DNA of 64,000 nt from Eledone cirrhosa (Eukaryota). The stretch is from contig OZ024742.1 of assembly GCA_964016885.1 (NCBI GenBank), positions 97,712,001 to 97,776,000 on the forward strand, given 5' to 3'. Made by a program: the position numbers and the translations under genes. The notes beneath the pieces are model-generated. The model was given only the letters and a program-made list of their open reading frames with translations. It searched no databases and was not told the origin of the DNA. This document shows, one piece after another, positions 1-64,000 of the stretch; the stretch's first letter is position 1; the number at the start of each line of letters is the position of its first letter.

Positions 1-1246
<1,246 letters not shown>

Positions 1247-1470
1247 AGGAAGACGATCGACTTTTTTGTCAAATCGGACCGAGGGAACAATGTTTCCGTT
1301 GGTCTTTCCAATTGCTAATACTATCTATCGGTCGCAACTCCAGGTAGAAGGAGCAACGTGAAATAAAGTGTCTTGCTCAAGGACATAACGCATCGCCTGG
1401 TCCAGGAATCGAACTCACAACCTTACGATTGCGAATACAATTCTCTAACCACTCAGCCACACGCCTTCAC
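1247..1470 (-). mobile_element. tRNA-derived CORE-type SINE
   Basis: Minus strand reads GGCGTGTGGCTGAGTGG (A box), GAGTTCGATTCC (B box), then TGTCCTTGAGCAAGACACTTTA (CORE-like); related copy at 46107. Confidence 0.8.
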
Positions 1471-1475
1471 ACAAA

Positions 1476-1810
<335 letters not shown>

Positions 1811-3300
1811 GTTATACTTGGGGAGAGTCATATTTGTGTAATATTGCCAGAATTAATAACCGAACACACTCACTGTTTGGTTGGTTTTTGCTTCTCGCTT
1901 CTGTGTCTTTTATATAGGTAATCTAATATTCTCGGTCCTCAATGTTGCCATTGACTGACCGGCGGTCAAAAATAATACAGATACAATATAGACATAAACA
2001 CATATATATAGTTTATCATAAATCTTTCGTTGCACATCTGCAACATCGTCAGTTATGCTATATTTTCCTCCTGTTGTATTGTATGTCTACGCCATTTTTA
2101 TTCAGTCTGTCTATATATTTATTTATTTATTTGCTTGTTTGTTTATTTTATTTTGTCTTCTTTGCGCATGCGTTTGCGTGTGTGTATAGTGTTTTGTTTG
2201 CTGTGTGATGGGTGACTAGTGTGTGTTTATGTGCTTGTTGTTATTGTGCTTGTGTATGTATTTATTTATTTATTTATTTATTTTATTTTATTTACTTATT
2301 TATACTTCTCTTAGGTCAGTGTTGTTTATTTGGGTTTTGTTGTTATTCCATTCATTCTTTCTGTTTAGCCTTGGTCTTCTAATTTCTATTTCACTGGCCT
2401 CTCTGATTTGCCTATCTGCTGGGTCATTTCTATGTTTAGATATTATTCTAATTTCTATGTTGTTTATGTTACCGTCATGTTGTTGACTAGCATGTTCGTA
2501 TCGTACTGACCCGTTTTTTTTGTCCTTTTAGTTCCCCCAGTGTTGGTCTATCCTTTCACCTATGCTACGAGCTGTCTCACCTATGTATGTTGTTGTCATG
2601 TTTCTGCAAGTACCCTCTGTACATTTTATGCTATAGACTACGTTTCTAGTTTTACAGTTTATCCGGGGGTTCACCTTACATATGATACATTTCCTATTGG
2701 TACAGTGGGTTTCTTAAAAGGGTAGGTTTTGCTGATCAGGGATTTTATGGTGGTTCCTGGCTTTTCTGCCACCTTTATTTTTAAGTGGGTCTTTCTCAGG
2801 GCCTTTCTACACTGGTTACCTAATTTCCCTCCAGGGGTAGCGTCCACAAACATGACACTCTGGTATCTCTGGTTGTCGTACCATGAGGTGGCTTTCCCTA
2901 TCTTATGTCTAGCCCTATCTAAGCTATTCCATGATTTGCTCCTGTATAATGGGCAAATTCCTTTCATGTCCAGTTCTATGAGGGTCTTATACTTCTCCAT
3001 GGCTCCTTCGTATACTCTGATTCTGTCTCTTTGATTGTAGCCAGAGAGCTGCATGCGGTTGATGAAGTGTTGGATGTGTCTTTCCATTTCTGTTGGGTCG
3101 CACATGCGGGACACATTCTTCATCACTCGTACCAAATCTGTGATCAGAATATTAAACTTAGCACTACTCGGCATTGCTGAGTTTTTGAGTATCAGGTATT
3201 TGGAGGCCATGGGTTTAGCATAGTGTGAGTGGAGAATTTGGGCTCTCTCGTCCATAGTGTTAATCCAGAGTTCTGTGTCTAATACAGGTAGTCTCTTGTT
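1811..3300 (-). mobile_element. Penelope-like element 3' part (RT thumb + GIY-YIG endonuclease, frameshifted) with 3' tail
   Basis: ORF 3255-2671 (HYAKPMASK..SAMP..RMQLSGY); after a frameshift the minus strand reads CIICK..CKTRNVVYSIKC..YIGETARSIGERIDQH; same family as 43655-44815. Confidence 0.88.
2017..2057 (-). ncRNA. Type I hammerhead ribozyme remnant (stem III collapsed)
   Basis: CAUAA CUGACGA U GUUGCA-GAUG-UGCAAC GAAA GAU UUAUG; stems I and II pair perfectly. Confidence 0.7.
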
Positions 3301-3315
3301 ATATGTATATATATA

Positions 3316-3950
3316 TAAACAATTAAATTAAAAATGTACATCTACATATGCATACTGAAATACTAGTGTGTATATGAATACACACACGTATACATATGTA
3401 GGTGTAACAAGTCTTTCACTGGTTGCTTTACTGTGAGCAACCCAGCTATTCTGTATGTAAACACACAGACAAACCGGTTTTTAGAGTCATACTGGTTTTC
3501 GGGGGAACACCTTCCCTCTATTCTCCAGAAAGCCAGACAAGGAATATTGAACTAGTTTCGTTGTTGTTACAACTCATCAGCAATATTTACCTATCTACCG
3601 GCCCTTCTGGAGAATTGTAAAAGCACATATCGTTATATGCTTTTTCTATGAAAATTAGTAGTGGGCAGACTAATTTGCATAGAGTATGAGTACGCACCAG
3701 TTCAGCGGAGACGATAAAAACAAATAACGAAACGAAATTAAATTTCGTTTCGTTTGTAACTCACTTTTGTATGACTGACGCTTAAACAATTAAGTTAAAA
3801 ATGTACATCCACATATGCATACTGAAATACTAGTGTGTATATGAATACACACACGTATACATATGTAGGTGTAACAAGTCTTTCACTGGTTGCTTTACTG
3901 TGAGCAACCCAGCTATTCTGTATGTAAACACACAGACAAACCGGTTTTTA
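3316..3950 (-). mobile_element. Non-coding terminally redundant element (467-bp unit + 168-bp direct repeat) with internal HHR; retrozyme-like
   Basis: 3316-3483 is repeated at 3783-3950 with 2 mismatches; TA repeats on both sides. Confidence 0.75.
3543..3587 (-). ncRNA. Minimal type I hammerhead ribozyme
   Basis: AAUAUUG CUGAUGA GUUGU-AACA-ACAAC GAAA CUAG UU CAAUAUU: 7-bp stem I, intact core, palindromic ACUAGU stem III, GUU site. Confidence 0.9.
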
Positions 3951-6696
<2,746 letters not shown>

Positions 6697-6737
6697 TAAG
6701 AGGGTGTTAAAGTTTGCTTGAAGCATTGTGAAATGTG

Positions 6738-7198
6738 TAAAATACGTATTTAAGAAAGCCACAACAATGCAGAGGGAAATCTCGAGGTAGGAAGTGAAAG
6801 ATAGATAGGAAAAACAGGGGAAAGTGAAAATTGAGAGAGACAAAGATGAAAACAAAACAAAGGTAGAAGGTTACCGTAGTAGAGATTTAATCCCAATATT
6901 TCGGGCTCACGCCATCAACGGGGGAAAGTTTCATAACGGCATTCCTGTCTTAACGACATCACAACTTTCTCCGCTTGGCCTGTTCCCCCCCCCCCCCCTT
7001 TGGAACTCTCCCCCGTTGATGGGCGTGAGCCCGAAATATTGGGATTAAATCTCTACTACGGTAACCCTTCTACCTTTGTTTTGTTTTCATCTTTGTCTCT
7101 CTCAATTTTCACTTTCACCTGTTTTTCCTATCTATCTTTCACTTCCTACCTCGAGATTTCCCTCTGCATTGTTGTGGCTTTCTTAAATACGTATTTTA
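6738..7198. repeat. ~195-bp inverted repeat with ~67-bp spacer
   Basis: 6738-6933 is the near-perfect reverse complement of 7001-7198. Confidence 0.93.
7009..7044 (+). ncRNA. Atypical minimal hammerhead-like motif
   Basis: UCCC CCGUUGA U GGGC-GUGA-GCCC GAAA UA UU GGGA; the core has 2 substitutions relative to CUGAUGA. Confidence 0.45.
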
Positions 7199-9350
<2,152 letters not shown>

Positions 9351-10703
9351 CCCTGACCCCACCCTGTCCCGCACATGCTGCCCCGCTGGCGAATAGGGTG
9401 CTCTTGAGTAACCCCGGCCCCATTGATGCCTCGGCTCCCCAATTGCCGATGGGGACTCTGGGGAGGAACAGTCGACCCTGTGTCCCACTTGCCAACTTGG
9501 GATTGGTGGCAGCATTGTTGCTGGGCGCCCTGGGGCAGCTGATGCCTGCGGTGTGGGACATTGCGAGTGCCTGGACCCACGTTGACTGGTCTGAGGAGGT
9601 GCCGTCGGAGATACATATCAACAAATTCGAGAATTTGCCCAAGGGAACAGTAGCAGAACACCCAATATGGCGGCCGCTCCCTGCCTATAACCAATCAACC
9701 CCTCCCTCCTCTAGTAAACCCCCGCCCAAATAGATGCCCATCCCCATTCTCTCCCATTCATTTCTTTTGAGTTAGTTCTTTATTAATAGTGGGTTTTTTT
9801 TCGTTAGTTCTTTATTAATAGGGATTTTTTTGTATATTACCACGGTTGACATAATGGGCTTGGAGAGTTGACTCCCTTGATGTCTGACCACTCGATAAGT
9901 TAGGGGTTGTGCCCCTTGAACAGGGGTGTGTCTTGCTGGTCTACCTGCTGTCTGCTACTACCCGAGACTGGACATGGTCGTAGCCACAGGCCAGCGCGTG
10001 CGCGATAGCATGGAATATGTATTTTCTGTTAGTCACCCCGTGTAATATGATACCCCAAGATTCCATGCACGAGATTCACCGAAGCATGCGCAGACTTAAC
10101 CGGGAGATGACATGCGAATTTGAAAATACCACAAGAGAGACCCTTTGGATAGCGTAGACGCCGGACCATACCCGCAAATATATACCCTGATATGTCTTGA
10201 ATATGCATGACTGACTGGATATAGAAGCAACATGGATAACACGACCACCATCTAAGCTAGAACCGACCCCTACAACAAACAAAGAGGGGACAGCCCTTAG
10301 CATTTGACCAGTCGCGCGTGAGCTTGGAATTGGTGAGAGGAGGGGATAATAGCAAGAGACGCAATATACCACCCCAGTCAAGTCCATACTGGACTTTTTT
10401 ACCAATATATCATGTACACCAATACATCCTATACAGCAAAACCTTGGATTTAGAACCGGCAGGCTGATCTATCGCAAACGCGTGCAATCCCCGAAACTAA
10501 AAGATCGAACGGACCACACCCTGCGACCACTAGCTATTTGATCCACAGGTAAATTTCCCAGAGAGTCCACACAGCTGATAGTGAATCCCAGTTGATTCGT
10601 GAACTCGGAACTTTTAAACAAGACCAACTGTGCCTGGAGCTATGCAGATGACTGCATGCGTACAATGGATATCGCACCCACAAGGTCACCTGTATTGTTC
10701 ATC

Positions 10704-10957
10704 TTGCTGTATGTGTGTAAAGTATCCGTGCGTGGGATATCCCTGAGTAAATTTACTTGACTGTTAATTGTTTATTGATTGTTTGTTAATTAGGCAGGAA
10801 TATAGCATTATGTCTTTGTTAATCCTATGTGTTGCTGTATGTGTGTAAAGTATCCGAGCGTGGGATATCCCTGAGTAAATTTTGCTTGACTGTTAATTGT
10901 TTATTGATTGTTTGTTAATTAGGCAGGAATATATTATTATGTCTTTGTTAATCCTAT
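10704..10957. repeat. 2x ~128-bp tandem duplication
   Basis: TTGCTGTATGTGTGTAAAGTATCCG... starts at 10704 and again at 10832. Confidence 0.92.
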
Positions 10958-12141
10958 ATTAATAATTTTTTGATAATACATTATTAGATTACTGAAGCTC
11001 CCTTATACCTTCTTAAAAATACATTTTATAATTATTGTCTTTTTGCTTATATATTTTCTTACTTATCATTTTCTTTAATCTTGCCCAACTTGATAAGCTC
11101 TTTGAATTGCTCCTTAATTAGATTACTTAAATTACTTAAATTACTTTATCTATTATACCTAAGTTGTATCTGTTGAAGAAGCCCTTTGAAAGTTCCTCGG
11201 ATCTCCCAAATCCCGTAATTTTTTACTTTTAATTTGTAATTTTCCTCAATTCATTTATATATATCTTTAAAGGCTCTCTAAAATTTTAATTCTTTGAAGG
11301 GTCTATCGGAAGAGGTTCTTATTAAAAATATTAAAGGGGCCTTTTCTGAGGGATTTTTTGAAGGCTTTTTGAATTAACCTTTAATTGATTAATTTCTTTC
11401 AACTATTTATTTCTTAATTTTTAAAATTAAATTTAATGTTCAACCCCTTAATCGTTAATTTTTAATCATGGATATATAAGATTGCTTAATCTTAAATTCA
11501 TTAAATTTTTTAATTTCTGGGTTTGGAACTCTTAAAACTCAAATCCTAACTTAAATCTTAATATTCATATTATGGACTCCCTAAATCATTAACTTTATTA
11601 ACCTGTTAAATCTTATTGAAAGTTCTTTTCCCTAATTTTTAATTTTTAATTTCTGAGTTTAGAACTTTAGTAGGGATTATCAAATCTTCGTAAATTTTCT
11701 GAAATTTTTTAACGAGATGTCTTAGAAAAATTTTTATTTCTTTTGAAGGAATTTTTTTTAGGAAACTTTATATTTTTATATTTTTATTTTTTTATTCTCT
11801 TAATCTCTTCTGGTTTGTTAGGTTTATTGGGGCTTATAAGCTTTATGCGCTTATTGAGGGATTTTTTAAGGTGCTTTTACGAGATCCCAAGTCTTTTACT
11901 TTTAATGCGTAACTTATAAATTCTTTAATTTTTAACCTTCAATCCCTAACTCTTAGGCCCTTTTCAAATTCTCTTAACTCCCTATAACCCATCCCTTTTA
12001 CAACTCCTACAACTAATATAAAAGAGCCCCCTTAGAATATAGACCCCAAATATACAAGCGGAGCTGTTGATGTATAACACGATTTCAAACTGCTAATCTT
12101 GAGTGAAACATTGATGTAAATAATGAACTTACAATCACCTG

Positions 12142-12197
12142 TTATATGCCTTGAAAAGTCCCACCATATGGTCGGACGAAACGGCTGTCGGCAATAA
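12142..12197 (+). ncRNA. Type I hammerhead ribozyme, U3-A8 core variant
   Basis: UUAU-A-UGCC UUGAAAA GUCC-cACCauauGGUc-GGAC GAAA CGGCUG UC GGCA-AUAA; GUC site. Confidence 0.82.
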
Positions 12198-12239
12198 ACT
12201 TGTTATAATGTCATAATAGTTCCTTTGTTCTTTTTCATT

Positions 12240-12243
12240 AATA

Positions 12244-12307
<64 letters not shown>

Positions 12308-12493
12308 CATGTCTGTTTTTTATGTGTGTGTATATATATATATATGTATGTGTATGTATGTGTATGTATATATATATATGTGTACGTGTGTGTATGTGGA
12401 TATGTATATATATATATATATATATATACATGTGGGTGTTTGTATGTATATTTATGGTGGTATGAGTGTGGGGATATATATATACGTTTGTAT

Positions 12494-12527
<34 letters not shown>

Positions 12528-12548
12528 GAGTCTATGTGTGTGTGTATA

Positions 12549-12595
<47 letters not shown>

Positions 12596-12790
12596 ATGTG
12601 TGTATGTGTTGCGCGTGAGTGTGTGTGTATTTATATCTTTTTATATGTGTATGTGTATGTTCGTGTAAATGTATGTGTGTGTATGACAGTATAGTTATGT
12701 GTGTATGTATGTATGTGTAGATATCTCTATGTGCGCGTACATGTATGTATGTGTATGTATATCTGTATGTGTATGTACATTTATTATATT
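12240..12790. repeat. Mixed (TA)n/(TG)n low-complexity tract
   Basis: Alternating purine-pyrimidine sequence. Confidence 0.9.
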
Positions 12791-13354
12791 TTATTGTTTT
12801 TATTTTTTTATTTTTCTTAATTTATAGATACATTTATATTAGGCTGTCTGGTCTGACAATCTAATACTGACCCCTCCCCCCCCCCTCCCACCTAATTTCT
12901 GTATCTTGATCTTGAAATGTGTGTACCAGTGTTTTTATGTGAGTGACTTAATTTCTATTTGCTTATGATTTTATATCCACATATATAAATGTGAGTGGGG
13001 GAGTGTGTGTGTTTGTATGTTCGTGGTTATGTGTATATTTATGCATATACGCACATGTATGTGTGATTATACTGATATGTGTGAGTATGAAAAAAATATA
13101 TTTATATGCTTGACTCCATAAGTATCTTTGCGTATCTTATCAGCGCATTAAGCTTACAGAGATATTAACCTTGAAATTTTGTGTTTACATCCATCTTTTT
13201 AGTATACACATACAAATTATACACACATTATTGTAAAATATGTGTAAGGTTTTTGCATGTATATACACACACCAAACTGCTTTTAGCCCTTTGTATTTTC
13301 ATTGGTCAATTTTGAACTGATATTTTGAATTGTTGTTATTATCAATAAATATAC

Positions 13355-13509
13355 TTCATTATTTCTGAAGACGGCGTATATATGAGTTAGGTATGTATAT
13401 TTAATCTTGATAATTTGTATAATTTTGTATAATTTTGTACATAGATCTGTTAAATATGCATACCAATTATAACACATATATGCCCTAGAAACGATCGTTA
13501 AATAGTGAA
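13355..13509 (+). ncRNA. Type I hammerhead-like ribozyme with ~115-nt extended stem II
   Basis: UUCAUUAUUU CUGAAGA ... GAAA CGAUCG UU AAAUAGUGAA: 10-bp stem I, palindromic ACGAUCGU stem III; stem II helices GGCGUAUAU/AUAUAUGCC and GGUAUGUAUAUUUAA/UUAAAUAUGCAUACC. Confidence 0.72.
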
Positions 13510-13696
13510 CTTTTTTTGTTTAATATAAGGAATTGTTTGTTCATTATTTGTTTAATATTTTATCTTGACTCTGTATACCGTTTATCTTTCACCGAAAGTG
13601 GATTTTCATTACATCTCTTCTTTCCATGATATCCGGAATACATTGAGTTCTTCATACGGATTGGACACTACCGTAAACTCTTGGTAGTTTTATCTA

Positions 13697-13943
13697 CATA
13701 TATATATATGTATGTATATATATATATGTATGTATATATATATATGTATGTATGTATTTATATATATATATATATGTATGTATGTATATATATATATGTA
13801 TATATGTATGTATGTATGTATGTATATATATATGTATGTATGTATGTATATATATATATATGTATGTATGTATGTATGTATATATATATATGTATGTATG
13901 TATGTATATATATATATATGTATGTATATATATATATGTATGT

Positions 13944-13977
<34 letters not shown>

Positions 13978-14046
13978 GTATGTATGTATATATATATATA
14001 TATGTATGTATGTATATATATATATGTATGTATGTATGTATGTATA

Positions 14047-14082
<36 letters not shown>

Positions 14083-14104
14083 TATATATGTATGTATGTA
14101 TGTA

Positions 14105-14137
<33 letters not shown>

Positions 14138-14464
14138 ATATATATATACATATGTATGTATGTATGTATATATATGTATGTATGTATGTATGTATATATG
14201 TATGTATATATATATATATGTATGTATGTATATATATGTATGTATGTTTATATATATATGTATGTATGTATATATATATATGTATGTATGTATATATATA
14301 TGTATGTATATATATATGTATGTATGTATATATATATATGTATGTATGTATATATATATATATGTATGTATGTATATATATATATGTATGTATGTATATA
14401 TATATATGTATGTATGTATATATATATATGTATGTATGTATATATATATATGTATGTATGTATG

Positions 14465-14499
<35 letters not shown>

Positions 14500-14528
14500 G
14501 TATGTATATATATATGTATGTATATATA
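13697..14528. repeat. (TATG)n/(TA)n compound microsatellite
   Basis: Direct inspection. Confidence 0.98.
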
Positions 14529-14530
14529 AC

Positions 14531-14775
14531 ATGTATCCCAGTACAACCTGACCCATGGTCGGGTTGTTGGCGACTAAACTGGCAACCCCACCAAGGTTTC
14601 TTGGTGAGGAGGGTGACTTTGGACATCCTGCAGGACTAAAAACAAGACCTGTCAAAGGGCAAAGGAGCTCTTAAGAGTCAATGGCCATCCAAAATCACCG
14701 GGAGAGATGACCCTTTAGCCTTTGTCAAGGCAGAATTCTAGGAGAAGGAAAACTCTGATATAACACCTGCAACTC
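14531..14775 (+). mobile_element. RTE-type LINE 5' UTR fragment
   Basis: CTAGGAGAAGGAAAACTCTGA resembles RTE 5' UTR motifs (recalled, not searched); long hairpin at 14536-14573. Confidence 0.5.
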
Positions 14776-15335
14776 TGATGGTATCCAATGATGTTGACTT
14801 GTTCTTCTTTTTGGTAAATATCATCTTGGTTAAGAGAGTGGGACTGGCTTTGTGCAGTGCCTTTGCTCACTATAAAAGCTTCACGGCACAGGCATTGCTT
14901 TATATCTGGAGATCTCTCTGCACTTGTCGTCACAGGGTACCATGGGCCCAGCACTATGTGTCAATATTTGTCACAAGTGTAGTGTTTGTACCAGAGTTTT
15001 CAAGTTGCTGGTTGGACTAAAAAGTCACACTCGTTCAGCGCATCGGTAGGGGTTCTCCTATATGGATATAAAGTAGTGGCCGTACTCGAAAACGAGTTGG
15101 CAGCCACCATGTATATATATATATATGTATGTATGTATATATATGTATGTATGTATATATATATATGTATGTATGTATATATATGTATGTATGTATGTAT
15201 ATATATATATGTATGTATGTATATATATATATATGTATGTATGTATATATATATATATGTATGTATGTATATATATATATATGTATGTATGTATATATAT
15301 ATATATGTATGTATGTATGTATGTATATATATATG

Positions 15336-15366
<31 letters not shown>

Positions 15367-15383
15367 GTATGTATATATATATG

Positions 15384-15434
<51 letters not shown>

Positions 15435-15981
15435 GTATGTATATATATATGTATGTATGTATATATATATGTATGTATATATATATGTATGTATGTATAT
15501 ATATATGTATGTATGTATAGATATGTATGTATGTATGTATATATATGTATGTATGTATATATATATATGTATGTATGTACATATATATGTATGTATGTAT
15601 ATATATATGTATGTATTTATGTATGTATATATATATATATATATATGTATGTATATATATATATGTATGTATGTATATATATATATGTATGTATGTATGT
15701 ATATATATATATATATGTATGTATATATATATGTATGTATGTATGTATGTATATATATATATACATATGTATGTATGTATGTATATATATATATGTATGT
15801 ATGTATGTATATATATATGTATGTATGTATATATATATATGTATGTATGTATATATATATATGTATGTATGTATATATATATGTATGTATGTATATATAT
15901 ATATGTATGTATGTATATATATATATGTATGTATGTATATATATATATGTATGTATGTATATATATATGTATGTATGTATG

Positions 15982-16012
<31 letters not shown>

Positions 16013-16175
16013 GTATGTATATATATATGTATGTATATATATATGTATGTATGTATGTATATATATATGTATGTATGTATGTATATATATATGTATGTAT
16101 GTATAGATATGTATAGATATGTATGTATGTATATATATATATGTATGTATGTATATATATATGTATGTATTTATG

Positions 16176-16234
<59 letters not shown>

Positions 16235-16591
16235 GTATGTATATATATATATATATGTATGTATGTATATATATGTATGTATGTATATATATATATGTAT
16301 GTATGTATATATATATATGTATGTATGTATATATATATATGTATGTATGTATGTATATATATGTATGTATGTATGTATATATATATATGTATGTATGTAT
16401 GTATATATATATATGTATGTATGTATGTATATATATATATGTATGTATGTATATATATATATGTATGTATGTATGTATGTATATATATATATGTATGTAT
16501 GTATGTATGTATATGTATATATATATGTATGTATGTATGTATGTATATATGTATGTATGTATGTATATATATATGTATGTATGTATGTATG

Positions 16592-16681
<90 letters not shown>

Positions 16682-16800
16682 TATATATATATATATGTAT
16701 GTATGTATGTATGTATATAAATATATATATATGTATGTATGTATGTATGTATATAAATATATATGTATGTATGTATATATATATATATGTATGTATGTAT

Positions 16801-17650
16801 GTTTTCTCTTTCTCTTAATTTTGAGTATATTTTTTTGACCGGCCACCTTCCTGGTGGCAAGGTTGTAAAAGAAAAGAAATTGTCATCCTTTGAATCGCAA
16901 GAATGTTTTGCAAATTTTGAAGGTGCCAGCTATCGCAGCCATTTGTAGACTATGAATTAGGGAGCTGCGCTTTTTGTCCGCAAATCCAAGTTCGGTCATA
17001 CTTTGGTCCAAGCGGGTTGGTATATAACCCGTAGCACCAATAATGATGGGTATGAAGCTAAAGGTGTATCTTGGATACTGGATTTGTAAACTCCTCATCA
17101 ATGGTCCGTAGATGTCCTCCTTCTCCTCTATTTTTCTGACAACGTTTACATCAAGTGGGCAGCTGATCTCCACAATAGAACACGTTTTCAATGTGTGGTC
17201 CCAAACTACAATATCAGGCCGGTTGTGCTTTAATTTGGTGGCAGTTTTTATTTTCAGGTTCCACCAGTATTCCTTAGTGCCATCTGTCTCAATATATTCT
17301 TCCTCGTTTGTTGTTAATTTTGTTTTCCGAAGTGCGTTCCAGATGGTTCTAGCCATCCCATCGTGTCTCATGGGGAGGTAGTAGCGAGATGACATTCTTT
17401 CGCAGTTGGCAACAATGTGGTTTACATCCTCGATCTTTGTTTTACATAGCCTACATTTATTGGCAGCTGCTGGCCCTCCTCTTTTGTGCAGCAGATATTT
17501 GGTAGGGAGTTCTTGTTCCTGTATTGCATAGAGATATCCCTCAAGGTGTGATGTCATAAACTTGTCGGAACTCCATGCCAGGCTTTTTGAGTGGTTTATC
17601 CCCTCTATGGTCTGTGTTTTACGCCTCAAGTATCCATGCACAACTTTTTC
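16801..17650 (-). mobile_element. Dong/R4 non-LTR retrotransposon 3' fragment (CCHC knuckle + RLE endonuclease), copy 1
   Basis: ORF 17641-16883: [40 protein letters not shown]; 3' UTR hairpin GCCACC-AGGAA-GGTGGC. Confidence 0.9.
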
Positions 17651-17665
17651 TGTGTATGTATATAA

Positions 17666-17700
<35 letters not shown>

Positions 17701-18020
17701 TGTATATATATATATGTATGTATGTATGTATGTATATATATATGTATGTATGTATGTATGTATATATATATATGTATGTATGTATATATATATATGTATG
17801 TATGTATGTATGTATATATATGTATGTATGTATATATATATATGTATCTATGTATGTATGTATATATATATGTATGTATGTATGTATATATATATGTATG
17901 TCTGTATGTATATATATATGTATGTATGTATATATATATATATGTATGTATGTATATATATATATATGTATGTATGTATATATATATATATGTATGTATG
18001 TATGTATGTATATATATATG

Positions 18021-18051
<31 letters not shown>

Positions 18052-18068
18052 GTATGTATATATATATG

Positions 18069-18119
<51 letters not shown>

Positions 18120-18666
18120 GTATGTATATATATATGTATGTATGTATATATATATGTATGTATATATATATGTATGTATGTATATATATATGTATGTATG
18201 TATAGATATGTATGTATGTATGTATATATATGTATGTATGTATATATATATATGTATGTATGTACATATATATGTATGTATGTATATATATATGTATGTA
18301 TTTATGTATGTATATATATATATATATATATGTATGTATATATATATATGTATGTATGTATATATATATATGTATGTATGTATGTATATATATATATATA
18401 TGTATGTATATATATATGTATGTATGTATGTATGTATATATATATATACATATGTATGTATGTATGTATATATATATATGTATGTATGTATGTATATATA
18501 TATGTATGTATGTATATATATATATGTATGTATGTATATATATATATGTATGTATGTATATATATATGTATGTATGTATATATATATATGTATGTATGTA
18601 TATATATATATGTATGTATGTATATATATATATGTATGTATGTATATATATATGTATGTATGTATG

Positions 18667-18697
<31 letters not shown>

Positions 18698-18860
18698 GTA
18701 TGTATATATATATGTATGTATATATATATGTATGTATGTATGTATATATATATGTATGTATGTATGTATATATATATGTATGTATGTATAGATATGTATA
18801 GATATGTATGTATGTATATATATATATGTATGTATGTATATATATATGTATGTATTTATG

Positions 18861-18925
<65 letters not shown>

Positions 18926-19278
18926 GTATGTATATATATATATATATGTATGTATGTATATATATGTATGTATGTATATATATATATGTATGTATGTATA
19001 TATATATATGTATGTATGTATATATATATATGTATGTATGTATGTATATATATGTATGTATGTATGTATATATATATATGTATGTATGTATGTATATATA
19101 TATATGTATGTATGTATATATATATATGTATGTATGTATATATATATATGTATGTATGTATGTATGTATATATATATATGTATGTATGTATGTATGTATA
19201 TGTATATATATATGTATGTATGTATGTATGTATATATGTATGTATGTATGTATATATATATGTATGTATGTATGTATG

Positions 19279-19368
<90 letters not shown>

Positions 19369-19487
19369 TATATATATATATATGTATGTATGTATGTATG
19401 TATATAAATATATATATATGTATGTATGTATGTATGTATATAAATATATATGTATGTATGTATATATATATATATGTATGTATGTAT

Positions 19488-20337
19488 GTTTTCTCTTTCT
19501 CTTAATTTTGAGTATATTTTTTTGACCGGCCACCTTCCTGGTGGCAAGGTTGTAAAAGAAAAGAAATTGTCATCCTTTGAATCGCAAGAATGTTTTGCAA
19601 ATTTTGAAGGTGCCAGCTATCGCAGCCATTTGTAGACTATGAATTAGGGAGCTGCGCTTTTTGTCCGCAAATCCAAGTTCGGTCATACTTTGGTCCAAGC
19701 GGGTTGGTATATAACCCGTAGCACCAATAATGATGGGTATGAAGCTAAAGGTGTATCTTGGATACTGGATTTGTAAACTCCTCATCAATGGTCCGTAGAT
19801 GTCCTCCTTCTCCTCTATTTTTCTGACAACGTTTACATCAAGTGGGCAGCTGATCTCCACAATAGAACACGTTTTCAATGTGTGGTCCCAAACTACAATA
19901 TCAGGCCGGTTGTGCTTTAATTTGGTGGCAGTTTTTATTTTCAGGTTCCACCAGTATTCCTTAGTGCCATCTGTCTCAATATATTCTTCCTCGTTTGTTG
20001 TTAATTTTGTTTTCCGAAGTGCGTTCCAGATGGTTCTAGCCATCCCATCGTGTCTCATGGGGAGGTAGTAGCGAGATGACATTCTTTCGCAGTTGGCAAC
20101 AATGTGGTTTACATCCTCGATCTTTGTTTTACATAGCCTACATTTATTGGCAGCTGCTGGCCCTCCTCTTTTGTGCAGCAGATATTTGGTAGGGAGTTCT
20201 TGTTCCTGTATTGCATAGAGATATCCCTCAAGGTGTGATGTCATAAACTTGTCGGAACTCCATGCCAGGCTTTTTGAGTGGTTTATCCCCTCTATGGTCT
20301 GTGTTTTACGCCTCAAGTATCCATGCACAACTTTTTC
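19488..20337 (-). mobile_element. Dong/R4 3' fragment, copy 2
   Basis: ORF 20328-19570 translates identically to copy 1. Confidence 0.9.
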
Positions 20338-20352
20338 TGTGTATGTATATAA

Positions 20353-20387
<35 letters not shown>

Positions 20388-20711
20388 TGTATGTATATAT
20401 ATATATGTATGTATGTATGTATGTATATATATATGTATGTATGTATGTATGTATATATATATATGTATGTATGTATATATATATATGTATGTATGTATGT
20501 ATGTATATATATGTATGTATGTATATATATATATGTATCTATGTATGTATGTATATATATATGTATGTATGTATGTATATATATATGTATGTCTGTATGT
20601 ATATATATATGTATGTATGTATATATATATATATGTATGTATGTATATATATATATATGTATGTATGTATATATATATATATGTATGTATGTATGTATGT
20701 ATATATATATG

Positions 20712-20742
<31 letters not shown>

Positions 20743-20759
20743 GTATGTATATATATATG

Positions 20760-20810
<51 letters not shown>

Positions 20811-21355
20811 GTATGTATATATATATGTATGTATGTATATATATATGTATGTATATATATATGTATGTATGTATATATATATGTATGTATGTATAGATAT
20901 GTATGTATGTATATATATGTATGTATGTATATATATATATGTATGTATGTACATATATATGTATGTATGTATATATATATGTATGTATTTATGTATGTAT
21001 ATATATATATATATATATGTATGTATATATATATATGTATGTATGTATATATATATATATGTATGTATGTATGTATATATATATATATATGTATGTATAT
21101 ATATATGTATGTATGTATGTATGTATATATATATATACATATGTATGTATGTATGTATATATATATATGTATGTATGTATGTATATATATATGTATGTAT
21201 GTATATATATATATGTATGTATGTATATATATATATGTATGTATGTATATATATATGTATGTATGTATATATATATATGTATGTATGTATATATATATAT
21301 GTATGTATGTATATATATATATGTATGTATGTATATATATATGTATGTATGTATG

Positions 21356-21386
<31 letters not shown>

Positions 21387-21549
21387 GTATGTATATATAT
21401 ATGTATGTATATATATATGTATGTATGTATGTATATATATATGTATGTATGTATGTATATATATATGTATGTATGTATAGATATGTATAGATATGTATGT
21501 ATGTATATATATATATGTATGTATGTATATATATATGTATGTATTTATG

Positions 21550-21624
<75 letters not shown>

Positions 21625-21985
21625 GTATGTATATATATATATATATGTATGTATGTATATATATGTATGTATGTATATATATATATGTATGTATGTATAT
21701 ATATATATGTATGTATGTATATATATATATGTATGTATGTATGTATATATATGTATGTATGTATGTATATATATATATGTATGTATGTATGTATATATAT
21801 ATATGTATGTATGTATGTATATATATATATGTATGTATGTATGTATATATATATATGTATGTATGTATGTATGTATATATATATATGTATGTATGTATGT
21901 ATGTATATGTATATATATATGTATGTATGTATGTATGTATATATGTATGTATGTATGTATATATATATGTATGTATGTATGTATG

Positions 21986-22075
<90 letters not shown>

Positions 22076-22194
22076 TATATATATATATATGTATGTATGT
22101 ATGTATGTATATAAATATATATATATGTATGTATGTATGTATGTATATAAATATATATGTATGTATGTATATATATATATATGTATGTATGTAT

Positions 22195-23034
22195 GTTTTC
22201 TCTTTCTCTTAATTTTGAGTATATTTTTTTGACCGGCCACCTTCCTGGTGGCAAGGTTGTAAAAGAAAAGAAATTGTCATCCTTTGAATCGCAAGAATGT
22301 TTTGCAAATTTTGAAGGTGCCAGCTATCGCAGCCATTTGTAGACTATGAATTAGGGAGCTGCGCTTTTTGTCCGCAAATCCAAGTTCGGTCATACTTTGG
22401 TCCAAGCGGGTTGGTATATAACCCGTAGCACCAATAATGATGGGTATGAAGCTAAAGGTGTATCTTGGATACTGGATTTGTAAACTCCTCATCAATGGTC
22501 CGTAGATGTCCTCCTTCTCCTCTATTTTTCTGACAACGTTTACATCAAGTGGGCAGCTGATCTCCACAATAGAACACGTTTTCAATGTGTGGTCCCAAAC
22601 TACAATATCAGGCCGGTTGTGCTTTAATTTGGTGGCAGTTTTTATTTTCAGGTTCCACCAGTATTCCATCTGTCTCAATATATTCTTCCTCGTTTGTTGT
22701 TAATTTTGTTTTCCGAAGTGCGTTCCAGATGGTTCTAGCCATCCCATCGTGTCTCATGGGGAGGTAGTAGCGAGATGACATTCTTTCGCAGTTGGCAACA
22801 ATGTGGTTTACATCCTCGATCTTTGTTTTACATAGCCTACATTTATTGGCAGCTGCTGGCCCTCCTTTTGTGCAGCAGATATTTGGTAGGGAGTTCTTGT
22901 TCCTGTATTGCATAGAGATATCCCTCAAGGTGTGATGTCATAAACTTGTCGGAACTCCATGCCAGGCTTTTTGAGTGGTTTATCCCCTCTATGGTCTGTG
23001 TTTTACGCCTCAAGTATCCATGCACAACTTTTTC
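22195..23034 (-). mobile_element. Dong/R4 3' fragment, copy 3 (8-nt and 2-nt deletions)
   Basis: Lacks TTAGTGCC near 22667 and 2 nt near 22865; the ORF is split. Confidence 0.9.
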
Positions 23035-23049
23035 TGTGTATGTATATAA

Positions 23050-23084
<35 letters not shown>

Positions 23085-23352
23085 TGTATATATATATATG
23101 TATGTATGTATGTATATATATATATGTATGTATGTATGTATGTATATATATATGTATGTATGTATGTATGTATATATATATATGTATGTATGTATATATA
23201 TATATGTATGTATGTATGTATGTATATATATGTATGTATGTATATATATATATGTATGTATGTATGTATGTATATATATATGTATGTATGTATGTATATA
23301 TATATATATGTATGTCTGTATGTATATATATATGTATGTATGTATATATATA

Positions 23353-26110
23353 TCATCATCATCATCATCATCAACGTTTAACGTCCGTGTTCCACGCTTG
23401 CATGGGTTTGGACGGGGGTAGTCCCACTTGAGGCAAGAGTGATTGTCTTGCTCGCATAGGACTGTCTGGCAGGTTTTCTACAGTTGGATGCCCTTCCTAA
23501 CACCAACCACATTTACAGTGTGGGTCTGGGAGGTTTTTACCGTGTTGCCTACACGGCCACATTACAGCGTGGACTGTGTGTTTTTTGTCGTGACACCTAC
23601 ACGATCTCATTTGTTTCGGCCTCGATGGCGCGGCACCAACATAACTTTACATAGAACGGGGTGGTGTGGATGGGGTGGGGGTGGTGGTGGTGGGACGGGG
23701 TGTATTTTGTTAGAGATGCCTACTGGCTGGAGTAGGTTTTACTATATATTTAGGTAAGGCGGGTCTTCTCTGTTACTGAGTACCGCCAAAGGTCTCGGTC
23801 CAGTGACATTGTCTTGGAGAGGTGTAAGTGTGTGATGTCGGAGTTTATCAGCTCGTCCCAGGTTTTTCTAGGTCTGCCTATTCCGTGACTACCGTCTATC
23901 TTTATTGCCCTGCACTTTGTTATACAGCTATCGACTTTCATGCGCATCACGTGTCCATACCAACGTAGCCTTCTCTCGAGTAAACAACATCTGATCCCTC
24001 TTATCTCTAATTTTTTCCTTAGCTCGTTTATGCTTTGCCGTTCACGTATATTACTGTTACACATCCAGCGGAGCATGCAAGCTTCGTTCCTCTCTAGTCT
24101 GCGTATATCCTCTGCACACAATGCCCAGGTCTCACTGCCATGCAGCATTGCTGTTCGTATGCAGGCATCGTACAACCTGCCTTTCATTTTTAGTGAGAAC
24201 CCTTTAGCAGCTAATAGTGGTATAAGCTCTCTGAACTTTTTCCAACCAGTTCTGACTCTAGCTACAGTACTTTCAGAGCACCCTCCCCCACTGCTGATTT
24301 TATCGCCCAGGTAACGGAAGCTGTCCACTATTTCTATAGAACCCTCTGCGCAATTGAAAGAGCTAGTATTTATGGGCACTTGCTGCTACTTATTGCACCA
24401 GAGCACCGGCCTCATGTAAAATCTATGTTCTTAGTTAGCTTACCTGTGATCCCACTACATCTTTTATGCACCCATACTTTGCATTTAGGACATAAAATAG
24501 AGTTTCTACCTACGCCTTTCCTACACACCGAGCACGACCATTTCCCAGAAGGGACCGCCGCCTTGTTTTCTTTCCTACAAACTAGTACTTTGGTCTTAGC
24601 CAGGTTAATTTTAAGTCCTTTTGACTCTAGGCCGTGCTTCCATGTTTGGAATTTCTTCTCTAGCTCGGCCATTGATTCCGCTATGAGTGTCAGGTCGTCT
24701 GCGTATAGGAGTTCCCATGGGCAGCCTGTCTTGAACTCCTCTGTTATAGCCTGAAGGGCAATAATAAATAGTAGTGGGCTGAGAACAGAGCCCTGATGGA
24801 CGCCAACTTTTACGCTAAACTCTTCACTATATTCGTTGTTAATTCTAACCTTGCTGACTGTTTCTTTATACATGGCTTGTATAGCCCTCACAAGCCATTC
24901 GTCAACGCCTAGTTTTCTAAGAGCCCACCAGATAATGGAGCGGGGGACTCTGTCGAAGGCTTTCTCCAAGTCGACAAAAGCTAAGTAGAGGGGTTTACCT
25001 TTAGCTAGGTACTTCTCCTGTAGTTGTCGTACTATGAAAAGAGCGTCTGTGGTACTTTTGCCTGACACAAACCCGAACTGCATTTCATCTAGGTCAATTC
25101 TCTCTCTGATTAGTTGCGCTATTACTTTTTCCGTGACCTTCATGACCTGGTCGATTAATTTAATGCCTCTATAGTTACTCCTATCTAGGGCGTCTCCTTT
25201 ACCCTTATAACAGTTAACGATGATGCTGCTATGCCAGTCCTTCGGAACAACCCCATTCTGTACGACTTGGTTAACTATGCGGGTGACCATGGTGTGTCCC
25301 ACCGTGCCAGATGCCTTCAGCATCTCAGCAACTATTTCCGAAGGCCCAGCCGCCTTACCCGTCTTCATATCCTTGATTGCCTTACTTATTATACTCCCCT
25401 CGACTAACACTGCTGGTCCCTCTATTGGGTCGATATGGGGGAGACTGCCTTTCTCCCATTTATTCTCCTCATTTAGTAGCCTTTCATAGTGACACTTCCA
25501 AGCTACCTTCTTATCAGCGTCGGTGATGGCAAGTGTGCCATCGTCGTTTAGTACACACTTCTCCCCGACAATATCACGGTTTTCCTTGACGCATTGCCTA
25601 GCAATCCTGAACACCTCACGTTTTTGGTCATCGCGTTGTAGAACATGCTTGAACTTTCTTTCCTCAGCTTCCCTTCTTGCTAAGTACACTTGTCTCCTAG
25701 CTTCCCTCCTGGCCACTTGATAGTCCTCTCTACTTCCCCCATCCCGCCATACTTTCCAAGCCTGCTTTTTGGCCTTAATTGACCCCTCCACCTTACTGTT
25801 CCACCACCATGTTACTCTCCTCCTGCCTACAGGCCTGCTCCAGCCATAGACTTCGTCTGTCGCCAACAGCAGGTTTGCTTTCAGAAATTCCCACTCTCCC
25901 TCTATATTGTCCGACTCTAAATGTTCTTCCTTACTGTCGAAAGCATCAAGTAATATGCTTTGAAATTTATTCCTGGCTGTGGGGTCCTTTAGCTTCCATA
26001 TTTTCCTCCTGAGGATAGTCCTCTTCTGTTGTCGAGTACGTCTCGTCCTGACTATGAGGTCGCTAATTATCAGTCTATGTTGGGAGGTGCATTCTTCATG
26101 GGGGAGGGAT
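23353..26110 (-). mobile_element. RTE-clade LINE, 5'-truncated, with PHD finger inside RT and (TGA)n tail
   Basis: [58 protein letters not shown]; TGT>TGA stop at 24412-24414 plus a 1-nt frameshift. Confidence 0.95.
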
Positions 26111-27074
<964 letters not shown>

Positions 27075-27160
27075 AACTTTGAATAACTTTGAAATGTTTT
27101 GGCCAGTATTGGCCCAGGCCATGTCTAACTTAATAGCACCACCTGGCGAAGTCTTTCAAT

Positions 27161-30120
27161 TCAGGATTTGGGCACCATGGCCCATTCGAGAAGAGAATTA
27201 CTGTTTGCGGAGACATATCCGGGTGTGGGTGGTTTGTCCGGGATTACTTGGAGGAATTTGTCCAAAGACTTCTTGAATTTTGTGTGGTCAGTTTCTGTTT
27301 TGACGTGTCCTGGTGTGATGTTGAAGAGAGCAGGGCCGATTGAGGTGAAATAATTGTGCCGTATTGTTGTTATGAGTTGCGATTTAGATTTTTGAATGGG
27401 ACGGATAGCACGGGGCCCAAGCCTTGGGTGTATCTTGAAGGCGATGCCAACATCATTTGGGCAGTGATGATGGAACATTTTCCACATCATGCAGATAATA
27501 TAACGCTCACGGCGACGTTGGAGTGAGTAAAGTTTCAGGTTTTCTAATCGACCCCAGTAGTCAAGGTCTGACATGCCATCTATCTTTTTCGTGATTGCCC
27601 TTTGAGGAGCTTCAAGTTTCATGATACTTTGTTTCGTGTGGGGAGACCACAGTGGACAACAGTATTCAAGGTGTGGTCGGGCGAAAGTAGAGAAGAGAAG
27701 GATAATGGTGCGGGAATCTCTCGACTGGAAGGTTCTGAGGATCCAGGAACACATTCTGCGGGCCATGTCAACTTTGCTGCTTATATGCGTGGTCCAGCTT
27801 ATGTTGCTGTCCACGGTTACTCCCAAGTCTCTGATGTTGTTAGATGCCACGAGAGTTTCCCCGGAGGGAAGGGAGTACGGGAGTTTCAGAGCATCCTCTT
27901 TTCCAAAGTGGATCAGTTCGAATTTGTCTTCGTTCAGTAACATGTTGTTCTTTTCTGCCCATTGGGTAACAGCCAGTAGGTCTGACTGAAGGCTTATCCG
28001 ATCATCCACGCGATTGATGACCTTTTGGAGCTTGGAATCATCAGCGAAAATTTTAATGTTGCTGTGTTTGATGATGTCAGTGATGTCATTAATATAGATG
28101 ATGAAGAGAAGTGGGCCCAACACAGTGCCTTGTGGGACCCCACTACTGACTTTGGCTGGGCTTGATTTGACTCCCTCAACTACAACATGTTGGGTTCTGT
28201 TTGACAGGAAGCTCTTGATCCACTGCAGCAGCTTTCCAGTGACACCAATATTGGACAGCTTTCTCAGTAGAATGTTATGATCAACCCTGTCAAAGGCCTT
28301 GCTGAAATCAAGGTAGATAACATCAGTGTTGGAATCCTCTCCCAAGGCTCTCAAAATGTCATCAAAGTGATGCAGTAGCTGCGTCAGGCAATCCCTTCCA
28401 TTACGGAATCCATGCTGGTTGGAGTTCAGCATATTGTTACTCTCAAGGAAGTGGGTCATTCGCGATCTCACCACTCGCTCAAATACCTTAATGATATGAG
28501 AGGTGAGTGAGATTGGACGGTAATTCACGGCAAGGGATTTGTTTCCCTTTTTGAAAACTGGGACAACAGACTGGGATAGAAGGTTTTCTGGCACATATCC
28601 AGCATCCAGTGAGTTCCGCCACAGATTGGCAAGAGGAGATGCAAGTTGGTGTTGACACGCCTTCAAGACACAAGCAGGGAACCTATCGGGACCTACTGCT
28701 GAATTATGCTTGATTTCCTTTATTGCCGCCAAGACATCAGGGGCGCCAAACGTTATGTCCGATAAGGTGTAATGGGGAGTAACATCGCCGATACAGCCCA
28801 GATCGGCCATATCAGGATTGCTGAAAACAGAGCAGTATTGTTTCTGCAGTATCTCACCCATGGTTTTAGCATTGTCTTGAAGAGTGCCATTTTCATCAAT
28901 TAGAGGGCCAACAGTAGAGCCAGTGATTTTGTGTTTTTTTGCAAATGAAAAGAACACTTTGGGATTGAGTTTGATCTTCTCAATGGCCCAGGCCTCTTCA
29001 GCTCTTCTCTGATTGTTGATGAGGGACATTATGTTGTTTTGGAGGTTATGTTTTTTAATCTCTAGTGATGAAATGGCAGTCAAGTTGATGTGTTGCTGCT
29101 GACAGTATTTCAGCTTGTTGATTTTTTTGTTCGTTCTCTTAATTTTTCTGATGAGCGTTTTTCTATTTCTAGGGATTCTGCTCTTAGATTTGTTTATAGT
29201 TCTTAATGGGGTGTGTTTAGCACATATGTTTGTAACAGTGTCCACAAATGTCTGCCAGGACTTTTTGATGTTAGTGGGTGTATGAGTGTGCGTGAAGGAC
29301 CAGTCGACATGTGCAAGATCATGACTGATCGCTTCCCAGTTTGCATTGTGGAAATCCATAGCGTCAAACGGATGGACAGGAGAGATGACATTGGGTTTGT
29401 ATATTGGACGGTGGAATCTCAGATCACAGAGAACCATGTCATGATCAGAGAGTAGAGTTTTCTCCACTGCAATATTGTGGATATTGTCAGTGTGATTGCT
29501 GAAAATTAAGTCTAGGACGTTTTTGTGGCACCTCGTTGGTTCGAGCACCAGTTGGGATAGGAAGAAATCATCCATGAAGTCAAGAAGCGATTCCACAGCT
29601 TCCCTGTCAGAGGTTGAGGCAGAAGAACCTGGTGGCAGGCTGTTTGTGGACCAGTCAACTCCGGGGAGGTTGAAGTCCCCCATCATTAAGATGTTGTCAG
29701 GGTGACACTCTTGGATGAAACACTTTATGCTGTTGAGGCATTCCTTGAAGCATGGTACAGGCGTTTGGGGTGGCCTATAGAGCCCAACTACTAATAGGTT
29801 GTTGGTTTGACTGAATACAGTGACTGCTTCACAGTATCCATTAGTGAATATGTTCATAGCCTCTGTTGAGAAAGAATTATGGACATAAATGGCAGTTCCA
29901 CCCTTTCTTCTGCCAGCGCGATCAGCACGGATGGCTTTAAAATTTTTCACTTTCACCTCGGCTTCCAAGTGGAGGTTACTGAGATGGGTTTCAGTGAGGA
30001 CGAAGAAAGGGATGTGGTTTGGATGGACATCAATCCAGTCCTCCAGGAATTTGATCTTCCATTTTTGAGTATTGGTGGAAGGGCTGATGCCTTAGGCGTT
30101 AAGCAAAAATGTAGAGGCGA
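27161..30120 (-). CDS. CR1 ORF2: AP endonuclease + reverse transcriptase (935 aa open; one TAA at 30092-30094 in APE motif I)
   Basis: [87 protein letters not shown]. Confidence 0.93.
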
Positions 30121-30168
30121 GAGTGGATGGTTTTAATTGTTTTGGTGTGTTGTTAATTTGTTTGTTTG

Positions 30169-31020
30169 TTAATGGCAGCAATGGGAGTTTGTGCAGTGGG
30201 GTGATAGTGGAGGGTGGTGCTGGGTGATAGCTCGAATGTTTTTTTCCAGTTCTTTTGCCAGATTCATTATGGCTAAAAAAGAGGAAGAAGTTTCCTGTTT
30301 AGAAGACTGTTGGTGACTGTGGTAGTGGCTATTTTTATGTAGGTTATGGTTTTTGTTTTTGCTTTTATTTTTAATTTTATTTTCATTTGTCCGACGGGTC
30401 CCCGGGAGATGGGTAAAGGGACAATCCCGGTCTAAACACAATCTGTCTCGCAGGGAAAAACGGCAGATTTGTGGATTCCTTGTTTGAGTTATTGGTGGTT
30501 GTGTTGGTGTTAAATTAGAGTATGTATTATGGTGGTGGCTGTTTGTGGGGATAGCTCGTTTTGTCCTAGGTAAATGGGTGAATTTGCAGCCACTATCCGT
30601 ACATATTCTATAGCGTAGAGAGTAGCGGCAAATGATGGGGTTTCGAGTGGGTGGGTATGTGGTGTGTGTGTTGTGAGAGGTGTAGATGATGGTTTGGGTA
30701 GGATTTGACGACCTTTGTGGACTGTAGGAGGGAGAGTTCTTGTACTGGTATTAGAAGGTAAATTCCTTGACATAGCAGTAGACAAAAATGTTGTAGTAGT
30801 AGTAGGCAGAGATGTTGGCAGTGGTGATGATTGGACTGCTGGGCCAGAGAAAGGATGTGGCGTTTCATGCTGTGAGACAGAGGCTACTGGGGGGTCAATA
30901 GTTTCATTTAGTAGATCGGCCATTGTTGATGAATCAAGGAGTGGTTCACACTGTTGTTGTCGTTGTTGTTGTTGTTGCTGTTGTTGATGTTGTTGTTGTA
31001 GCTGTTGTTGTTGTTGCTGT

Positions 31021-31055
<35 letters not shown>

Positions 31056-31313
31056 GACAGCATTCGAAGAGAAAACACACCGTAGTTTATCCAAATGTTT
31101 ATTGATTAATTTAAAAGCAATTTCGATTTGCTTTAATTTATTTTGAATCTGTTGTTCAGATCGAGTTTTCAAAAATTGAACTGTACGTTTAGCAATGTCG
31201 TTCAGAGATGAAGCATCTATATCTTCTGTTTGGGAAAGGCAATGCCATGTGTTTATTAGAATGTCGATTTCATTATCAGACCAGTTCTGTTTGGATTTTT
31301 GCTGGTTAGCCAT
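30169..31313 (-). CDS. CR1 ORF1: Myb/SANT-like N-terminus, polyQ, two CCCH zinc fingers (one frameshift near 30660)
   Basis: WSDNEIDILINTW..RSEQQIQNKLKQI; the shifted frame reads CRYSLRYRICTDSGCKFTH and CRFSLRDRLCLDRDCPFTH and is open to 30169. Confidence 0.78.
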
Positions 31314-31563
31314 TCTAGTTTTGAGTGTGTGTGTGTTTTAGTTAAGTATTTCAATATATATATATTTTTTTTAAATTTATTTTTGATTTATTTTTGTTTT
31401 TTGTTTTTCTTGTGTGTGAGTGAGAAGAGTATATATATTAATATGAGTATATATATATATATATATGTATATTCTGGTTATTTGAAATTAATTAAGTTAA
31501 TGAAAAGACGAAATATATGTATGTATGTATATATATATGTATGTATGTATATATATATGTATG

Positions 31564-31596
<33 letters not shown>

Positions 31597-31601
<5 letters not shown>

Positions 31602-31649
31602 CCCCCGTCCAAACCCATGCAAGCGTGGAACACGGACGTTAAACGTTGA
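31597..31649 (+). mobile_element. Extreme 3' end of the RTE family
   Basis: GACTACCCCCGTCCAAACCCATGCAAGCGTGGAACACGGACGTTAAACGT(TGA)n matches the tails at 23353 and 35652. Confidence 0.9.
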
Positions 31650-31783
31650 TGATGATGATGATGATGATATGTATGTATGTATATATATATGTATGTATGT
31701 ATGTATATATATATGTATGTATGTATGTATATATATATGTATGTATGTATATATATATGTATGTATATATATATGTATGTATG

Positions 31784-31834
<51 letters not shown>

Positions 31835-32610
31835 ATATATATGTATGTATGTATATATATATGTATGTATGTATAAAGGTTATCATATACATAAAATTAA
31901 ATTAAAGATATATATATGTGTTGCAACTGTTCACTTTTAAGCTCAATGAAGAATTAATAAATTAAAATCAAAAGATCAGAGCATTATATTATAAATTATG
32001 TCTATAGAATCAATCAGATATTAAAATATATACTATTTCTTCTTCTAATCAGCATAATTAACCATATGATAACCTTTATATTTAATAATCTCCCAATTGG
32101 TTGAGATTAAATTTGGCGATTTATGGCTGCGCTTTCTAGCAGCAAGCCTACCCGCCGTAAGCAACGAATCACACCCTTTCTCTCTGGCTGGTACACAGCT
32201 ACATAGCGATCTTAGCCATTTTTTAATCTAGATTTGGCGCGGTCGGTTTGAGAAACTAAATGTCTGATTTTGAGTTTATCTTCTGATGAAACCTAACTCT
32301 GGGATTCAATATTATTTGGATGTCCTAAATAAGGAAGAAACCATGGTAGAGATATAATTACGGTATGTGCGCATTTCTTCTAAGTTTAATTTTACTACTA
32401 ATTGTGTGTGGTTGATAGTATATTTGATCGGATTCTGCATGCTGCCGAAATGTTTGATAAATAGTGGAACGGGGCCGCCGCGAAGAGGCTACGATCAATT
32501 GCTTGTCAGAGATTTCCCCGTAAGAAAATTTATTCTTAAAGCTTGCTAGATTTGATTTTGTATATGGTTAATTATGCTGATTAGAAGAAGAAATAGTATA
32601 TATTTTAATA

Positions 32611-32647
32611 TCTGTATGTATGTATATATATATATGTATGTATGTAT

Positions 32648-32681
<34 letters not shown>

Positions 32682-32720
32682 ATATATATATATGTATGTA
32701 TGTATATATATATATGTATG

Positions 32721-32753
<33 letters not shown>

Positions 32754-33255
32754 GTATATATGTATATATATATATATATGTATGTATGTATGTATATATA
32801 TTTATATATGTATGTATGTATATATATATATGTATGTATATATGTATATATGTATATATATATATGTATGTATGTATGTATGTATATATATTTATATATG
32901 TATGTATGTATATATATATGTATGTATATATATATATATGTATGTATGTATGTATATATATATATGTATGTATGTATGTATATATATATATGTATGTATG
33001 TATGTATATATGTATGTATGTATATATATATATGTATGTATGTATGTATATATGTATGTATGTATGTATATATATGTATGTATGTATGTATATATATATA
33101 TGTATGTATGTATGTATATATGTATGTATGTATGTATATATGTATGTATGTATGTATATATATATGTATGTATGTATGTATATATATATATGTATGTATG
33201 TATGTATATATGTATGTATGTATGTATGTATATATATATATATATATATGTATGT
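32611..33255. repeat. (TATG)n/(TA)n microsatellite
   Basis: Direct inspection. Confidence 0.97.
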
Positions 33256-35253
33256 AGAGTAGACTATCAAGTGGCCAGGAGGGAAGCTAGGAGAGAAGTG
33301 TACTTAGCAAGAAGGGAAGCTGAGGAAAGAAAGTTCAAGCATGTTCTACAACGCGATGACCAAAAACGTGAGGTGTTCAGGATTGCTAGGCAATGCGTCA
33401 AGGAAAACCGTGATATTGTCGGGGAGAAGTGTGTACTTAACGATGATGGCATACTTGCCATCACCGACACTGATAAGAAGGTAGCTTGGAAGTGTCGTCA
33501 CTCTGAAAGGCTACTAAATGAGGAGAATAAATGGGAGAAAGACAGTCTCCCCCATATCGACCCAATAGAGGGACCAGCAGTGTTAGTCGAGGAGAGTATA
33601 ATAAGTAAGGCAATCAAGGATATGAAGTCGGGTAAGGCGGCTGGGCCTTCGGAAATAGTTGCTGAGATGCTGAAGGCATCTGGCACGGTGGGACACACTA
33701 TGGTCACCCGCATAGTTAACCAAGTCGTACAGAATGGGGTTGTTCCGAAGGACTGGCATACCAGCATCATCGTTAACTGTTATAAGGGTAAAGGAGACGC
33801 CCTAGATAGGAGTAACTATAGAGGCATTAAATTAATCGACCAGGTCATGAAGGTCACGGAAAAAGTAATAGCGCAACTAATCAGAGAGAGAATTGACCTA
33901 GATGAAATGCAGTTCGGGTTTGTGTCAGGCAAAAGCACCACAGACGCTCTTTTCATAGTACGACAACTACAGGAGATGTACCTAGCTAAAGGTAAACCCC
34001 TCTACTTAGCTTTTGTCGACCTCGAGAAAGCCTTCGACAGAGTCCCCCGCTCCATTATCTGGTGGGCTCTTAGAAAACTAGGCGTTGACGAATGGCTTGT
34101 GAGGGCTATACAAGCCATGTATAAAGAAACAGTCAGCAAGGTTAGAATTAACAACGAATATAGTGAAGAGTTTAGCGTAAAAGTTGGCGTCCATCAGGGC
34201 TCTGTTATCAGCCCCCTACTATTTATTATTGCCCTTCAGGCTATAACAGAGGAGTTCAAGACAGGCTGCCCATGGGAACTCCTATACGCAGACGACCTGA
34301 CACTCATAGCGGAATCAATGGCCGAGCTAGAGAAGAAATTCCAAACATGGAAGCACGGCCTAGAGTCAAAAGGACTTAAAATTAACCTGGCTAAGACCAA
34401 AGTTCTAGTTTGTAGGAAAGAAAACAAGGCGGCGGTCCCTTCTGGGAAATGGTCGTGCTCGGTGTGTAGGAAAGGCGTAGGTAGAAACTCCATTTTATGT
34501 CCTAAATGCAAAGTATGGGTGCATAAAAGATGTAGTGGGATCACAGGTAAGCTAACTAAGAACATAGATTTTACATGTGGCCGGTGTTCTGGTGCAATAA
34601 GTAGCAGCAAGTGCCCACAAAATACTAGCTCTTTCAATTGCGCAGGGGGTTCTATAGAAATAGTGGACAGCTTCCGTTACCTGGGCGATAAAATCAGCAG
34701 TGGGGGAGGGTGCTCTGAAAGTACTGTAGCTAGAGTCAGAACTGGTTGGAAAAAGTTCAGAGAGCTTATACCACTATTAGCTGCTAAAGGGTTCTCCCTA
34801 AAAATGAAAGGCAGGTTGTACGATGCCTGCATACGAACAGCAATGTTGCATGGTAGTGAGACCTGGGCATTGTGTGCAGAGGATATACGCAGACTAGAGA
34901 GGAACGAAGCTTGCATGCTCCGCTGGATGTGTAACAGTAATATACGTGAACGGCAAAGCATAAACGAACTAAGGAAAAAATTAGAGATAAGAGGGATCAG
35001 ATGTTGTTTACTCAAGAGAAGGCTGCGTTGGTATGGACACGTGATGCGCATGAAAGTCGATAGCTGTATAACAAAGTGCAGGGCAATAAAGATAGACGGT
35101 AGCCACGGAATAGGCAGACCTAGAAAAACCTGGGATGAGCTGATAAACTCCGACCTCACACACTTACACCTCTCCAAGACAATGTCACTGGACCGAGACC
35201 CTTGGCGGTACTCAGTAACAGAGAAGACCCGCCTTGCCAGTAGGCATCTCTAA
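33256..35253 (+). CDS. RTE RT with embedded PHD finger (open frame, no native start)
   Basis: YADD..KTKVL-[[20 protein letters not shown]]-FRYLG. Confidence 0.85.
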
Positions 35254-35652
35254 CAAAATACACCCCGTCCCGCCACCACCCCCACCCCATCCCGCCACCA
35301 CCCCCACCCCATCCCGCCACCACCCCCACCCCATCCACACCACCCCGTTCTATGTAAAGTTATGTTGGTGCCGCGCCATCCAGGCCGAAACAAATGAGAT
35401 CGTGTAGGTGTCACAACAAAAAAACACACAGTCCACGCTGTAATGTGGCCGTGTAGGCAACACGGTAAAAACCTCCCAGACCCACACTGTAAATGTGGTT
35501 GGTGTTAGGAAGGGCATCCAACTGTAGAAAACCTGCCAGACAGTCCTATGCGAGCAAGACAATCACTCTTGCCTCAAGTGGGACTACCCCCGTCCAAACC
35601 CATGCAAGCGTAGAACACGGACGTTAAACGTTGATGATGATGATGATGATGA
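33256..35652 (+). mobile_element. RTE LINE copy 2, 5'-truncated, inverted relative to copy 1
   Basis: Near-identical to 23353-25725 in reverse complement; (TGA)n tail. Confidence 0.95.
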
Positions 35653-35800
35653 TGTATGTATATATATATATGTATGTATGTATGTATATATATATGTATG
35701 TATGTATGTATATATATATGTATGTATGTATATATATATGTATGTATGTATATATATATATGTATATATATATGTATGTATGTATATATATATATGTATG

Positions 35801-35838
<38 letters not shown>

Positions 35839-35854
35839 TATATATATATATGTA

Positions 35855-35899
<45 letters not shown>

Positions 35900-35924
35900 C
35901 TGGCTCTTTACCACATTTCCTTCG

Positions 35925-35968
<44 letters not shown>

Positions 35969-35971
<3 letters not shown>

Positions 35972-37080
35972 CACACTAAAATACTGCCAACAGCAACACA
36001 CACATTCAATGGCTATCACACTGCTTGAGTAAAAAATATATAACTTCCAGCAATAACTAGCGAATAGCTGAAGAGTGGTGGGCCATTGAGAACATCAATC
36101 TCAACCTCAAAGTGTTCTTTTCATTTGCTAAAAAACACAAGGTCACCGTCTCCACTGTTGGCCCCCTAGTTGATGAAAATGGCACACTCCAGGCCAATGC
36201 CAAAACCATGGGCGAGATAGAGCAGAAACAATACTGCTCTGTTTTCAGCAATCCTGATATGGCCGATCTGGGCCGTATCAGTGATGTTAACCCCCAACAC
36301 ACTATATCAGACATAAAGTTTGGCGCCCCTGATGTCTTAGCGGCAATAAACGAAATTAAACACAATTCAGCAGTAGGCTCTGACAGGTTCCCTGCTTGTG
36401 TTCTGAAGGTGTGTCGACACCAACTTTCGTCTACTCTTGTTAATATGTGGAGGAACTCACTGGACACTGTCTATATTCCTGTAAACTTTCTGTCCCAGTC
36501 CGTTGTCCCAGTCTTGAAAAGGGAAATAAGTCCCTTGCAATGCACTACCGTCCGATCTCACTCACCTCTCATATTATCAAGGTATTTGAGAGGGTAGTGA
36601 GATCACGAATAACCCGCTTTGTTTAAAGCAATGGCCTACTGAACTCCAACCAACATGGGTTCCGTAATGGAAGCGACTGCCTAACGCAGCTCCTGCATCA
36701 CTCTGACGATGTTTTGAGAGCCTTGGGAGAGGGCTCCAACATTGATGTCATCTACCTTGACATCTGCAAGGCCTTCGACAGGGTTGATCATAAGATTCTA
36801 CTGAAAAAAACTATCCAATGTTGGTGTGTCTGGAAGGTTACTACAGTGGATCAAATATTTCCTGAGAGGCAGAACCGAGCATGTTGTAGTCGAAGGAGTA
36901 AAATCAAACCCTGCCAAAGTCAGCAGTGGCGTCCCACAAGGCACTGTATTGGGCCCACTTCTTTTCATCATCTACATTAGACATTACTGACATCATCAAG
37001 CACAGCAACATCAGAATCTTCACAGATGATTCCAAGATCCAAAGGGTCATCAATGAGGTGGGTGACCGGACTTGCCTCCA
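35969..37080 (+). pseudogene. Degenerate CR1 ORF2 fragment, same family as 27161-30120
   Basis: [37 protein letters not shown]; several frameshifts. Confidence 0.9.
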
Positions 37081-37717
37081 ATCTAATTTATGCCATTATA
37101 TGTAAAGGATGCGATGAAGATTATATAGGACAAACTAAACTCACACTCAGAAACAGAATGACAGTTCATTGCCAACAATTACGAGACAGATACCTAAAGT
37201 GCACATCTAGACATATGCGCAATTAATAAGACACCCAAATTCCAAGTCTTCCCATTTTACCTTTGCGCTGACAATACAACAGAACAAATACGAATAAATA
37301 AGAAAAATATGTTCATTCAAAAATATTTCTACTAATGGAATCATTTTCCGACACACACAAACACACACACACAAAATATATATTCTCTTCATCTTAACAT
37401 GCTAACCATACTCCCACACACACATAACACCCATACACACACACACATAACACCCATATACATACACGCAACGCCCTCCCCCATTTCTACTAAGAGAAGC
37501 ATCTTCCTATACACACACACACACACTCACACAAGCACACAAATAAAGATACATATATCTACTTTCTTTATTTTAATAGAAAGTCTGAATTGTGACACCC
37601 GAGCGAACGAGCCATATTCACTGAACCAGAACAATTCTCCCATCCCATTTCTCTTGACCATTATCTTTTGTTTGTCATAAAATTCTCTAAAAGGCTACAA
37701 AATAAATTCCCAAATAC

Positions 37718-38010
37718 GGGCGCGATATTTAATGAACTTGTTCACGTGACAACTGTAATTTCATTTATAACCAATCAAATTACATTTAAAAAAAAAAAAA
37801 AGCCTTCATGAGCCCCCTTTTTTTTAAGTAAAAAGAAATTCAAACAAACTGGCGCGAAAGCTGATGTGCTTATTCACGTGACTGCATCAACCAACCAAAC
37901 TTCACACATATATGAAAAAAACAACCTGATCCCCCCCCCCCCTGTTTTTAAGAACTTTGTAACGCAAGCTGGCGCGAAATTTATCATACTTATTGACCAA
38001 CCAATCAAAT
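37718..38010 (+). promoter_or_regulatory. Three ~125-bp modules with E2F-like, E-box and CCAAT motifs
   Basis: GGCGCGAAA at 37851 and 37971 (variant at 37719); TCACGTGA at 37742 and 37874; CCAATC at 37771 and 38001. Confidence 0.5.
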
Positions 38011-38119
38011 TACTTCTCTAAAAACCTCGCGTTTCGAGCCACTTTTTTCCATAAAAAAACAAGTAGCATTCTAAGACCAACCAGATGTGAGAAAAACCAC
38101 AGACCCTCCATCTCAACTC

Positions 38120-38159
38120 TACTTTTGAAAAGCAGAAGAACAGCGAATCCGGTAAAGTA
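38120..38159 (+). ncRNA. Degenerate minimal HHR, U3-A8 variant
   Basis: UACUU UUGAAAA GCaG-AAGAA-CAGC GAAu CCGG UA AAGUA; two substitutions. Confidence 0.6.
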
Positions 38160-38301
38160 ACCAAATAAACATATATATATTCTTTTTAAATAAGACTCCA
38201 GTTGCATTTTCGATTTCATCTTTTTTTCTTTATACTTTCACTCGTGTAGGACACCTCAGTTATTTTTCATTTTGTAAAAAAACTTCACTCTCTAACATCT
38301 A

Positions 38302-38413
38302 TCTAGGGCGGATAAAATTCCCGAGATCCATGGACGAGTTCTCTCCAGCGGTCCCTGTCCCTCATTATCGTTGCCATGTCCTGTGTCCTCAACAGACCAG
38401 TGTCTGTCCTTAG
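38302..38413 (-). mobile_element. 3' end of a second RTE-like family
   Basis: Diverged reverse complement of 39004-39114. Confidence 0.75.
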
Positions 38414-38435
38414 TCTTCAATTTTATTATTATTAC

Positions 38436-38508
<73 letters not shown>

Positions 38509-38609
38509 GTATATATATATATTTATGATATATATATTTATATTTATATATATCATCATCACCATTTTACGTCCGTTCTTCCACGCTAGCATAGGTTAGA
38601 CGGGAGAGG

Positions 38610-39114
38610 GTGACTTTCAATGGAAACCCAAGACTGACAGTCATCTCTGCCTATAGTCCAACCGAGGGAGACATTGATGTGAGTGCAGAAGAGTTCCATG
38701 AGGAGGTGTGTAGAGCTGTCAACACCTCACAAGCACTCAACATCCTGCTTGTTTTGGGGGACATCAATGCACATCTGAGTAAGGAGGGCAGTGAAGATCC
38801 TTGCTGGTACTTCCATAACAACACCAACCGAAATGGAAGACTACTGAGAGACACCCTGCTGGAGGCGAACTTGATAGCGACCAACCTAAGGTTTAGGAAG
38901 AATCCGGGGAAGATGTGGACCTACATCTCAGATATGCTCCTGTGGGAGCCCCTACATGGACACACTGGAAGAGGAAGACCAAGGTTAATGTATGTTGATG
39001 CCCTTAGGACATACAATGGTCTGTTGGAGACGCATGACATGGCAGCGATAATGAGGGACAGAGACCGCTAGAGAGACCTCGTTCATGTATCTCGGGAATT
39101 TTACCCGCCCTAGA
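38610..39114 (+). mobile_element. Internally deleted RTE-like LINE (APE fragment fused to C-terminus)
   Basis: VISAYSPT..LGDINAH..NRNGRLL..KMWTY joined to LLWEPLHG..GRGRPRLMYVDAL. Confidence 0.78.
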
Positions 39115-39174
39115 ATATGTATATATATATATATATTTATATATATTTATATATATATATATATGTATATATAT

Positions 39175-42100
39175 AAAGAGCCATGGGTTTCTGAGGACCC
39201 TGGCGCAAGCACGGACCTGAAAAAAAATGAGATACCCGCCGCCACAGTCAGGGAGGGCAGGCTGGGAAACCAACAAGCAAACGGTAAAGGTGAGACGAAA
39301 GCACCGAGACACTGGGAGCACGAAAACACAAGTAATGTGCAAGTTCTTCAGGAACGGGACCTGCTGGCATGGCGAGACAAGGATGGGCTGCAGATTCACC
39401 CACCCCAGGTCCGAAACGAACTATGCCCATCCTACTCGCGCAGCATGCCCCAGCCAAAGCCAAAACAAGTTGCTCCAGAAGTATGCTGATGTCGTGTGTG
39501 TCATGCCAACAAGGAGAAGGCACGCACATGCCGACGAGATACAGATGGCAGCAGCAGAGCAGAAAAACTTTTTAGTGATGGCAGAGAAGATTGTGGGACA
39601 GCTGACCTGGCTGCATCATTTCCAGAGTCAGAGTCACCCACACCAGCACTCTAGATCACCACAATTAAGGGACCCAGAGTGGCCACCGCTGACACCAGCT
39701 CAGGTGTCATACCGACAGCCATTGCTGGCATCTCAAAAGTCACACCAGTGCTGCTGCTGAATGTCAGAGGGCTGGTGAAACTCAGTAACATGAGTAAAAT
39801 TTCCTACCTGGGAGACTTAGCCATAAGCAATCAAGCATTATGCATGGCACTAACCGAAACGCACCTGACAAGCAGTATAGCAGATGCAGAAATACATATA
39901 CCGAAATATACTGTATTTCGTTCGGACAGGAAGGAGAGAACTCATGGTGCGGTTGCTCTGTATATCCGTGAAGATGGCACACCAATTGTACTGTTGACAC
40001 ATTCAAACTCAGTCTATGACACACTAATAGTACATATGAAGCAACTACAGACAGTAATATGTGTCACATATCGGCCGCCCGATGACCCCAGTCATGAGGG
40101 TAAATTTGAGGATAGCGTCAGTAGGATAGAAGAGATCGTTGACAAACTGGACCAGGGTCTCAACATTCTACTGCTGGGAGACTTCAACCTGCCAAAGATC
40201 AAATGGTCTGAGGGCCACCTCCTCCCTGGAATGACGTCAATAGAACAAAGACAGACAGAATCCCTGCTGGCACTCACACACAGGCTGTTCATGGAACAAG
40301 CAGTACTCCTCCCAACAAGAGGCGAAAATGTCCTGGACCTCTGTTTTACAAACAACGAAGTGCTCATCCACAATGTAAAGGTGACACCAACAATTTTCTC
40401 GGATCATAACTTAGTAGAACTAATGATATGTGGTCCGAGAGAACCAACAGAGACACAACTACCAAGAAGCACCGGGACATTATCCAGCCTTAAATTCTAC
40501 AAGGCTAACTGGAAAAAGAGGAAGAGTTAAATCCGGAAGCAAATATGGAGCGAAAACACCGCCACACAAGACACCAACACACAATTTCAACACTTCATGA
40601 CAACGATACACGCTATATGCAAAGTTTGTCCCGGAGAAAAAGGCAAACAGTCACAAAAATCTTATCCCAAAGATATGAAAATCCTTATGAGACGTAGAAC
40701 CAAGCTCTCAAACCAGCTGAATGCACAACAAGAAAACAAAAACAAGAAAGAATCCTATTTGAAACGTGGACTACTTGACACCAAGATTGCACTCAAACTT
40801 TCCCATGAAAATGAGAGAGCAAAGAAAGAAAGCAGGGCCATAGAAAATTTTAAAACAAACCCTAAAGCCTTCTTTAAATTTGCAAAAGAAACTGCCTTGG
40901 TACACTGCAAGATTGGGCCACTCTTCCATACAGATGGTTCATTAACCAAGAATCCCCAAAACATATGTGAAATACTGAACGAACAGTACAAAAGTCCACT
41001 GAGGCACATGGAAATAACAAAGCCAGAAGAGTTCTTTGATGCCACAACACTACATGAAGAAATGACGACCATCAACCACATAGACATAATGGAGGAGGAT
41101 GTGGTATACACCATAGATGAAATTAGAACAGACTCAGCTGCTGGACCTGATGGATTCCCAGCAGTCCTCTTAAAAACATGTAAGCAGGCCTTAGCAACTC
41201 CACTGAAGATGCTCTTCAGAAGCTCCTTCGCTAGCGGTATACTACCCAGGGAGATGAAAGAAGGCTCAATATGCCCTATCCATAAAGGAGGTAGCAGAGC
41301 GGAGACCAAAAACTATAGGCCAATCTCCCCGACGTCGCATATCAGTAAGGTCATGGAGAGAGTCGTCAGAAAGAAACTGATCACTTTCCTAGAGGAAAAT
41401 GACCGCCTGACTAGCACGCAGCATGGCTTTCGCCCGGGAAGAAGCTGCCTTACACAGCTGCTACATCACTACGACTGGGTACTGAAACAACTGCTAGACA
41501 GCTCACATGTGGACGTGCTATATCTTGACTTTGCGAAGGCCTTTGACAAGGTCAACCACGGAATGATATGTCACAAACTACACGGACTCGGCATAACTGG
41601 AAAAGTAGGTGAGTGGCTGCATGACTTCTTAAAGGACAGAAGCCAGACAGTCGCAGCAAACGGGGCCCTCTCAAAGGAAACATCAATAACAAGTGCGGTG
41701 CCTCAAGGGACAGTCCTGGGACCACTAATGTTTTTGGTGGCTCTCTCAGACATGTCCTCTGTAGTACATACAACAACATCCCTAACTACCTATTCTGATG
41801 ACACTAAGGTAGCACAGGCAATCAAAAACCCGACTGACGCTGCCCTTTTACAACAAGATCTGGATGCCATATACAAATGGGCAGAAGAAAACACACATGC
41901 AGTTTAATGCTGGCAAATTCCAAGCCCTACAATACAAACCTGCAAACACAAATACAGTACAACACAGCTATGCAGGACCAGGAGGGACCGATATCCCCGT
42001 GTCAAAATCAATATGAGACCTGGGTATAGACATGAGCGATGATGCATCTTTTTCCTCACACACCAGGAAAGTGGCAACAATGTGCAGACGACTCGTTGGC

Positions 42101-42766
42101 TGGAACTTGCGGACTTTCCGGACAAGAGACCATGACACTATGTTGATACTATGGAGGACATTTGTCCTAAGCCGCCTGGGCTATTGCTCCCAATTATGGT
42201 CACCCTATAGTGTCAAACTAGCCACGGAGCTTGAGGCAATACAACGAAGCTACACCAAGAGGATTGCCACGATGAAGGAGATAAGCTACTGGAAGAGGCT
42301 AAAAGAACTGAACCTCTACTCCTTGGCACGTAGACGGGAGAGATACACAGTGATCTAATGTTGAAAATCCTGGAGGGACTAGCACCAAACTTTGGTATTG
42401 GGAGCTGGACCAATCGTCGAACAGGACGTCACAGTGTGGTGCCAAAGGTCTTGTCTTCCACATCTAGAATAAGGAGCAGATATTGCAATAGCCTGGGATT
42501 CAAGGGCCCTCTACTCTTCAACATGCTGCCGAGGGATCTGAGAGATCTGCATGGTGTAGGGGTGGATGTCTCCAAAAAATATCTCGATACCTTGCTATCC
42601 AGGATCCCGGATGAGCCCACAGCAAGGCGCAAGGGAAACCTAAGGGCAGCAACAACACACTCCCTATTACACCAGTGGCCAACAAATACAGGCTGGAAAT
42701 AAAATGTGTAGCAACAAGGGCGGTACCCCAGCATGGCCTCAGCTGGATGGCTGGAACAGGTAAAAA

Positions 42767-42768
<2 letters not shown>
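39175..42768 (+). mobile_element. Second CR1-group LINE, degenerate (ORF1 3' part, APE, RT)
   Basis: CKFFRNGTCWHGETRMGCRFTHP; LLNVRGL, LTETHL, YRPP, LGDFN, SDHN; [30 protein letters not shown]; SRLGYCSQLWSP; several stops and frameshifts. Confidence 0.92.
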
Positions 42769-42806
<38 letters not shown>

Positions 42807-42953
42807 GTGTAGAAGTAAACACAGTAAACACGTGTCTAAAATTACGAGGGCAGATTACACCACAAATGTTATATATCATTCAACCTGAATTATATGGGAT
42901 TTTACAAGATTTCTTACAAGATTTCTCATACATACCATATCAATAACCATTTC

Positions 42954-43045
42954 ATCTCCTGGACAGACTAAAGTTTTAATCTATTTCGCCCTGAACGAAT
43001 CATGTTTGTAACAAGTAATCCGTAGGCATTTCGTCAGCAGGAGAT
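42954..43045 (-). ncRNA. Type I hammerhead ribozyme with full stem III
   Basis: AUCUCCUG CUGACGA AAU GCC..ACGGAUUA..UGAUUCGU..GGC GAAA UAGAUUAA-AACU-UUAGUCUG UC CAGGAGAU. Confidence 0.85.
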
Positions 43046-43281
43046 AAGACTAAATGTTACATAACACCCATAACAATAAACTCACTAAAGCTGAGCATTA
43101 TAATATTAATATGTGTAGAAGTAAACACAGTAAACCCGTGTCTAAAATTACGAAGGTAGATTACACCACAAATGTTATATATCATTCAACCTGAATCATA
43201 TGGGATTTTACAAGATTTCTTACAAGATAATTTTAGACACGGGTTTACTGTGTTTACTTCTACATATATTAATATTATAAT

Positions 43282-43471
43282 TGTTTCTACTATTGGCACA
43301 AGGCCAGCAATTACCCAGTACATTACTGGTACTTTATTTTATCGACCCCGTAAGGATGAAAGGCAAAGTTAACCTTGGCGGGATTTGAAATCAGAATGGC
43401 AAGGGCTGTAACTCTATGCGTCAAAGCATGGCGTCCGATCCTCTACCGATACTGGCAATCCACCGCCCTTA
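43282..43471 (-). mobile_element. tRNA-derived SINE with Meta-like central domain and 16-bp TSD
   Basis: B-box-like GATTTCAAATCCC; TTTGCCTTTCATCCTTACGGGGTCGATAAAATAAAGTACC; TSD ATATTAATATTATAAT at 43266-43281 and 43472-43487. Confidence 0.85.
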
Positions 43472-43654
43472 ATATTAATATTATAATGCTCAGTATTTAT
43501 ACTTTGAGCATGTTAATTGCAGGGTATCTATATGAGTTATTAACTCTATATTTTATTTGTATTCCGGCTCCTTATCTGTTGAGTTTATAAAAATGAGTGT
43601 AAATAGGCTATTATTTCTAGCATAACCACTCGCACTGCATATGACTTTCAACGC

Positions 43655-44815
43655 ACGAGGTGCAACCCCAAAGAACTAGAGAGACACATACAACACTTCA
43701 TCCACCGTATGCAGTTCTCTGGTTACAATCAGAGAGATAAAATCAGAGTATATAGAGAGGCCAGAACCAAATGGGAAAAAACGGTAAATAATGATACAAA
43801 TGGGACCTGCCCCTTGTATAGTATCAAATTTTGGAATAGAATAGAAAGAACTAGGAATAAGGTTAATAGAATAAACTCATGGTATGATAGCAATAAATAC
43901 CAGAGTGTAATGTTCATCAATACAACCCCTAGAGGTGAATTAGCTTACAAATTTAGAAGGGACCTAGATAAACATAAACTTAATATTAAGATAGTAGAAA
44001 GACCAGGTTCCTCCATAAAAACACTTATTAGCAATACATACCCTTTTCAAAGACCTCCCTGTATAGATAAGAAATGCATAATCTGTAAACTAAGCCCCCA
44101 AATTAACTGTAAAACTAGAAATGTAGTATATAGCATAAGATGTACTGAAGGACAATGTAAAGATAAGAATATAGTGTACATAGGTGAGACAGCTCGTAGT
44201 ATAGGAGAACGGTTAAATGAACACTGGCGAGAACTTCAAGATTAAAAAGAATCATTAATATTCCACCAACATGCTAAAATAGAACATAAGGGCAAATTAG
44301 AGAACATAGAAATAAAAATAGGATCTACACACAGAAAAGACGCAATGTTTAGACAAATCACAGCGGCAATAAACATAAATGAACTTCAACCAAAATTAAA
44401 TAGAAAACATGAATGGAATAGCAACATCACAACTTACAATTAAGGACAAAATGAAAACACACACACACATAGAACAAACAACCAACCAGTAACATGTAAA
44501 TAAACAAGTAAATAAACAAATATAAACACACAGACACCTGGATGTAACACATGCGCAAACTAAGCACACAACACACACAAAAACAAGATGGCGTAGGACA
44601 GAACAAAGGAGAGGCACAAAAACAAAGAAAATAATCCCAGTCACTGAAGAGGTCACATAACGTGTGACGAAAGAACTTTGACAATATATGAACACCATTC
44701 CGGTTATGGAACCAACCAACCAACCGGAAATTTATAAATTTAATTTATAATAAATTGGAGTGAAAGCAGCTGGTTCCTGTGTTTCTTATTGCAACATGAC
44801 CCTCCCAAAGCATAA
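43655..44815 (+). mobile_element. PLE 3' part (RT thumb + GIY-YIG) with tail
   Basis: ORF 43709-44245: CIDKKCIICK..VVYSIRC..YIGETARSIGERLNEH; the frame continues past the stop to LNRKHEW. Confidence 0.9.
44640..44682 (+). ncRNA. Minimal type I HHR in PLE tail
   Basis: GUCA CUGAAGA G GUCACAU-AAC-GUGUGAC GAAA GAAC UU UGAC; stem III is one change from the palindrome AGUACU. Confidence 0.75.
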
Positions 44816-44889
44816 CAATATATATATATTATATATATATATTTATATATATATATATATATATATTATATATTATATATATATATATA

Positions 44890-45570
44890 TCATCATCATC
44901 ATCATCACCGTTTTACGTCCGTTCTTCCACGCTAGCATGGGTTAGACGGGTTGTCCTGTTGTGGGCAGTGTCTGGTCGGCTGACCATGCCTTGCTCATAC
45001 AGGAACTGATTTGGCTTGATTTCTACAGCTGGATGCCCTCCCTAACACCAACCTCATTTACAGTGAGTGCTGGGTGCTTTTTCGTGGCACCTACACGTCC
45101 ACTTTACAGTGTGGGCTGGGTGCTTTTTTGCCGTGGCAACTCCACGACCACCTTGCAGTGGGGGGTGTGGGGGCATATTGTCTATATGCTTCAGCTTGTA
45201 TCCATGGGAGGTCGGGTACTCTGTATTACTGCATGACGCCAGAGGTCACGGTCGTGTGTCATCGCCTTTCAGAGGTGTAATTCGGTAAGGTCGGCTTTTA
45301 TCACCTCATCTTGGGGCTCCCCACACCGCGGTTTCCATCGACTTCTAGTGCTCTGCACCTTTTTATGCAGCTGTCATCCTTCATACACATCACATGTCCA
45401 CACCAACACAACCGCCTCTCCTGCACACAGCATTTGATTCCTCTTATGCTCAGTCTCTCTCTCAATTCATTTATGCTTTGCCGTTCGCGTATATTACTAT
45501 TACACATCCATCGGAGCATGCAGGCTTCGTTTCTTTCTAATCTACGTAAGTCTTCCACCTTCAGCGCCCA
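44890..45570 (-). mobile_element. RTE 3' fragment
   Basis: [27 protein letters not shown]; CGGACGTAAAA..(TGA)n tail. Confidence 0.88.
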
Positions 45571-45610
45571 GATATATATATATATATATAAAGAGAGAGA
45601 GAGAGAGAGT

Positions 45611-45641
<31 letters not shown>

Positions 45642-46068
45642 AGAATATAAATAGATACATAAATATATACATATATAAATATATATATACATACGTAAAT
45701 ATATAATTATTTTTTACCCCTTATGTTTTTTACGCTTTCTACATCTCTTTCTACACTTCCTCCCAATTCTCTCTCTCTCAGCTCAAAGCAACCTGAATTT
45801 GTTACCTAGAGATTTACCCATCTGCATTGTTGAGGCTTCCAAAACGGCTATTTTTCATATATATATATATATATATATTTGTGTTTCTGTGTTGTCATGA
45901 AATCTTGATCAGACAAGGATGTCATGAAAATAAAATATAATTCTACTTAAGACAGCTGGCAAAGGTGTTCCTTACATAGATATGGATATATCATTGATTC
46001 TAAATAAGAACTTGGAGAGATCAAACGGTTTAGCATGTTTCATTGATTACCAGTCTGGAGACATGTAC

Positions 46069-46100
<32 letters not shown>

Positions 46101-46106
46101 ATATTA

Positions 46107-46492
46107 TGGAGGCACATGGCCTAGTGGTTAGAGCATTGGCCTTGCAATCGAAAGGTTGTGAGTTCAATTCATAGACCGGGTGATGTGTTGTTTCCTTGAG
46201 CAAGACACTTTATTTCACATTGCTCTAGTTTACTCAGATGTAGAAATGAGATGATAGGACTGGGGTCCCTATCATTCCACTGCAAAGTGGTCGTGAAGGT
46301 GCCTGGACAATAAAGCACCCAGCGCACACTGTAAAGTGGATGTGTAGGCGCCATGGAAAATAAGCACCCAGCATTCACTGTAAATGAGGTTGGTGTTAGG
46401 AAGGGCATCCCGCTGTAGAAATCAAGCCAGAATCAGTTCCCGTCCCACCCTTGCAAGCAGGGAAAAGCGGACGTAAAATGATGATGATGATG

Positions 46493-46493
<1 letters not shown>
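46107..46493 (+). mobile_element. tRNA/CORE SINE head joined to an RTE 3' UTR and (TGA)n tail
   Basis: TGGCCTAGTGG, GAGTTCAATTC, CCTTGAGCAAGACACTTTA, then GGTGTTAGGAAGGGCATCC..CGGACGTAAAA(TGA)n. Confidence 0.72.
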
Positions 46494-46523
<30 letters not shown>

Positions 46524-47044
46524 AATGAAAATGTCTGTCTGTGTGTATGCAGGTGATGCATTTCTACAGTCTCCTTCTGAATTTGTTCAAATTTGATACA
46601 TATTTAGCTCCTGGAGCATCTCAACAATTAGTTAAATCTTGCTCTCCCACTAAAATAGCAGAGTTCTGGGGCTATTTAATGATAGCCATGTTGAGGAGTG
46701 AGGGGGGCTTTATTGACAGTGGCAAAGGTGGAGGAGGACAGATATGGTAGCAGTTTTAGTAGAAAAATACAGACGGGGTGAGGCACGTCTTTATTGATAG
46801 TGACGAAGGTGGAAGACAAGAGAGAAAGAAGAAGACAAACAGAATATCAGTGGGAGCCGTAACTACAGCCATAGTACTTTAATTTGGTTATTTGCTTTAT
46901 CTTATTATGTTGTGCTCGGCAACAACAGGCTCTTTTGATAGTATATCAAATATATATATACATATATCAGTTCCCGTCCCACCCTTGCAAGCAGGGAAAA
47001 AGCGGACGTAAAAATGAAATGAATGAAAAATGAAATGATACATA

Positions 47045-47911
47045 TCATCATCATCATCATTTTACGTCCGCTTTTCTCTGCTTGCAAGGGTGGGACGAGT
47101 CTTATTCAGCACAGCATCTCTCCACTCGTCACGGTCCTTCGTCATCTCCACCGTGAGCTTCAATGATCTGAGGTCTGTTCTCACCACCTCCGCCCATCTT
47201 TTTCGTGGTCTACCTCTACCACATCTTCCTTCAACTGGCATTTCCTGGCACTTCTTCACCCATCGGTCATCCTCCATGCGCATCACATGTCCATACCACC
47301 TCAGTCTTCTCTCCCGTACACTACATTCTATCCCTCTCAGACACAGTTTCTCTCTCAACACATTTATGCTGGGTCGTTCACGCACATTTATACTGCACAT
47401 CCAACGGAGCAGGCTTGCCTCATTTCTCTCCAGCCATCGCATATCCTCTGCAGTTGCTGCCCATGTCTCACTACCACAGGCATGTCTCCTCACACAGGCA
47501 TCATTGCTGCCCATGTCTCCTCACACAGGCATCATACAACCAGCCTTTCGTATGCAGGGAGAAACCCTTCTTCATCAGCAAAGGAAGCAGCTCCCTAAAC
47601 TTCTTCCAACCCGTCCTTTTTCTAGATACTATGGCCTCGGAACTCCCTCCTCCCATGCTAATCTGATCTCCTAGGTACCGGAAGCTATCCGCCACTTCTA
47701 TAGCACCCTCTTGCATTTGAAAAATATATCTATCAATGCGACTTCTACTGTCTAATTTCCCTGTACATCTACTGCATACATATTTCTCCCTACCTGTTAG
47801 TTTGGTTGCTATCCCGCTACATCTCTTCTGTACCCAGGATCTGCATTGTGTGCATTTTATAGAATTTATGCCAGTTCCTTTTCTGCATATCGAACATGGC
47901 CATTTCTCTGA

Positions 47912-47912
<1 letters not shown>
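47045..47912 (-). mobile_element. RTE 3' fragment (related subfamily, PHD remnant)
   Basis: [35 protein letters not shown]; internal ~30-bp duplication near 47455-47530. Confidence 0.88.
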
Positions 47913-47947
<35 letters not shown>

Positions 47948-48004
47948 GTTTCATAAAATCATAGTATTTTCAGCATGAAGGTTAGCAGTAAACAGGTGAA
48001 TACT

Positions 48005-48270
48005 ATCATTCTCACCGTTTTACGTCCATTCTTCCATGCTAGCATGGGTTAGACGGGTTGTCCTGTTGTAGGCAATGCCAGATCAGGTGACCATGTCTTG
48101 CTCATACAGAACTGATTTTAGCTTTAGTTCTACAGTTGGATGCCATTCCCAACACCAACCTCATTTACTGTGAGTACTGCGTGCTTTTTACTGTGGTGCC
48201 TACACAACCAATTTACAGTGTGGTGTGGATGCTTTTTTGTCATGACACCTACACGTCCACTTAAAAGTTG
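48005..48270 (-). mobile_element. RTE 3' UTR fragment
   Basis: Similar to 44895-45130. Confidence 0.75.
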
Positions 48271-48374
48271 GAGGGAGAGTGGCATAGGTATATAAAAAGT
48301 GAGAATGTCTTCTCATTGTTACCTCCACACGAGGCATGTTGTGATAGATGGATCTGGAATGCTATATGGAAGAT

Positions 48375-48897
48375 GAAAATTAAATCAAATGGGGAGGATT
48401 TGTTGGGACTGCTGGCTCAAAATATACTGGTGGATCCTAAAAATAAAAACTGCTACTAACCTAAAGCACAACCAGCATGATATTGTATGAGACAACACAT
48501 TAAAAACATGCTCTTTTCTAGAAGTTAGCTGCCCACTTGATGTCAATGTGGTAAGAAAATTGCCAGAGAAGGAGGATACCAACAGACCATTGATGAGTTG
48601 CTGATTTAGTATCCAAGGTAATAAAATCAACCCCATACCTGTCATTATTGGAGCTACAAGTTATATACCAATCCATCTGGACCGAAGTATAACTGAACTT
48701 GGATTTGTGGAGAAAGAATGCCACTCCTTAATTATAAAAATACAAATGGCTGCAATGTATGGAACCTTCAAAATTTGCAAGATATTATTATGGTTCAACA
48801 AGTGAATGCTTACATAAATGATGATGGATATTTCCTCTTTTTACAAACTTGCCATGAGGAAGGAGGCTGGTAAAAAATAAATAAAGTGAAAGAGAAC
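48375..48897 (+). mobile_element. Old degenerate Dong/R4 3' fragment
   Basis: [36 protein letters not shown] aligns with the copies at 16.8-23 kb; followed by (TACA)-rich repeat. Confidence 0.85.
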
Positions 48898-50299
48898 ATA
48901 TATACATACATGTACACACACACATCTATATATATACACACACACACATATATAAACGTACTTACATATACATACTTACATACATATACATACATATATA
49001 TATACATACATATATATATGCATACATATATATATGCATACATATATATATGCATACATATATATATACATACATACATATATTTATGTGTGTGTGTGTG
49101 TGTGTGTGTGTGAATGTGTATGTGTGTATATAATTAAATAAACACAAAAGTATAAAACTTTAATGAGTTTACCATATCTATGACATTGGTGACATCCTGA
49201 CAGAATGCCACAACACCACCTACCTTGAAATATTTGCCAACATTTAATTACCATATTAACATTATATATACCTGTTTTACCATTTTTTTTCTTGTTTCAT
49301 TAGTAGAATATCTAGACCAGACAAGATAAGACAAAAAAAATTCAACAAAAACTGAAACAAAATTTATATATAACAGAAAAATTGTCTTTATGGGTAATTA
49401 ATTATTCACGCACTGACTAAGTTATTTGTCCACATTTCAACAACAGCAACAACAGCAACAACAAAATCAACAATTGTCTCAATAATGGAGGTAATGATGA
49501 TAACAAAATTAATAATAATAATAATAATAATAAATCACGACTAACAGCCAAAAAGTAGACTAAAGTGTTAAAAACAATTTAACCCGCTCCTCACTCATTT
49601 TCTCCACCTGCTCCTCATCAGTAAGGTTAGATAAAAAAATAAAAAAATAACGCTAGTGAAAATTGCCTTTTTTATTGGAAAATAACAGACAAGGATATAT
49701 AGCCAATAGTAATACTACTATAATATAATTATTACTATAATACAATTAATAATAATTGTTTCTACTTTAGGCACAAGGCCAGCAATTACCCAGTGCATTA
49801 CTGGTACTTTATTTTATCGAAAAATGATTTCTAGCATAGACACAAGGCCAGTCATTTTGGGGGAGAGGAAAGTCGATTAATTCGAACCCAGTACGTTACT
49901 GGTACTTTATTTTACTGGTACTTTATTTCATCCTGTAAGGATGAAAGGCAAAGTTAACCTCGGCGGATTTGAACTCAGATCATAAAGGGCTGTAACTCTA
50001 TGCTACAAAACCTCTACCAATACTGCCAATCAACCACCCTTATAATTAATAATAATGATGATTTATTTTATTGGCCATAAGAGCTCATGGCATTGAGGAC
50101 AATACAAGAACAAAAGCAACACAGAGTGGGGTTTACTTTAAGTAGAGTAAAGGGGACATCACCTAAGAGAAAAACAGTAGGAATAACAATAATACAAATT
50201 GTAATATAAATAATATAAAGCAATAACGAATGTCAACAGTGAGAAGTTCCTCAATAGTGGGGACTGCATTTTAGGGTAATTTCAGAGAGAATCCCCCAA

Positions 50300-50975
50300 C
50301 AAAACCCTGGAATACTCAGGCATCTCATAGGCATTGAAAGTGCATCCTGGGCAGGTCTGTCTGACAGCACTTCCATGCCTGTAGAGTTTATCTCGAACTG
50401 GCAGTACAACCCTGGTGACACTACCAAGTGAGGGATTTCTGGAAGTTATCCATAGTCCCTGGTTCGAATGTCCTGCAGATCAGACTGGTCAGTTCAACTT
50501 CATCGATGCCCAGAGCCTCTCCAGGTACATCGTTGCACTTGCCTACCACTAATCCGCTATAGAATTTAAGAGTGGAAGTTCCACTGACCATATTGCCTGG
50601 TAGAGGGCAGTGAGTGCCTGGCAACATTCCAGATGCCTGGAGCCCAGTCTCGATCTCTTCTTGACCCAGGGCTGCAGCTCAGTCAAAGGGATGAGCTGCA
50701 GAAAGGCCTGTCTCACAAATGGCAACCACACCTGTTCACCGTTCAGACAGAATATTTGGAGATGCCAAGCCTTAGTGCCTCTTTGTGAATCATTGGCCAC
50801 GGCATACCCAGCCTTCTGCGTAGAGGGTGCAGGCAGCATATGGACCACTTTGCCAACAAAACCTGTCCCCTCTACAAGAAGTTGAAGAAAAGCTGTTCCA
50901 ATTTGGCGAGGGACAAATGGGGGTAAGGTACAATTGTCAAGCAGTAATAGATGACGGACACGGTGTATGTGTTCA
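50300..50975 (-). pseudogene. Tx1/L1-group LINE ORF2 C-terminal remnant
   Basis: Broken frames give ..WSICCLHPLRRRLGMP.., DNFQKSLTW and LPVRDKLYRHGSAVRQTCPGC. Confidence 0.6.
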
Positions 50976-53900
50976 ATAATAATAACAATTGTTTTTATTA
51001 TAGGCACAAGGGTAGCAATTGTGGGAAAGGGGAAGGTTGATTAATTTGACCCAAGTATGTTACTGATGTTTTATTTTATTGACCCCATAAGGACAAAAGG
51101 CAAAGCTAACCTAGGCAGAATTTGAACTCAGAATATAAAGGGCCATAGCAGGATAAAATGCATCCAGTTCTTGCTGTGATTGGTGATAGGAAGAGCATTC
51201 ACTCAAAATACTTTGACAAAAATTATGAAAAGCATAATTATATTCTCTATATTCTATTCATTTAATTACTTTGAAATATAATAAAAACAAATGCATTAAA
51301 AAATATTCATCCAATTATTTCGAAAGTTCTTGAAGCAATTACTGCATTTCTTATATAGTACTATGTTCAATTAGCATAGTATTTTCAGAAAATGAACTGA
51401 CCATGATAATTGGGTGTGTGAGTGTGGGGGTGGGTGGCATGTGAGAGTAAGTGTCTGTGTCTGTGTCTACATACATGCACATGCTTGCATCAGTTTTTTT
51501 TTTTTCTGAGAATACAAAAGAGAAATATTGAGAAAGAGAGATAATGGTAGAATCGAACCCAGTACTAGACTGGTACTTTATCAATCCTAAATAATTGTTT
51601 CTACTTTTGGCACAAGGCCAGCAATTACTCAGTGTATTACTGGTACTTTATTTTATCGACACTGTAAGGATGAAAGGCAAAGTTAACCTCTGCGGGATTT
51701 GAACTCAGATCGTAAAGGGACGTAACTACGCTGGAAAGCATGTCTGACCCTCTACCAATACTGCCAATTCACAATGAAAAGTAATTTTGGCCTTGGAGGA
51801 TTGGAATACAGAGCTCCATAAGGAATATTATTGATATTCTTATTGATATTATTGATATTCTTATTGATGTTCTTATGACAGTGTATCGCCTATATTTAAT
51901 AAGATTAATAAAATATATATTAAATGTAACTGACTAAAATGCTTTGAATGGAATTGTTCAGCATAGATGCAGTCCAATGACTGAAAGCAATAAAAGACTT
52001 AAAGAATACTTGATATTTGTATTTGTTTTGCAAGAATGTTTATGTTAAATTACAAGTGGAAACAGATATTTTTGTAGTTTGGTAGGGTCATGCTGCCGAT
52101 CAAACATACGCATCAGTTTATTTTGCTTTAAGGTTTATTAATCAGATGGTTAATTCATCAATCATTTGATAAATTAACTAATAGATGTTCGATGTCTCTA
52201 CCTAACAGCTTGTTGCCTTATCGGTGACTATTGCCCTCTGTGCCTCCTGTTTGTCCATACTTCAGGTTTTCTGCCAGTCTTCTTTCAGCGCCTTATGTCA
52301 GAGTGGACTATGTGCAAGCATGCACCAAAGTGCAAATGTGTGACCTTTGCAGACTGTTTTTTTGTCTGTGTTTTATTTATTTATTAATATATTTTATTTA
52401 TTTTTGAACATTTTTCTGAAAAGACCATGAATTAGAATGGTTTTGTTTGATGAGCAAAGTATTACGCAGAGAGTAGAAGGCAAACAATGAGTTGCATAAT
52501 AGAAGAATGTTGTAAAGAAAAATTGAATGAGATAGTCAAGTCAGGTGTTGAGGAAAGACGAAAGTGACTGGGTGAAAAGCATGCTGGAAAGGAATGTGGA
52601 AGGAAGCAGTAGATGGGGAGGACCAGAAACGTCATAGCTAAAGATAATGGAGGAATAATTGAAAGCCAGGGGGTTGGCAAGCAGGGACTCAGGTGATAGG
52701 GCAAAATAGAGAAGCTTGCCATGGAGCCCGCAAGGCTGAAACCTTATTTTAGTAAGGAAAATGGCCTTAAAATGCCTATTGTATCTCCCTATTTATTAAT
52801 ATTAGTATTATGAAAGTAAAAGAATAATTGATCTAAAATTGTATCATCTTGTATATGCTTGCCTTTTGAAAATTATGGAATGTGCTTTTAAAGAGTTTTA
52901 ATTACAAATTCTCCAAGCTGATCAAGTGGCTGCTTAGAAGTTTCCAAATTATCTTTATATTTTTTGTTGTTATTCCAAACTATGTCAATTAAATTTGAAA
53001 AAATAAATAACGTTTAATATTTCCTTTAATTAACCTCTTAATTATTCTGAAAACTTGATTTAAATCTTTTTTTTGTTACAAGGCAGTGATAAAAATACAT
53101 CAAATAATGTGCTTAACAGGTACTTAATGTATTAATGCTGGAAAGATGAAAAGCAATGTTAGCTTTAGTGGGATTTGAACTCAGAATGCAGAGAACTGGA
53201 ACGAATATGCCAAAATATTCTATCTGATGCTCACTTTACCATCGATTTGATTAATAGAGATCAATAAAATAAATACTACAGGCAATATTAGTGACTAAAA
53301 TCCTTAAAGACGATATCCCACTACAGCTGCATTCCAATAGCTGTAACCAATAAATGAGTAAAACAATACATTTAAATCTATTTAAAGTGAAGAAATAGGG
53401 CTAAATGGTTAGGGTTCTGGGTGATGAAAACAAAAAGATGTGTAAGTGAATATATTTTGAATGTGTACAAAAAATAAACAACAAAAAATACAAAATGCCC
53501 TCTATATTGATATACAGTTGAGAATTTAGAATGTTCAGGTTGGACAATAGTAGACTCGTCCAATGAGTGACATTTGTTGTCCAAGTTTCGACCAATCCAT
53601 ACATGCATATTCTAATACTAAAAGTGTTCATCATGATATGCCCAATAATAAAGATATTGCAAATATTTGAATTAACAAACCAGTTTTTATATAATCTCCA
53701 CTAAATTATTACAAAATATTATGAGTTAAGGTGTTTTGATCACAAATTCTTTAAACAGATCAAGAGACTGCTTAAAAGTTCCCAAATTGTCTTCATATTT
53801 TTGTTCAAATTTTGAACAATGTAAATTAAATTCAAGCTAATTAGTAAAAATAAATATCAAAATAAACCAAAAATTGTTCAATATTTCCTTTAATTAACCT

Positions 53901-54899
53901 CTTAATTATTTTGAGGACTTAATTTTAAAAAAAAGTCTTTACTAGACAATAATAAAAAATACATTAATGAACAAACAAGCTTGACAAATATTGGTAAAAG
54001 CCTATTCAAACACTTAGCTGGATATTTGTAATAAAGTTTCACTCCGTTTTGTGATTAAGTAAAAGAATTTATGTAAAAGAAAACCACAACCACCACCACT
54101 ACTAATAAAAATAATGTTTTTTTATATAGGCACAAGGCCAGCAATTTTTGGGGAAGGGAAAGTCAATTAAATCTACCCCAGTGCGTGACAAGTACTTTAT
54201 TCATGAAAGGCAAAGTTAACCTTGGTGGGATTTGAACTCACATCAGAAAGAGCTATAATTCTCTGCTGCAAAGCATGGCGTTCGATCCTCTAACGATACT
54301 GCCAATCCACAATAATAAAATTTCTTTTTACAGAAACAATATCTATTTTATAAAAGTGAAATTAATTTCAGTTTTCATTTTTAACTTGCACTTGAAACCT
54401 GCACCAACAAAACTGATAACAACCCCATTTAGTGGAAATAATGGTTTCTGATTTAGGTACTAGGTTATAAATTTGTGGGGAGAAGGAGATTGATTAAATC
54501 AACAACCTGTGCTTTGACGAGAACTTTATTTTATTGAACCTGGAAAAATGAAAAGCAAAGTTGACTTCAACAAGATTTGATACCAGGAATTAAAAGGCAT
54601 TAATAATATATTGCAATGGATTTCATCCAACAAACTAATGATTCTGTCAATCCAATGCCCTAAGATTATTGGAAATAATGATTTCTGTTTTAGGCACAAA
54701 TCCAACAATTTTTGAGGGAGTGGAAAGTCGATTAAATCGATGCAACTGCATATTTTATTTCATCTACCCCATAAGGATGAAAGACAAAGCTAACCATGGC
54801 AGGATTTGAACTCAGAATGTAAAGGATCATCACTCTATGTCGCAAAACATGATGTCCAATGTTCTACTGATACTGCCAATCCACTGCCATTAGAAATAA

Positions 54900-55500
54900 T
54901 GATAATGATTTCATTATTTGCCCCTGGAGTGGAAAACTTAAAAAATAATACAATAAACAAGAACAGTGAGAGTTTACATAGAATGAATAAACAGAGAAAC
55001 AGGTAACAATACATTGTTAACAACAGAATTAACTAATGAGGGAACACCATCCAGGATTAATTAAAGAAATCTCTAAATCACCAAAGGCACCATAGGCAAA
55101 TAACAATCTCTTCTGTTCCTTCCAGCCTACAATCTCATTCACTCGAGTCATTCATGCTACATTCACACATCTTTTAACAAAAATACTGGATGGAGCACTT
55201 CCCACTCCACCCTCAACTTCATTACCAAATGGAACTTTAAAAATTTGATAAGGGCTAAAGTGGAATGCATCTGACTTCAGTTGTTTTTAGCCTTGTCTAC
55301 CAGACAGATAAAAACTACCTGTTCTTCCCAGCCAAAAGTATGTGGTGGGCCTATCTTCATGATGAAGTTGGCTGAGAGATGGCTTCATCCTACATGTGCC
55401 AACAGCTGTTTGGCAAAACCTCACAAGTCAGCAATGCATAGACACTAGATTAGTGCATGCAAAACAATTCAACTTTAGTAGTTCTTCCAATCTGCCACCT
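54900..55500 (-). pseudogene. Tx1/L1-group extreme C-terminal remnant
   Basis: ..VLHALI*CLCIADL*GFAKQLLAHVG.. resembles the region after the zinc knuckle. Confidence 0.5.
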
Positions 55501-58500
55501 CTGGATTGGTACTTTATCAACCCAGAACAATGAAAGTCAAAGTTGATTTCAGTGGAATTTTGAAATCAGACTGAAGAGAGCTGGAACAAATACAGATGTT
55601 CAAATGACTCTGCTAATTCATCAAACTAGAACAGTGGAAGGTATCCTGATGCCTTGCAGCAGAGTTGACTCTACCAAATGCACCTTCAAAGGGCCTGACC
55701 AAGTTGCTAACTCTTTTGATTATCAAACTACCCCTGGTTCATCTATACAGATCAATTTACGTTAGTGTTTATATTCATCTACAAAATCGTAAATGATAAT
55801 TTTAGATACAAAAATTATTTTATAAACTCTTTCCAAATTTTAATTATTTAAAAAATTATTTAAAAAACCAAGTGTCTTTCATTGGGGCATAGTAAGAAAA
55901 TGGTTATAACAGGTGACAGATTAAGTCTAGTGTATGTAGATTGCAAAAAATAAAAATATCTGGAATGTAGACACCACAATGTATCAAAATCAGTCACTTA
56001 TATCTTAGTATTTTCCCAAATTTCTACTTACATATCAACACAGTCTCCATATTATTTTCTATTCTGGCTTTTCAATACACTCACATATATACATAGAAAC
56101 AGATATATTCACATACACATATACACACAGAGACAGATATATATACATACAAATTTATTCAAAGCAACAAAAAACAACATAATAATGATGACAGTGATGA
56201 TAATATTAGTAGTAGTACTACTACTAATAATAATGATTCCTACACACATATATATATAATGGTTGAAACCAGTAAGAGACTATGCGTATTTATCGTATAT
56301 ATAGATTGATTGATAGATAGATAGATGTGTAAACATACATGCACAGACATATGAAAAAATACATCTATATTCACACGCATTCACACACATATACACACAC
56401 ATGAAATCAACCATACATATGCACAGAATTAGCCATAACCACTGATATACAAGATATGATGTATGATTCACCATAACTGGTTTTTTAAAAGATATATCTT
56501 TTACAAGTTTAAAAAAAAAAAAAAAATGATATATTTCTTGTTACAATTTGCCAAAAAATAAAATATACACACACACTCCCATATATATATAAATATACAC
56601 ATTCTCACATACACACATATATATATGTATGCGCAGGCAAAAACAGATATATATGTATATATATACACACACACACATCCACACGCACACACACACATAT
56701 ATATATATATATATTTATATATGTATAAATACAAACACAATTTAACATTAAAAAAAAGATGCAAAAAACAACTGAAATGTGAAATAGAAGAAATTTTAAA
56801 GCGATAAACATCACAGAAGGTTCAACATAATTGTTAGTGACAAGACAAATGTCAACGATTTTAATCAGTGAACCAGAAGTATGGAGCCTCCCTCTCTATA
56901 GCTATGGCTAGTCTTTCACTTATTTAGTTATTTTTTGTCTGCTTTTTTATTCTTTAAGTCATATTTCTGGAAAAAATCTGAACAAATGTTAATACTACTA
57001 TTGCTAATATTGCTACTACTACTAACACTGCTGCTACTACTACTACTACTACTACTACTGCTACTACTAATAATAATAATTGTTTCTACTTTTGGCACAA
57101 GGCCAGCAATTACCCAGTGCATTACTGGTACTTTATTTTATCGACCCCGTAAGGATGAAATCAAAGTCAACCTCGGCGGGATTTGAATTATTATGTTATT
57201 ATTATTATGTTACGTCCCGTAAAGGGACGTAACATAATAATAATAACAATAGCTATTTTTAATTTTAGCAATTTTTTAGGGAAGAGGATTTCAATTAAAT
57301 TATTCCCATTACTTAGCTGTAACTCTAGCATATTGGCCCTGAAAGAGTGAAAAATAAAAATGATATTTCACTCTTTCAGGGCCAATAAGATGACATTGGT
57401 TGGATTTGAACCTAGAATGTAAGGTGTTAGAACAAATACTCCAATGCATTTGTCTGATGCTCTAAACCCAGCAAATCTACTGCATTCTTCATTGGGACTT
57501 TGTCTTTCATCTTTTCAGGGTAGATAAAATAAAGATGACCTTGATAGGATTTGAAATCTGAACCAGAAGAACTGGACACATACTGCAAATATTTGTCAAA
57601 TACACTAATAGTTCTGTAAATCCATAACCCAGGATAATAATGGTTTCTAATTTTGGCACAAGGCCAGCAATGTTTGAAGGGAGGGAAAGTCGATTGTATC
57701 AACTCCACTATGCAACTGATATTTTAATTTATCAACCCCAAAATGACAAAAAGCATATTTGGGATTTGAACTCAGAATATAAAGGAATGTAACTACATAT
57801 TATAAAGCATTTATTCTGACGTTCTAAAAGTTTTGCCAAACCACAATGGTTGATAATGGTGTTTAATTCAGGTAAAATACCAATAACTCTAGGGTAAGAG
57901 AAAGTTGAGGAAATCAACCCTGGAAGGTGGAGTTGACCTCAGTAGTATTTGAACTAAGAGTCAGAACAAATACTGCGAATAATTTAATCTGACAATAATT
58001 TAATGAGCGAGTCAATTTGCCACCATAATAAAAATAAAATTAACAATTGATGATCCGTCTAAACCCATGCTAGCGTGGAAGATAGACGTTAAATGATGAT
58101 GTTGATGATGATGATGATAATCTCTAAGTGTTTTAAATTTATGACATGTTTCATACCCATTATAGTGTCGTTTTAGAGGCAATGTTTTAAAATGAGATGT
58201 ATTTTCTGGTGCTAACTCTTTTAGTCATCTATTACAGATATGTAATATCTAAACTGTATACACACAGTATTCTCCTAATGATTTTATTTTATTGACCTGC
58301 AGAAAAGTGAAAGGCAATGTTGATCTTAAAAGTATTTGATCTCACAATGTAAATAGCCAGAACAAATACCATAAGGCATTTTATTTGACACTCTAATGAT
58401 AATAGTTTCTACTTTTTGACACAAGGCCAGCAATTACCCAGTGCATTACTGGTACTTTATTTTATCGACCCTGTAAGGATGAAAAGCAAAGTTAACCTCG

Positions 58501-61500
58501 GCAGGATTCAAACTCAGAATGGTAAGGCCGTAACTCTATGCGTCAAAGCATAGCATCCGACGCTCTACCGATACTGCTAATCCACCACCCTAATGATAAT
58601 GTAAATTCATCATCCTCAACTTTAATAATGATAATAAGGGTTTCGGATTTAGGGACAAAACCAAATTTTTTTAAATTTAATAAATGACCAGTGCATTACT
58701 GATTCTTTATTTTATCGATCCAGTAAGGATGAAAGACATGTTGTTTGATGCTTCACCAGTACACTAAATCCACACCACTTTAATAATGATTTCTGATGTA
58801 AGGACAAGGTGAACAAAATTGGGGTGAGGAGGAAGTCAATTAAACCAATCCCAGTGTATAACTGGTGCTTTACTTTATCAATCCTGTAAGGTTGAATGGC
58901 AAAGCTAACCTTGGCAGGATTTTAAGTGATAATGTAAAGGGCCATAACTCTGTGCTGTAAAGCATGTTGTCCAACATTCTACCAATACTGCCAATCCACC
59001 ACCCTTTTATTGTCCACAAGGCATGGCGTTTGGGACATTACAAGAACAGAAATCAACACAATGTAGGGTTTATATCAAATAAAGTGAATGGGATCAACAA
59101 CGGGAAAACTGTAGGAATAATTATTTCTAATCTAGGCATAGGGGAATGTGTGTGGTCTAGTGGTTAGAGTATTGGACTCACAATCATAATGTTGTGTTTG
59201 CTTCCTAGATTAAGTGGCCTGCTGTGTACTTGAGCAATCATTAAGTTATCATTGCTCCAATACATGTATTTGAAAGTGAGTACTAGCAATAGATGGGAGT
59301 TAACCCTGGTGTCCTGTCCAGGAGGGATTCTCATAAACTTAGGTGTTTAAAACTGAGTCAACTGGGATAACCACTGACATGATGAACCCTGAGACTTGGG
59401 AAAAAAGTGTAGGTACAATATTAGGATGTTTCATAGAAGTAGAAGTCAAATTGAGCCACCACAGTATTTTACTGACCCTGGAAGTGTGAAAGGCAAAATT
59501 GCCCTTGGCAGAATGTGAACGCTGAATGTAAAGAGCCAGAATAAATATTCCAAAGAATTTTTGTCTGACAATCCAATTATCCTGCCAATCCACCACTCTA
59601 TAATAACAATAATAATAATATTTTATAATGGCAATGATGACGAGAGGATTGTAATAATTGTAATAATGAAAAAATATCCTGGTAAGAAGAATGGATGAGA
59701 GTGAAATTCTACATATTTCAACTGATTAAACTGTCAGACAATTGTGAAGAATGGTTTCTGTTGGATTAGGTCTTTGAGAATCTAACCTCATTAACTTTCA
59801 TTTCCCCCACCACCACTCTGTCTGTGTGTATAAATGTATTTCCTCCCACCCACCTCTCTCTACCCTTTATAATTGTCAAATTTTTTCTTCACAGGACATA
59901 ACATATATCATTTTAAATATATATATATGATATGTTTTACAAGCGTACGTATGTGTGTGTGTGTATTTATTGACACATACACACAAAATGCACATATAGA
60001 AGTGAGAATTCATACATCATATATACACATCATATACAACATAAAACAATATGCTTGCTTTCTCACATATAGAAATGTGTGTGGGTATATGTGTAAGTGT
60101 CCATGTATATATGAGTGTGTGTTGGTGTATGAGTATGTATGTTTATGTGTGTGGGTGTATGAGTATGTATGTTTATGTGTGTAGGCATAAACATAGTAAC
60201 TCCACTTTGCATGAGCACTGGTAATGTGAAACCTCTAGTTCTGATGAAGGAATAAACTTAGCTTATAAGATGTATATATTATCAACTAATAATAAACATA
60301 TTAGAGGCTTATAAATATACTATAGACTTTGCTAAACAAAGGGCCAGGACATTCCTTTGGCCATGTGAAAGATATGACAAACTTTCTAGTGCTGGTGTTG
60401 TGATGAAATGTACTAGGTGCACAGTGTAGGATGCAGGAATGCCAGTAAAGGGGAAGCAGGCCCCTGACCTGTCAGAGGTCATTAGCTCTAATCACATATT
60501 GATGTGGTCAGTGATGACTTATCCAACCCTTGCTGGGGAGTGAAACATACATTAAATCATTATTATGATGATATTATCAGCTTATAATACATATAATTTA
60601 TAAAATATATTATATAAATAAATGTACTGTAGGTCTATGATAAATTTATTACAGACTTATATTGAGTATACTATAAGTAGCTAATTGGCAGTCATTAAAA
60701 TGTTGGATAGAATACCTTATTGTATACTTCTGTCTCTCTGTGATACAAGTTCAAATCTCTCCATGATCACCTTTATCATTCAACCTCATGTCACATGTTA
60801 GAGGATGGGGTCGATTCTTTTGCTCTCTGTCTGTCTCTCTCTCACTCCCATTGCCCTGTTTCTCCATTTACCATTATGAATCAGCTATGTTATACTGTAG
60901 GAAATGTCATGGAAGATCACATAGCATTCATTCTCCAGAGATGGAAAATGGTAGAAAGCTGGGATAAGAAGCATTTCTTATGAAAGAATTGGTATGTTGC
61001 ATGAACCATCCAAGGACTGTTTGATGTACAGCATATCATGTACATCAGACTAAAATGATACAGGGTAATTTTTTGTATTAAATACCTATATTTCATATTT
61101 ATGCACATAAATGAAAGTATGTGTGCATGTACCATGCCATGGTACAACAACCACTCTAGTGTTGGTAACATGGATGATAAATGCACCCAGTACATGATGT
61201 AACATGGTTGGTGATAGGAAGGGCATTTAACCGTAGAAAGTTTGTCAAACAAAGGGTTGGGAGGACCCATCAGTTGTGTCAAAGACATAACAACATCTAC
61301 TGTGCATTAGGTTGTAACGTGAGACCATACATAAGTGAGATGCAGGTACCTGGGCTGTCTGAGAGACATGTCCAAACCATCCTATCAGGGAAAGTGGATG
61401 TTAAAATGATGATGGTTATGATATATATCATAGTAGTTTTTACATTAACTTTTCCATGCAGGCAAGGTCTGGATGTGACATATCAAGGCAATATTTTACA

Positions 61501-61733
61501 GCCAAATGTCCCACCTGACACAAACTCTTAACTGCTTCTAGTAAATTAGATACACACAGCTACTATACACACACATATACACACATATATATATTTCAAA
61601 TACACCAGATTCTTTATTTTACACTTTGTGCATAGTATATGAAGATTTCTTGCAATCTCCCAATTGCAAGACCAATGCTCTAACCACTAAGCCCTACACC
61701 TTTACATATTCTAATATATATATATATATATAT

Positions 61734-62417
61734 TGATGAGGACAAACTTTTTCATATGTAACCCATTTGCAGCGCCGCAGCTCCATTATTATCATATTTA
61801 CACATATATTTTTTCCTCCGCTGCCACCAGTCTGTTTCGTTCTTTGTGTCTTTACCCTTTCTAGCAGTCTCTCTCTCTGTTAGCCTCTTCCTCACTTTTC
61901 ACTCACTCACTCTCTGTCACTACCTCTCCTCCTCCCCTTTCTTCCCGTTTGACCTGTCCATAATTCTTTTCTCGCGGGCACTTGGCCAAAACGGTATGAA
62001 TTTTTTTTTTTTCTCTCTCTCTCTCATCTGCGACTTCACAGAACTTATGTTTACCGAATTCGCAGACCAGACCCCTTCTTCCTCCCGTTAGACCTGTGCG
62101 AAATTCCTTCCTTGCTCACATTTCAACCAGGTTTGATGGTCTTTATTCTCTCGTTCACGATTCCACCGAATTTATATTCATAGAAATCTGGAACTTGTTT
62201 CCTTCTTCATCACTTTCTGGTGCTTAAACCATTTTGTTCGTTTACCCTAGCGTCCCCCTTATTTACGTGTCCAAACGACTTTTTTTTAGCCGTTGCTCGC
62301 ACCAACCTGAGGTATATGGCCTTTAATGCGACAAAATGCCTACGACGGTTGGAAGGCCACTGATGAGGACAAACTTTTTCATATGTAACCCATTTGCAGC
62401 GCCGCAGCTCCATTATT

Positions 62418-62424
<7 letters not shown>
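61734..62424 (+). mobile_element. Non-coding element with 64-bp terminal direct repeats (627-bp unit) between TA repeats
   Basis: 61734-61797 is identical to 62361-62424. Confidence 0.6.
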
Positions 62425-62449
<25 letters not shown>

Positions 62450-62461
<12 letters not shown>

Positions 62462-62947
62462 CGAGGATGTGTGTGTGTGTGTCTGTGGACAACTTAGGAC
62501 AGCTAAGGCTCATATAATTCCCAACCGAATTTGACCAAATTTTCTGTGCATGTTGCACCTGTCTCTAAGATGGTCACATCAAAAGGTTTTTCAAATCGAC
62601 CCACGTTGAGCAATAAAAAATCGATAGCAAAATTATTTTTTCTAAAGCGCATGATGTAAGGTATAAATCAATCAAAACAAAATCCTTATGGGACTTTCCA
62701 TTCAAACTGTTGGGACCTACAACTTTTCAGCTGTAGCCTGCACATTTTTTGTCACTCGCGACAAAATTGTAGGTGTTTATTCTCTGCACTACAAAGCTCT
62801 TAAGCGAGCATCGATTTTCTTCTAAGTCACATGTGTCAGCAAACCCATAAAAACTAAATCCTTATGGGATTTTCCATTCAATTTACTTCCTAGCTGTATA
62901 TTCTTAGCATAATTTCAAACACCGGGCAACACCGGGTAAATCTGCTA

Positions 62948-62948
<1 letters not shown>
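62450..62948 (+). mobile_element. Non-autonomous Helitron
   Basis: 5' TATATAAAAGCG..(GT)n; 3' CCGG-GCAACA-CCGG hairpin ~10 nt before terminal CTAG followed by T; the 5' TC is not resolved within the TA tract. Confidence 0.75.
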
Positions 62949-63001
<53 letters not shown>

Positions 63002-63312
63002 AAAAAGAATAACTTTCGCTCTACATGGCTGAATACAATAAATGTAATCTGAGTTTTTTGAATATTAATAATAACATTCAATTTGTTTACAATTATGCAA
63101 ACAAGTCTCAATTTTATAGCCATGTCAGTAGGTGAACATTGAGCTGTACTGATACCCAGAAACATTAATGTCTGCAGTTCTGTTTGCATGTCAACACAAG
63201 AGCAAGAATGAAATGTCCATTCTACTGACACGGCTATAAAATTGAGGCTTGTTTGCATAATTGCAAACGAATCGAATGTTATTATTAATATTCAAAAAAC
63301 TCAGATTGCATT

Positions 63313-63380
<68 letters not shown>

Positions 63381-64000
63381 GTAACGAATAATACAAGAAG
63401 AAAATCGAAAGAGGACTTCTTAATGGTTGTATATAAGTATATATTAACCAGTAGGGCAAACATTTATTATTAGCACAGATTAAATGTTTAAGCAATCAAT
63501 TTCTGCTTTCACCCTAAGCAGAAATTCTTTGCTCAAACTTTTAATCTGTGCTAATAATAAATAACACGACAACCCCACTAGTGTCTTTGCCTTGATAAAA
63601 TGCACTTGGTAGAGTGTGGGGCCATAAGTGAGGATGTGTGCTTCCAACCTGTCTCAATGTCAGTAGACCCACTTCAGTACTGACTGTTTGTGAAAACCCT
63701 TCCAAATTTATCAGAAGGAATCAGTCATTAAATGATAATGATGATTTATTTATTTATTTATTACATCTCCCACTCACATCAACTCATCCATGCCTAACAT
63801 ATTGAGTACTGTAATGTTTTAATTGGATAGTGCTGGAGACTCGACAAAAAGTAACTTGAATACCTCGTAAGGTGGTAATAACTGAGTCTCAATAAAATGC
63901 TCCCAGTACCTACTGCAAAATAGCTGGCATTAGGAAGGACATCCAGATATAGAAATCAAGCCAAAAGTTGAACATACAAGCAAGACATAATCACCTGAAC

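What the first reader, a model, noticed from the sequence alone, without database searches (positions are those of the whole stretch)
42803..43493. Second, apparently unrelated retrozyme-like element: 306-nt unit, full-stem-III hammerhead, inverted 5' end
Seen: 120-bp direct repeats 306 bp apart enclose an HHR (43045-42954) with an 8-bp stem I, CUGACGA/GAAA core, GUC site, 9-bp stem III and an unusual 3-nt AAU insert before a long stem II. The 5' end of the minus-strand element folds back as an inverted copy of 43091-43150, later split by a SINE with a 16-bp TSD. Established: partial tandem plus inverted terminal repeats are typical of PLE integration. Inference: a monomer-competent ribozyme RNA of circRNA size mobilised in trans by PLE proteins. 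I see no similarity to the 467-nt unit, which would imply several independent families.
Basis: partly seen in the sequence, partly recalled or inferred. Interest (0 to 1): 0.82.

Follow-up and report, generated by a model that had tools for sequence, protein, structure and literature searches.

The report
Hammerhead repeat inserted Penelope-style in octopod
A 306-base non-coding repeat carrying an unusual self-cutting hammerhead RNA motif was copied into this octopus-like genome with the marks that Penelope-type jumping genes leave, so it is probably a new variant of the known 'retrozyme' parasites, although this single copy could not make a circular RNA on its own.

Summary
There are 126-bp repeats 306 bp apart and a type I hammerhead (stem I 10 bp, 3-nt insert after A9, stem III 9 bp); 300 shuffles gave no such motif. 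An inverted arm is split by a SINE with a 16-bp TSD. New here: an 8-bp TSD (42798-42805, 43494-43501) brackets the whole element. It is one insertion of 1.38 units plus a 60-nt inverted arm with an 18-21-nt tail, placed at an AT-rich end beside a truncated Neptune-type PLE whose 3' UTR is unrelated. The unit has no ORF, folds well (z -4.3) and has relatives in a related octopod sample. Read variants mostly keep the stems (4 of 5 in stems I and III), which is not significant. Corrections: the locus has one hammerhead, so it cannot release a circle. The 'long stem II' is not kept in the window's register in other copies. A stable helix III is common in invertebrate retrozymes, and a 1-nt insert at this position is a known PLE trait; only the 3-nt length and the 9-bp stem III look unreported. 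Verdict: a PLE-mobilised, retrozyme-like, non-autonomous element, a new variant of a known kind. Cleavage and circles are untested.

The parts
42798..42805 (+). Left copy of the 8-bp target-site duplication of the whole element, at the end of a (TA)n tract
   Evidence: it explains the mismatch at 42802 between the repeats
42806..42922 (-). 3'-terminal repeat of the full unit; first reverse-transcription start site at about 42803-42806
   Evidence: start site inferred. An X5 contig's match also begins at the equivalent place, 43103
42861..42885 (-). 3' strand of a predicted long helix (about 24 bp) that extends stem I
   Evidence: duplex -18.5 kcal/mol, reached by 2 of 1000 shuffled flanks
42952..43047 (-). 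Type I hammerhead: stem I 10 bp, CUGACGA, 3-nt insert, stem II, GAAA, 9-bp stem III, GUC; predicted cut 42962/42961
43028..43030 (-). 3-nt insert between A9 and G10.1
   Evidence: no indel or substitution listed here (substitution table truncated)
43048..43072 (-). Strand 5' of stem I with two predicted partners: 42885-42861 (long helix) or 43020-43002 (17-bp alternative helix with the stem II region)
43091..43111 (-). Tail (18-21 nt) between the two inferred start sites; present in the internal junction and at the end of the inverted arm
   Evidence: PLE tail concept from PMC8557442 and PMC11167929
43103..43228 (-). Upstream, 5'-truncated partial copy (the pLTR-like repeat)
43228..43281 (+). 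Inverted arm, first part (copy of 43097-43150), 1-nt overlap at the inversion junction
   Evidence: junction covered by an X4 contig
43282..43471 (-). High-copy SINE inserted later, with a 16-bp duplication at 43266-43281 and 43472-43487
   Evidence: very high read depth. tRNA origin is recalled, not shown (ARAGORN 0 hits)
43488..43493 (+). Last 6 nt of the inverted arm (copy of 43091-43096); second outward-facing 3' end
43494..43501 (+). Right copy of the 8-bp target-site duplication
43494..43650 (-). Older repeat that was the insertion target; its end resembles the Neptune 3' termini (weak)
   Evidence: depth; p 0.007 and 0.066 against the two Neptune ends, 15 pairs tested
43655..44817 (+). 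Neighbouring 5'-truncated Neptune-type PLE (RT end, C-x4-C-x2-C linker, GIY-YIG with stops, 3' UTR with its own minimal hammerhead at 44640-44682); context, not part of the element

Best explanation
A solo genomic copy of a short, non-coding, hammerhead-bearing non-autonomous retroelement with a 306-nt unit, copied in trans by an endonuclease-bearing Penelope-like element, most likely a Neptune. SHOWN in the DNA: one insertion bracketed by an 8-bp TSD at an AT-rich site; two outward-facing 3' ends starting 18-21 nt apart in the unit; the left cDNA runs 423 nt (1.38 units) through an intact hammerhead; the right cDNA is 60 nt and inverted; a SINE came later. INFERRED: a source locus with tandem units is transcribed; the hammerhead (9-bp stem III, no dimer needed) cuts it into 306-nt monomers; stem I and a long helix hold their ends together for ligation. 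The PLE protein cuts both strands of an AT-rich target and starts reverse transcription at two internal sites. It reads across the cleavage site, which needs a periodic template (a circle or an uncut multimer). This copy has one hammerhead and private weakening changes such as U at 15.2, so it is a dead-end product.
For: Anatomy. PMC8969392 (passage) says a partial tandem follows a full-length PLE insertion, so full length here is 306 bp. The unit has no ORF (longest stop-to-stop 42 aa sense, 77 aa antisense). Inverted 5' copies, tails and microsatellite bias are PLE traits (PMC8557442 passages). Cutting and extending both strands at AT-rich DNA from two internal start sites was shown for an anole PLE (PMC11167929 main text). 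Multi-copy family: in run X1, 8 to 13 contigs carry the differences at 42960, 42974, 42996, 43002 and 43069, and 28 carry the one at 43154. In raw reads of X7, depth of 78-85 in one read direction runs from 42993 to 43147 with a dip to 45 in 43086-43116, and 62 molecules end at 43149. I read this as a differently mutated copy with the same hammerhead-to-repeat junction (inferred from depth). Structure: 42858-43075 folds at z -4.27, 0 of 200 shuffles as stable; the predicted circle keeps stems I, II and most of III. With alleles of other copies the hammerhead fold is itself the minimum-energy fold, and the A15.1-U16.1 pair probability rises from 0.32 to 0.79. One pair shows three compatible forms, U-A, U-G and C-G (43039/42960). 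Size (306 nt), GC (33%) and a TSD over 4 bp fit non-LTR retrozymes (PMC7229834). Neptune-type PLEs lie in the same window.
Against: One hammerhead only; no locus with two was seen, and no genome was available. No sequence link to either Neptune 3' UTR or terminus (scores at shuffle level), so the partner PLE is unidentified. Covariation is weak: 4 of 5 paired-site changes in stems I and III keep pairing, where a single random transition would do so 58% of the time; only 40 of 166 difference rows were shown and none are phased. In the window's own stem II register, 43002 breaks a pair in both runs and 42996 breaks one in X1; the register that fits all alleles was chosen after seeing them. Whole-circle stability is modest (z -2.0, 2 of 100). 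The tail is shorter than the 30-40 nt reported. In the anole PLE, uncut RNA was the main template and hammerhead mutants still inserted. Eight of nine Xenopus retrozyme dimers did not cleave in vitro. The X7 junction differs by about 14 nt, and that locus could be the orthologue rather than an independent copy.
Confidence: 0.55

Rival explanations
1. Non-autonomous and PLE-mobilised, but copied from an uncut linear RNA with a fixed 5' end near 43090. The partial tandem is made by a template jump, no circle exists, and the hammerhead is slow, protein-assisted or a passenger.
For: The inverted arm ends exactly at 43091, so the internal copy could also start there. The X7 depth dip at 43086-43116 fits a junction that varies between two start sites. 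The anole PLE uses uncut RNA and its hammerhead needs protein. A competing 17-bp helix between 43067-43048 and 43020-43002 lowers predicted hammerhead folding in short transcripts with other copies' alleles (stem I probability 0.06-0.61 until 42860 is made). The 3-nt insert may impair catalysis (untested).
Against: The strands on either side of the cut are held by stem I plus a long helix, as expected of a monomer that is re-ligated. A 9-bp stem III and the canonical C15.2-G16.2 in other copies suggest selection for activity.
Confidence: 0.25
2. The unit is only the 3' UTR/pLTR of an autonomous PLE family not present in this window. A 285-nt 5'-truncated piece and a second truncated piece were joined at insertion, so 306 is a locus accident.
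For: All the insertion marks are those of autonomous PLEs. An insert at position 9/10.1 is a PLE-HHR trait. Many Xenopus retrozyme families are homologous to pLTRs (24 of 57 families to 22 TEs, 21 of them PLEs). The joint and loose-end tables were filled by the SINE, so what lies 5' of 43090 in other copies was not seen.
Against: No similarity to the two Neptune 3' UTRs, which do resemble each other (score 41 against a shuffle maximum of 35). Metazoan pLTR hammerheads are minimal, with little or no helix III, as are both Neptune ones here. X7 depth suggests the same junction in a copy with different private changes.
Confidence: 0.15
3. A LINE-mobilised SINE-like element, or a DNA-level duplication and inversion of an older repeat, with the PLE-like look arising by accident.
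For: An 8-bp TSD also fits LINE endonucleases, and the left flank is the tail of an RT-bearing LINE.
Against: Both ends are internal sites of the unit and face outward inside one TSD. There is no poly(A) tail and no Pol III B box in the unit. The two repeat copies each carry about 2 private changes, as expected if they were identical at insertion.
Confidence: 0.05

Closest known systems
Metazoan non-LTR retrozymes (Cervera & de la Pena 2020, PMC7229834; review PMC7761336; Li, Clavereau & Pollet 2026, bioRxiv 10.64898/2026.07.22.740005)
   Same: Type I hammerhead in a non-coding, low-GC unit of about 300 nt; TSD longer than 4 bp; highly self-paired predicted monomer; PLEs in the same genome; solo 'monomer' copies are a described class.
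   Different: One hammerhead at this locus. Stem III of 9 bp, a 3-nt insert and an uninterrupted stem I with no internal loop for the usual loop 1-loop 2 contact. The passages I read of these papers do not describe inverted arms or tails on retrozyme copies, and none names a cephalopod.
pLTR and minimal hammerheads of EN+ Penelope-like elements, Neptune clade (PMC4209133, PMC8557442, PMC11167929)
   Same: Partial tandem, inverted 5'-truncated copy, tail between two start sites, AT/microsatellite target, unpaired nucleotide(s) between 9 and 10.1, G10.1-C11.1.
   Different: No ORF; full-length unit of 306 bp; long non-palindromic stem III; insert of 3 nt, not 1; tail 18-21 nt, not 30-40; no sequence similarity to the Neptune UTRs in the window.
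Large-helix-III type I hammerheads of fungal and protist PLEs (PMC4209133)
   Same: Large helix III, no recognisable loop-loop contact; the Serpula example cleaves as a monomer.
   Different: Those lie in telomere-associated EN-deficient PLEs of fungi and protists; this one is in an animal non-coding unit.

Membership tests
Type I hammerhead ribozyme | Conserved core (CUGANGA, GAAA, UH) with three helices, open stem I | tested here: met
   with a 3-nt insert. Rfam models do not reach threshold
Type I hammerhead ribozyme | Site-specific self-cleavage | not testable with these tools
   needs an in vitro assay
Type I hammerhead ribozyme | Compensatory variation among copies | tested here: inconclusive
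   4 of 5 paired-site changes in stems I/III keep pairing (chance 0.58 each); 0 of 10 listed changes hit the core; table truncated
Non-LTR retrozyme | Non-coding unit of about 150-400 nt, GC below 50%, type I HHR | tested here: met
   306 nt, GC 0.33, longest stop-to-stop 42 aa sense
Non-LTR retrozyme | Two or more tandem units each with a hammerhead (criterion for an active copy in the 2026 preprint), at this locus | tested here: not met
   one hammerhead, 1.38 units; the locus fits that preprint's solo monomer class
Non-LTR retrozyme | Tandem copies with two or more hammerheads elsewhere in the genome | not testable with these tools
   no genome held; cannot show multimers
Non-LTR retrozyme | Expressed as a unit-length circular RNA | not testable with these tools
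   no RNA run was available to lay
Non-LTR retrozyme | Multi-copy, with TSD longer than 4 bp when present | tested here: met
   8-13 variant contigs over several hammerhead positions in X1; 8-bp TSD
Autonomous EN+ PLE (pLTR of one) | RT plus GIY-YIG ORF between the repeats | tested here: not met
   no ORF
Autonomous EN+ PLE (pLTR of one) | Sequence identity to the 3' UTR of a PLE | tested here: inconclusive
   not met for the 2 Neptune UTRs in the window; other families could not be searched
PLE-type integration | Partial tandem, inverted 5'-truncated copy, tail, AT-rich target | tested here: met
   tail 18-21 nt rather than 30-40
Pol III SINE with hammerhead (Sm-alpha type) | Internal Pol III promoter boxes | tested here: inconclusive
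   no B box with up to 1 mismatch in the unit, but the same kind of scan also missed one in the SINE

The most novel reading that the evidence does not exclude
An undescribed hammerhead subtype (3-nt insert at 9/10.1, 9-bp stem III) whose activity is gated by a switch: the strand 5' of stem I first pairs with the stem II region and is later captured by a segment of the terminal repeat. It sits in a circular-RNA parasite whose genomic copies record rolling-circle reverse transcription by a Neptune PLE from two internal start sites. Such a family would give direct footprint evidence for the PLE-mobilises-retrozyme hypothesis and a minimal 306-nt template for PLE biochemistry.
Probability: 0.2. 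Interest if true: 0.65.

Novelty: new variant of a known kind. Interest (0 to 1): 0.38.

Why it matters
Which enzyme mobilises animal retrozymes is still argued from co-occurrence and pLTR homology (PMC7229834 discussion; 2026 preprint). This locus shows the full PLE insertion signature on a unit with no ORF, inside one TSD, and names two candidate start sites. That makes an in vitro test with a purified PLE protein straightforward. The hammerhead variant is missed by Rfam, so similar families may be overlooked. The class itself is known and this is one decayed copy, so the gain is incremental.

Tried and rejected
No genome is held, so copies could not be aligned and no covariance model was built. 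Rfam: 0 hits at gathering score in the whole window; no hammerhead family among 5 matches at E up to 10 in 42700-44900. Pattern scan of metagenome contigs: 120 loci returned from 28 of 64 parts scanned; none resembles the unit by blastn, and 1 has a 3-bp stem II only, so I treat them as chance. Viral contigs: 0 matches. Sequencing runs: no RNA holder listed; 4 of the 9 listed runs were laid. X4 and X5 do not cover the hammerhead, and the SINE filled the joint and loose-end tables. Rejected: that the unit is the pLTR of the adjacent Neptune or related to the 467-nt unit, the gap repeat or the 129-bp tandem (all at shuffle level). A 7-bp pseudoknot alone between the tip of stem II and the 5' flank is not significant (P 0.07). 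The idea that the unit and the adjacent PLE co-inserted was dropped once the 8-bp TSD showed a separate insertion. Literature searches for a multi-nucleotide insert at 9/10.1 and for cephalopod retrozymes or hammerheads found no description. Luense et al. 2017, the paper most likely to list PLE hammerhead variants, is not held. The supplement of PMC7229834 was unreadable and bioRxiv supplements are closed; any of these may already show this variant. Earlier scan notes by sequence, place and a second word set returned nothing.

Full report
Setting. The window is AT-rich, microsatellite-filled animal DNA (GC 33%). A PLE fragment next to the finding is 59% identical to an 803-aa Octopus vulgaris protein, so I take the host to be an octopod (inference). 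No genome is held. Evidence from other copies comes only from one read-laying run.

Observation. Direct repeats of 126 nt, 96% identical, lie 306 bp apart. A minus-strand type I hammerhead spans 43047-42952: stem I up to 10 bp, CUGACGA, a 3-nt insert, G10.1-C11.1, GAAA, a 9-bp stem III and GUC. It is not chance: 1 such motif in window 36000-64000 against 0 in 300 shuffles. The inverted arm 43228-43281 matches 43097-43150 at 53 of 54 and resumes for 6 nt after a SINE with a 16-bp duplication. The unit is unrelated to the 467-nt unit. Rfam misses the ribozyme.

An 8-bp duplication flanks the whole structure (42798-42805 and 43494-43501). It explains the single mismatch at the left end of the repeat. 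By a crude count, about 0.2% of positions in 36000-64000 start with a comparable 8-mer. So 42806-43493 is one insertion with two outward-facing 3' ends. These correspond to two sites 18-21 nt apart in the unit (uncertain through shared AT letters), which gives the inverted arm a tail. The target was the AT-rich end of an older repeat (43494 to about 43650), whose terminus weakly resembles the two Neptune termini in the window (p 0.007 and 0.066, 15 pairs tested). Beyond it lies a 5'-truncated PLE with a C-x4-C-x2-C linker and a GIY-YIG domain. That linker is the Neptune type according to passages of PMC8557442. It has its own minimal hammerhead with a 1-nt insert and a 3' UTR unrelated to the unit. 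Inferred order: LINE with (TA)n tail, Neptune pieces, this element, SINE.

Other copies. Of 9 listed runs, 4 were laid. X1 and X7 (organism A) cover the whole unit. In X1, 8 to 13 contigs carry the differences at 42960, 42974, 42996, 43002 and 43069, so the unit is a multi-copy family; summed depth is not a copy number. An X5 contig matches 43103-43220, beginning at the unit's 3' end. An X4 contig covers the inversion and left SINE junctions with no differences. Of 166 difference rows 40 were shown, 10 of them in the hammerhead. None hits the core or the insert, and none of the 4 listed indels is in the hammerhead. In stems I and III, fixed beforehand, 4 of 5 paired-site changes keep pairing: U-A to U-G or C-G, C-G to U-G, and U-G to the canonical C15.2-G16.2; a distal stem I pair breaks in X7. 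A random transition keeps pairing 58% of the time, so this is only suggestive. In stem II the window's register is broken at 43002 in both runs and at 42996 in X1, and is compensated at 42996/43022 in X7. A shifted register fits all alleles, but it was found after the fact. The secure part of stem II is the proximal 4 bp. X7 depth suggests reads that run from 43149 to about 42990, across the unit junction, in a copy with its own private changes; a dip at 43086-43116 implies about 14 nt differ there. This is my reading of binned depth, not a listed joint, and that locus could be the orthologue.

RNA structure. The stretch 42858-43075 folds at z -4.27. The strand just 5' of stem I pairs over about 24 bp with 42885-42861 in the terminal repeat (-18.5 kcal/mol, 2 of 1000 shuffled flanks; the partner segment was picked from the fold). 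In a cut monomer this would hold the two ends together. The predicted 306-nt circle keeps the ribozyme folded, with overall z -2.0. The same strand can instead form a 17-bp helix with 43020-43002 (-14.9 kcal/mol, 17 of 1000; -17.0 and 2 of 1000 with X1 alleles, where 43002 turns a G-U into G-C). With other copies' alleles this lowers predicted hammerhead folding until 42860 is transcribed; in the window copy it does not. The allele sets are unphased and incomplete, so a switch is a hypothesis only.

Mechanism. A partial tandem marks a full-length PLE insertion (PMC8969392, passage). Here full length is 306 bp with no ORF, so the element is non-autonomous. Inverted 5' copies, tails and microsatellite targets are PLE traits. 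A purified anole PLE cuts and extends both strands at AT-rich DNA and starts at two internal RNA sites (PMC11167929, main text read), which accounts for both ends here. The left cDNA crossed the cleavage site, so its template was a circle, an uncut multimer or an uncut linear RNA followed by a jump. I give 0.55 to a periodic template (retrozyme-like), 0.25 to an uncut linear template with a jump, 0.15 to pLTR pieces of an unsampled autonomous PLE and 0.05 to non-PLE origins. Non-autonomy with PLE mobilisation thus has about 0.8. With one hammerhead, this locus cannot release a monomer.

Comparison. It works like a metazoan non-LTR retrozyme (PMC7229834: passages and sections 14 and 17; PMC7761336: passages; 2026 preprint: abstract to discussion, parts 1-3 of 5). 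I do not file it as an active member, because the two-hammerhead criterion fails at this locus and circles are untested; it fits the preprint's solo monomer class. Stable helix III and monomer cleavage are common in invertebrate retrozymes. A single nucleotide between 9 and 10.1 is conserved in PLE hammerheads, and large helix III variants occur in fungal and protist PLEs (PMC4209133, results and discussion). Pseudoknots between stems I and II are predicted in about 40% of hammerheads (PMC3088659, passages). I found no report of a 3-nt insert at this position or of cephalopod retrozymes. Luense et al. 2017 and two sets of supplements could not be read and may hold such cases. Passages of PMC6765202, PMC6155905, PMC544870 and PMC2632901 were also seen; the first notes that PLEs tend to insert into or beside earlier PLE copies. 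Earlier scan notes describe PLE-type footprints on non-coding tandem units in other genomes (unchecked), so the footprint is not unique to this locus.

Verdict. A real, well-formed feature, best read as a solo, decaying copy of a PLE-mobilised, retrozyme-like family with a variant hammerhead. New variant of a known kind; interest 0.38.

Noticed in passing
window 3316-3950 (-): The 467-nt unit has 168-bp repeats and a minimal-stem-III hammerhead at 3587-3543 whose stem I is also extended by a long rod (z -5.2). It too sits between (TA)n tracts beside a truncated Neptune PLE: same design as the 306-nt unit, unrelated sequence.
   Followed up: partly
window 1810-3327 (-) and 43655-44817 (+): Two 5'-truncated Neptune-type PLEs, about 70% identical in DNA, each with a minimal hammerhead bearing a 1-nt insert (2056 region; 44640-44682) and a shared 3' terminus before (TA)n.
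   Followed up: partly
window 43494-43650: An unidentified repeat with elevated read depth; its minus-strand end resembles the Neptune termini, and one AT-rich stretch weakly matches the first Neptune's 3' UTR (score 35 against a shuffle maximum of 25). Possibly the 3' end of a third Neptune family, head to head with the adjacent PLE.
   Followed up: partly
window 43485-43511: A 7-bp inverted match spans the right junction of the element and the target repeat; reads of other copies of the target differ at 43510, which shortens it to 5 bp. Chance or a priming aid.
   Followed up: no
window 7832-9330 (+): An interrupted ORF that by eye looks like another PLE (Penelope/Poseidon-like RT end and endonuclease motifs; recalled, Pfam gave no hit).
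   Followed up: no
window 10704-10957: A two-copy 129-bp tandem (96%) with no hammerhead found by the window scan and no similarity to the 306-nt unit.
   Followed up: partly
window 15109-23353: Three near-identical tandem copies of about 2.7 kb (97-98%) of a LINE 3' fragment embedded in microsatellite; recent duplication or assembly artefact.
   Followed up: no
window 43241-43271: Read depth in X1 rises here and 27 contigs carry a difference at 43257, hinting at a more abundant repeat that shares this terminal stretch.
   Followed up: no
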